From: Microbotryum violaceum
Taxonomy: Eukaryota
Assembly: GCA_001244265.2 (NCBI GenBank)
Contig: CDLV01000011.1
Coordinates: 372,001 to 436,000, forward strand
Length of the DNA: 64,000 bases
Reading direction: 5' to 3'
The notes under the pieces were generated by a model. The model ran no database searches. It was not told the origin of the DNA and saw only the letters and a list, made by a program, of their open reading frames with translations. Position 1 is the first letter of the stretch, and each line of letters starts with the position of its first letter. The translations under genes and the position numbers were made by a program. Shown here in pieces: positions 1 through 64,000 of the stretch.

Positions 1-115
1 CCGTGTCTTCGTCGATCCGCTGGCGTGTTGCTGACATCTCCGTCTTCCCCCTTGTGCTTCGTCTGTGACTTGGGCCCGAATGCTGGACTGCGCTACCTTT
101 CGTCCGCACATGCAG

Positions 116-3100
116 GTCGTCATCTACCACGATCAAATTGGAAAGAACGTCTGGAGATCCAGTGATGAAGGGAAAAAGTGGGATATCATATCGGGCGTGC
201 CTCTTGGTCAGGCAATGTTGGTCATCGATCACCCGTACGACAGCCATATCGTAAGTTCATTCCGAGTCTCAACCTTTCAGGAAGTACGAACAGGATTGCC
301 CTGACCCCGAATTTGCAGGCTTTCATCCTCACCTCCACCACAACGCATTATCGGACTATGAACCGAGGCGAGAGTTGGCAAAGTTTTACCACTGCGCTAC
401 CGCCGTCGCTGAGTGCGAACACCCTCAGCTTTCATGCCACAAGATGGGAGTGGATTCTCTACACTGGTCAAAACTGTCAGGACTTAGGGGGATGGCGAGG
501 ACGCATCTGCCACGACGAGGTACGCGCCCCTCTACGCCCGATGGCTCAGATACCCACGGTCGTCATCAGCCCAGCTGAACTAGGGCAGTTTGACTTGCCA
601 GACATTCTATACCCAGGATGCCTTCGCCTCGTCACCTCATCTGCTGCTCAAATACACCTCCCGCTGCATTTTTGCGCACGACAAGAAGGAATATCCGAAG
701 GGCGTTCTTGACGAGCTTGTCTACTGCGTCGCGTTCGAGCCGCCGTCCGATCAAAGCCCCCAAGGTACACTTGCGGCTCTTCTGGGCGGCTCACGTACGC
801 TCCGCGAGTCGAGGCTCTACTCGTCGACTGACTTTTTCCAGACTGACCGTACCTTCGTCGATCTCGGCATTGGGAAGGAGGCTCGAGGGGTGGTCGGCAT
901 CGGTGGCGTTCAGAAGTATCTCGTCTGCGCGCTCAAGCCCTCAGCGGACAGTGATGGCTCGGGCGGCGAGATGGTTCTTTACGTGACGGAGAATGGCGAC
1001 CAGTGGTCACGCGCTCTTTTCCCCCATGGACATGGCCTGAAAGAAAATGCCTACACGATCGTAGAGTCGACCACACATTCGATCCTGGTTGATGTCAACT
1101 CGAACCCCCTCAGTAGCTCGGGCACGCTGTTTACCAGCAATTCGAACGGTACCCTCTTCGTGCGTAGCCTCGAACACACAAATCGGAACAAGATGGGGAT
1201 CGTAGACTTCGAGAAGCTGGTCAGTGTTGAAGGTGTCGCCATCGTGAATACCGTCAGCAATCACCAAGAGGTTGAGGCCGGAGAAGAAAAATCGCTCAAG
1301 ACGCGCATCACATTCGACGATGGTGAGCCTGCACATAGTCGTCGTGCTACGCCGAGATGGTCGGACAGTAGTCAGCGACTGATTGGCTTTCCTCCTACGT
1401 TGATCACGTGGCAGGGGCCCGATGGAATCTCTTGAAGGCGCCTTCGACGGACAACGAAGGCAAGAAAGTTAAATGCGATACCAGCGACCTCGAGACCTGC
1501 TCTTTGCATTTGCATTCGGTCACGCAGCCGCACAATTACGGCCGGGTCTTCTCATCTACTGCACCAGGACTCGTCATGGGCGTGGGCTCTATCGGTGCCC
1601 GCCTATTGCCCTACGATGAATGTGACACATTCCTCAGCACAGACGCAGGCCTGACGTGGAGAATGGTCGACGACGGGGCCAACAAGTACGAGTTTGGGGA
1701 CCAAGGCTCGATCATCATCATGGTTGAGGATGAAGAAGCGACGGATAGCCTCAAATACTCGTTCGATTTTGGCAGGACATGGTCGGTGACGGCCGCAGTG
1801 CGAGGGATCTAGTTTGCCGCCGGTCTCTAGCCCGCTGACACATCCTGGGATTGTGCCCCCCCCTCTCCCCTCTTTCTCTCCCATTCTTCCTTGCTTTCCT
1901 TCCTCTTCGGTATACCAGGAAGGAAGTTGATCTCGGTGTTAAAGTCCGCGCAAGGCTTCTCACAACTGCTCCCGATTCGACAACCCTCTCGTTCATCCTG
2001 CTGGGCACATTGACTCGACGGTCCAAAGACAAAGGCGGCGATGGTCAACGCCATATCGTCGTTCACATCGACTTTCAGCCGATGGACAAGCGCGTTTGCA
2101 CTTCAAATGATATGGAAAGGTGGTATGCCAGAACCCTGGGGGGTGAACCAGATTGTCTGATGGGGCACAAGGTGCGTTCTGCCCCTTCACCGGGCAGTCT
2201 GCTAGATGACCACTGATCCCGTTCACCGAGCAGCAATGGTTTATGCGTCGTAAGGCGGATGCTGACTGCGTGATCGCGAAGAAATTCGAGGACCCAGTGG
2301 GTGTGGAAGAGAACTGCCCTTGTGCTGATGAGGATTACGAGTGGTGAGCTACCTGCCTCCCCACCCTGACAAAACCTTCTGTATATGGCACTGACTTATA
2401 TGACACACTGTAAAGCGACTACAACTTCGCCCCTGACGGCCAAGAATGCATTGCGGTTGGCCCTGAACCGATTCCTACAGGGTCTTGTCTACAGGAAAAC
2501 GACAAGTTTCTCGGATCGTCTGGGTACCGCCTCATCCCCGGTGACACCTGTGATGTTGCACGAGGTATCAAAAAGGACGCACCGGTGGAGAAGTCTTGCC
2601 GCGCGGGTCAAGCGACTCCAGGCCTCGTGACCCACCAGTCCGTACGTTGGCTGGTTGTCCTGCTATCTTGACCTTTTGGTTCGGCCCGTGGGCTAACTCT
2701 TTCGATTTCAGTTCACTTTTCCGGGTTATGTGATCGATCAAGCCTACTTTGGCGACTCGCATGTAATTTTCGAGCGGCTCGAGCTCAGGACACTGGCGCT
2801 GTCATCTCCACGTACAAACTAACGTCTATGGATTGGTACATTTGCAGACGATCCTTGCGTTCACGGACAAGAACCGAGTGTGGGAGTCCCAAAACGAAGG
2901 CTTTTCGTGGAGGCAAGTGTCCGAAGGCAAGCACTTCGTCGCGATGACGATGCATGCGTATGCAAAAGACCGGGCATATCTCATCACCGACACACGAACG
3001 GTATATTACACCACGGATCGGGGAACTACTTGGAACACATTCACTGCGCCGACCGACCCCAACGGTCTGGGGATACCCCTGCTCGATTTTCATCCGCTGC

Positions 3101-5947
3101 GCAGCGACTGGCTCATCTGGACTGGCCAGCAATCGTGCACGGATCCTGATTCGACGTCTTGCAGAGTAATCGCGCACTACACGAAGAACAATGGTCGGAG
3201 CTGGGACAAGATAGACGAACATGTGCGAGTATGCTCCTGGGGTCGCGATAAAAGGTTGCACATCGAGGAGAAAATCATCTTCTGCGAGTCATATCGTGAC
3301 AAGACGGGCCCTCAACGCGCAGCCTACAATCGCAACAATCCTCTCCAGCTTATCTCCGGAGAAAATTTCTACACGAATCGCAAGGTCATGTTCCCTTCAG
3401 TCGTGGGCTTCGCGACTTTCGAGCAATACATGGTTGTGGCGGAGGTAAGCGAAGACGATCGAGGATCTTTTTGCCGATCGATCACGTGTGATCATCAGCT
3501 GAGCCGTCGACGTATCTACAGTTGGCCGAGTCAGCAAGTTCAATTGGTCTCATGATTTCTCTCGACAGTAAGAATTTTGCGCTCGCTCGCTTCCCGCCTG
3601 CTTTGCATCTGGAGAAACAAGTGAGCCTTGTCCTAAAAGAGCCTCAGGGAGCCCCGGGGAACTTAAGTGCTGGACGGTGCTGACCAAGCTACCTTGTCGC
3701 TCAGGCATACACTGTACTCGAGTCGACGACGGACTCCGTCTTCCTTCATGTAACAACACACGCCGACGTCGGATCCGAGTGGGGCACTCTGTTCAAGTCC
3801 AACTCGAATGGAACGTACTACTCGCCGTCCCTTGAATTCGTGAACCGCAACTCAAAGGGGTTCGTTGACTTCGAGAAGATGATCGGGCTGGACGGCATCG
3901 CAGTCGTAAACATTGTCAGCAACCCGAATGAAGCCGCGCTCAGTGGCAAGAAGTCATTCCAGAGCCGGATCACGCACAACGATGGTAGGTACTGGCTGTG
4001 TCACACGCCTATCGCTTCTACTTCGCTGCGCAAGAAGACCCTTACTGACTCAGATTTACCAGGTGGCCGATGGAAGCCTCTCATTCCGCCCGCCGTTGAC
4101 GCGCTGGGTCGATCGTACGAGTGTAGTACCGCTGTGAGTCTAATTGACGCCATGCACATGCCTAACGACTCGGGAGCTTGTACGCTTGGCTGACCACAGA
4201 ATATGCAATATCCGTCACAGAGCTGTGCTCTTCACGTACACGGCTACACGGAGCGCAAAGATCCCCGTGCGACCTACTCTTCGCCATCGGCAACCGGTCT
4301 TATGCTCGCGGTCGGGAATGTCGGGCAATCCCTTGCTGCCTATTCGGACTCGGATACGTTTCTTACGCGCGACGGAGGTTTTACGTGGGAGGAGGTTCGG
4401 AAAGACGCGCACGTGTGGGAATTTGGAGATCAAGGGTCGATCTTAGTGCTCGCCAACGACGAAGACCCCACGGACCACGTTGCCTACACGCTCAATGAAG
4501 GGATTTCCTGGCAAGAGTACAAGTTCGGCGAAAAAGTGCGCGTACGCTCGATCGTAACGGTTCCAATGGACACAAGTAGGAAATTCATCTTGTTTGGCAC
4601 CAAGCCCAATGCGCCGGACTCGTCAGTGGCCATCCACCTCGATTTCTCATCCGTGACGAATGTCAAATGTAGGTCCCACCGCCTTAGGCCTCACATAATG
4701 TAGTCTGGCACCTTTTACTGACGTGTACGCTCCCGCCACGCAGGTAAACTTGACCTCGCAAACCCCAACTCTGATGACTTTGAGCTTTGGAGCCCCAGTG
4801 AGTCCCGGGACGAGCAGTGCCTCTTTGGCAAGCAGGTAAGTCTTCAACTTGGCGCGCAGTCTTCTCGGTGCTCCTCCTGTTCCTGTACGATGCGTATGTT
4901 AAGATCAGAGTATGCATTCTCGCTCTGACAGACAAAGTACTATCGCCGCATTCGTGATCGAAACTGCTTCATCGGCGAGCGCCTACCTCAACCTCACAAA
5001 ATTGAACGGTACTGCCCCTGCACAGAGCAAGACTTTGAGTGGTATGTCATCGGTTTGCGGTTTTTCTTCTTCAACCGTGCCTTATTTCCTTGCCTTCTGC
5101 CCATTCCATAGCGAGTTCAACTACAAGCGTGATTCGAACGGCATCTGCCAGCTCGTCGACGGAGCTGCACCTCTCCCCTCCGACAGTACATGCGCGTGGA
5201 ATCAGGATTTCTGGCATGAGCGGACGAATATGCGCAAGATTCCCCACTCCGAGTGCCAAGGCGGTATGTCACTGGATCGTGGGGTAGCGCATGTATGTCC
5301 CGGTCGCTCGACGCGCGGTTTCTTCTTTTGGGCCACTTTGAGCGTGGTGCCATTCCTGTTTGCCGGTCTTACCGCACTTTGGTGGAAAAGACGACGCGGT
5401 GGCCACGGGGGACGGATCAGACTTCCGGTAAGGCGCCCTGGACTACGATCGGCAGTGTTGGCCCGAACTTACCGCCCCCCATTTCCGCGTTGTAAGGAAC
5501 CCGGAGATGGAAGCAACTCCCAGTTGGTCGATTTGCTTTTGTCTGTCCCGTGAGTCTCTTATGCTCGACTTTGCTGCCGAGATAAAGCTGCTGACAATCC
5601 ACGCAACAATCTACGCACTGCAAAATGGTTGGGTGGCTTGCGCAGGTGGGCCATTGTCGGGATCGTGGCGGCTACAGCCAGCCGAGTCAGGGAGATGGAT
5701 ATTCCCGTGAGTGATGGTTTTCTCCCTTCCCTAACCCTGGCCGAGCCCCTTGCTGACCCTACGATGATCTGCGGCGTTTCAGTTCATCAGCAATCGCCTT
5801 CGAAGGCGGGATCGCTCCGGCTATCGACTTCATATCGATGATGATGCGGAAGTCTTGATGGACTATGGTGTGTCTTGGAGGCGTCTGCTCATGGCTGGTT
5901 GCCGCAATGCTGACTCTAATCACCGCGTTTCAGATGAAGATGAATAA
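116..5947 (+). CDS. VPS10: Vacuolar protein sorting receptor Vps10/Pep1 (sortilin family); multi-exon, 5' end lies upstream of the window
   Basis: Two VPS10 propellers with BNR/Asp-box motifs ([32 protein letters not shown]), Cys-rich 10CC regions, TM helix [22 protein letters not shown], acidic tail ending DYDEDE* after splicing (stop 5945-5947). Confidence 0.95.
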
Positions 5948-6311
5948 TTGTAGCATTGCAGATGCAATTCCACACAGTGATCCGCTTTCGTCGCGTTGCA
6001 CAGCTTTCCTCGCGGTCGCAGTTCGCTTGAAGTCGACTTTGGATATGAAGCAATCTGAAGCAGCAGTAGACCCGAGCATTCGAGTTGCGAGTCGTTGTGC
6101 TGTCCTTGTTCTTTTCATATGAGTTGCATCGCCAATTTTGCAGGATAAATGATCTCTTACGTTATTGAAAAACACGGGGATCCGTTTCAATATGTGGGGA
6201 ACCTCGTTGTACGCTAGATCAAATGAGATTGTAATGAAGTAAGCCTTGTCATAAAGCTACAGGTATATCTGGGCTATGGGTCGACTGCTTTGCCTAGGGT
6301 CTCTCCAAGGA

Positions 6312-7678
6312 TCAGGCAAGCCTGTCTGTTGGCTCCGGTATCGAGTCGGTTGAATCGTCACTTTCACTCGAGTAGCTGTGAGCAAGATCCTCCCCGAGGG
6401 GCCTGACTGGGCCGGAAGGACGCACATCTTCCTCGCATGATTCGACTTTGATAGGGTCGGATAACAAGACCTCGTGACGAAGAGATGACTTGTACACGTT
6501 CATGCCGGTTAGTCGTGGATTGAGCGCACCATCACTAGGCGATGATGACATCTGCGTGAGATCCCGGCGAGTGCATAGTGGACCCATGTCAGAGCGAGTG
6601 CGACCATGGTGATGACTCTGGCCGGGGAGCTTGTCGTATCCTTCGCGGCGAGACAACTCGGGAATGGAGGCGAAGCTGATGCGACTCGATCGGTCGACTG
6701 GTTGACTCGGCGGCGAGGCGTGCTCGCTCGAGTATGTTGACGATGGTCGAATAATACTCCCGCGCTGTGCGCCTTCGAGGTTGCCGTAAGATGAGGCAGA
6801 GTGCCTGTTCCTGCTCCTGAATGATTCTGGAGGGGAGACAATCGATGCGCTGGGCTGCCAAGTGCCCTCGGACATCATGGACACGCGCTTGTCGATGACC
6901 TGTACATCATTCCAAGCCGAGTGAGCTAATCGGGGCCAATAGTCCAGCGCGAGCCGGCTAGACGAGCTTACCGCACTCCAACGTTTTGTATCTCCCCTTT
7001 TCCGATGAAATTTGTGCCAAGCCAGGTATGCGCATACCGCAACCATCAAGGCCACGAGAGGCGTCACGACAGCGGCAGCCAGTCGCCCACCGGCAAGACC
7101 TCCGTCCAAGGAGTCGGAATGATTGATTCCAACAGTTGGGGAGCCGTTTGCCGCCGCCTCAGTTGCAGGTGCATCGGTATTGGAGGCGTTGTAGATGTTA
7201 GTGATCGTGAAAGCGGGAGATGACGAGGCCGGGGTATTCCAGAGAGGGGATCCGGACGCCGTCATGCCCAACTGCAATGTCGGTTCAAGGTACGACATTG
7301 GTTACTCGTGGTCAGACGAGCACAAGACGTTTCAACTATAAGACTCACCTCAGCAGTAATAGGGTCTCCGCCATTGGATGACGCGTTCCACCAGGTCGGG
7401 TTGAGGCGGACCTTCGTGGTACCCGTTCCGAAGTCAATCTGGGTCCAACAGTGGACGGGAACGAGTCCGTTGGCCAGACTTTGGACAGAGAGGTAGAGAT
7501 CGATCTTGGTGAAATTGTAACATGTACTATCCCAACGAAAGACGACGTCCTCTAGAACTGGAACGCTTGAAGCGGACGAGGGATAGGAATACATGGTCGT
7601 GCACGCGGCGCGTCGACCCTTGAGCGTTTGTTTGGTGAATTGCACCGGAGGTGGCACGTGACCGGACGCGTGGTGCAT
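6312..7678 (-). CDS. Hypothetical single-pass membrane protein (extracellular beta-rich domain, TM helix, Ser-rich cytoplasmic tail); start uncertain
   Basis: ORFs 7262-7807 and 6312-7298 join via a GTGAGT..CAG intron; TM segment LAAAVVTPLVALMVAVCAYLAW followed by basic HKFHRKR; a second in-frame intron at about 6900-6970. Confidence 0.65.
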
Positions 7679-8555
7679 GGTGGGCGTGACCTTTGAAGTC
7701 TGCGACGTGAGCGGTCGCAGGCGATGCACAGGCGGGAAGTTCTTACGTGTTGAGGGACCTAGATCACTTTCAGGTGCATTCACGTACTCGGAGCGGTACC
7801 AGGACACTCTAGGACACGGGGAGCGCTGCCTCGCGCACTACCGCGCACTCCGCGCGAGCTTCCTCGCGCTTGGGCCTGGCACTGCTCTCGATCTAGGGCG
7901 CTACTAAAAGTTGTCGCTCGTCGAGCGTTTCGTGTCGGCCAAGTAATACGACGAGCAGTCTCCCACTGAACGACTATTTTGAAGATCTCTATAATTTTGA
8001 TTAATGGCTATATGATTAATGGCTTTGGTTTGGGCTTGAGGGCGAGTTCCCCCACCAGGGCCATGACCGAAATACCGCACTTGCCTTTCGCAATTGGACG
8101 CCTGCCCTGCCAGGCCGGGCCAGCAGCCGCAGAAGGCCGCAGAACCGGGTACCCCCGCAGAACTGCCGCAGAAATGCAGCGCAGTTAGTGCGCAGTTGCA
8201 AGTGCCGGCAGTGGACACTACTTGCGGCAGGCTGCAGGTTGCCCCTTCTGCTTCCCTGCGGCTCCTGACTTCCCCTCCGCCTCCAGTTGAAGAACGCCTC
8301 CCTCTCTTTCTTGCGTGCGCTTACGCGTGATTGGATGAGGCAGCGGGCTAACTGCGGTCGGCAACTGGCACGTGACACGCCGCAAGTGGTGGCAAGTAGT
8401 TGACATGCGGACAGCAGCTAGTTGCTACCCAGAATCGCTCAAAGCTTGACTGTTGCCGTTTTATATTCATAGATATAGACTCCACACAAGCTTTCTTCAC
8501 TGACTTCACTCACAATCTCGCCGTCTCGACCGCGTCGTCACAGCTGGGCAAGACC

Positions 8556-9854
8556 ATGATGACTGGGCGCATTTGGTCATGGAGCCGGGCCTGCGTTTTT
8601 ACAAGACCCACAACACCTCGTTTCACACATTCGCAAAGAGTTTTCCGAGGCAAGATCCCCGTTGGATATTTCACTCATTCGACCCTTGCTTCTGCACCCG
8701 CTACGCTCGGCTTTGCAAGACCAGTAGTTTTCGCCGTCTCGGCAAGCGCATTAGGTGGGTTTTGCTTGACGGTCTTCGCGGCACGTCTGCAAGACATGCA
8801 GAGACCGGCACTGACCACTGCTGCGTCATTCCGGTAACGAAATTTCTCATCCACGCACTAAAGCAATGTCGGTGGCGGCGCTTCACACGAATAGTGACAC
8901 CTTCAATCGCCGGCAGGCTCTCGAGCGCTGGGGCATGCCGCCTCGTCGATTCCTCGATCGAGGTCTTGACCCGATTCTGGCTGCATCTCGCAATAATGAA
9001 CTGGTGCAACGATTAGGATTTTTCGTGGATGCATTCGGACGACCTGGGCAGGTTGCACTCCATAGTTGGATCTTAGTGTCGGAGGCAAAACGTACACAAG
9101 TCGGCCTGATTGCCCTCTTTGGCGTCGTGTTCACGGTCTGGAACCTGAAGTCGGCCCGCACCTTGGCCGTCAAATACCTCTGGCAATCGCCGCTGGAGTC
9201 GAGGACTGTCACCTTGCTGACGTCTGTCTTTGCCCACAAGACCCTTCCTCATTTGGCATTCAATTCGGTTGCCCTTTTCTCGATTGGCTCGAGCTGCTCG
9301 GCATACTTCGATCGAATGGACTGTGCCTTACCTCGCTCAACTTCGAGATATGAGTACATAGCGTTTTTCATAACTGGTGAGCCCCGCTTTGCAACTGAGG
9401 CCCAAGCCGCGCTAACCATGTGTGGGCATGCCAGCGGGAATATTCGCATCTCTTGCATCACGGCTCTACTCTTTGACGTTTCTGCTTCGTCGATCATCAG
9501 TCCTGTTGCCCTCACTTGGAGCGAGTGGCGCAATCTGGGGCTGTTTTGTGGTCACAGCACTGGCGTTCCCGCAGGTGAGTTCGTGAAGGTTGGCCTGTTA
9601 TCAAGCGTCAGAATGCTGATAGCGCTACTATATCTGCTAAGGCATCTGTCGCTCTAATATTCATGCCGTTTGTGCAAGTTCCAATCGGCAGTGCTTGTTG
9701 CGCGATGCTGGTCGTGGACGCTTTAGGCGTTATTCGAGGATGGCAGATATTCGATCACGTCGCGCACCTTGGAGGAGCCTTCTTCGGTCTGTTATACTAC
9801 GTCAAAGGGCACGCATTATTTGAGCAGCTTCGACAATCTCTACTTGGCCCATAG
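8556..9854 (+). CDS. PCP1: Mitochondrial rhomboid protease (Pcp1/PARL-like)
   Basis: Arg/Ser/Thr-rich presequence, TSVFAH..HLAFN, catalytic SLGASGAIW (near 9515) and HVAHLGGA motifs after splicing. Confidence 0.88.
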
Positions 9855-9980
9855 TTGACTTGAGGTAGGGACAATGGCCCTTGAAACTATATAAAGTGAC
9901 GGTCTACAAGAGCGTCTACCGGCTGGGGATACAGGCTTAACCTTGCAACGGTATCAGCCATCATTGGACCGGGATGGTCA

Positions 9981-12308
9981 TCACTGCAAAGGCTCAGAAC
10001 TCTTTGACAGCCGGGAGAGATGCTATCGCAACAGCACATACACACAGGTTTGCACGAATACGTCAGAACAAAGGGTAAGAGTAACAAAGGAGCTCGGTCA
10101 ATTGGGTAAACACACAGAGTGGGCGCCGGATCTAACTCACGATGTAGCAATCTGTTCCATAACCTTCCATTGAAATTAGCTTAAGCGAGCCGCCAAAATA
10201 TTGCGAGTACAACCGAGCGATGGGCAACCCGTAGCCTGTTCATGCATGGTTGCGCAAACGCGCGGTCAGTCCCTCTCGACCTGTCGTCATCTTGCTTCTC
10301 GAGGACGCACCAAAACCCGCCATAGGTGCCTTGAAGTCTGTCCCTTGAAAATCCTGATCGAGGTTCTCGGGGTTCGCGGTCGTATACCTAACGAGGCGCA
10401 AACGAGTCAGACTCTCCTCGCGTGCACCACCGCAACAGCCTCACGCACATGAAGGTCCAAACTAGGGGTAGAGCGCTTCGAGGAATTCCTCCTCCCTCGT
10501 CAGATATCTTGATGGTGATGTCCTCATTCCCTTCCGCCACAATGACTTTGACCGGTGGGTACTCCTCGCACTCGACCCCATGTGTTTCGACCACTGCTCG
10601 CAGTGAATTCTTCAAAACCTCAAACAAGACATGGTTCTTGCAGTAATGAGGGCGCCGTCAGCGACACGCCAAGGCCCTGTACGTACATCCGATGGCTCAA
10701 GATAACGTACCAAATGGCTTGGCACATACATGAAGTTCAACTCTTTCGAGCAAATCAGTTGCACGGGCGGGCCTTTGAACAAGCCGAAGTGCTCTTCGCA
10801 TACATAGGTAGCGTTCTCGATCGCTTCCCGGGCAATTTGATGGATGTTGGTCCTCGTGCAGATGATCCCAACTGCTCCAGTCCCGAGATGTCATGTAAGT
10901 GTCTGCCCGCGTCCCTACTCGTTGACGGGAGGCGGACAACTGACCATAATCCTGTGGATGGCATGAAGCGGGAAGATCAGAGAAAGCGTCAAGTTGAGAG
11001 GCAGGTTTTGGACTCACCTCGTGAGGCTCAAGGCGATTCAAGGCAATGTGCTGGCCTATCAAAACCCGGATGCCTGGCGAAACGAGCGCAGCTGAAACTT
11101 CAGTCCCGCAAATAGCGCTTGTGATGATCCCCGCAGCGCAATATGCGGCTGGGCGACTAGCTCACCAATGCGAGACATATAAAAGCGGTCGAGAAAGGTC
11201 TGTATCGAGCGATCAATGTGTGGGGTCTTGTTCTCCCGCTTGAACTCCAGAATACCCTGCGCAATGGTTGTCACAACTGGGTCGTGCCTTCTTTTAATGT
11301 TTGACAAAAGCTTGGTGAACCTCTCGTTATAGTCATGCACTTCGGGCGGCCATTTTATGCTTGAGTCAGGATCTGTGTAATAGCTACAACAGCGATATCG
11401 CGTGACAACGATGAGTCGCCGTGCGATACGACTGAAGCCGACGACTTACCGATGTTGAAGAGGCGGCCGTTGTTTTCCACTTGTGACTTTGGAGTCACTT
11501 GGCCGGGGCTTCATGTGCTCGGGAAGAGAGGGATTGGGCACCGATTCCGGAAGCGATGGAGACTCGTGCGACGCCCGCATGAACGCTTCGTGTATCGACG
11601 GTGGTAGCTCGGGTTTTGGGAAGTTGACCAACTCCTGTTCATACGGCGCAGAGGTTGTCGACGCCGACTAATCAGGGACCAGACCAAACTATCCGGCTCC
11701 GGTTTAGCTCACCTCGAACGACTCGGCATACCAGCGCTTCACTTTCTCAATGCTAGGCATCTTGTTGAGAGAATGGGGTAGCTCATCCAGCTCCTTTACG
11801 CGGTGGGCCAGACGGATCGGCAACTCCTCTGTGGACGTGACATCGCGATTGCATCGTAGTCAGTCGCTCGATTGCCTTGTTCATGCACCGCACGGAGTGA
11901 TGGTTGCGCCTCACCTGCGAGGAACTGTGAAGCTCGGAGCAATGTGCCCTGCGTTCATCCATGAGGTCACAGCAAGAGCCGATTTAGCGCAAAGCTCCGA
12001 GCAGGCCACGCCGGGTCGAACAGCAGAATACCCGACCAACCTGAGAGGGGTTTTGACCTGCCCCAAGATACGCAGCCACGTCCCAAAGCGCGTCATGCGG
12101 AGATGCGGGGATCGCTGGCGGTCAGCTACGGCTCCGACCCGAGAGCGAGAGAATAGCAGCACATCGCGTATAGTGCTGACTCACCAAATTTGACCATCTG
12201 CCGCAAGCTCACGCCTGTTTGGCTGAACGATGCATAGTGTACGATCTGCTTCCAGAGCCTACGGGTCCAATCCCGGAGTCGAAGCGGCGCCGGCGCCGGC
12301 GTTAGCAT
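9981..12308 (-). CDS. Mitochondrial pyruvate dehydrogenase / branched-chain alpha-ketoacid dehydrogenase kinase
   Basis: [65 protein letters not shown]; last exon [13 protein letters not shown]; includes a 17-nt GQNPSQ micro-exon near 12040-12057. Confidence 0.92.
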
Positions 12309-14750
12309 GTGAACGAGTCAAAGTGGGGCGGAACTCGCGATGGCACGGGGTCGTGCCACAGCATCACGGGGCAAGTGGGAGCGATCACACGCAAGACGGA
12401 AGACATCGCGAAATAGACTGACGTTGGCGTGATTATGTAGACCATTGTGGGCTATTGCGCAGCCCTACTATCGAGACCTCGCTGCTCAGGAACGGCGGGC
12501 GGGGTGGAGGGAAGCCCCCGACCAGCACGGTCGGCACCTCAGGCGTACCTTCAAAGGTAAGCTCAACTAAGCTCTCCCTTTGGGAAGGGCTTACGAGTTA
12601 TTGGCGCGCTTGGCCTGGCCGTTGCCCTCCGAAATTTCAGGGCCATTTTGGGGTGGTTCTCTGTAACTTGGCAAGTACGCGCATCCATGCAAAAAGTGAA
12701 GGACCCTATTGTTCTTTATGCTCTAAAAATGATCTACCCCAAGTGGCGAGAGCTTTCGTAAGCTGTCGCAGCGATCCGAAGTCGGCGATTTTGGCCCATC
12801 GCGCGTCAGATGGTCCGAGCGCATCGTGTAAGTGGCACTCTCATCATCGGCGAGCCTGCTCCGTTCGGCTTGTCCTTTTCAGTCCGCTTCGCTATTCTCC
12901 TCTTTTCACGATGATCGTCGACCACATCCAGCGCGACAATATCTAAAACCAAAAAAGACCCGAACAAGCAGACGCTATACCTCATCAACTCGCCAGAACA
13001 ACCGCCGCGAGGCGGATCTATATATTCGCTGAATTTTGTAGCCGCGATCTCTCGTTATGTCAATACCTGTCGTTGTACTGCAGCCCATCTACACGGTTTG
13101 AAATCCTCTGCGCGCCTTCCCTGCCACTGCTGTTTCCAAAGGAGAAGGCAGTGTTTGGACCATCACTGTCTTCAATGAAGCCTACGGTTGCCAATCGCTG
13201 CTACACACCGGCGATAGCAAGAGCAGATTTACGCGACACCGCTCCAACCTGTTCCACCTCGGTCGGAATGGAAGTTACATCGTATTCCTGGTGAGCGTCA
13301 TGAGGTCACAATGATAGTGACTCAACTGGCGAAGAAGAGGGTGCCATTATCATTCCGCCACGTTTCCCTAAGCGTACAGAACGTCCGATCAAGCGCAGGA
13401 TCCGGGATACGGACGAGAGGGCCAAGCGTGAAACGATCTGTGGCCTCTGCAAAAGGTCCGGACACAACCGAGTCACCTGCGATAGATAAATACACCATTC
13501 GAATCTGAGCATAAGGTGTTAAAAATTTCAATGTTACTACAAGTTGAAGGCATGCTGGTCTGTTTCATATGGAAATCCACTGCGGTCTATACTCATCGCT
13601 CGCTTTCGACTTGGACTCGATGAGGCCCCTGACTTTGCGACGGTAATAACTCACTCAAGGAAGGTATGAAAAGATGAAAAGGAACTAGGCCAAGGCAAGA
13701 AGAGGCCTTGAACACTGTGTCTTGGGGTGGAACACGTGGGTGACCGAGTGCAAATTGCAAATTAGTAGATCTGGGTGGGGGTGGGAGCAAGCGCCGAGTA
13801 AAAAAATAAATTACATGTTCGATTGTCGGAGCCGGTCTTGTGTGCGGCGTGCGGCCAATGCTCGGAGCTCGTCGAGCTGCTCGTTGCTATTGTGATCGAG
13901 GATCGGGATCCTAGAGAATTGCGCATGCAGGAGAATAGATTAGCACCGGCCAACACAAGACTCATGAATCGCGCTGAATTTAACCTCAATTTACAAACTA
14001 ATGAGACGCCAGCCCGCCTGCAGTGAACCCCCCCCCTCCACATCATCTAGTAATGATCAACCATCCCTAGGGTCATCCCATCAACGGACAAGGGATCAAC
14101 AACCCAGCAAGATTCGACCATCTGTAGAGCTTGGAATGTGAAATCGGAAAGCGGTCTCGAGGCAGTTGCACTCATAACGCCAATCTGAGCCAGTTGTCCA
14201 GTGGGCGTATGTGATTGGGGAATCGCCACTAATTGATCAAAGACAGAAAGAGACCTCGTGGGGAGAGCCTGTGCCAAATGTAGCCATTGGAGGGAGACAC
14301 AGGATCTCCGTTCCCCAGCAGAGAAAGCTGTAGAAAAGTTCTGAAGGCTTTCGACTGGTGGCGCCGTCAAACCGGGACCTCACATGTCCACTCAGGCTTT
14401 CCTTGGACGTGTTGTCTCTTTAGTCTCACGAGGTAAAGCAAAAGCATGCAGTGTTGCAGAAAGTAAAAATAGAAGGAAAGCAATGATAATGAAGCAATAT
14501 TAGGTGTGGCGGGTTAGCGGTGGTCGTGGTGGCGCGGGGTAGAAGAAACGTGCATAACAGAGGCGAAGATCATGAGATGGATGATGCAAGGGCGTTAAGG
14601 AGGGGTAGAGCAAGCGAGGCCAGAGTACGGATGCGACGTTATGGACGGGACCGATAAGGGTGAAGCCAAGGTAGAGTCGGTGACAAGAGGATAGAGCAGA
14701 GGGCAACGTATACGGAACAGAGGTATAGGGACGAAGCGGGACAAGGCGGT

Positions 14751-16658
14751 TTAGGCGGCGGCGACGACGGGCTCGGCCTCCTTTGCGGCTTCGGCCGGTG
14801 TCTCCACTACAGCGGGTGCGGCAGCCTAAAAAGCACACAATAATAATTTAGCAAAATAGTGTAGTTAACACATGGGAGTGCGAAACAGCCAACTCACCTC
14901 GACGACCTTGGACTCTTCGGCGGCAGCTTCTTCGACCTTGGGCGCTTCCGGGACGGGCTCGAGCTCCTTGGGTGCCTCGACAGCTGGAGTTTCCTCAACA
15001 ATGGCAGCAGGACCGGGGTTGACAGGTGCGACCGTATCGAGCTTCGACTCGTCGATTGCCGTTTCGACTTTCGGTGCACCCTCGACGGCGGCGGCACCTT
15101 CGGCAGGTGAACTCTTCTCCTTCTTGGGCGATTGGAAGAGAGCGCCCACTCGGGCTGACAAGCGTCGGGAGAGCTTGAGCGCGTCCTTCTTGGGCTTGTC
15201 CTCTTTCTGTGAACTCGCCAAAACGTTTCAGTTACTTTACCTTGATGAGGTCTGGTTAGCCCAATCGGACGCACCTCCACGTGGGCCTCAGGAGAAGCGG
15301 AGGTATCGGCAACAGGGGTTTCGGCAGCGATCGGGGTTGTATCAGCCACCTTGACCTCCTCGGCAACGACCGGTGCCTTCAAGAACAAAGACAAAGACAA
15401 TCAGATCATGTCTACCGCAATAAACTCGATGCTCATTGAGTCAACTCACCTCGGTAGCGGGGGCAGCCTGGGGTTCCACAACTTGGGGCACAGAGGCAGC
15501 CTCCTCCGTCACCGCTGTAGGATCACGTAAGCAAAGGGCGCCGAGCAGTCAATATAAAGAACAGTCACGGTAGCTGATGCTGCTCACCCTTCTCGGACTT
15601 CTTTTCGATCTTCTTGTCAAAGAATCCGATGACCCTGGGAAGGCGAACAACGGGTTAGTGACAACGGTAGAGACCAAGCGAGAAATGACACGAGACTGAC
15701 TTCTCGACCAATGTGGGGGACTTGGGGCGCTTTTCCTTGACGGTCTTCTCCTCCTTTGCCTCGGGGGCGGCCGCGGCGGGCACCTCTGCTTCGGCGACGT
15801 TCTCCTTGGCTAGTGAACCGGCAAAAACTACATTGCGTCAGGACATCAAGTGTGCAAGTAAAGTTTCGATTCGTCATTGGCAGCTCACCGGCTTCGGTCA
15901 CAGCCGGTGCTGGCGCCTCGCCAGCCTTAACAGGTTCCTCAGCAACAGAACTTGCCGACTCCTTGTGCTGCGGTGGAGGGCCGAGGAGGGAGGGGGTGAG
16001 ATTCTCGTCAGCTATGAGCGCTTTGATCGAACGGGTCTGAGGCTCATGTTGGATAGATAGCGCTCCTGCCAGAAGGTGAAACTGATTCGAATAGATCTTG
16101 ACAAGAAAGGCTCCAAGAGTTGATCGGAAGCGGCCGTTCCAGCAGCGTCCGGCTCCGTCGAGCACAGACCCCCTTGTCTTCCGAGCTTCGCAGCCGCCAT
16201 GTGGAGACCTACGTGCAGGGTCACTCAAATCGATCGGTGCGCCGTTGATGAACCAGGGGGAGGGGCATCATTCAACGTCACTCGCTACAATACCAGTGAA
16301 GGTGCATAACGCTCGACGAAGAAGATTGAGCCGAGACCACACCGGTGACGGGAAGAGACGCCTAGCACCCGACACAAAAGGCCATTGTTCCGAGAGCCTG
16401 GCACCTAGACGGTCCTAGCCCACGGGACAGCACACGTGGGAAAACGGAGGAACATACCTTGAACAACTTGTTCTTGAGATCAGTCAAGGGTGTCCTCTTC
16501 TTGGCCTCGACGGCAGTAGCAACGGGGGCGGCGGGGGCATCGGCAGCAGGAGCGACAGCCGGGGTGGTCTCCTCTGTCGCGGCGGGGGCAACGGCGGCGG
16601 TCTCGACGGGCGTATCGGGGGCAGCAACGACGGGGGTAGTTTCAGCGACGGCAGCCAT
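14751..16658 (-). CDS. Low-complexity Ala/Glu/Pro/Lys-rich disordered protein, multi-exon
   Basis: Strongly biased codons, canonical splice sites; MAAVAETTPVV..KKRTPLTDLKNKLFK, LSRRLSARVGALF, ending VVAAA*. Confidence 0.75.
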
Positions 16659-17611
16659 TGCGATCTGGACAGGAGCGGGTAGGGTTGGAGCAGTAACAAG
16701 TTCGATCGTGTCAGTCGGAGCTAGTGGCAAAAACTCGCGCAGGCGGGCTTGCGAGCGTGCGTTCGTGTAGATTCCACGAGGCGCGCGAGGTCCTGAGCGC
16801 CTCCTTTCATCCGAGATCACCCACACCGCCACCGCCACCTCGCCGAGGCCACCACCGAAGGAGCACCACACGATGTGAATGCATTCAACTCACTGAGGTG
16901 TCTTGTCGAGGACGTGGGGGTAGAAAGAAGAGGCGAAGAAAAAAACGAGGAAGGACGGAAGGGAAGGAGGTCCAAGCAAAAGGGTGGGCGAGTGGTGGGA
17001 AGGAAGCAAAGGGAACGCGCTAACCACCGGCTGGGGGCGATTGAGACGAACGCTCTCGCGCGCGCGCAGACGCCGCCCCGGCTGTTTGTGCGTTGCGCCC
17101 GCCTGGGGGTTGGGAGCGTGGTTTTTTGCTCAACAGGAGGCCCGTGGTGTCTCATACCATCCGCGACAAGGACGGCAATCCTCCATCTGCAGATCATCCG
17201 CCCGTCGTTGTTAGTTATCACGTGCCTATGCGTGATGTCATTCGTGTGACCTTCTTTCAAATACTGCCCCCTGTCCCTCCGCCATGACCGATGCACTGCC
17301 ATGTATCCATTTGCGTGCTGACATCAGTCCATGAACATCTGAGAGCGTGTCTTCGAGACGTGCACACGGTGCCTGCGTAGATCGCAGGTTGACAGATTCG
17401 CAGTAGTGTTCTTGGAGAGCTTAAGGCATTTCAAAAGCGCTCAGGAACCCTTCTCAAGGCCTCCACAGTCTTCCCGTGTCGCGCGCTCGAGCCAGAAAAG
17501 GTGTTTTCGAATCGAGGTATGGTAACCCAAAAAACAACCCAACAACTTTTTGTATATAGAGAGACAGTAACACACATCGAGAGAATAACACATCACCCAC
17601 CCATCCCCCGA

Positions 17612-19878
17612 TTAATCCATCTTGACTAGATCCTTGAGCGCCTTGCGGCACCTCTCCTCGCCGTCCATTCCGTCGTCGCAGTAACCGGTCCAATCGGTCT
17701 CATGTCGGACGAGTCCTTCACGGACTACATCGTTGATGAAGTGGTCTCGGCCTTCCTTCCATTGCTCCTTGGTGTAACGGTTGGGTTGCGAGCCGGACAG
17801 GACGACTGTGATCGAAGAGCCCGTCAGTGTTCAGTAACGATGCTGTCGATAGCTCACAATCCGAGAGCTCAACTCACCAGTGTGTCTCTCAGGGTACCTT
17901 CCCTTCTTGCGATCCCAAGCGACGTGCGACAACGAGTCACGGCCCTTGTAACGCTCGCCTTCCTCCTGCAGCCACGCCCTGCCCATCGAACCCTTGATGC
18001 CCGAGTACTCGGACGAGAAGACTCGACTCGCCCGACTGTGTCCGGTCACAAACGATGCCATGGCCCAGATGCCCAGCTCGGTCGAAATGGCAGGGATCGT
18101 ACGGGTGAAGAAGCCCGGTACCGCACTGTACCATAATTTGGTCTGGGAGAATTGAAGGCGCGAAGGGATCGGAGAAAGGTAGAGGAACGAGTGCGTGAGT
18201 CGCGGGTTGATCGTCGCGAAGAGTGACGACGCCAGGGATCCATAGCCTTGCGAGACCAGGACAAATCCCGAGCGGGCCAAAGGCGTGGGGGCGAACTTCG
18301 TCTCAAGCTCCTGACCAATAGTCGAGTTGTCGACAGAGGCAAGCGAACTCGGTGGCTCGAGGCGAGCCATCTCACCAGCGGCGGTAAGTGCTTGTGACAA
18401 GGCCGTGACGACCTCGGGAAGTGCAGATGTAGGCGAGCTGTCACTGAGCCCATACCCAGGTCGATCCCAGTAGCAAACCCTCGTCTCAAAGTCACCGCTT
18501 GTCAATTCGCCCTCCTTGAGCATCTTGAGCACCCATCGTGCGCTTTCGGCGCCCGAGATTCCCTGATCCGACTCGATGAGGATCGTTCGCCTGATCGCCT
18601 CCCGTCCAGGAGGAATCAGGCTCGACTTCACACGAGGTGGCAAGGGATCATCGATACCAACACCTCGGCAAGCGAGGTGAACCTTGAAAGGTCGGCCTCC
18701 GGTGTTGAACACACTGCCGCCCGTCTCGGGGAAGTTCTTGCGCATGTAGAGCCAAGGGTCGACCTTCCAGAGTTGGCCGGGGACGTCGAGCGACGAGTCG
18801 ACGGTGCGGATGAAAACGCTGATCGAAAGCAAGAAAAAGGCGATGACGACGCCAAGGTGCAACAGGGCAAGAGGAAGCGAAACGTGGATCACATCCCAGA
18901 CGCCCGAAGCAACCCGACGTAGACTGTCCCAGAAGGTGAAACTAGGTGCGTCACGCTCGACAGGGACCGGGTCGGCCATGAGCAAAGGCGCGTAACGCTC
19001 CGCCAAGAGCGTAGAAAGACCGGCGTGCAGACTCGAGACGATGGACAAGGCGAGAAGAAGGAAGGTCAAGACACCCTCGTGTCGACGAAGCTGCGTGACG
19101 GCGACGACGAGGATGAGGATCACGAGCGCCGAGAAAGCCGAAATCCATGAGGTGAGAGCAGAGAAGGCAGGTGCCTCCTTGGGGTAGACGAACGAGAGCA
19201 ACGCGAGACTGTGTGAGGGCCGTGAGGTAAGTTGCCAGAGACAGGAAGATACGCTTCTCTCGCATACTCACACGTTGGTGATGCTTGACAAGAATGCTAC
19301 CCAGATCGGAAGGAAGGTCGATCCTCGATGGGCCGGCAAGGCGTTGTGGGCGATGAAGGGGGATTTGATCGAGAGGATCGAAAGGAAGAGGAACGACACG
19401 TTCACGTCTGGCATGAGAGGTACGTATGTCAGTCATGGGCTCTTGTTTCGACTCAATAAATTCCTATTCGCTACTCACAGAGTAGGATGACAACGATGGC
19501 AAAGTCGATCTTGAGTCGCCATGGCCGAGGCTGCTTGTGGAGGGGCAGCGAGTCCGGATCACTGGTGCCATTGCCATCGTCCTCAGTCGCTCCGTTTGAG
19601 TTGACGCGCACGACCGCATCTCCACCTGTGTTGTTGAAGCGGGATTGAATCTTGGGTTTGCCGGTGTTGTTGCGGTTCCTCGACGAGGCGATGAGGGGAG
19701 TGCGTTCCGTAGCCGACGCGGCGGGTGGGGCTTCAACGTCGAGCGAATCGATCTCCGCGGGAGGGCCCGACAGGGAAGGTGTCTCGGTCGAGTAGGGATT
19801 GTCCGAGTAAGGGTTCTCATCCGAGGAGGCGTTGTCGCCGAGGACTCGCGAAGGCGGCTGCGACGATTGACCACTCAT
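17612..19878 (-). CDS. Integral membrane protein with C-terminal alpha/beta-hydrolase-like domain
   Basis: Several N-terminal TM helices, then VHLACRG, RVCYWDRPGYGLSDSSP, FVLVSQGYGS; spliced end KALKDLVKMD*. Confidence 0.82.
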
Positions 19879-21320
19879 GACTGCGGCTGGGCGACTTCCG
19901 CACGTGTCCGGTTGCTCTGTACGCGGCGGCAGAAGTGAACGGGTGCCTGGGTGAGCTCGTGACAACCAAAGACACCAGTGGACCTTCACAACAGGCAAGC
20001 AAGATTCGTAGACACTCACCACCAAGGACGAGACGAGGGCGGGTGTGACGGGTGTGACGGGTGAAGCCAAGGGTGCACAGGGTGCGAGTGCATCGACGGC
20101 TCGACTGGAGTTCATCTCGGCAACGAGACGACTGGCCAATGTACGTCATCCATCGGGGTAAACTTCGTAAGGGAGAGTCTGGGCCCTGGGCCTATCGGAG
20201 GCGCGTGGCCCGTCAAAAGCTTCAAAAGTCTATCGACGACAAAAAAGATAACTATGGACAAAATCTAACACAGAGAAACACACGCGCCAAATGCAAATAT
20301 TGCTTTTGCCAGGACTGGACAAAAATAAACCCAAAATAAACCCCCAGGCGCGCGCGCGTGTGAAGCTGTGAAGCATGCGAAGCCTAAGAGGCAAGGGCTG
20401 GTATACGTAGTATGTAGGCGCTGAACAACAAATGACTCCCCGTTAATAATCCCGCGCCACTCCCTCGAACCTTTTCTTTTTCCCTCACACTCTCATCGAA
20501 TTTGGTGACACTCCTTCAAGGGGAAATCCTCGGCACTATGCCCCGGTCCCAAGGTCGCCAGGGAGGGCATCGCAACCTCGCCAAGTCTTGGACGCGAGGG
20601 TCCTAGCGCCGTACCATGAGCCTGCTCGAGCGCCCGGTGCTGGGCGCCCCGCGGCTCGACCCTCCTCTTCGTCCCGCTCCGATCAACAGAATCAGCCCCC
20701 CGCGCCTTATGACAACAACCCAACCGATCTTGGTATTGTGGTTCGTATACGAGCCCGCCGTTCAGCTGTGCAGAACGGTCAGCGGGGCCAGCACGATGGC
20801 CGACCCGACGCTGAGCTCGCCCCACCACCACATCCTCCTGCGCAAAGGCGCATACACAAGGCTCGAATCGCGCTCAAACCCCTCAAGCCCCACGTTTCGA
20901 TCCGCGAATACCTCGGCCCCCAGATGGCCGTGTACACCCACTGCAAGGATTGGCACTGGGAGTGCGAAAGGACGAAGTCGACCGGACACTTTAGCACGAG
21001 CCCGAGCTACGAAGTCAAGTCAACGAGCCACGAAGAAGTGTGATGATTATCTGCCAACGATGGGACGCAAACTACTCCGGGCTATATCTCTACAACCTAA
21101 TGAGGCGACTTGGAAGATGACCCGGTGCATAGGCCGGTAGAATTGCAGGAACTGGAGGGCTCCTCATCCCGGGCGGTTGGCAGCGTGACCACGGTCTCCT
21201 GGGGTGCGCATGGACTGAGCGAAGAGGAGAACACGCGAACAAGTGCTCGAGTCTCTTCTTCGCTGTACCGTCGCAGTCAATCAACTGCTCGCTCGCTGAT
21301 AGGTCTTTCCATGATACCGA

Positions 21321-22827
21321 CTAGCTCGAAGTTAGGCGAGCAGCTCTGCCATTTCTGGAGTTCCCGACTCGCCTCGCCGCTTTCGACGACTCCGACGACC
21401 AACCGCGCCCCAAGTCCAGTGCAGTCTGGACCGGCGAGAAAGAAACATTGATCACGCCAGCTGAAAACGCCGGCTTGAGACGGTAGCTGCGTAGTGAGCG
21501 AGCGCCTTGTGCTCAAGCCAAATTTTGCAATATGACAGGGACGTTCGTAAGGATGCACCACGAGCGAAAGTTGGTCGGCGTGAGGCCCACTAGTCCTGAC
21601 AGCGTATTCATGGCATGTAGCAACAATGAAGGAGACGATATGGACAAGCGCGGCTCGGGCTAGACTGATCACATACGCACGCACTTCCTGACATCGCCTT
21701 CCTGAAGGAGTGCTTCGTCGACACCTCCATGATCCTCTTCACGCGTGCGGCATCGGGCTATGGTTAGCTCGATTAGGTCAGGAAGGCCCAATAAAGCGGT
21801 ATGCTTCGCAGCTCTGATGTCGATGGTGTTCTCAAACTTGAAATCGGGGACAGCATCGAAGCGTATGCCTCTCTCTGCGCATAGTGCGGAGTGATCAGAG
21901 ACCTGGATGACCCCAACCAGTCGCGGCATCGCCACACGAGAACCAGAGAGCACAACCACACCGTCCCACTCACTTTTAAAATGTGCTTCTTCCCATGAGG
22001 TGAGGTTTCCGGGATGAAAGAGGTAACGCGATGCGAATTGCTGATTCAAGATCGCACGACCCTCCTGCCACGATCGCAACCCTCCAAACGGGCCGAGGCG
22101 AATTGCGAGATTGTCGGAGATGCGGAGTGGGGGGTCCAGCTTGGGATGCTTGGAGTTGAAGTCTCGAATGAAATCGCTGCGAAGGAGATGCGTGGCTGGG
22201 GGTGACGGTGATGGACAAGTCACCGAGGGAGGTCAGCGCCACCTGGCCGACCACGACGAGCACGACGTCGTACCAAAGCCGGTCCAGTCGCGTATTCGGA
22301 GGAGCTCGATGTCGACCAGCCACTCATAATACAGTGCTTCCTTCCATTGCTTGCGCACGTTTGCCGAGAGCAGATTGTAGCTCCAAGTGTGCCCGAGTCG
22401 GGTCGTCTCCTCGTTGTAGCGCGCCATCACGGCCCGGATGTAGACGCAGAGCTGGTTCCAGGTCGAAGCCGACACGGCTTGCCAGATGACTTCACTCTCA
22501 AGGTGGTGCACAAACTGCTTGCTAGACCTTACATCGCAGTAGGTCTCCAAGTAGAAGTCGGAAAGCGCCGCGGGTAGGAAGCGCTCGTGTTTGTCGAGGA
22601 GCACTTTGAGATGCCCATTGCAGTGCCGTAGGTGATTGCGATGTTCGATGGGGAATGCGGATCGTCTCAATGTTGGTGGGAGCGTGCAGCTCTCGGTGAC
22701 TGTTGTGACGGGTGGGGGCCTGACCAAGGTTGACTAGGTTGAGACGCGAGTCAGCGAGCCAGCCATCAGTGAAGACGATCGCCAAAAGGCACACTTGTCG
22801 CAATTCCGCGGGGGCGCCAGAGCCCAT
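21321..22827 (-). CDS. Orphan hypothetical protein (about 390 aa, 4 or more exons); ends uncertain
   Basis: ORFs 22233-22727 and 21669-22223 join in frame through the intron 22196-22273 (GTACGA..GCTGAC..CAG); further plausible introns on either side; no family recognised. Confidence 0.55.
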
Positions 22828-24259
22828 TATCCTTTCTTCCGAGTACAAGAACAAGTCCGCGAGCGGGAAGTGGGTCAGCCGAGACGCATATTGAGGTCGA
22901 TCACTTACTCGATCCTAAGCACTTGCAGATCCCCGTTCTAGGGGACGATCTGTTCTGTCGTATCAACAATGGTTCCGAATGATCGAGTCGGACAGAAGAA
23001 GAGACCCTTTGGACCAGGAGTCGGATCTGGGTCGCTTCCAATCATTCGAAACTCATTCGAAAAGCTTTAGACGTGTCAAGCTATCCGGACCCTGATACCA
23101 GTGCAAGGTCTACTAAAACACCTCCCCTTGAAACCTTTACACTGCTTATAGGCTATTGCAACTCGTCGACACTAAGTCCCAGTCGGACTTTGTGTCAACC
23201 TTCTGCGGCGGCTCAGGTAGTACTAGTAGCTCTGTGCTACCTCACTGAGAAGATTTACATGTAAGTTCCTATAACAGGTCCTCAGATGAGCGGGGTCGTT
23301 CCCGAGGGGAGATGGTTTCAGCTCGACATGTGGCAGTGCCAGTGACCAGGTTCGCCGAGTGGCAAGGGGAGCACCATCAGATCGAGGGAGCTCGAGGCGA
23401 CGTCCTCTGTACGACCTTCGGCTGTGCGAACGCGGCGTGGGCAGCAAGGCCGCACGACAAGCTGTTTCACTGCTAATACTTCTTCACGTCGGATGAACGC
23501 AGTACAGTTAGCCGTCGGCAAATGAAGGAGCTTCACGACGAAGCAAGCCGCGGGCGGCGGATCATTCGATCCGAGCGTGCACAAGGGTGCTTAGCTGTGG
23601 AATGGGAATGTTGTGCATAGAACTTTGACCGACAGGAAGAATAGTAGGCCGACTATCCACTTAGTTGCACGTTCATGCATGTGTATGCATTCGTATGCTG
23701 GCGGGACAGAGGCTGTACTCGGCTGCCACTGCGACGGCGACTGCGCGATCTGGGCCGATTTCGCACCGAGTGGGGGTGGGGGTGGGGCTGCAAGAGTCAA
23801 GTGAAGCGTCATCGTGCCTGCTGAATGAAACAACGGAGAAGGTGGGTTCCTCCATCAAATGGATTCAGTGGATCTAAGATGTATGTTGGAGCTCTATAAT
23901 TGCTTTGAGAGATGATCCCGTGGGTCGATGACTCGAGTACTACCACGCCGTGTCCAGCCACGTGCATCAGCGGGTATAGGTCGTCGCCCAGTCTCCCCAA
24001 AGTGGCCATTACTCATACTGAATATTGGCGCGGGCCAAAATTGGCGAAAAGGGCCGCGGCGGACCTTCCCATGCGATCCCATGCGTTGCCGTCATCTGCC
24101 GTCATCGCAAGCGCGCAAAGCCATTTGCTCACTTCCTCCGATTTGCGCATTTCCGCACTGACCTGACCACCTGCAGTCGAGTGATCAGGCTCGCCCGTCC
24201 CCCCTGTAGCTCTCCACCCCACCTCAGAGTCAGTTGGATCAGCTACCTACGTGCGAAAT

Positions 24260-26852
24260 ATGGTAAGCTACAACATATCTTTGGTTCAACTCTATTGGGT
24301 AAACAAGCCTTGGCAGCTGATGACCGTGCTCCTCATCTCGATCGATCTTCCTCTGGCGGTGGCAGGCGTCCCTGCTCGCCTTGACCGGTGGCTTCACCGG
24401 TTTCGTCTATCGATTCCTCGTATGGTGTAGGTCACTTTAAAGCCAAAGGGGTACTGAGCTCCATAGCTGACAGCGCCATTCATCACCCAATCGCAGCATT
24501 TCTTCGATTGATCCCAGGACGTCAGGGCACCTACTTGCTCCCGGCCTTCTTCCTCCTCAACTCGCTCTGCTTCTACTACAACTCGCCCACACCAACCAAG
24601 GAGCTCCCAACTCATCGCGTGGGAACGACCGAGGTGGAGTCTGAGCGACCCGCCACGCCTACGTCGGGAGCCAAGACCATCATCTCCCCTGGTGCGCCCA
24701 CTTTTGCTCAAATCGCCGCGACTGAGCCCACCTCGAGCGACAACGAGATCGTGCTCAAGGGCGATGCAGCTTTTGAGACCGTTTCGACCGGCTCGACTGC
24801 TTCAACGCCGACGTCCCCTTCCTCCGCTGCGGGCTCATTGCGCCGACGCAAGAAGAAGAAGCAGATCAAGACCCTCGATTCGGAGGAGCCGACCGATGCT
24901 CTCATTCCTTTGGAAGATGAGCCCGAGCGAAAATTACCACAAAGCGATGTCACTTTGCGATCGCTCATCTCCAACCTCGTCCTGTCCACCCCGTCGCACT
25001 CGATCTTTCTTAACCGCGTCACGCTTGCGATTAACGTCTTCCTCTTGGGCCTTTGTCTCGATGCTCTGTGGACCCCGATCCTGGGTCAGCATGAGCACGA
25101 TCTCGCTTTTGCCCGCGTCGGTGCCGTGGACCACATGTCGGCCAAAGTTTTTGCTCGAGTACCTCCCGTCCACACTGCCTTGACGGCTGAAGCGGTGCAG
25201 TCCACCAACGACACGACCCTCTTCGCCGTGCTCAGTGACCAGGTCGACTCGTTTGCCGGGGCTCGCGTCGTCTACCGTCCGACCAAGCCGCTCGGCAAAT
25301 GGATCGATGGGGGTGATTTGCGTGTCGAGGAGAACCGTGATTACACCGGTGTGCTCCACCTCAAGGGCCTGTGGGCCCAGACCGAATACGAATTCCGACT
25401 CCTTCGTCCGACGCTCAGTTCATCGCAACACCCTTCGTTCCCTTCGACCTATTCGTTCACGACCTTCCCCGACCCTGCGCTTTCTTCGGCTGGCTCACCT
25501 GGCGCGGGAACTCATTTCTCCTTCGTCTCTACGTCGTGCGTCAAGCCGGGTTTTCCTTACACAGGTCCTTGGAACAAGAAGTCGATCAAGGGTGCTCGTT
25601 TGCTGAAGAAGGTCGTCGAAGAAAAGGGCCTCAAGTTCATGCTCATGCTTGGCGACTTTATCTATGCCGATGTAGGTTACAGAGAGTAGCATCCGAACCA
25701 TGCCTTCGCTAATACGTCCTACGCGCGTACCCCACAGGTTCCCTTTTATGCAGGCCCGTCGGTCGCGCAGTACCAGAAACGTTACCGACAAACGTTCGGC
25801 TCACCCGACATGCTGGCCCTCCTCGAAAAGCTGCCTTCGCTTTACACCAAAGATGACCATGAGATCCGCAACGATTTCTCCTCGCAAGAGTCCGATCCGT
25901 CCTTCGCGACGGCCAATGCGGCGTACCGCGACTATCTCGGGTCGGCGAACCCTTCTCCTGTCGACGAGGGAGAGGACTACTACTCGTTCCGTCATGGTGA
26001 CGCAGCTTTCTTCGTCTGGGACACGCGTCGTTATCGATCCAAGAACAGCGCGATCGATGACGAGCACAAGACGATGCTGGGACAGAAGCAACGCGAATCG
26101 TTTGAAAAGTGGCTCAAGGAGGTCAACAACACCGTCACGTGGAAGTTTGTGGCGAGCAGCGTTCCGTTCAATAGCTTGTGGAATCATGGCCAAGATACAT
26201 GGGCTGGGTTCTTGAGCGAACGAGGTCAGTCGTCTGTGGCTTCCTGCTTGGTTATGCTGGGTGCTAAATCTCATCCCGGATCGGACTCAGATGCCATCAT
26301 GGACACGCTGCAATATGTGCCCAACGTGATCGTACTCTCGGGGGTGAGTTCGACCGTTTCGATCATCCTTCTGACTCGACCGGTCGCTGAGACGCTGTTT
26401 TCACGATAGGATCGTCACGAGTTTGCCGCCGCCAGTATTCGCACGACAGTGACCGAGTTCTCGACCTCTCCGCTCAACATGTTCTACCTGCCGATCCGCA
26501 CGCTTTCGCAAGCCAACAACCGCGGCGCGACGGGCGAGGACGTGTTGCTCAACTACCTCCCCGACGGGAACCACAAGTTCACGACATTTGAAGTCGACAC
26601 GCGCGTCGTGAACCAACCCCTTGTGCGTGTGCAAGTTTACATCGATGGGCAGGTCGCTTGGCAGGTCGAGGTGAGGGGCGTGCCGATTCGGTCGCCGATG
26701 GTCGTTCCGAGGGCGATTGGGAGTTTGGGCAAGAGCTTGTTGGAGTTGTTGGGATTCAAAGTGAGTGGAGCATAGTACGGTAGACTCACCTACTCAATAC
26801 TGATAAGGTCGCCGTACCGTTTCTTGTTCTGCAGAAGCGAAAGTGGTTCTAA
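24260..26852 (+). CDS. Membrane-anchored PhoD-like alkaline phosphatase D family protein
   Basis: MLGDFIYADV, DDHEIRND, WDTRRYRS, DTWAGF, VLSGDRHEF motifs; first coding exon appears to be ATG only (24260-24262, followed by GTAAGC); ends KKRKWF*. Confidence 0.88.
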
Positions 26853-27152
26853 TTCACAAGCCAGTGTGATCAAAGATGTCGACTGTGGTCGTCGGTTGCC
26901 GACGATTATTCTATTCTGTACGCTCTGCGCTTCCACAGATGATACGATCTATGATGTAATTAGACGAAATGAAATCATTCCCCCAAGAGCAGGTTTGTGC
27001 TCCGAATCAACCCGAGAGAAAAGGTCACGAACAATCTTGAGCAATTCGACGAGCTTGGTCCAAAGGCCAACTAACTGATCGTCGGAGCGTGTGTGGTGCG
27101 ACGCAGGGTTCTTTATCCGCACCCCACCCAATTTCCGTCGCTCGCGTGCAAG

Positions 27153-27484
27153 ATGTACGGAGGAGGTGAGTAACGCTGGAGTGTGGGAAGATGCAGTGAT
27201 GCCCCAACTGATAGCTCGACCTGCCAGGCCCTCCCCCCGGGTTCAGGCCTCCACCAGGCTTTGGTGCGCCTCCATCAGCAGCAGCAGGGGCCAGTCCCCG
27301 TGCTGGTGGGTCGTACGGACCAGCGGGCGGCAACCCCAACCCCAACTATGCACCATCACCGCCCCCCGTCGGAGGACCTATGAACCGCTATCCACCCCGA
27401 CATGCTGGAATAGGTTCAGCACCACCAGGCTTCCACCATCATCAGCCACAAGGCTCGCCGAACTCGTTCCAGGGCGGGCAACAT

Positions 27485-27525
<41 letters not shown>

Positions 27526-29669
27526 CCCACCTCCACCTGGCTTTCCTCACGACCCAGGCATGATGGGAGGCGGCGGTCCACCACCTGGGTTCGTTCCTCA
27601 ACTCAGTCAGGAAAGGTTCAAGTTGTTCGTGGGCAAGATCGCCGAGATGAGTGATGGCTGGTTGAACAAGCTGTTGGAGGTCAGTCTGCGAGGGTGCTCG
27701 TCGGCGTAACCCGAGTGGCTTCGAGGCCATGGAAGACTCGGACACCTACTCACACTCTATCATTTCATACATTCAGATCGCTGGACCTGTTTTGTCCGTC
27801 ACTCGTCCGGCCAGACCGATGGCCTTTGTCGAGTACGGTGACCCCGAGGTAGTTCTTCGTGCGCTCGAGGTCCTCAACGGCGCTGCCATCAGCTACCCCT
27901 CTGGCAAATCCGACGCCTTGTTGATCAAAACTGACGACAAAGTACGAGCGAGGCTCGATGAATACGAGAAAACGCGGGTGAACGACAATGTGAGCGTTGT
28001 CCTCCAAGGCTTCTGTCGCGATGAGCAGCGAATGGGAGCTGATATGCTTCATCCTATCGTGCACAGTCCCAAGCCGATCTATTGGAACAAGCCAAGAACG
28101 ATCTACGTGTTATCGCAGACCGCATCAAAAAAGGTGAATCCCCCTCCGCTGCTCGAGCACCCCTGGGCGACTCGGCCGAACCCGACGACGATGGCATCCC
28201 CGCCCATCTCCGCGATCTCGCACCCGAAGACCTCCCCGAGCACCACCGCGAAGCCATCACGTCCGAGATTGCCATGTTTCGTGAGATTGCGTTCAAGAAG
28301 GCCGCGGAGAAGAAGGCCGTGCAGTTGAAGAGGGAGCAGGAGGCCGTGACGAATCGGATTCTGGCAGAGAGGAGATCGGTCCCGACTGGGCCGGCGAGGT
28401 CGAATTCGCATCCTTCTCTAGCTGGTGCTTCTTCGTCAGCTCCACCGTCGGCAAGCTCCAAGTCAGCACCTGGACCTACGGACGCTCCGAGCGATGATCC
28501 GCAGAGCTATAACAAGCCTGTGACCTTCGTGAGCGAGGGGACGGGACTGGACGATGCGCAAAAGGAGCGCGAGAGGGCAGAGAGGGCGTACAGGGATGCA
28601 GAGGCACTCTTTCACGAGGTGAGCACCTCAAACAATCTAGGGCCTGGCTTCAAACCTTACTGAGTAAGAACTTCCACGCCCACAGCGCGAGCGGAGATTC
28701 GAGCAACGTGAGCGACAACGAATCAACAACTACGACCGAGAACGAGCACGCGAGCGAGCCGAAGAGGAGCGCGAAGCCCGAGAACGAGACGTGATGTTGG
28801 ATCGCTTGGCACGATGGGACGACGAAGCTGAAGTTGAACGAGGGCGCGAATTGTTCTACATCGATCGATCGAGATGGAGGACCCAACGCCGAGCTCAGCG
28901 ACAGCGTGAGCAAGAAGCCGATGACCTCGATCGTCAACGCGAGAAGGAAGAATATGAAGCCGCTGCCAAGCAGGGTGATGCATTCCTTGATCAATTGGGA
29001 TTCCTCGCACCGCCTTCAGGACTGGACGTCAAACTCAAGCTCGAACCAACCGTCATTAAAGCTGCGATCAAACCGGCCAAACCTGCGACGAGCTTATTGG
29101 GTTTGGCCGATGATGACGAAGAGGGCAAGACGAAGCGTGCGCTCATCCCTCTGGTGTACGACGACGACGGAGGAGGAGGAGCGGAAGATGGCAAGTCGTC
29201 AAAGGAAAGGAAGGAAGATCTTGAGGCAAGGATACCGAGATCGAAGGATGAGGTGTTTGCCTGGCCGATATACTGGTCCGGACTGAGCGAGGTACGTACG
29301 CGTGCAGTTCTGGTCGTCTCGAAATTCCCATGCTGATCGCCATTGGACCAATCGCGCAGGCTTTGATCACCAAGGAGCTAGTGCCCTTTACGACAAGTAT
29401 GATCGTTGAGTCCCTGGGATTCGAGGAAGAGGAACTCTTGAGCGCCGTGATGACTCACATTAGGAGACACGCTGCGCCGCACGCGCTCATCGAGGAACTC
29501 GAACCGGTGCGCATCCATTCACTAGCTCGGCATTTAGCAGCTCGATTTCTCGTTGCTAATCCTTTGTCTGTCATAGGTCCTCGACGAAGAGACGAGCGAG
29601 TTCGTCGTCAAGTTTTGGCGCGAATTGATCTTGCGGACCGAGTTGAGCAAAAAGGGAGGAAGCAAGTAA
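27153..29669 (+). CDS. SNU71: U1 snRNP-associated protein Snu71/RBM25 (RRM, RE-rich coiled coil, PWI domain)
   Basis: Pro/Gly-rich N-terminus, KLFVGKI..AFVEYGDPE RRM, WDDEAEVERGRELFYIDRSRW, IPRSKDEVFAWPIYW and PWI domain (IVESLGFEEEEL..VLDEETSEFVVKFWRELI). Confidence 0.88.
27485..27523 (+). repeat. (CAG)13 microsatellite encoding polyQ in Snu71
   Basis: Perfect CAG run read directly. Confidence 0.95.
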
Positions 29670-29935
29670 GCCAAAAAGCTTCTCTCCTCATTCCGTCGAG
29701 TCGTATTCTGGTGTGCGTCCGTGGCTGGTCGAATACTTTCTTCTTACCCACTCTTACGGAATTGCTCTTGCTCTGCCCTCTACCTTGAACTCTCTCTGCA
29801 ACGATATGCAATACCGTCATGAACTTTTCCGTCATGATACGAGAAAGTCCCATAGCGATCTTCCACGATCCAAAATAGGTTTTGGTGAGATCGTAATGAT
29901 GTTTCATGTGTTTCGTGACATTAAAGTATCAAGCT

Positions 29936-32900
29936 CTAAGCCTCCCTAGCCACATTCATAGCCTCAACCTCCAAGGCCTCAATCGCCGTCCTCTTCCCAG
30001 CTCCTCCAGGAGGGATCTTCGAAGGTCCTGCAGCCCGCAACCCTACACCGGCGGTATTGGCTCTTCCCCCTCTTGTGTCGAGCCCCTGTGCTCGGAAAGG
30101 GTTGCCCCATCCCATTCGCGCACCAATGAAGTTGCGCGCGAATAATTCGCCGAAACCTGAGGATGCTCGAAAGGAATCAGTCTCTACCCCAACCAAAAGC
30201 TGTCACAAGCCCGAGTCAAAGCACTTACCCAACATGACCCCATTGATGAACGGCAAACCAAAGTTGATCACGACGGAAGCGAGAATAGCAGGTAGCTTGG
30301 CTGCCCAAGGGGTCGTTTTCCATGTGTTGACGATCGTCAAAGTCAAAGAGGGGGCATCTTCCGCTTGGTGGGAAGGGTCCTTCTTGTCGTCGTCGTCGTC
30401 GCCGTTGGAGGACGGAGGAGCCGAGTTGGAAGTCAGCATTTCACCGATCTCACCTCCCAAAGCGGAAGGCACGGCGGCGTCATTTGTTGTTGCGGGAAGA
30501 GTTGATGCCGATTCATCCGCCGAACCTGCCGAGTTCTCACCCGAGATAGGTGCAATCGGTGTATCGACAACCTCGGCCTCCGACCCTGAAGCAGCAAGGT
30601 GCTCCTGCAGAGCCGAAGCTGAAAGCCCAGCGTTCTCCTCAAACTCCTTCTCCTCAACCTCCTTCTCCTCAACCTCCTTCTCCTCAACCCCCTTCTCCTC
30701 AACCTCCTTCTCCTCAACCCCCTTCTCCTCAACCTCCTTCTCCTCAACCTCCACCTTAATCGGCTCAACCTCATCAACATCAAGCAGATCATCCAAACTA
30801 GGAAGCGCGATGACCTGTTCCGCCGTCAGAGGCATCTCGTCCCCATCCAACGTCTCGGGAAGACCCGTAGAAGAAGTCAAATCCGATACCGAGGGGAGTG
30901 ACACGGGAATGCGGTCTTGAGATCGATCGGAGGTGGCGCGGGCAGAGGCGATTTCTTCGGCTGAGATGAGGAGGTCGGTCGATTTGGATGAGGGGACGAC
31001 GGACGCTTGGATCTCCTTCTCGACTTGAAACGGCGCCGAGACGTCCTGCTCCACAATTCGGGTCTCCTCCACAGGCGGGACGACGGACTGAACAGCAGTC
31101 GAAACGTTCTCCACGAGCGACTGAGTCCCTTTGATAACGTTGTTTTTTGCTTCCTCGGCGACCTCGATCGACTTCTCGACGGAATCGGAGACGACATCTT
31201 TGGTAGTGTCGTATGCCCCGGAGACACACTCCTTGGTTGTCTCGACAACTTCCGAAACGGCCTCGTGAGTCTGTTTGACGGCATCTGAGACAACATCTTT
31301 GGTCGTCTCAATTGAACCAGACACGACCTGCTGGGTCATTTTGTATGATTCGGACACGACCTCCTGTGTGGTCTCGGCAGCATCCACAACAACCTCCTTC
31401 GTGGCCTCGGCAGCGTCCGAAACAACTTCCTTGGTTTTCTCGTAGGTGTACTCTGCAACCTCGGCGGCCTGCGACACCTTGTCCGAAACGACATTCTGGG
31501 CCGTTTCGATCGAATTTGCGACGACCTCTTTGGCGCTCTGAACCACTTCAGAAGTCTTGTCGACGGCCGCCTCTGTCACCTCACTAGCTTGCTCAACGAC
31601 TTGCTCGACTTGAACCTCGGCTCGTTCGACGACTTCTTCAGCGATGGTAGAGACGTGCTCCTTGGCAGCCTGTATCAATACGGTAGTCAGCACAGAGGTC
31701 AAGGAATAAGAATGAACAGATCGATCATCTTGCTCACCTGCGCCGTCTCGGATGCAGAAGCGGCCAACTCCTCGACTTGCTGCTTAGTCTTCTCGATAAT
31801 GGGAGCCTCCGAATTGGCCTGCTCGACCGCAGCCTCCTCCACTTGCTTCGCTTCAGCTTCGTGCACAGCGGTTTCGGCCTCGACCTCCGTCGTGCTAGGC
31901 TCCGGTGCAGGGAGGTCCACCTCGGTTTCCGGCTCGACGTCGACCTTGACTTGTTCCGTTTCGACCTCTGCTTCCTTTCGGACCTCCTCGGCTGCCTCTG
32001 AAAGCTCAGGCGTGGCTTCGGCCTGAACCTCATCAGGCTTTGTTTCCTCGACAAGAGCTGTCTCCTCAATCTTGTCCTCCTCGACCTTGTTCTCTTCCAC
32101 CGGCGCATCCACCTTGTTCACTTCCACCTCCTCGGCCGTCTTCTGCTGCTGCTGCTGCTCCTTCAAATGCAACTCTTCTTCTTGCTCCTCGACCCTCCTG
32201 ACCACCTCCACAGGCGGCTCAAACCTCGGCGCCTCGGCATTCAACACCTCCTGCTCGACCTTCTTGGCCATTTCGGCCTCTTCAACTTTGGCCGTCGTTG
32301 CGGGCGTAGGATCGAATTCGATCGCTGTTGCGGAGAGGGTCGAGGTGCGAGCAGCGGCGGTCTTTTTCTTTTTCTTCTTCTTGTTCTTACTACCGCTCGT
32401 ACTTGTAGTATTCGTAGTTCCGATGGTGGAGCCGGCTGGATCGTGGGAAGAAGTGATTGAACTAGAACTCGCGACGGGGATTGAAGAAGAAGGGGCTTTG
32501 AGTCTTGGCGAGGAAGGGATCGCCGACGACGACGATGCCGCTGAAGCTGAAGCTGAAGCTGCAGCCGTCGAGACACGCCGCTTCTTGGGGTCGGACGAGA
32601 TGAGATTGGGAGGAGAAGGAGTCGAGTTTGACGGGGAAGGGATGTGGCTGTGCGCCGTTCGAGAAGAGGGGTGGGTGAGCGTCGAGGTGGACTTGGATTT
32701 GGGGGAAGAGGTAGGCGACGAGGAAGCGATCGCGTAAGCGACCGTCGGGGTCGAACCTGGCATTTTCGAATTCAAACTCGAGTTTGAAGGGGTCGAGGCC
32801 GAGGCTGGGTTGGACATGGTGCTGAGGTTGGAAGTGGAGGACGTGCTCGACGGAGCCGGTCGGGCGTAAGGATGGTGATGATGATGAGCGCCCGTGGTCG

Positions 32901-32964
32901 AGTTGGTGGGAGTCGAAGAGTGGGAGCTCAGAGTTGTCGGTATCCTCGAAGCGGCAGTTGTCAT
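29936..32964 (-). CDS. MIM1: Giant (962 aa) protein with C-terminal Mim1/Tom13 mitochondrial outer-membrane domain and internal 11-mer repeats
   Basis: Exons 32964-31738, 31669-30229 and 30156-29936 total 2889 nt in frame; splicing restores INFGLPFINGVMLGFGELFAR, the Mim1 TM signature. Confidence 0.8.
30644..30748 (-). repeat. 7 x 15-bp coding tandem repeat (VEEKE/VEEKG)
   Basis: Units CTCCTTCTCCTCAAC / CCCCTTCTCCTCAAC on the + strand. Confidence 0.92.
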
Positions 32965-33229
32965 GTTTCAGGAGCGTCGTTTCCTTTTCCGCGCGCGTTG
33001 AAATGGAAAGGAGACCCCGTGGATCGTGTGGGCCAAGAGCAAGAAAAAGGAGACGCTCCTCTCGCTCCCTCGTTTCCTCGCAGTTCTCTCGCTTTCTCGC
33101 GGCCGAGCGCTTTCGGGAGCGCTTTCGGGAGCGCTGCCGAGAGCGATCCTCCTCTGCCCTCTCGCACGCCACCTTAGGCTCGCAAACGCACACCTCAAAC
33201 CCCCCGCCTCCACTCACAACCACAAACAA
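32965..33229. promoter_or_regulatory. Putative bidirectional promoter (265 bp) between MIM1-like gene and PAM18, with a 12-bp tandem repeat
   Basis: Divergent ATGs at 32964 and 33230; GAGCGCTTTCGG x2 plus GAGCGC at 33105-33134. Confidence 0.6.
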
Positions 33230-34071
33230 ATGGCTTCCGTCCTCGTAGGAGCCGGTGCATTGCTGGGCATCGGCGTCGCCGCACGAGCCTCTCTCCGATC
33301 AGCGGCCAAGAACGGCGCCAAACTCTCCCCTCTGATGGCCGCGATCGCAGGTCAGAAGAAAGCAGGCGACGAATGGGTCAAGGGAGGCTTCCAGGGAAAG
33401 ATGGACAGGAAGGAGGCGGCGCAGATCTTGGGGCTGAGGTGAGTTGCGCCGTCGAGAGAGGGACGGGAACGAGCTTGCGAAGCTTCACCCTTTCGAGGTT
33501 CGCCGTACATGGAGGGAATCGTACAGCGCAGACATGTCGAGTTCTTGACATGTTCGACAACATCATTCCTGGAAGAATGGATGCTGGAATGATCCGTTCG
33601 AAGAGGCTACACCCATCCGCGATCCAGCCCCGGCCCGGAAGACTCACACTTCATCTCAACCTCCCAGGGAATCGCACATGACCATCAACCGACTCAAGGA
33701 CGCACACCGGCGGATCATGTTGGCGTACGTTCCCATACTACCGAATACAGGGACGCTCGGACCCCTCCGGACTGACACCCTCTCGATGCGGCGCCTCGGA
33801 TAGAAACCACCCCGATCGAGGAGGAAGCCCATATATCGCTTCCAAAGTCAACGAGGCAAAGGTAGGCTCCTATGACTCGAATTATGAGCTTCCCATCGCA
33901 TCAGCTGACCCTTCCCCATTCTCGCTTCTGACTGCAGGATCTCCTCGGTACGCTTTCCTCTCGACACCCGACAGACTTCTCGCGATCCCCTTCATGCCCC
34001 GAAAAGCAAATAGCCTTCTGATCCCTCTCGTTCCCTTTCTCTCATCGACAGAAAAACAACTCTCCAAGTAA
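33230..34071 (+). CDS. PAM18: Mitochondrial import motor J-protein Pam18/Tim14
   Basis: [55 protein letters not shown] across 5 exons, including a 10-nt micro-exon at 33938-33947. Confidence 0.95.
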
Positions 34072-34422
34072 TCTCAAGATCCCGTAAGCCCCTTCCCGTC
34101 CAAAGCACAACAGCTTTGAATGCTCCTCGAGCTGATTCTTCCCATCGTTCACTAGTCTACCTTTCTTGTACTTGTCGTTCAATCCTTAGCATACCACACA
34201 TCCCCCCTCTCCTCCTCCTTACCACCCCTGTAACATTGTAATCTAACACTCCATCCATTTGGACCAATTGATCCGCCCGACTTCGAAGCGATTACGAATC
34301 CAGGGCACTGTCTTCATGAACGAGAAACGGAAAAGAAGAGAACGCATTAGGAATCGCAGGCCGCGATTTGGTACGCGTATTATGTACAATTTGCCTTGCA
34401 GCTCAGGAAGGCGCGGGTACCC

Positions 34423-34445
34423 AAAAAAAAAAAAAAAAAAAAAAA
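34423..34445 (+). repeat. Poly(A) tract (23 nt), intergenic between convergent PAM18 and carboxypeptidase Y genes
   Basis: Read directly. Confidence 0.9.
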
Positions 34446-34618
34446 CCCCGACTTTGACCTTCAGCTGTCCGTGCGATCAAAGTAGGGGTGAGGTAAGAGG
34501 GATCAAACACGAGCTGTTCACTTTAACCAAAGTGGATCCGAGGAAGGAGGCTCAGAGAGGAAGGATCGAAAAGACTAAACCAGATCAAAGGTGGCGATAA
34601 GCAGATGCGACTCTTCGT

Positions 34619-37040
34619 TTAAAATTTGCCACCTTGCATCCATCGTTTGATCATCTCGAGCGATTCCCTGGGCTTGTCATAAGGCACCATGCTGCAGCGC
34701 GGAAGGTCGAGGCAAGATTGCGTTAGTCTCCACTTGCTCATCCACCACCTCCTTTTGACTCAAAAAAGCATAGAAGAACTCACTGCCCAGCCCCATAAAC
34801 CTGCATGTACGTCATCCCGCCATAACTCTTGGTCAAACCCGCGGCGCGGCCGTCGGGCATGGTGAAGTTGTGCAATTTGGCTTGGTTGTATTCCGCTTGG
34901 CCGGACCAGGGGAGAGCCAAGGTCCAATCGAGATTGCCGATGTAGTTGCACTATATGGGAGATGAGGGGATCAGATTTTGCTTCGCGCGTGCAGGCATTG
35001 GTGTCGACGCACCATGAAGTCACTGAAGGTACATCAGATCACATGGAGGACATACGTCAGTGCATTCGGTCTTGGGCCAAGTTGCCACATGGTCATCTAC
35101 TCACCGGTCACCGGCGTAGACGAGCAACCTGACGCCCGCCTCGAGCATCTCGGGGATCAAAGCCGCCGTGTTGTGAGCGACTAGTAGCACGCGACACCAC
35201 CGCTCCGAGAAAAGTCAGTCCACGGTGTCGCAGATCACCGATAACTCTCTCCAGCTCTGCTACTCACCATCACCGTTGAGCGTAAAGGCCTGGTTGATCT
35301 GCATGTTGCACGAGGTGAACGGCGTATCGGGGTCGGCGCCAAGTTCCTTCTTGATTTCGGCCTGGTTGAGGTACGTCTCGATCCACTGCATCTGCTTGTA
35401 GCACAACGGTCCATCTTCGCCATCACGGTCGCACTTCTTGGTGATGTCGTAAGGGTTCAATCCGGACGATTGAATCGGACCTGCGGTCTGCCAGCACGAC
35501 AGAGTAGCGGGGACACACGTGAAGCGGGAGGGGGCTTTGTAGCAGTATTGGGTCAAGCGCTGGCACGTGCCGACCTTGGACGGGAGCGAAGCGCACGTTT
35601 GCTCGTCAAAGATGGGCTCGTGGATGCCGCCACCGCACGAAAAGGTCGGGATGCTCGCGAACTGGGTGTAGGCGTCGGTCAAGCCGTTGCCGATCGCCAT
35701 GGAGGCGAGAGGGATGGGGATTGACTTGGACTTGGTGAAGTCGAGGTTCTTGTTATTGTTGAAGATGGCCGAGGCGATGTTGGGGATATAAGTACCGGCG
35801 TAAGACTCGCCAGCGACGTACTGTGGGAAGAGGGGGGCGGGCTTTAGCCATTTCCACCGCTCGCGAGTCACGAGACTATGGACTCACGAGGTCGTTCTTG
35901 GAGAACTTTGGAAACTTTTCGTAAAAGAGTTGCAAGAAGGCGTAGACATCCTTGGCCGTGTCCTGCGAGGTGGCGACCGCCTTTGAGCCCTTGGAGTAGC
36001 CGACCTGTACGCGGGGGTAATAAGACAGTCGAGTCAGTCGTCGGTCCGGCTCCAGCCTCGGAGAACTGAAGCTCACGTTGATGGGTGAGTCTAAGAAAAT
36101 GACATTGGCCGATTCGGTCCACGAGTACTTGTTCCAGGTGGTACTCTTGCCCTCGTCCGTGATCGAGCACGGCCCGAGTTCGAACAGCAACCCGGTCGAG
36201 CTGGAGCAACCAGGGCCTCCGTTGAGCCAGAGCATAAGCGGGGCTTTGGTCGCGTTCTTTGAGCGCGATTCAAAGAACCAGAAGAAAAAGTGGTTGTCCG
36301 CATCGAGGTCGAGGTAGCCCGAGTACGACTTGACCGTGTCGTCGCAGAGCTGTGAGTGGTGGGTGCGCGGGGATGGGTGGACGGATCAGCAGCAATCGTC
36401 ATTAGCGATCGGTCGATTGAATCGTGGGCGGGGTCGGGCTCGGGCTCCCCCCGCTGCCGGCTGAACCTCGCGGTGTTGCTGATCTTCTCCGACTCACCTT
36501 GGGCTCCTTCAGTCGGATCGAGTACTTGGGGAAATCAGTGTGGGTGATGAGTTCGTCTGATTGATAGTATTTGCGGTAGAGTGGTCAGCTTAGGCTTAGG
36601 TTGCCATGCGTGCCTATTACTGGCCGGAGTTGCCGAGCGTCGTCATTCCGTGGTCTGGCAGGGCCGATGATATTGGCTCGCTCGTGGAGGCGCAAGCGGC
36701 AGGCGTATGGGACCCAGCAGAAGTGACGACAGGCGTTCGTTCGTTCAACCTCGGAACAACCAGCCTTGGCACGCTCCGATTCGGTCTCAAAAGGCCAATT
36801 TTTATCGTTCTTCCAAGGTAGAATGCACTCACAAGTCATGCCATTGCCATGAACGAACGAATCAAATTGTCGCACGCCCTGCGAGACCCACTTGTCAACC
36901 TGATCCGAACCTCGTTCGATTGCGCCTGGGAGCGAGCCCGAGTTGAAGGTGATTTGGGTTCGGGCTTGCAAAGGGAGGTCGCCCGAGGCGAGAACCGAGG
37001 TGGCTGCGAAGGCGATGGGGAGTAGCAATGAGGTCCACAT
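34619..37040 (-). CDS. PRC1: Serine carboxypeptidase S10 (carboxypeptidase Y-like)
   Basis: Signal peptide MWTSLLLPIAFAATSVLA, SYSGYLD, WLNGGPGCSS, GESYAG, GDRDFMCN, GAGHMVPYDKP. Confidence 0.93.
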
Positions 37041-37319
37041 GGCCGAGAGTTGGGGTCGAGGGATGAGTCGGTAGAGAGGAGAAGGACAAGGAGAGAAGTC
37101 GGAACCGACGACCCCGAATCGGGTCCCCCGCGTGACTTTATAGGCGCGTGGTAAGTGCCCGAAATAACCGGCGCTTACCTGCATGACTCGAGTTTAGTCT
37201 GGTAAACCCCACGGGTCCCTATTCTCGTGCACACCGCCTTTGCCATCTTATCCTTCGCCACATCCGATCGTTCAACCGGCTTCCGTGGACCCTTCCATCC
37301 AGTTCAATTGTCCCTCATC

Positions 37320-38014
37320 ATGCCTCTAGTATTTCCCTCCTTCTCGGTGCAAAGCCCGGACCAAGTCTTGTCCCAAGTGCCCGAAGCGACCTCGTCGGCA
37401 TCGCCCTTCTTCCTCACCTTCTTCGCTTCCATCGACCCTAACACTGTAAGTTTGGAGCGGTGTGAGATGCGCTCGAATATGTCTTAGTGAAGCAGAATGG
37501 CTTACTCGTGCGTTCCATGTACGAATCCAGGGTGAATCATGGTGCATCGACTGCCGCAAGGCGCAGCCCGTGATCGACCAACATGTCCCCGAGGCCAACA
37601 GCGCCTTGGTCTTTGTCGGCGATCGTTCAGAGTACGTCCGAGCACCGAGCCACACCCTACAACTCGATCAAACCCGCTGGAAATCACTGCAAAAGTTTTC
37701 CCCTTTTCGAACCAAGGCCTCACCTGACGCTCTCTCCTCTCCTCTTTTCCGTCCTATACGTGTATAGGTGGAAATCTTCGCCTCTCCGAGAAGCCTTTGG
37801 CATCTCTCGCATCCCGACCATCGTCAAGCTCACGTCCAAACCCTCCGCGACAAGCGTATCCGACGCAAGTCCCTTCTCACCTTTTCCATTCGCCCTCTTT
37901 CTGGATGGCTAACCACGTCCTTCCTTCGTCTTCGTGCAGTCCACCTCCTCCCACTTGGTCGAATCCGACATTCTCGACCAGGCGAAGCTTAAGAAGTTCC
38001 TCAACTTGGAGTGA
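37320..38014 (+). CDS. Thioredoxin domain-containing protein 17-like (DUF953)
   Basis: FFLTFFASID..GESWCIDCRKAQP..VFVGDRSEWK..IPTIVKL..LVESDILD. Confidence 0.85.
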
Positions 38015-38554
38015 AAACGATGGCTTCATCCCCTGGGAGTTAGAGATGGATTGCGATGCTGGAATACTACACTTCTACGGATTTTGACGCTTCCGAAAAT
38101 TCGCATGCCCCCCGAGGCCAGCTCTTTCAGAGCAGTTGCAGTTGCTCGTTCTCGGCGTTTCAAGCTTCCGGTGCACAACCGGCAACGAAGAGAGGGAGTG
38201 AGACTGGGCAGTACGAGCACGGGCGGCACCACATCGGAAAAAGAGGGCTTCTTTCCTCTGAGGTTTCGCCGAGGCAGTGGTTCATGTCTCCGTGACGCCA
38301 TCGGCTACTAGAAGCAAGTGGCATCGATCCTCCACGCTGTGCTCCTTGCTCTCGAAGTATGCGCGAAGGCTCTTCATGCTCGTTGTTATTGCGATTAGGC
38401 GCTAACGTTTCATGTTCGATAAGAAGGGGGGAAAGAAAGGAATAAAGGACACAAGCTACAACCTACGCCGAAATGAACAAAGTAAGAATGAAGGGCGGGA
38501 TCGGGGAGGGAATGGAGAGGAGACAGAAGTGACACATCGCGGGGAAGAGAGCGT

Positions 38555-41286
38555 CTAGTACGTGCGCTTGAAGGGAGGAATTGCCTTCATCTCGTTCTCG
38601 TCCAAGGTGTGCGAGACCACGTTACGGTACGAGAGCTTGACCTTGTCCTTGTTGACGTCCTTTTGGAACGAGAGCGTGTGCTTCATCCAGTCCTTGTCGT
38701 CACGGTCGGGGAAGTCCTCCCGGGCGTGCGCACCTCGCGACTCCTTCCTCGCCTCGGCACTGTTAAGTAAAATCAAATGAGCCCACAGTCAGTCTCTGTA
38801 AGTGGAAGGTCAACCAAAATGAAGTTACGACGCGACTCACGATACGATGGTCTGGTCAGCGCATGTCAACAAGTTCCTCAACTCAAGCGTCTCTACCAAG
38901 TCCGTATTCCAGATCATGGATCGATCCTTGATGCCGACATCCTTCCACGTGCCCAAGACGCGGCTCAACGCCTTGACACCGTGCTCAAGCGAGTCCTGTG
39001 TGCGGAATACGGCCGCATCGTTCTGCATCGCCTTTTGCATGTCCAATCGGATCTCGGCCGTCGGCTTGGGGCCGTCGGCGGTGCGGATCTGGTCCAAAGC
39101 CGCGATCGAGTCGAGACCGGCGTCGGCAGAGATCTGCTTGTGCGGCTGCCCGGGCTTGAGCGTCTCCGAGATGTGGTGGGCGACAGCGCGACCGAAGACG
39201 ACAATGTCGAGGAGCGAGTTGGCACCGAGACGGTTCGCGCCGTGGACGGAAACACAGGCGGCCTCGCCGGCGGCGTAGAGACCAGGCACGACCTTGTCCT
39301 TGCCGTTCTCGTCAACGGTCAAGACCTCACCGGTGTACTTGGTGGGGATACCACCCATGTTGTAATGGACGGTCGGCAACACGGGAATCGGCTCCTTGGT
39401 GACGTCGACACCGGCAAAAATCGCGGCCGTTTCCGAGATACCGGGCAATCGTTCGTGCAAGACCTCTGGCGGCAAGTGGGAGAGTTGGAGGTAGCAGTGG
39501 TCCTTTTCGGGACCGACACCGCGACCTTCGCGGATCTCGATCGTCATCGAACGCGAGACGACGTCACGCGAGGCCAAATCCTTCGCCGTCGGCGCGTATC
39601 GCTCCATGAATCGTTCACCCTCCGAGTTGAGCAGGTATCCACCTTCACCTCGCGAGCCCTCCGTGATCAAGCAGCCTGCACCGTAGATACCTGTGGGGTG
39701 GAACTGCACAAATTCGAGATCCTGCAGAGGCAAGCCCGCACGCGCGACCATACCGGCACCGTCACCGGAGCAGGTGTGGGCCGAGGTGCAAGAGAAGTAG
39801 GCACGCCCGTAACCACCGGTGGCCAGAACGGTCTTGTGCGCTCGGAATCGGTGCATCGTACCATCCTCCTGGTTGTAGGCCATGACACCGACGCATTCGC
39901 CGTCCTCCATGATCAGATCTGTGCAGCCAATATCACACCCCAGAGTCAGTCAATCGGCACCTTGCGCGATCACTTGATCTCGGCGAGGATCCCCCGGCTC
40001 ACCAGTGGCAAAGTACTCGATGAAATATTCGGTGTTGTGGCGAAGAGATTGGCCGTAGAGGGTGTGCAACATGGCGTGACCGGTTCGGTCAGCGGCGGCA
40101 GCGCATCGGTACGCCTGTCCACCCTTGCCGAACTTGAGCGATTGACCACCGAACGCGCGTTGGTAAATTTTGCCCTCCTTGGTGCGTGAGAAAGGAAGAC
40201 CGTAGTTCTCGAGCTCGAGAACCGAGTTCGGCGCCTCTCGGCACATGTAGTGGACGGCATCCTGGTCGGCAAGCCAATCGCCACCCTTGACGGTGTCGTA
40301 CGCGTGCCATCTCCAGTCGTCTTCGGTCATGTTGCCGAGCGCGGCGTTGATACCACCTTGCGCGGCGACGGTGTGGGATCGGGTCGGGAAAAGCTTGGTA
40401 ACACAGGCGACCTTCAATCCGGCCTCGGCAAGACCGAAAGCTGCTCGAAGACCGGCACCACCAGCCCCGCTATTTCACCAATCGACACGGCAAGATCAGC
40501 CTCGGATGCGTCAAGAGGAGAGGGATGAACTGCGCCAACTCACACCACGACGGCATCGTACTGAGAATCGGTAAGGCGACGACAGTGTTGAAATGTTAGA
40601 CGTCAGTAATCACTCGAGATGATGGACGTACGCCGCCCGCTGCGCCATGCAAGACGAGAGGCCGCGGCAGACGGGGAAAGCGGGTGTAACCGACAAAACC
40701 CACGTTTGCTACGACCTGCAGGGGCGACAGAGAGTCTCATACTGACCTCATGTTCGATCAAAGGATATTTGCCCGAGATGGTGGTCTGTTGCAAAGCGGA
40801 ATGGAGCGTCAGTCAGCTGCGATCTACAAATGCCCGCGGAGAGGAGATGGGCGGGGGACGTCCGGTTTCGATCGCCGGCCAATGAGCGTCGCGCCAAATC
40901 GGGGCGGCCGTGAGTCGGCCCAGTAACCGCGGCCTACACGGGGACATCGACCGGTCACGACGACGACGACGACGACGACGATAACGCCCACGCGCAGCTC
41001 CGCACAAAGTCTTCCAGAATGAAGACTCACGGGAACCTCTTTGGCCTTGACGGGAGAGGTCGCAACGACACGCTGGCGAACGGCCGACGTTGACAGCTGG
41101 CGGGCACTGGTGCTCGCGACTGTTCTTGACGCCAGTCCTGCGCCCATCGGGAAACACCACCTCAGCTCGGAATCAGCTCGACTGCCTCATATACGACCAC
41201 AAGTGCAACACGGTCCTAATGACCATGAACCTGTCTGTTCGGGTGTACTTACGACCTGTAAGTCGGGGTAATAATCGAAGCGACAT
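38555..41286 (-). CDS. SDH1: Succinate dehydrogenase flavoprotein subunit
   Basis: Presequence [38 protein letters not shown] (covalent FAD His), [27 protein letters not shown]. Confidence 0.98.
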
Positions 41287-41823
41287 GACGTGGCAAACGA
41301 CGAGGGGTTTCGTGGCAATGTGGGCGGGCGAGCACAGAAAAGGCCACGACGACCGACCGCCGCTTGTGGCGCGCGACTTCCCCCGGAGCAAATCGGCTCG
41401 AGGCGCCCGGCAAGCTCGGATACCACAATCCTCTCGCCGTCTCAAATCTCATCATTGGCCTTGCACGAAGCACTGTATTTCGTCCGAGATACAGCGCTCT
41501 GGTTTTTGAGTTCATGATTCATTCGTTCAGTAGCCTGTAATTTTTTTCGCTATAACAGCAGCAGCCAGCAGCCAGCAGCAGCAATGGAGGGAGGGTAGTA
41601 TCTTCAAAAAGGGAGGCAAAAGGGAACGACCGGGTAAAAGGGAGGAGAAAAGAACAGACGGGTAGAAGAAAGCGTCCGAAGGCACACACACATACACAGA
41701 GGACACGCGTGGCATCGTCATCCGGATGTTGCAGAGCGGTGGGGAGGCGGGAGTCAAACAGGGTAATCTCGGGTGTTTGCGGCCTGCTAGAGCAAACCGA
41801 GGCCTCGTTCACGTCGGCGTCAT

Positions 41824-43910
<2,087 letters not shown>

Positions 43911-44634
43911 CGATGAGGCTGACACTGCGGTTGAGGCGGGGGATGAGTCGAGCTTGAGCAGTCAAAGTGGCGCAGGCTAGCTTGAGGGAGTGCGGGTGAG
44001 CGACGATTAGGAAGCTGCTGCGGAGGCTCAGACGTGGAGGTCGATACAGAGGGGTCGACAACGACCTGTCTATTCGAGCAAGGGAGCGAACGGGGCGCTG
44101 GGGTGCGAGGTAGGCCGGGTGCAGCACGAGGTCCGCGACGGATCCGCGCTGGTCCGCGTTGTCGCCCCACTGGACGCTTCGGCTTGGAGTTGTCCAATAG
44201 GGCCACTTACGCGAGCTTACGCGCGGCCGCGAGCAAAGGCGGAGCAGCACAAGCTAGCGCGGGGGAGCACAACGCTGGACTCGAGTCGATCATCGCCGCG
44301 TCCGTCAACTTCTTACACAAACCTTTCACAACGTATGGACTCTTTGGTAAACTGTCACAACTTCTATGGGTTCAAACAAAAGCAAGTTCGTCTGATGATA
44401 GAGGGTCATCAAGCCTCTCTGATCCACAGGATAGCAAATCCATCCGAAGGCTGAGGCGCTGAGGCCCCTGAACCGACATCGACTGTCGGACTCCAGACTC
44501 TTCGCCTGGTATACACCCTCTTCCAGGCACAGGCGAGTACTTCCCGCCCCATATGCGATACATCTCCTCGTCTTAATATACAAACAACACGAGTGTCCTC
44601 TTTCATGTACACCTTCGAGGGAATCGGCGCCCCT

Positions 44635-46416
44635 TCATGCGTCCTCGAAGCGCACGTCGATACCGCGCCGCTCGCAGACCCTCCACACACTCCCCAAGGA
44701 CCAATCCAGCTCACCAACTTGAAGCGAGCCCTTCGCATGAGGGTGAACTCCCCAGCCGTACTTCTCCCATGACCTTGGAACGTGGAGCGTCAAGAGTTGG
44801 GACAGTGCGCACGCCTCGCTCACTGGCGATCGCTCGGGTGTCGGGAATAAGGTCGAGAAGGGGGACGATGACACGGATGAAATGGGGGATCGACCCATCA
44901 TGGGCGTCGCGACGGTTGAAGTCGACTCACACTCGGCGTCGAGCTGGAGGAAGGTCAAGGATAGGTTGTTGACTTCTTTGAGCATGTGCAACGGCTCGAC
45001 CTCCGAAGAAGGGGTCCGCGAAGTTGCCGGTGACTGGACTTCCAATCGCTGAAGCCTTGGCGGAAGATTGCCAAGCACGGCCTGAGTGACGGCTCCGAGG
45101 GGCAGCGAGAGCTCGTGGAGGTTGATACACTTTTTTATAAAGTCAAAAGCGGGGTGGGTGAGCTCGGTCGACGAGGATGGCGTCAGTTGGCGTGCCTCGC
45201 CCAAAAGCTCGTTGCGAATATTCAGCGATTCGAGCTGCTGGGCGAGTTCCGTTGGCTCGCACGGTCCGGTCGTACGGCGCGCAGTGGGTTCCTCAATGGT
45301 CGAGAAGACACCGAGGTGCAAGTATTTAAGCGCAGGTAAGGTATTGTGACAGAGGAAGTGGGCCGCGGTGGGGGCGTCCGAGAAAGAGTGCTTCAGCGTC
45401 AAAGATTCGAGCGATGGCAGGCTCGTGAAAAAAGGGTGATATCGTGACGTCGTCGTACGGTCCGAGAGAACGGATTGGATCAAGGTGAGAGAGACGAGTC
45501 CTGCCGAGCAGTGACGACAATTAACAGATCAACTCAGTACGACCTGGCAGTACGTGCTTCGGCTTGAACACTGTAGGCCCCTTGACCCGCAGCGTGATCA
45601 TGCGTCATCATGATGACGCTAGGACCCCGGAGAGTTCGGGGGTCCGTGCGCCGAGGGTGTATTGGGGCCGAAGGCGGCGATAAGAGACGAAGGCATAATC
45701 ACTTACCATGACCGTTGGCAAAGTCGGTCAAAGAAAAGATGATGCTTCCAATGATTTCGAGGTCCGTGAGGTTGTGGCAGAGGTCAAGGATCTGGGGTAA
45801 CCTTGGGGTGATGGCCCCTCGGCGCTCTCCTTGAACGGAAGCCGAAGCCGACGTGACCGAGGGGTCCCAACCATTCAGCGTGAGGCGCTGGACCCTGTTC
45901 GCGATTGAGGGCGATCGTTTGAGCGTCTTGATGAAGAGGCTCAATTGGTGGTTCTTCAAATTAGGGTGATGATACAATCGCTGCAGGGCCCAGTCGTCGC
46001 GCAACGTGGTGCACAGGCGGCTAATCGTGGCGAGCGCTTGGCTGCCTGATTTCGGATCACCAGCCGCCAGCTCAAAGATGTAGAACACGATCTCACGAGG
46101 CAGAGTCGCAGCATCGGACCGCGAGGGAGGCGACCGGAAACGGCTGAGCGCATTCGTAGCCTTGCGAGATCTGTAGGACGGCGATACCGAACATTTCAGC
46201 CACTGCAGTGGATATAGCGACAGCCCGGGACATCCGGCGTCTCGTCCCGAGTGGGGCACCGGGTTCGCAATCGCGCCACGATAATCGGACCGGGACTCAC
46301 CTCGGGCTGACGACCGTGGTCGTCGTCGTTGAAGCGGCCTTGGCGAGCTCGCCCCGACTGTTGCCCTTGCTCGAGCAACGGCCGAATATCCGTCTCCAGA
46401 ACGAATGCAGAGCCAT
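44635..46416 (-). CDS. F-box-like / leucine-rich repeat hypothetical protein
   Basis: LPREIVFYIFELA F-box-like helix followed by LxxLxL repeats (LPSLESLTL, LPALKYLHL, INLHELSL); intact splice sites. Confidence 0.65.
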
Positions 46417-46942
46417 GGTCAATGACTGAAGAATGGAAGGATGAAAGAACACGAAGAAGAGGAAGAGGAAGAGGAAAAGGAAAAGGAAGGACCGGCAAAG
46501 CAAAGAAGAGTAACGATCCGAGTCGGCGCCGTCGGGAAGAAGCATGCAGTGGGGTCCAACAGGTCCCAGTCCGATTCTTCCGCTCAGGAAACTCGCCCCG
46601 AAATTTCTCCGAGCTAAGGTAACACTACTGCTGAACCGTGATCCGTCCTGTTTGTATTTTGGAAAGCCCTGAACAAATGCCTTACAGCCGCCTAAATCTG
46701 AAATAATCTGGATCAGCCAGTTTTCACTCATACCTTTCATCCGGACGTGTCAACGAGTAATGTCACTGCAGTGTCGGCCTACGATATGCGCCGTGCGCGG
46801 GTCGAGCTAGAGGTCGAGCCCTGTGGAGCCGCTCGATTGGTCACGGTCAAACCCGTACAAAGCAGACGCGGCCCTCTCTGGCTCCACGTCATCCGCAGCA
46901 CCCGTGCCATTGCAACCTCCTCCTCCAAGACCCTCATCGATC

Positions 46943-47608
46943 ATGCCCCCTAAAGTCCCCGTCGCTTCGACGTCAAAGCTGGCCACATCGGCCGCCCGTC
47001 AGCACCGGCCCAACAAGCGTGTCGTCGCTTCTTCGCACAAGGCCGCGCTCTCGTCGCTCATCGACCTGTACCACACCACGCCGACCTTTGCCCCGCTACA
47101 AACGTCCAAGCTCGACAATTACATCGTTTCAAACTTTGCACCTCCGATGCAACACATCCACAGCCCGGTTCCTCTGCGCATCGACCGACTCGTCCTGCGC
47201 GACAAGCTCTTGACCGATCGGGTCGTGCACTACGAACGACAACGCGGTCTCGGAGGCGTGCAACTCGACATCGAATCACCGGGGGAGACGAGTGGTGAAC
47301 GTGATGCGCTCGAGGATGGGCCGTTGAGGGTGTACCTCCATGGTCAGGAACCGCCGTTGAGGCAGCGGGTGCGACGACTGATCGACGCCGCGCACGGCAC
47401 AAGCTCGGGTGGACTGGCTGGACTGGCGACGGTCGAAAGGACGGGAGAAGACGCGAATCGATGGAAGCAACAACTCGATGAGGCTCGGCAAGCATCCAAG
47501 CGAGCAAAAGCAAGGCTCAACTTTGAAAAGAAGCGGGACGAGATGGACCCGGACGCGTTTGCCGACTCATGGGAGGACTCGAACGCGACACCGGCGCACC
47601 AACGCTAG
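46943..47608 (+). CDS. Hypothetical protein, single exon, 221 aa, basic N-terminus
   Basis: Open frame from ATG 46943 with coding-like codon usage; no family confidently recognised. Confidence 0.7.
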   Translation: MPPKVPVASTSKLATSAARQHRPNKRVVASSHKAALSSLIDLYHTTPTFAPLQTSKLDNYIVSNFAPPMQHIHSPVPLRIDRLVLRDKLLTDRVVHYERQRGLGGVQLDIESPGETSGERDALEDGPLRVYLHGQEPPLRQRVRRLIDAAHGTSSGGLAGLATVERTGEDANRWKQQLDEARQASKRAKARLNFEKKRDEMDPDAFADSWEDSNATPAHQR

Positions 47609-48294
47609 GGGGAGTTCGCTCGATAGAACAGAGAGACGGAGTGCAACATTTCAAATGGGCAAAAGTAATCAAGAAAGCCGTAAATACAGCAGGCTCCATG
47701 TCAGAAGAGAGCACGTCCGAGCTCGAGGGGAGGACTTTCGTTTTTCTCGAGATATTTGCGCCGTACGTCCGTCGAATCCACGATCTCCTAAAGCTCGGAC
47801 CAAGTGAAATTCGCCCGATCCAAATCGGCATCTGATCCGTGCCTACCTACTTGGTTGAAACGCCTCTCTGTTGATGAGTGATGAGTGCTCAATCATCAGC
47901 CTCTCCGGGCTCGATCCACTTTGAACTTTCTGCGTTTCAATTTGTCCGAGACGCCTTCGGAGGGATTGCTTAGAAACTGCGATGGTGTCTCACGAGCTCC
48001 AAACTGATGAAACAGTCATTCAGGTCTGCTGCCCCGATCGATTTTGGTGGTCAGCCTTGCTAGGCTTAACGTCAACCCGGAATGGCAGGCCATGCCAGCG
48101 CCAACGCGCCGAGGCTAGAGGCTAGAATAAACCTAAAACTCGCGGCAGCGGGGAGAAAGTCTCGCGCGCGACGGGACGCTCGATGATTTGACCAGTGACC
48201 ATCTCAAGTGACCCCACCCCGTTGCATCGTTTCGTACAGGACCGCCCATCCCATCGACTCTTGGCCGCCAGTCCTCATCTCACCCTTAGAAGCG

Positions 48295-51200
48295 ATGGCC
48301 TCGGTCTCGCCTCCGGATGGTCATGGCCCGCCCTCGTCCAGCACGAGCCCTCTTGAGGGCAGCACGAGTTCCAGCACGGGTGCGATCCGAACGACATCGG
48401 GCACCAACATTGGCGGCGACGCGGCCAGCAGCAGTGAAGCCAGTGGGATACCCCGGACGGGGCAGCGTGCCATCACCAGGTGAGTCTCGTGGAGTTGACA
48501 CGGAGTTGTATTAATATAGTTCAGTCGACTGATCATAGCTGCGGATCGTCCGCCTGCCCCGCAGCTGCACGTATTGCTATCGTCGCAAGGTAAGGCACGT
48601 CCGGAATCTCTCGTTGAGCTTGTCCGCGGATTAGATCACTCAGGCCATTCGCGGCTCGCAATCGACTAATCGCATGGTCCAAAATGTATCTCGTCCACGC
48701 CGCCCGCCTGCCGGTAACCTCGTCTGCCTCCCGCACCGAGTACATGGTTCATCCAATGACACCTGCTGTCACTGTGGTAGACTCCTCTTTGTCTAGCCCT
48801 GTGCTTAGGGGTAGGCACAGGCTTCCCCTCGGAAATTCGGATCTCGGAAACTCGGATCGGCGACCACCCCCACCCATGCCTCCTGCCTTGCGACCCGCCA
48901 AAGTCCGCTTAGCTCCTCAGCGCACGTGACGGCTGATCCCCCAATCTGCCGTGCGAACTCGCAGATACGATGCAACAAAGAGTTCCCGTGCAGCAATTGC
49001 ATTGCAAGAGGTATATCGGACCAATGTCATAGAGAGTGAGGCACCATACATCTCGCGCCTCACTAGTCCCGTCTAGAAAGTACTCAACCCCTATTCCTCG
49101 CTGCTTCACATCCATCGGTCCACAGACCCGTTGTCGTGCGCGGACACGTCGTCGGCGGACCCCAGGAAAGGTCACCTCTTACATTCGAGCAACTGAATCA
49201 AGAAAACGTCGCTTTACGCAAGAAAGCCGCCGCCCAAGAACGACAAATCAACGCCTTGCTTAGGGCCCAAAAACAAGCTTCCAAGGGAGGTCAAGCCGGC
49301 ACGCCGCAAGCATCCGCACTCGCTTTGAGACCGGAATCTCGCGAGGGATCCTATGCTGGGTTTCACGACTCCCCCATAAGTGGTCTGGCTCCAACCTCTG
49401 GAGCAGCTCCCTTAACGTCCATCCAACCCCCCGGCGCGCTTGAATCGTGCGAGCTGGACGTACTGGGCCTGAGGGACCCCAAAAACCATAATGTGAGACT
49501 CCTTCTCACGGTCCTTCACAGTTTGATCTTGTAAAATATGCTGATTTCTTGATTCGTTGCGGGGGCTAGGCACCCTTCTCATCAGACGGCAAAAGCTCGC
49601 TCCGCTCAGATATCCCGTCGCACCACACCGTTCCATTGCTCGACCTCGTGCCGATCGAGACGAGCACCTTTTTGGTCGAGAACCATTTCCGGCTACTCGA
49701 ATGGGTGCATTGCGTCGTTCACGTGCCCAGCTTCCTGCAAGAACATGCGTTGTGGTTGGACTGCCTTCGAAGAGGCGAAAGGGAGCGGGTACCCCGGTAT
49801 GACGTCCTAGCGAGATGTGAGTGTACTGTGAACGTCGGGACGGGACGTTTTGCTCATCCCAAATTTGCACTTTCATCATCAGATTTTGCGATTATCGCCG
49901 TACGTGACCGTAATCCCGCGAGTTGCCGCACTCCGCGCCCGACTGACCATTGCTTGCAAAACCGAGCAGTCGACGCTATACTTTCTCGACGTCGAACATG
50001 GAGCTCAGATCGGCTACACAGCAGAAGACATGGTCTCACTTCCTCGAATCTGGTTCAACGCGTCCCTCGAAGCACTGCAACGCTCCGATTTCTTATGTCA
50101 CCCCAGCCTTGAGTCGCTGCAAGCGATCTGCATCCTTCCCCTCATCGGCCATGCGTACGGTGAATCGATCTACTTTGGATCGCTGATGCACTGCGCACTT
50201 GGTCTCGCGCAAAACCTCAAGTTCCATCTCTTGACCGCCGAAGAGCCGAGACCTGGACTGATCAACCGCGAATTGTCTCGGCGGATGTGGAAATGCTTGA
50301 TCATCGCAGAATGGTGAGTCGTGGCGACTAGGCCGGTTGAACGCATCTGTGCTGATATTTGTGGTTCATTCAGTCTCGTACCGGCCAAGAACTGCCAGCC
50401 CTTCAGCCTGTTTTATCCGCCGGCTCAAACCGTCGATCCACTCAACGCGAACGACGAGGACCTTTCCAATGACGTCTCGTGTGTTCCCCGACCTCTGCAC
50501 GAACCGACCATTGTCTCCCACTTGCTCGGTGTCAGTCGCATCGCCGATCTGTTCCGCGAATTCAGCCAAGTCATCTTCTCCTTACCCACGATCGAGGCTC
50601 AGTGGGACTTCGCCATTTCGATCGACAATCGCCTCCTACACCTGCTTGACTTTTGTCCCGCCCTCAAGCCACGAGCCACACCATATCCGACGCACGTTGA
50701 CCTCAACGCTCCGTTCGACTACTTGCCCTGGGCCCGTCACCTGTGGGGCACATTTATCCCACTTCATCGAATCATGTGCCTCCGTCTCTTTCTCGGCAAG
50801 AGCTACCACGACTCGCAATTTTTGCCGGCGCGTCAAATCTGCTTGAACTCTGCGCGTGAGTTCTTTGCCGAACGAAGACGGCCCACACCAAAGATGTACA
50901 GGAAGTCATGGCACGTGTCATCGTTGACCGTGATCGCGGGAATGGTTTTGGGCACCGAACTCATTCACGGTCGACCCGACCCGGCTTCGGCGTTGGGCCT
51001 CCGCGCCGAAGTGATTGAAGCGATGCAACATCTGGCCGATCCCGGCAACGCCATGACCCAGCGTGGGATTGAGCTCCTCCAGTCGATGATCATCGAACAC
51101 GATCGTCAGTCGAGCGACTTTATCGAACCTGCTCCACGAACTCACCAGGTGCCACCCTCTGCACCTACTATTAGTCACTTGATCAACAACCGATATCCGA

Positions 51201-51559
51201 TTTCTCCCCCGATGCCCTCACCGACACAGGATGTTCGTTCACCACAACCCCTTGTCAATAACCATGGCAACGGTCAGATGACCCCCATGCCCATGAATCC
51301 CGCGATGGCCGCACCTCACGGCATGCCAACCCATTGGGCCATTCCACAACCCGCGTTCCCACCGACCTTCCCTACCGCAGCTCAAGTCCCCGCCCTCGAA
51401 GCGCTGTGGCCTAGCTCAACCAACGAACAACAAGATTGGTCATGGTTGACCGGATCAACAGAGTGGCCGACAACACTGTTCACCGACGTAGATGGCCAAG
51501 TCGCTGAACCTCATGCATCTTGGTTCGGCGCGGGGCAAACCCTCCCTTCTGTGCTATAG
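48295..51559 (+). CDS. Zn(II)2Cys6 fungal transcription factor with middle homology region
   Basis: Splicing yields CTYCYRRKIRCNKEFPCSNCIARGISDQC, a coiled coil, then ELSRRMWKCLIIAEW and a fungal-TF domain. Confidence 0.9.
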
Positions 51560-51819
51560 CCTCGCGGTGCCCCTCTTCATATGCATATCCCCGTACTTCT
51601 TTTGGCTCTGCAAAGTGCCCGTAAGATGCGCCTCTTCCGTACGGCCTTTTCTTGCTTCTAGCTTCTTTTTCCTTAGCGTGTAGCCCCTTCTGAATTCGTA
51701 GTGAGTCGTCCGTAGTTAGAAGTCGTACCCGCCTTTGTATGTTGGAAAACCATGTGTCATATAGTTTTTCCCTTTTTTTGGAACCCATCCTATCGTGCTC
51801 GGACTCGATGCTGCTTCTC

Positions 51820-51882
51820 GAGTGGACGGAGTGAACGGAGTGGACGGAGTGAACGGAGTGGACGGAGTGAACGGAGTGGACG
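51820..51882. repeat. Minisatellite (GAGTGGACG GAGTGAACG) x3.5 between convergent genes
   Basis: Seven alternating 9-bp units read directly. Confidence 0.92.
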
Positions 51883-52038
51883 AAGTCCATCGGGTCAGGT
51901 CGCACTCTGGTTTTCTCTCTCTCTCTCTGCGAGTCGCTCGTTCTCGGGACAGCACATAGCGAGCCCTTCGAGCTATGATTCCAGTAAACAACAAAAGGGA
52001 AAGCTCAAGACGCATCATTTCGGGAACGCAGTGTCCGA

Positions 52039-53107
52039 TTAAAGCTTGGCTTGACCCTCGACTGTGAAGAGGTAAATATGGTGTCAGCAACGAGCCGAAT
52101 CTTATGGGAAGTAGCCGAAGGAAAAGGGACGTACCGGAACCCTGTATGACAAGTGTTGCAAGATCCAGAGTGGAGAAAAAGCAGAATGTTAGCCTCCGTC
52201 CCGAAAGATCGAGGTACGAGTGCAAAGGTGCGCTAACGATGAGCATCTTAGCCGCGGTCTTGGTCAAGATCTTCTTGCTGTGGAATTTCCAGAACGAGTC
52301 GGACGAGTCCTTGCCGCACGAGCTGGAGGAGGACCACGTAAAAAGGATCAGTTTTAGTTCGGAGCCGGCCAGTTGGGTGACGCAATTGGGGCACTTGAGT
52401 CGGTCGACCTTACTTGAGCAGGATCTTCTTTCCTCCTTTGAGTGAGAGGAAGCGTCGTGGGTCGCAGAGAAGGTCAGCTATGCTGAACGCAACGCACTGC
52501 CAGACGAACAAACATACCAGGGTGATCCTCCTATTAGATTTACAGGGGTAAAGGCAGAATAAGTCAGTAGGTCCCAACCTTCCGACCACGTCTAAAGGCG
52601 GGGCACGTGACGCACCAAGAACTCGGTAACATCGTAAACACCGCCATCGACGATGGTCCATGCCGACTCGGCAGACTTGTGTTTGTTGACTTCGGCCGCG
52701 GAGAAGGTCTGATGGAGTGATGATTGTGAGACGAAAAGTCGATAACGGAGCGTTCGTTGCGTGATTCGGGTCGATGGAACAAGCCAAGCGCGAGCCAAGC
52801 CCGCTCCGACGGTGGAGTGAGACGGGTGAGAGCGGGGGTGGTGGGTCAGAGGGCAGGAGAGAGTCAGTGATTTGTACGCTAGATGCACGTGCTGCAGTCT
52901 GCCATTCATTTTGGATCCGCGTGTCGCGTCGTTCACCCGTGCCAACTCGTACCAACCCGCTTCGATTCGATCGGAACGACGGCACCGGCATCAGGACGTT
53001 GCCGGGCGACGAGTCTCACGTGTTGCCGGCGATACGAACGCGCGGGGGCAGTAGGCTTTTATCTGAGGTATGCCTGAGTCAGAGCAATCGTTACTCACCT
53101 TTCCCAT
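52039..53107 (-). CDS. Soluble cytochrome b5 heme-binding protein (83 aa, 7 exons) with C-terminal PTS1 (AKL)
   Basis: Exons of 9, 93, 13, 22, 85, 7 and 23 nt give [58 protein letters not shown]. Confidence 0.88.
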
Positions 53108-53591
53108 GATGATTCGAAGGTGAATTGACGGGTGAGGCGGTGGCGTGGAAGATCTCAAGAGCGAAGACAGCCGAGCTCAACGAGCAACTTGCCTTCATTC
53201 GTGTGTGCGCTGATTGGCTCAAGAAACGCCAGATACGGCCAGATGAGCGGGGCGCGAGATCGCGCGTTTGCTTCGGTTCGCCCTAGCCCCTCCTGGATCA
53301 CGCCGCAGAGAACTTTGGTTTTCGGTTTCGTTCTCAAGTTGTTGTCTCCGAGTTGCTTCATCTCGCGAATGATATATAGTACAATACACATAAACAATTG
53401 GTAATAGTGCTGCGCGATGGCGGATAAATAAAAAAAGTCGCTCCGAAGAGGAACTAGGAGGAAAAGAGGGGTAAACTACTGATCATCCGTCCTCGCGCCA
53501 TCTCGAACAACAAAATTCTGCACGCACAAAGGGGTAGGTGAATATGCGAAATGAGGGAAGAGGAGGTTGTAAAGTCAAGATCCCATGTTGT

Positions 53592-55896
53592 CTATGAAGG
53601 GATAGGCAGTTGAGGACAGGCCACCGCGGCCAGCACGGTAGGGGGTGTTAGGCCACGCATGCGATGCCAGTGCTGCGCCAGCGCGAGCAGCGAAGCTTGC
53701 TCGGCTTGGGTGTGTCCGTTCGGGTAATAGATCGAGTAACCATCATTCTGTAATGAGTTAACTGTCAGCAAAAAGTTCGCGAGCTTGAATCTGGCCGAAT
53801 AGGGCGTACATGATATATCCAGTTGCAGCACTGTCCATCGTGGGACATAAGATTCCATGCCATCGATCCGGACGAGCCCCAACTCTCGATCGTCGAATAG
53901 AACGATGCCATATCCGATCCCCCTTTCATTCCCGTCCAGTCCAATTCACCGATAAAGAAGCTCTTCAAATAGGATCCCATCATCGTTTGGCCCTTGGACA
54001 AAAGCCAGTCGAGTGCCGGATAGAAATGGTCGGTCACGACGTCAACGTTGGCGACCGACACACCGGTGTTTCGGAGGAACCCGCTCGAGTCGACGAGGCC
54101 ATTAGTGCCATCAAAAATGAGATGGTTCGGTGCAATTGACTTGATATAAGAGGCAATGTTGGACGTCCAGGTCGCAGGAGGGGCGCCAGCACCAAGCATG
54201 TAAGCGCCGAACTCGTTTCCGGTCTCCCAGCCCAAGATCGTCGGATCGTCCTTGAGTGCGACTCCGGTGTAGGTATTGACGTGGTTCAGATACATTTTGA
54301 TGTAATCCTTGAAAATCTTCACGATGTCCGAGTTCCAATAGAACGAGTTGCCGTCCGAGGTGTCCCCTCCGGCCCACCTGTAACACCAAAGGCAGCGAGG
54401 TTATTGGGGGATTGCACGGAGATACGCTGCGCAGTGATGATCTATCCCAGACGGACCTTATAAAGTCGTACTTGCCTCCATGGTCTGGATGCAGAAGTGA
54501 CAATATTCATTAGCATTGAAACGGATGGCGAAATGACGCTACGGTCGCGCATACAATACGTATACTGATCTAAAGCCCGGGATGTGGTACAACGCGAAGT
54601 CAGTTCAGTTGCTCCAGTTACAACCGCGAGGCGAAAAGATGAACTCACCCGTGAACGGAATGATCAACCGAAGGCCATAAGCTCTTGCAGCGTAGATCGC
54701 ATAGTCAATAGTATCGAACTGAATAGGAAGACGACCCCGTACTCAGTATCCGCAGCAAAAACCATGGCGATTCAAGCCGCCCAGACCCACAGCGTTTAAG
54801 TTGGTACTGTAAGCGTTAGGCCAGACACTCAACGAGTTGCCAGTGCTGGCGAAAAGAAGCATAAAAGACGTCAGTAGAGATCAAGAAGAGCAAGATCTTG
54901 ATCCTAAGGCTGACCTGACACCCAACGAATGCGAGCGAATCGTGTTGCCGCCCAAAGCAACCGTTACGGCCATCACCTCTCTGATTCGACTCTTGTCCGG
55001 GTAGCTGATCCCGTAGTTGACGTTCTCGTCCAAGCCGAGCCAGTAAGCATCTGAAGGAAGAGAACAAAAAGAACTGTAAGCCCTTCAAGCTGCTCAACGA
55101 TACAGCGTAGCTTCCACGTACTCGGGCCAACGATCCGGTACCCTTTTCCATCGAGTGTCAAATAAGCTCCATTCCTCTTGACGAACGAAGTCGGCACAGC
55201 TCGCCATGCGACGTTCCCGATTCTCGCACCATAGATTACACCCCCAGCCGTGTTGCTATAATAGGGAGCCCCGCATGTCGACGAAGGAGGTTTGGGAAGA
55301 GTGTACCCCGTTGCCGTTGTTGTGACATTGGGGTTTTGCACCGGGGTCGTTGTCGGCGTGGTTGTCGTTTTTGGCATCGTGGTCGTGGTTTCTGTCGTCG
55401 TTGTCGTTGTAGTAGCCGGAGGTACCACAGGAGTGGCAGAATTGCCCTTTGTCGTCGTGCGGGAAGGGGTCGTCGCCGCGGGAGATTTCCTCATCGTCCA
55501 TTTCGGATTCGGTGGCCATCGTTTATCCAGATCGCCCCCACTCCCTTCATTATCCAACATGGACCCAACGTGACCCAAATTCCTCAGAACACTATCACCT
55601 CCAATCATGAACTGTTCATCTTGTGGGAGGTCACCTTCATCGACCCAAGCTGCACGCTCGTAGACCGACGAAAGTGATTCCCCATCCGCCGCAGCATAGA
55701 CGTCGTTCTCGTGCGCCGGACGACCAGCTGCTGCTGCAGCAGCTGCATCATGAGCTGTCCCTGACGAAGGACCCGAATGGGCCGAGACGAAGAATGAAGA
55801 CCGTAAAGAAGAGGAGGAAGAAAGGTCTTGGGGGAGAGCGGTCCATCGCAGCACCGAATAAGCCAATGTCAAGACGACGACGCGAGGTGTCAACAT
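53592..55896 (-). CDS. Glycoside hydrolase family 5 (endo-beta-1,4-mannanase-like), secreted
   Basis: Hydrophobic N-terminus, KR site, Thr-rich linker, NAYWLGLDEN, YHGGKYDF, KDDPTILGWETGNE (acid/base Glu), TDHFYP, FIGELDW (nucleophile). Confidence 0.9.
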
Positions 55897-56447
55897 GGCG
55901 GTCGCAGCGCAGGCGCAATTCCGGAGTGCGATCGAGGTGCGAGAAATGGAAGGAGTCTCCTATAATTGACCGCGGGTGAGACAAGCCGGGTAGGTCAAAG
56001 CAAGGTCGTCGAGGCGGAAGCGGATGGAGGAGGGACGTAGCGGGTGTCGGACCTGTTAGAGGAGGCAACACTGCCACCCAGCCTTTCATTTCATCGTGCA
56101 TCGCGATCCTGGCTAAACTAGCTGGCTGAACCTTCCCGGCGCGCCCGCTCTCCGACGACGCGTCGCGCGCCAATATGCGCCGACGCCCGTTTTTTTTTTC
56201 GCTGCCGTGACTCAACAACCGCGGAGTCGGCCGCACGTGGCGGCGTCATGGCGGTGCACATCAACCGCCTGCATGGGTAATGCAGTTGCGAAAATTATAT
56301 TGGTCAAGCGGGTTGCACGTGGATATGTTGGTACTCGAGAATAATGCTGGCAATACATGGGGAATTTGTGGGTGAATCTAGTCAAGCTTAGAAATGAATA
56401 ACGCTCTAACAATTACGAAGGACAATCGCGGCTTTTTGGCGGGCGCT

Positions 56448-58686
56448 CTAAAGCCACTCGATGGTGCCAGGGGGCTTGCTCGAGATGTCGTACACGCATC
56501 GGTTCTGTGGGAAATTGAATAGGATTAGTGTTGAATATGGGTCAAAAGATCCGAGAGGGCTCACAACGCCGTTAACTTCGTTCGTGATGCGCGACGAGAT
56601 CTTGCGCAGCACAGCAGGGGGAAAGTCGAACCAATCGGCGGTCATGAAATCTTCCGAAGCCACAGCCCGCAGAGCAATGACCTGGTCGTATGTCCTTCGG
56701 TCGCCCTGGACGCCGACAGCACGAACGGGCAATAATGCAGCGAAAGCCTGAGCGATCTGATCGTACAATCCAGCAGCGCGGATCTCCTCGATGAAGATCA
56801 AGTCGGCGTGTTGGGCGATCTTGACTTGTTCGCGAGTGACTTCACCCAAGATACGGATGGCAAGGCCCGGTCCAGGGAAGGGGTGTCGGCCAACGAGGTG
56901 GGCGGGGATGTGCAATAGTCGGCCGAGAGCGCGGACCTCATCTGTTCGTCCCACCGTGAGCATCCTCATTAGTTGAGAGGTTTTGGGCGCCAAGCCAATA
57001 AGTCACGCCGCAAGACGTACCTTTGAAGAGTTCTCGTAGAGGTTCGATCAACTTGAGTTTCATGTTTTCCAGCAAGCCACCGACGTTGTGGTGGGTCTTG
57101 ATTGTCGCACTCGGACCCTTGAACGAGATCGATTCGATCACGTCGGGGTACAAGGTACCCTGCAACAACCACTCGATCTCTCCTCCTTCGGCACCCGTGT
57201 CCTTGACCGCCTTCTCCAAACGAGCGGCCTCCTCCTCAAAGACCTCGATAAAGGTGTTGCCAATGATCTTGCGCTTCTTCTCCGGATCCTCGACGCCCTT
57301 GAGCTTGTCCAAGAATCGATCGGACGCGTCAATGACAGTCAAATTGACGCCGAGGTCTTCGCACAGCATCTTGTGCACTTGAGAAGCCTCGTTCATGCGC
57401 AAGACACCGTTGTCGACCATGATGGCGTGGAAGCGGTCGCCGATCGCCTCGTGCATCAGCTTGGCCGCTACCGACGAGTCGACACCACCCGAAACGGCAC
57501 CGATAACTTGACCCTTTGGGCCGACGAGATCTCGGATTCGTTGGATCTCCTTGTCGATAAAAGCGTCCTGTAGTCTCGCATTTACTTTTCAGCCTCGAGT
57601 GAATCATTCTTCCTAGTGGTGATGACCGATGCGGTACTGACCATGGTCCATTCCCGCTTGCACTCGCAAATGTTGATGACGAATCGCTCGATGACCTCGC
57701 GACCGCAGAGACTGTGGGTGACTTCGGGGTGGAACTGCACGCCATAGATGGGCTTCTCGATGTGGGCGAGGGCGGCAAAGGGAGCGTTGTCGGTCGTAGC
57801 GATGATGGAGAACCCTTCGGGAAGCGAGTGAAGACGATCCGAGTGGGACATCCAAACCTGTCAATATCCCCGAAAGCGTGAGCGATCCTCTTCTTAAAAG
57901 TTTGAAATGCAACGGAGTTGATTTACCTGACTTCCACTGGCGATGCCTTCGAAGAGCTTGTCCATGTGCGGCGAAGCACCGGCAGGCTGCTTGACGATCT
58001 CAATCTTGGCCTCGCCGTACTCGCGGTGCTCCGAAGGTTGGACCGTGGCGCCGTGGTAGTGGCCGGTTTCCTAGCAGCAAAGACAGGGGTTTTCCGTTAG
58101 TTCCCGAAGTCTTCCACGAGGACTCGGGAGGCGACTGACCTGGAGACCGTAGCAGATGCCGAGAACGGGCACGCCGTAGCTGAAGACGGCGGGGTCGACA
58201 CGCGGCGCATCCTTATCGTAGACCGAGTAGGGCGAGCCGGACAGGATGATACCTAGCACTCAAATTAAACACATCTTGGTTCAGTATAGATCATGACACG
58301 ATGATGGCCCACGCCACTTCGTACACCACCACAAGACCTTGCTCAGGAATCCGAAAGCTGGTCTTCGGGTCGAGCTGCACGAGTCGAGGCGTCGTTCGCT
58401 CACCCTTGGGCTTCCACTTGAGGTCGGCCATCTTCTGGGTGCAAGGCAACATCTCGCAATAGACGTTGAGTTCCCGACATCTTCGAGTGATCAAGTGCGA
58501 GTACTGAGATCTGTTGGCACACGTTCACAGATCAACCGAGCAGCGTCCAATCGCGAAAGGCGGGGAAGAAGAGCGATCAACTCAGCCCCTCTCTCGCAAG
58601 TTTGTACACGATCATGTCGCAACTACTGACCCGAAATCAAGAACAAGGATCGTAGGCATGGCCTCGGCCATCGTAGGAGCGACCAT
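56448..58686 (-). CDS. GUA1: GMP synthase (glutamine-hydrolysing)
   Basis: [62 protein letters not shown]. Confidence 0.97.
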
Positions 58687-58949
58687 CTTTGTATTATCCA
58701 AGCGGGTGGGGAGAGGCAGAGGTCTCGAAAGCGGGAGTCGCGTCGTTGCGAAGGAGCGGAGCGAACGACGAGCGCGATCACTTCATTTCGAGTCAAGCCG
58801 TGTAGCTTTCGGCGGAGAACTGGGTGAGACAACATCGGTATGCCGTCGGCTTGGCTCAGACAGGATTTTCCTCTTCGGTGCGTCTCAAGATAAATTTGTG
58901 GGCATCGCTTTCTATTTCAAAATGTTACCATACCTCAACAAGTGCCGGA

Positions 58950-60858
58950 CTAATCATCCGCCATGAGAGCCTCCAGCTCAGCTTCTTCCTCGGCAGTCAA
59001 CAGCGACTCGCCTTTCGTCTCCTCCTTCTCGACCTCCACCAGAACCTTCTCCTCCTTCGAAGGTGAAACCAACACATCAGGCCACCTCCATCTCCTCAAT
59101 GTCCCGTCCACACTAGCACTCAAGAGCCAAGCCTCGAGTCGACCCCCTTGTTCCGGAAGTCCAACCTGGGTATAAACGTGCAGATCGACGACGTCGTGCG
59201 AATGCCCTTCGACTTGTCGTACAAGACCAACCATCTTCTCGTCAGCGGGAGATGGGATTCCGGACCACGGAAAAGGAGGATGGGAGGAAGGCGAGATCGA
59301 GTTTAGGTCGAGGATCCGGATAGCTTCGTCGGCGCTGCCGGTCAAGATGTGCGATGAGTTGAGGTTTGGCAAGGCGATTCCGAGGGGTAAAACGGATTTA
59401 AGATGGTATGGGTGGACGATACGCGTCGTCGGTATCGGAGCCGAGGAAGGTGAGGAGGAATCGAACGTCGAAAGAAGCACTGAATTATCAGCCGAGGCTG
59501 CTCAAGATGGAAAAGTTTTCGTATGATGAGTGGTCGACCTCATTGCAACCGCACTCTGATCTCATCACTCACCCGTCCAGATCTCGCCATCACCGACGAC
59601 TAGATCGTAAATCCCAATCTCGTGCGGTCGAGTATCGCTGCGCAGCTCTCCTCGAAGCTGACCCTGCTCATCCCGCCAGAGTTCCCACACCTTGAGCGCA
59701 CCAAGAGAGTCGACCGAGATGAGTGCCACGTGCCCTGTTCGTTCCCTTGGAGCATCTTCGTCGTCGTCGTCGTCGTCTTTACTACGGGACCCGTCGCTTG
59801 ATCGAGGAGTTTGAACGTGATAGTAGGCCAGGCGTTCGATCGGTCGAGTGTGGCCTTTGAGCGAAAGGAGGAACGGCAAAGGTTTGAGACTCTTCGCTGC
59901 GGGCGGTGCGGCTCCTGTTGATGGCAATGTGGGCGGAGACTCTATGCTGGTACTTGTGGATGTCTCTTCTTCGATCTCGTTCTCGGGCTCATCCTCTGGC
60001 TTGGAGGAGGTGCTGGCGTCTCGATCCGTCGAATCAAAGTCCCACGAGTCGAGAACGGACAGGTCCCACACCCGAATGTCCTTGTCTGACGATCCAGTAC
60101 ATAGTAGCTTCAGCTCTGGAATGACGACGAGGGACTTTACAAAGTCGATGTGTGCGATCGTGGTGGAAAGGAGGCTTTTGTTCTGTGGACACGTCAATCA
60201 GCCTCTTGAGAAAAAGTGACTTTTCACCAGCACCTGAAGGATAGTCTCGAAGAGCTCGACCATAACTCACTGTTGTGTCCCATACTCTGGCACTTTTGTC
60301 CCACGAGCCACTGATCATTAATTGGCGTGATTTGCCTTTAGCCGAGGTCGAGGTGGAAGCCGCCGGTGGGGTATAAAAGTCGAGCGAGGTGACGGGCCCG
60401 AGATGACCTCGGTAGAGTTGCCTGGTTCTTCCCGACTAGAGTTGTGAAAGAGAGACTCTGAGACCGTTTAGCTTTGAGGAAGAGACGGTATGAGCACCAC
60501 GCGAGGCTGCACTCTGCTCGTTCTATCGGAAGTTTGCCCCCAAATGGATCGAGTCGAAAGGAGCGACCTACCTCGAGGTCGAGCCGGCGCACGACAAAGC
60601 CGCTCTCGGCGACCCAAGCTTCTGGGCCCTGGATGGGATGCTGCTTCACAACGACACGTAACGGTACGGTCGAGAGCTTGATGGGATTGCCTGTGGTCTC
60701 GTGCAGCTGAGCTTTGGCGACGCGGTACGCGGCCCGGGCGTGTTGGGCATCCGATTGGAAGAGCTTGTTGGTGTCGCTGCGAGGGGTAGCAGAGAGGGGG
60801 TGCGTCAGTACGGAATCTTTGTTACAAACGAGGTCCGAAGTTACTTGGTGAGCGACAT
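58950..60858 (-). CDS. WD40 repeat protein
   Basis: GHLGPVTSL, ISGSWDKSARVWD, AHIDFVKSL..TGSSDKDIRVWD, TGSADEAIRILD, SASVDGTLRRW; acidic tail LLTAEEEAELEALMADD*. Confidence 0.88.
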
Positions 60859-61303
60859 GTCGGCACGGCTGTGGGACGATGACCTGCGTGTGCGCCTCTC
60901 CGGTTTCGGTTCGCGCCTCGGCCCTCGGCGTTGCGAAAGCCAACGCTGAGCGACTTGCCGCCGCCGCCAGCCGCCGCCCTGCCAGGCCCTGCCGCGCGGC
61001 TCGTGGCCCAGGGCGCGTCGAGCACATGCGCGCTCGCTTTCTCCTCGCGTCTGGACACCTCACCCTATCCACCTCTACACAGCGAGTCACGGCAGCCCCA
61101 TCGACTAGACCATCAAGACCCGTCTCCTCGGATCAGCGCCCAACCGTCTCCGCGTGATTCTCTCAGCCCAGGCATTCTCCCGTCGTCTCGCGCCGCCCGC
61201 CGATTTTCCTCAATTTACGCGCTCACGTCGCGACACGAGCCCTTGTGGCCCCGCGTCCCACCCGTCCCCCTTCGGAAGCGAAACCCACCCGCACACGCAA
61301 AGG

Positions 61304-63857
61304 ATGGCTGCAGCTAGGGCGAACGCGAATGCTTCGGCGTCCGCTTCAGCACCGGCAGAATCGTTCCCGAATCCAAAGTAAGCCGATCTGCCATGCGATG
61401 ACACGCGTCGTCACGTCTGGGCCGAGGGTGAAGGCGGGCGGGGACGCGTCGCTCCGCCTGCACCGCACTCCTGAACAGCCCATTGCCAAGTCCCCTTTCC
61501 CGTGCTCGAACTGACCATGCATTTATCCCTCCTCAATCACAGTGTCCAAAACAACCCGCACATCTAGTGAGTCTCTTCCCGTCTCTCCCGCTTGGCCACA
61601 CGTGCCCCGTTCTCGCATGACCGATTGCCAAGACTGACCCTCCCACGTTCCCTTCCTGCTTCACAGCCTCGCCGTCTATTCCTCCGTCCCCGTCTACGAG
61701 ATGATGGTTCGAGGCATCGGGGTCATGCGCCGACGCGCCGACAGCTACCTCAACGCGACTCAGATCCTCAAGGTAGCTGGTGTGCCCAAGGGGAACCGGA
61801 CAAAGATTCTCGAAAAGGACATTGCACTCGGCGTACATGAAAAGGTGCAGGGGGGCTATGGAAGGTATCAAGGGACTTGGTGAGACTTCATACTTTAATC
61901 CACGCTGGCCGCGATGGCCCATGAACTAGCTGGACTGACACGTCTTACCACCACTTCCCCGCTTGGTATCGGACTCCGATTCATTTCCTCACCTCCCAGG
62001 ATCCCATACCATCGAGCGCGAGAACTGTCGGACGAGCATGGCGTCACGCATCTACTCGTGCCTCTTTTCGACTATGTTCCCCCACCAGGCTACGACTCTC
62101 TCGGCGCTGCTGGCCCCAGTGCATCGAGCGCCTCCGCCCCTGTTCACCGTCAAACCGCCAATGTCGCTGCCGCGGCCCAATCCTCACCAGGAGCATTCTC
62201 TTCCCCCGTCTCGCGTCGCCCGCAAGAGACGATGTCTGAAACATCCGAGTCGGCCCCTCCTTCGACCCGCAAGCATGCCTCGGCGCGTGCCTCCATCGTC
62301 TCGGATGAGAATAAGCGACCGAGGCGGGAAGCGGCTGCCTCGACGAGCCAAGCGAACGGCCATGCCCCTCGCCCCGTCGACGTCTTTGCCAACAACCCCG
62401 AAGAGCAATGGAAGTTGCGCTCTTCGTCAGCGCCCCTGTCGAACCAGGCTCTGGCCGAGGATCCGAGTCGGACCGATCGTAACCGCTCGACGCTCAAATC
62501 CATCTTTGCCATGGAACCCGAAAACAGCCTCGTCGTTCCCAACTTAGCGTCGAGGTTCCCGGCCGACGTCGACCCCGACACGCCGATCGACGAGAACATG
62601 CACACCGCACTGCATTGGGCTGCTGCCTTGGCCCGCATCACGATCGCCAAAGCGCTCGTCAACTTTGGTGCCGACGTCTTCCGGGGGAACAACGTTGGTG
62701 AGACGGCGTTGATTCGAGCGGTGCTGGTAACCAACAATTGCGACCAAGATACCTTCCCGGCTCTTCTTGAAGTGCTCGGTCCCAGTCTTCGAACAATCGA
62801 CAAGTCCGGTCGAACGGTGATGCACCACGCTGCTCTCGTTGCTGGCGTCAAGGGTCGAGCCAGTTCAGCTCGCTATTACCTAGAGAGCGTGCTCGAGTAC
62901 GTCGCGCGCGTCGAAGGCGGTCGATTCCAGGACCTCGTCGATGCCCAAGACAACCACGGGGACACAGCGCTCAACATCGCTGCTCGTATCGGTAATCGGT
63001 CTTTGGTACGAGCCTTGATTGACGTTGGAGCAGACAAGCGCAAGGCCAACAACCTCGGTCTTCGACCAGGGGACTTTGGCCTCGATGGTGTCGGACTCGA
63101 AGCAACAGAAGGAGAACTCGCTATTGAGTCCCTACGGTCCACGCCTTCGACGAACAAGAACGCCGGTTTGAGTGCGCCTACGCACGCTTCGAACGAGGTG
63201 TTGCAGAACTTGACGACAATGATCAAGTCGCTCGAAGCGGACTTCAAAGCCGAATTGGGAAGCAAGGCCGAAGATTTCCAAGCGACGCAAACCCATCTTC
63301 ATTCGGTCACGAAAGAACTACAAGCCCAACGCCGCGAGTTGGATCAATGGCAACAGAAGGCCGCTGCGCTCGATGCGCAACATGCGCGAATCAGGAACCT
63401 CAAACGAGCGATTCACGAAGAGGACCATTTCGACTGGACGGGAAGGACCGAGATCGATGGATCGCCCGCGATCGTTGCTGCTGGCCCTAGTTTCACCTAC
63501 CGAGGTCCAATGAGCGTCCAACTGCCCAACAGCAGCAACGTAGAGTTCGATGCCGATCCTAAACTACCCGCACCTGGATCCGAACGAGAATTGATCCACC
63601 TGATCCGTTTGCAAGGTTGGTACGAACGCGTGTTGGGATTACTCGATAATCGTCTCAGTCGACTTGAAGGTGGGGAGATCGAATTGGAGAACGAGTTGCA
63701 ACGCATCGTCGCGAAGGTTTGTGGTGTTGACGTGGACAAGGTCGATACGATGTTTGAGACGTTGTTCGCGGCGTTGGAGTCGGATGGGTCGACGATGAAT
63801 CAGGCGAGGATTGCGGGTTTTTTGTCTAAGGTCAAGGATGGCTCGTTCGTTCAGTAA
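61304..63857 (+). CDS. MBF/SBF cell-cycle transcription factor (APSES/KilA-N plus ankyrin repeats; Mbp1/Swi4/Res-like)
   Basis: [46 protein letters not shown]; ankyrins [30 protein letters not shown]-terminal coiled coil. Confidence 0.95.
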
Positions 63858-64000
63858 AATAGGAGCGGGATAAATGGGTGTGCTTGTGTTTAGAGAACGC
63901 GGGGGTGTTTCAGTCGAGTACCCATTTTCTTCTTTTGTTCTTGTCTCCTTTCCTTGGTGTCGACGTGGTTTTAAAGGGAGGCTCTTCCTGAATCCTGCCC

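Follow-up and report, generated by a model that had tools for sequence, protein, structure and literature searches.

[quoted passage not shown] Its product of 962 aa, read from three exons with a single terminal stop codon, carries ahead of the membrane anchor a long arm, whose best-conserved feature, by sequence comparison, is a PAM2-type motif, similar to the short peptide that docks on poly(A)-binding protein, and not the 11-residue array. The arm is tentatively read as a docking arm in the cytosol, with Pab1 or other MLLE proteins as its partners, a mechanism that, taken as a whole, is plausible but short of probable. The gene is built from the following elements:

31738..32964, minus strand: exon 1, aa 1-409, with the start codon at 32962-32964, an open frame and a splice donor
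31670..31737, minus strand: intron 1, 68 nt, GT..AG, skipped by a contig of X8 and by one of X9
30229..31669, minus strand: exon 2, aa 410-889 (480 codons) and codon position 1 of Gly-890
30230..30376, minus strand: first half of the Mim1/TOM13 domain, in which the one transmembrane helix begins (PF08219 match; alignment A1)
30157..30228, minus strand: intron 2, 72 nt, GT..AG, which interrupts the TOM13 transmembrane signature
29936..30156, minus strand: exon 3, aa 890-962 and the stop codon, holding the second TOM13 half and the C-terminal tail

Intron 2 divides the TOM13 domain, whose two halves were scanned separately: the end of exon 2 alone gives 17.3 bits (E=0.0047) against PF08219, a half domain at profile positions 36-58 under a cut-off of 25, and the exon-3 half alone has no match to Pfam TOM13. 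The two pieces adjoin without a gap on the continuous homologues P0001-P0003 in alignment A1, with 68% and 62% identity to P0001 on either side of the junction, and homologues that are 62-68% identical over the domain reach 41.8-48.8 bits for TOM13 (cut-off 25). The Mim1 transmembrane signature is continuous over the splice junction, both in this alignment and in the contig-confirmed splice, which bears out the C-terminal Mim1/Tom13 segment proposed in an earlier, sequence-only reading of this DNA. The conserved C-terminal ~120 aa hold one transmembrane helix with the signature NxGLPFxNGxMLGFGE and would carry out the insertase job; the one hydrophobic Kyte-Doolittle peak of the 962-aa protein lies at aa 866-890.

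Characterised yeast Mim1 is small, about 113 aa. The M. violaceum protein shares with Mim1 of Saccharomyces cerevisiae (Tom13, PF08219, a MIM subunit) the family, the single transmembrane segment and the G-rich signature near the C-terminus, but differs from it in an N-terminal extension of ~850 aa with conserved short motifs. Yeast Mim1 is described as having its N-terminus in the cytosol and its C-terminus in the intermembrane space (PMC6010339); by analogy with this topology, the ~850 aa before the transmembrane segment would be cytosolic and the exon-3 tail would face the intermembrane space.

A profile search returned 714 proteins at E<=0.001, the closest of which measure 675-1165 aa. All named proteins among the 31 long matches (607-1382 aa) come from Microbotryomycetes or Cystobasidium, and the named shorter matches are from Agaricomycetes (254-359 aa). 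In these sequences, the long Mim1 is the rule in Microbotryomycetes and Cystobasidium, a clade-wide trait of red-yeast relatives and not a peculiarity of M. violaceum. The survey of orthologue lengths proposed with the first reading gives long forms throughout this clade, and 254-359 aa in the named Agaricomycetes. The same reading knew of no description of the architecture. No description of long Mim1 forms was found in the literature, where the supplementary PAM2 tables of Ustilago papers might list a Mim1 orthologue, but the architecture is not unique: at least 45 long homologues lie unannotated in public databases, all those of ~600-1400 aa being entered as unnamed or hypothetical proteins, and the Rhodotorula toruloides orthologue is P0157.

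The arm seems to be mostly acidic and fast-evolving except for a few short linear motifs. All three features that had been placed upstream of the anchor, a Ser-rich stretch, a Glu-rich stretch and an array of 11-mers, are present, by composition and by a lag-11 score of z=10.2, and the arm contains, from its N-terminus:

32365..32964, minus strand: disordered, basic head rich in Ser, Thr and Pro, aa 1-200, closed by a K-run at 32362-32388
32308..32343, minus strand: PAM2-type motif A, STLSATAIEFDP, aa 208-219
32215..32250, minus strand: PAM2-type motif B, EVLNAEAPRFEP, aa 239-250
31076..31669, minus strand: 11-mer array, aa 410-607, ~18 units of 11 residues with the consensus ~T-T-K-E-V-V-S-D-A-V-E
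31359-31432: 33-nt DNA repeat within the array, from the tandem-repeat search
30767..30838, minus strand: conserved acidic motif EMPLTAEQVIALPSLDDLLDVDEV, aa 687-710, a regex match
30633..30752, minus strand: 15-nt tandem repeat encoding (EEKEV/EEKGV)n, 8 copies with 95% matches, the frame open throughout

The first 207 residues are 55% Ser, Thr and Pro with a net charge of +19, the K-run that closes the head is picked up by TRF at 32361-32388, and a single-sequence AF2 model leaves aa 1-227 as coil (pLDDT <50). Directly behind this head come the two motifs. PAM2 is defined by Leu or another hydrophobic residue at position 3, a polar Asn or Ser at 4, invariant Ala7 and Phe10 and usually Pro12 (PMC2854688), and its consensus has been given as LNxxAxEFxP (PMC7356810). 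Under the former definition, motif A presents Leu3, Ser4, Ala7, Glu9, Phe10 and Pro12, and motif B presents Leu3, Asn4, Ala7, Phe10 and Pro12, with Arg at position 9, where Glu is preferred. Every invariant PAM2 position is therefore occupied in both copies, which also agree with the LNxxAxEFxP consensus at Leu, the polar residue, Ala, Phe and Pro; both have Ala at position 5, where Pro or Val is preferred, and a Pro-to-Ala change in the PAM2 motif of Paip2 is reported to cost 5-fold in affinity (PMC2854688). Both would be accessible in the single-sequence AF2 model, motif A lying within a stretch predicted to be disordered and motif B in the coil that separates helices 228-242 and 252-282.

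Among the 45 long homologues, 36 conserve a motif at the position of motif A and 5 have a second one resembling motif B. Strict motif patterns are found in 23 of 30 long proteins against 0 of 122 shorter ones (shuffle mean 0.17), and a pattern taken from the PAM2 literature in 38 of 45 long proteins (shuffle mean 0.24) against 1 of 129 shorter ones, there within the transmembrane helix; these counts reflect common descent and not independent events, and 7 of the 45 long homologues contain no match to the PAM2 pattern. Across 28 aligned long homologues, the invariant columns of the extension are M1, A98, P127 and the motif's L, S, A, F, F and P. Because these 28 were selected for having a PAM2-type motif, the informative point is that nothing else in the extension is invariant.

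The resemblance to PAM2 is not matched by profile or structure searches. The Pfam PAM2 model (PF07145) has no match on the pieces with motifs A and B or on two of three homologue pieces; the third reaches 15.8 bits (E=0.011), under the cut-off of 20, and scans of whole homologues find TOM13 only and no PAM2. PDB searches with the 61-aa two-motif stretch and with a profile of the 28 proteins gave no PAM2 peptide chain at E<=10, the matches to the DNA polymerase III tau chain (E=1.3) and sorting nexin 1 (E=0.31) being at chance level. Complex prediction of the 61-aa stretch with a stand-in MLLE domain scored 0.30 and 0.29 against a mark of 0.34, in runs without controls that left the supplied alignment unused, a result that weighs neither for nor against docking; the stand-in was a fungal PABP from metatranscriptome contig L013 (107.9 bits for Pfam MLLE), whose nearest Atlas clusters are ascomycete PABPs.

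In the strongest alternative, the arm would serve as scaffold or spacer, and its motifs would bind partners without an MLLE domain (a kinase, a chaperone or TPR receptor, an autophagy or contact-site factor), their likeness to PAM2 being coincidental. This is quite conceivable, if rather doubtful. By itself, conservation shows just that a short linear motif has a function, Pfam's model of PAM2 is not reached, and in the column profile the commonest homologue form is F-x-F-x-P and not F-x-P, with Phe in place of the usual Pro at position 12 in most homologues; the acidic motif, moreover, has no assigned partner. The MIM complex of fission yeast already holds a cytosol-facing adaptor, Atg43, which binds Mim1-Mim2 and serves mitophagy (PMC7609059). 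Atg43 is described there as carrying an Atg8-interacting motif, and so resembles the present case in that MIM can bear a cytosol-facing short linear motif; but Atg43 is a separate protein with a different motif, whereas here the motifs sit within Mim1 itself. Against such partners, the invariant positions (L, A, F and a polar residue at 4) coincide exactly with those by which PAM2 is defined, F-x-P is restored in the M. violaceum copies, and the candidate Atg8-binding core F-x-x-V of many homologues is not kept in the M. violaceum motif. Reading the homologue motif as Atg8-interacting or as FFAT-like was rejected because the M. violaceum copy lacks both cores and keeps all PAM2 positions.

Two further elements recur in the arm. 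The acidic LDDxLDVD motif is found by regex in the M. violaceum protein and in 20 of 45 long homologues, and its region is the sole stretch between the array and TOM13 with composition-adjusted BLAST matches (24 subjects). Two conserved GWW elements occur in the arm of Sporidiobolales-type homologues (28 of the 45), and there is none in the 962-aa M. violaceum protein. In Upa2, which has several PAM2 motifs, a GWW sequence is described as the element that directs the protein to endosomes (PMC8490996).

Under the docking-arm reading, the PAM2-type motif, present in two copies behind the basic, disordered, Ser-rich head, would dock MLLE proteins, for example Pab1, and the acidic LDDxLDVD motif would bind a second partner. 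A known parallel is the endosomal mRNA transport of Ustilago maydis, whose membrane adaptors Upa1 and Upa2 are reported to bind Pab1 through PAM2 motifs (PMC8490996, PMC12852828). In motifs and published descriptions, on which the comparison is made, both they and the giant Mim1 are basidiomycete membrane-surface proteins with PAM2 or PAM2-type motifs in long disordered regions, and the functional GWW element of Upa2 (PMC8490996, PMC12852828) has its counterpart in the GWW elements of the 28 long Mim1 homologues. They differ in their attachment: Upa1 and Upa2 are held on endosomes, by a FYVE domain or by an unknown GWW partner, and the giant Mim1 by its mitochondrial transmembrane segment.

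A more specific and rather unlikely proposal is that the giant Mim1 of Microbotryomycetes and Cystobasidiomycetes could be an mRNP receptor built into the insertase, in which the invariant PAM2-type motif would dock Pab1, or an Rrm4-type MLLE protein, so that polyadenylated mRNAs are translated beside MIM, and the Upa2-like GWW elements of Sporidiobolales would provide a link to endosomal mRNA transport. The function so proposed, that of drawing translation to the surface of mitochondria, would be shared with yeast OM14 and NAC (PMC8490996), but OM14 and other outer-membrane receptors for ribosomes or mRNA are unrelated proteins with another recognition principle, and the known mitochondrial-surface receptors are unrelated to the insertases themselves. 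In the literature, as far as found, no mitochondrial insertase is described as coupled to poly(A) mRNPs, and an outer-membrane protein that docks PABP was not found either. The proposal touches on how mRNAs and ribosomes are held at the mitochondrial surface and on a possible coupling between translation and the insertion of helical outer-membrane proteins; if true, it would provide a direct physical link between poly(A) mRNPs and a mitochondrial insertase, and coupling of insertase and translation could be tested directly in R. toruloides, which is genetically tractable and industrially used. Even if the partner is not Pab1, a clade-wide giant Mim1 with 2-3 conserved short motifs is an undescribed elaboration, and of a protein thought to require just its transmembrane segment.

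The 11-residue array, by which the sequence-only reading had defined the architecture, is a genuine periodic element. The lag-11 score (exon-2 aa 1-198) is accompanied by a coherent hydrophobic moment at 98.18 degrees (z=10.4) with a Val/Ala/Thr face, by a net charge of -24 over 198 aa, about -4 per 33 residues, and by two predicted helices (AF2, array residues 2-109 and 113-196, pLDDT ~75). As in perilipin-4 and group-3 LEA proteins (LEA_4), there are tandem 11-residue units, an 11/3 amphipathic helix and small hydrophobic residues, a likeness in possible behaviour and not in family membership. The nearest language-model look-alikes are LEA_4 (0.86), perilipin-4-like (0.83) and phasin clusters, all below 0.9 and leads only. 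The Pfam check gave weak rows for Apolipoprotein, Phasin_2 and Perilipin, with Perilipin (PF03036) at 5.8 bits against a cut-off of 33 and Apolipoprotein (PF01442) at 20.6 against 90, and no LEA_4 (PF02987) row at E<=10. Of the perilipin/LEA-like label, the amphipathic 11/3-type repeat and the look-alike clusters hold, and membership of the Pfam families does not. In contrast to these proteins, the array is also part of an insertase subunit anchored in a membrane, and the orthologues do not share it. A Foldseek search of its model against the PDB returned nothing at E<=0.001; the helical hairpin of 11-residue repeats in 4ke2 is a geometric lead (TMq 0.62, TMt 0.72), but at E=8.4.

All other fetched homologues of at least 300 aa lack the array, their best periodicity being 0.96 against 2.37 here and a shuffled maximum of 0.75, and composition-adjusted BLAST gave 0 matches in 174 proteins. 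Uncorrected BLAST matches to 8 relatives were rejected as compositional because they vanish on adjustment and the 8 proteins carry no lag-11 signal. Since it is absent from the other homologues, the array appears to be a lineage-specific filling of the acidic spacer, and it cannot explain the giant Mim1 of the clade, contrary to its earlier placing as part of that architecture. In the docking-arm reading, tandem duplication would have regularised the acidic spacer into an amphipathic helix of ~195 aa, most likely serving as a long, semi-rigid spacer; binding to lipid surfaces would be possible but secondary.

Were the array to bind lipid-droplet monolayers, the protein might tether droplets to mitochondria, as its 11/3 periodicity and Val/Ala/Thr face, its long predicted helices, the perilipin-4-like and LEA_4 look-alikes and the weak Pfam rows would suggest. 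Many relatives are oleaginous yeasts. This tether is quite improbable, and an analogy, given the non-conservation of the array, the Pfam scores far under their cut-offs and its strong acidity; nor is there a PAT domain. The array is strongly acidic, whereas the perilipin-4 helix studied in PMC5889406 is net positive and, according to that work, loses droplet targeting at a net charge of -1 per 33-mer unless it is made more hydrophobic. A negative but more hydrophobic perilipin-4 helix still reaches droplets there, but the array carries about -4 over the same length, and -1 already abolishes targeting at wild-type hydrophobicity.

Decidedly improbable is a role of the array and the acidic arm as a LEA-like or holdase shield, which would keep hydrophobic outer-membrane precursors soluble near the insertase or protect the organelle surface in desiccation or cold. 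LEA_4 clusters are the top look-alikes, 4ke2 offers its geometric lead, and some relatives come from cold habitats, but the Pfam LEA_4 match is absent and orthologues do not conserve the array.

As for the gene model, both predicted introns are exactly skipped in contigs of X8 and X9, runs from one study, with CT..AC ends on the plus strand; the contigs spliced over intron 1 span 30723..33028 and 30723..33100. These contigs confirm the in-frame splicing of three exons to 962 aa that had been predicted from the letters, and we infer that X8 and X9 are RNA-derived because their contigs are spliced; contigs of X4 retain both introns, unspliced. The complete coding sequence was not found on a single contig in any assembly of the four runs, since in each of them the contigs end within the 15-nt tandem repeat (30633-30752). 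That the model is an artefact, made of two genes or standing for solely a short Mim1 mRNA beginning within exon 2, is extremely improbable: these breaks and the invisibility of transcript starts in contigs would allow it, but splicing in X8 and X9 places exon 1 next to the array and joins exons 2 and 3, the reading frame stays open across the repeat, and in dozens of species one protein carries the N-terminal motif, then the acidic motif, then TOM13. An extra short isoform from an internal start may exist, and is compatible with the contig data.

The minus-strand gene at 29936–32964 is a single spliced gene whose product carries a Mim1 transmembrane domain. An earlier sequence-only observation of it is confirmed, and the interpretation given with it holds in part. 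The sole hydrophobic peak of the protein lies at aa 866–890, and in A1, the alignment of the TOM13 region with the first three homologues (P0001–P0003), the exon-2 and exon-3 pieces abut exactly at the homologues' ...GVMLG-FGELFARN..., which bears out the Mim1/Tom13 signature that a sequence-only reading had placed at the C-terminus. Against Pfam this holds in part: the exon-2 end alone, with half the domain, matches TOM13 (PF08219) at E=0.0047 but falls below the cut-off of 25 bits, whereas all three homologues exceed it, at 41.8–48.8 bits. These proteins, of 863, 1046 and 1082 aa, come from one Microbotryomycetes species and two Rhodotorula species, and come from a search with exon 2 for longer proteins, in which 8000 candidates were scored and these three reached E<=0.001. 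Six database models (P0026, P0028, P0030, P0034, P0025 and P0027) match profile positions 1–46 to 1–51 only and run on for at most about 30 residues past the match, and some models stop right at ...GVML; models ending there probably lack the last exon, which follows a conserved intron splitting the TOM13 signature. The N-termini of yeast Mim1 and Mim2 are described as cytosol-exposed (PMC6010339), and by analogy the first ~850 aa of the window protein would form an arm facing the cytosol.

The profile of A1, searched against 1.84 billion representatives, matches 714 proteins at E<=0.001; 89 of them reach 1e-10 and 14 reach 1e-30. In a set of 152 proteins, made of the best 150 of these 714 and earlier ones, 30 of the matches listed are at least 500 aa long and dominate the top of the list, and the more distant ones listed are mostly of 100–450 aa. 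A named-protein search within 474–1511 aa gives 31 matches of 607–1382 aa, all with hypothetical or automatic names, versus 15 matches among proteins below 474 aa, the named ones being Agaricomycetes proteins of 254–359 aa. Since all named long matches belong to Microbotryomycetes (Rhodotorula, Sporobolomyces, Rhodosporidiobolus, Phenoliferia, Meredithblackwellia and unnamed members) or to Cystobasidium minutum (1382 aa), giant Mim1 is, judged from these sequences, characteristic of these Pucciniomycotina yeasts at the level of the class and not peculiar to this genome. No description of long forms was found in literature on Mim1 in Basidiomycota, in Rhodotorula, or on fungal homologs and the N-terminal domain, and to that extent the suggestion that the architecture had gone undescribed stands.

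Within the arm a few short motifs are conserved. The strongest, first noticed in the three first homologues about 200–250 residues from the N-terminus, satisfies the PAM2 definition and occurs twice in the window protein:

aa 208–219, PAM2-type motif A, STLSATAIEFDP
aa 239–250, PAM2-type motif B, EVLNAEAPRFEP

Of the 30 long proteins in the first set, 23 match L-[NS]-x-x-A-x-x-F-x-P or L-[NS]-x-x-A-x-x-F-x-F-x-P, and none of the 122 shorter ones does (shuffles: mean 0.17, maximum 3). Among all 174 proteins, 36 of the 45 long ones carry the F-x-F-x-P form and five the F-x-P form, and a pattern that follows the PAM2 definition in the literature is found in 38/45 long proteins (shuffle mean 0.24) against 1/129 shorter ones, where the lone match lies in the transmembrane helix. 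The 29 distinct motif segments share Ser1, Leu3, Ser4, Ala7, Phe10, Phe12 and Pro14 with few or no exceptions. When 28 long homologues chosen for carrying the motif are aligned, the informative result is that the ~750 residues of the extension have no invariant columns other than those of the motif and M1, A98 and P127. As published, position 3 of PAM2 is hydrophobic, usually Leu; position 4 is polar, Asn more often than Ser; position 5 is Pro/Val; Ala7 and Phe10 do not vary; Glu is preferred at 9 and Pro is usual at 12 (PMC2854688), the consensus being LNxxAxEFxP (PMC7356810). Both window motifs satisfy every invariant position; motif A lies within predicted disorder (aa 1–227 coil, pLDDT <50) and motif B in predicted coil between two helices. 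Nearer the N-terminus, the window at 32860–32880 (aa ~29–36) reads ...H/S-P-Y-A-R-P..., aligning with SPYARP in the consensus of A3, the long-homologue alignment, which suggests that the disordered head is collinear across the clade though without BLAST-detectable similarity.

We propose that the conserved motifs would serve as docking sites, and that the PAM2-type motif would bind an MLLE domain, with that of Pab1 the simplest candidate; such binding would place poly(A) mRNPs at the outer-membrane insertase. This docking-arm mechanism as a whole is put forward tentatively, at somewhat under an even chance. Two endosomal adaptors of the basidiomycete Ustilago maydis, Upa1 and Upa2, bind Pab1 through PAM2 motifs (PMC8490996, PMC12852828), and Rrm4 is recognised by related PAM2-like motifs built on an F-x-Y core (bioRxiv 10.1101/2024.03.22.586338); the main text of that preprint does not mention Mim1. 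No PAM2/MLLE link to the mitochondrial outer membrane, or Pab1/mRNA link to the MIM complex, was found in the literature. That the conserved motif docks a partner other than MLLE proteins is only slightly less probable. Position 5 is Ala in both window motifs and position 9 Arg in motif B. Speaking against the PAM2 reading, the Pfam PAM2 model has no match on the window motif pieces and, of three homologue pieces, matches one at only 15.8 bits (cut-off 20), and PDB sequence searches retrieved no PAM2 peptide. Mim1 that carries, throughout the clade, a putatively cytosolic arm with such motifs is a new form of a known protein, and the conserved PAM2-type motif makes a link between poly(A) mRNPs and the insertase testable.

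The 11-residue repeat noticed upstream of the domain is real. Lag-11 similarity over exon-2 residues 1–198 is 1.23 (z=10.2; 1000 shuffles give -0.24 +/- 0.14), with further peaks at lags 22, 33 and 44 and a column profile of about T-T-K-E-V-V-S-D-A-V-E. At the 98.18 degrees per residue of an 11/3 helix, the array has a hydrophobic moment of 0.355 (z=10.4), coherent over its whole length, with no coherent moment at 100, 160 or 180 degrees; AlphaFold2 without an alignment predicts helices at 2–109 and 113–196 (pLDDT ~75). Foldseek of the model against PDB gives nothing at E<=0.001; the best geometric match of model m129f09d11f8a (30980–31669), a lead only, is the winter flounder hyperactive type I antifreeze protein 4ke2, against the predicted helical hairpin (TMq 0.62, TMt 0.72, rmsd 3.0 over 174 columns, E=8.4). 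The array is also lineage-specific, since it is unconserved in homologues and holds a 33-nt DNA repeat (31359–31432) that fits growth by tandem duplication: array and exon 1 have 0 composition-adjusted BLAST matches in all 174 fetched homologues, and when all homologues of at least 300 aa are scanned at lag 11, the highest value is 0.96, versus 2.37 in the window protein (shuffled maximum 0.75). The array is thus an acidic spacer that has become regular in this lineage. Counterparts in eight relatives, seen by uncorrected BLAST in the equivalent acidic stretch, were rejected as compositional.

That the array binds lipid droplets and so tethers them to mitochondria, as the sequence-only reading had offered, is improbable. 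The array, with a net charge of -24, carries about -4 per 33 residues, whereas the perilipin-4 helix carries +1 per 33-mer and its -1 variant is cytosolic unless hydrophobicity is raised, its authors concluding that positive charge is advantageous, not essential (PMC5889406). The Val-rich face of the array nevertheless makes droplet binding physically possible, but a lineage-specific array cannot be why Mim1 is giant in the clade. A LEA-like shield is slightly less probable still. By language-model comparison the array lies closest to the clusters LEA_4 (0.86), perilipin-4-like (0.83) and phasin (0.83), matches below 0.9 being leads only, and the supposed perilipin/LEA kinship fails in Pfam, where Apolipoprotein (20.6 vs 90) and Perilipin (5.8 vs 33) lie far under their cut-offs and LEA_4 is absent from the array's rows.

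A gene-model artefact in place of one long protein is scarcely credible, as the three exons do join in frame to 962 aa (CDS of 2889 nt, 962 codons, a single terminal stop), with introns of 68 and 72 nt, both GT..AG. Among contigs of four public runs compared over 29800–33100, those of X8 and X9 (one study) skip 72 nt at 30157–30228 and 68 nt at 31670–31737, with CT..AC ends on the plus strand; both splice sites are therefore used, joining exon 1 to the array and exon 2 to exon 3. Contigs of X4 keep both introns, and X1 gives four small pieces only. No contig among the four runs spans the CDS, because all break in one repeat, just after the conserved acidic motif:

30633–30752, gene on the minus strand, 15-nt tandem repeat, 8 copies, 95% matches, encoding (EEKEV/EEKGV)n

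The reading frame is open across it. X4 shows several alternative short contigs there, and since all four runs break at this place, copy number may vary between strains. Such contigs are blind to transcript starts, so an extra short Mim1 isoform is possible.

Between array and TOM13 region, the acidic island ...AE-x-V-x-A-x-P-x-L-D-D-x-L-D-V-D... (window aa 687–710, and 20 of 45 long homologues) is the only stretch with composition-adjusted BLAST matches (24 subjects). Sporidiobolales-type homologues carry two E-K-x-G-W-W-x-x-x-Y-x-P elements (28/45 long, 2/129 shorter, shuffle mean 0.29), which flank the LDVD motif in P0002, P0003 (aa 416 and 759) and 26 other long homologues. In Ustilago Upa2, a multi-PAM2 protein, a GWW element is the endosome-targeting signal that the protein needs (PMC8490996). 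The window protein has no GWW element. P0002, P0003 and the A3 consensus also show a Sporidiobolales module, ...VGSAGAQGDEF... / ...LGxFLxxAF..., in 3–4 copies, absent from the window protein.

Two genes adjoin Mim1:

33230–34071, plus strand, divergent neighbour starting ~265 nt upstream of the Mim1 start codon
29252–29800, plus strand, convergent neighbour ending near the Mim1 stop

The divergent neighbour begins with a hydrophobic segment, then ...MDRKEAAQILGLR, and in later frames reads ...LKDAHRRIMLA and NHPDRGGSPYIASKVNEAK; we take it to be a putative Pam18/Tim14-type J-domain protein of the mitochondrial import motor. Pfam has no match on its first exon alone. If so, two mitochondrial import genes would have one common promoter region. 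The convergent neighbour gives weak PWI and SipA rows only in Pfam (E ~0.07). Because the X8/X9 contigs over Mim1 exons 2–3 run ~1.9 kb further left, the two genes probably overlap at their 3' ends or are separated there by very little.
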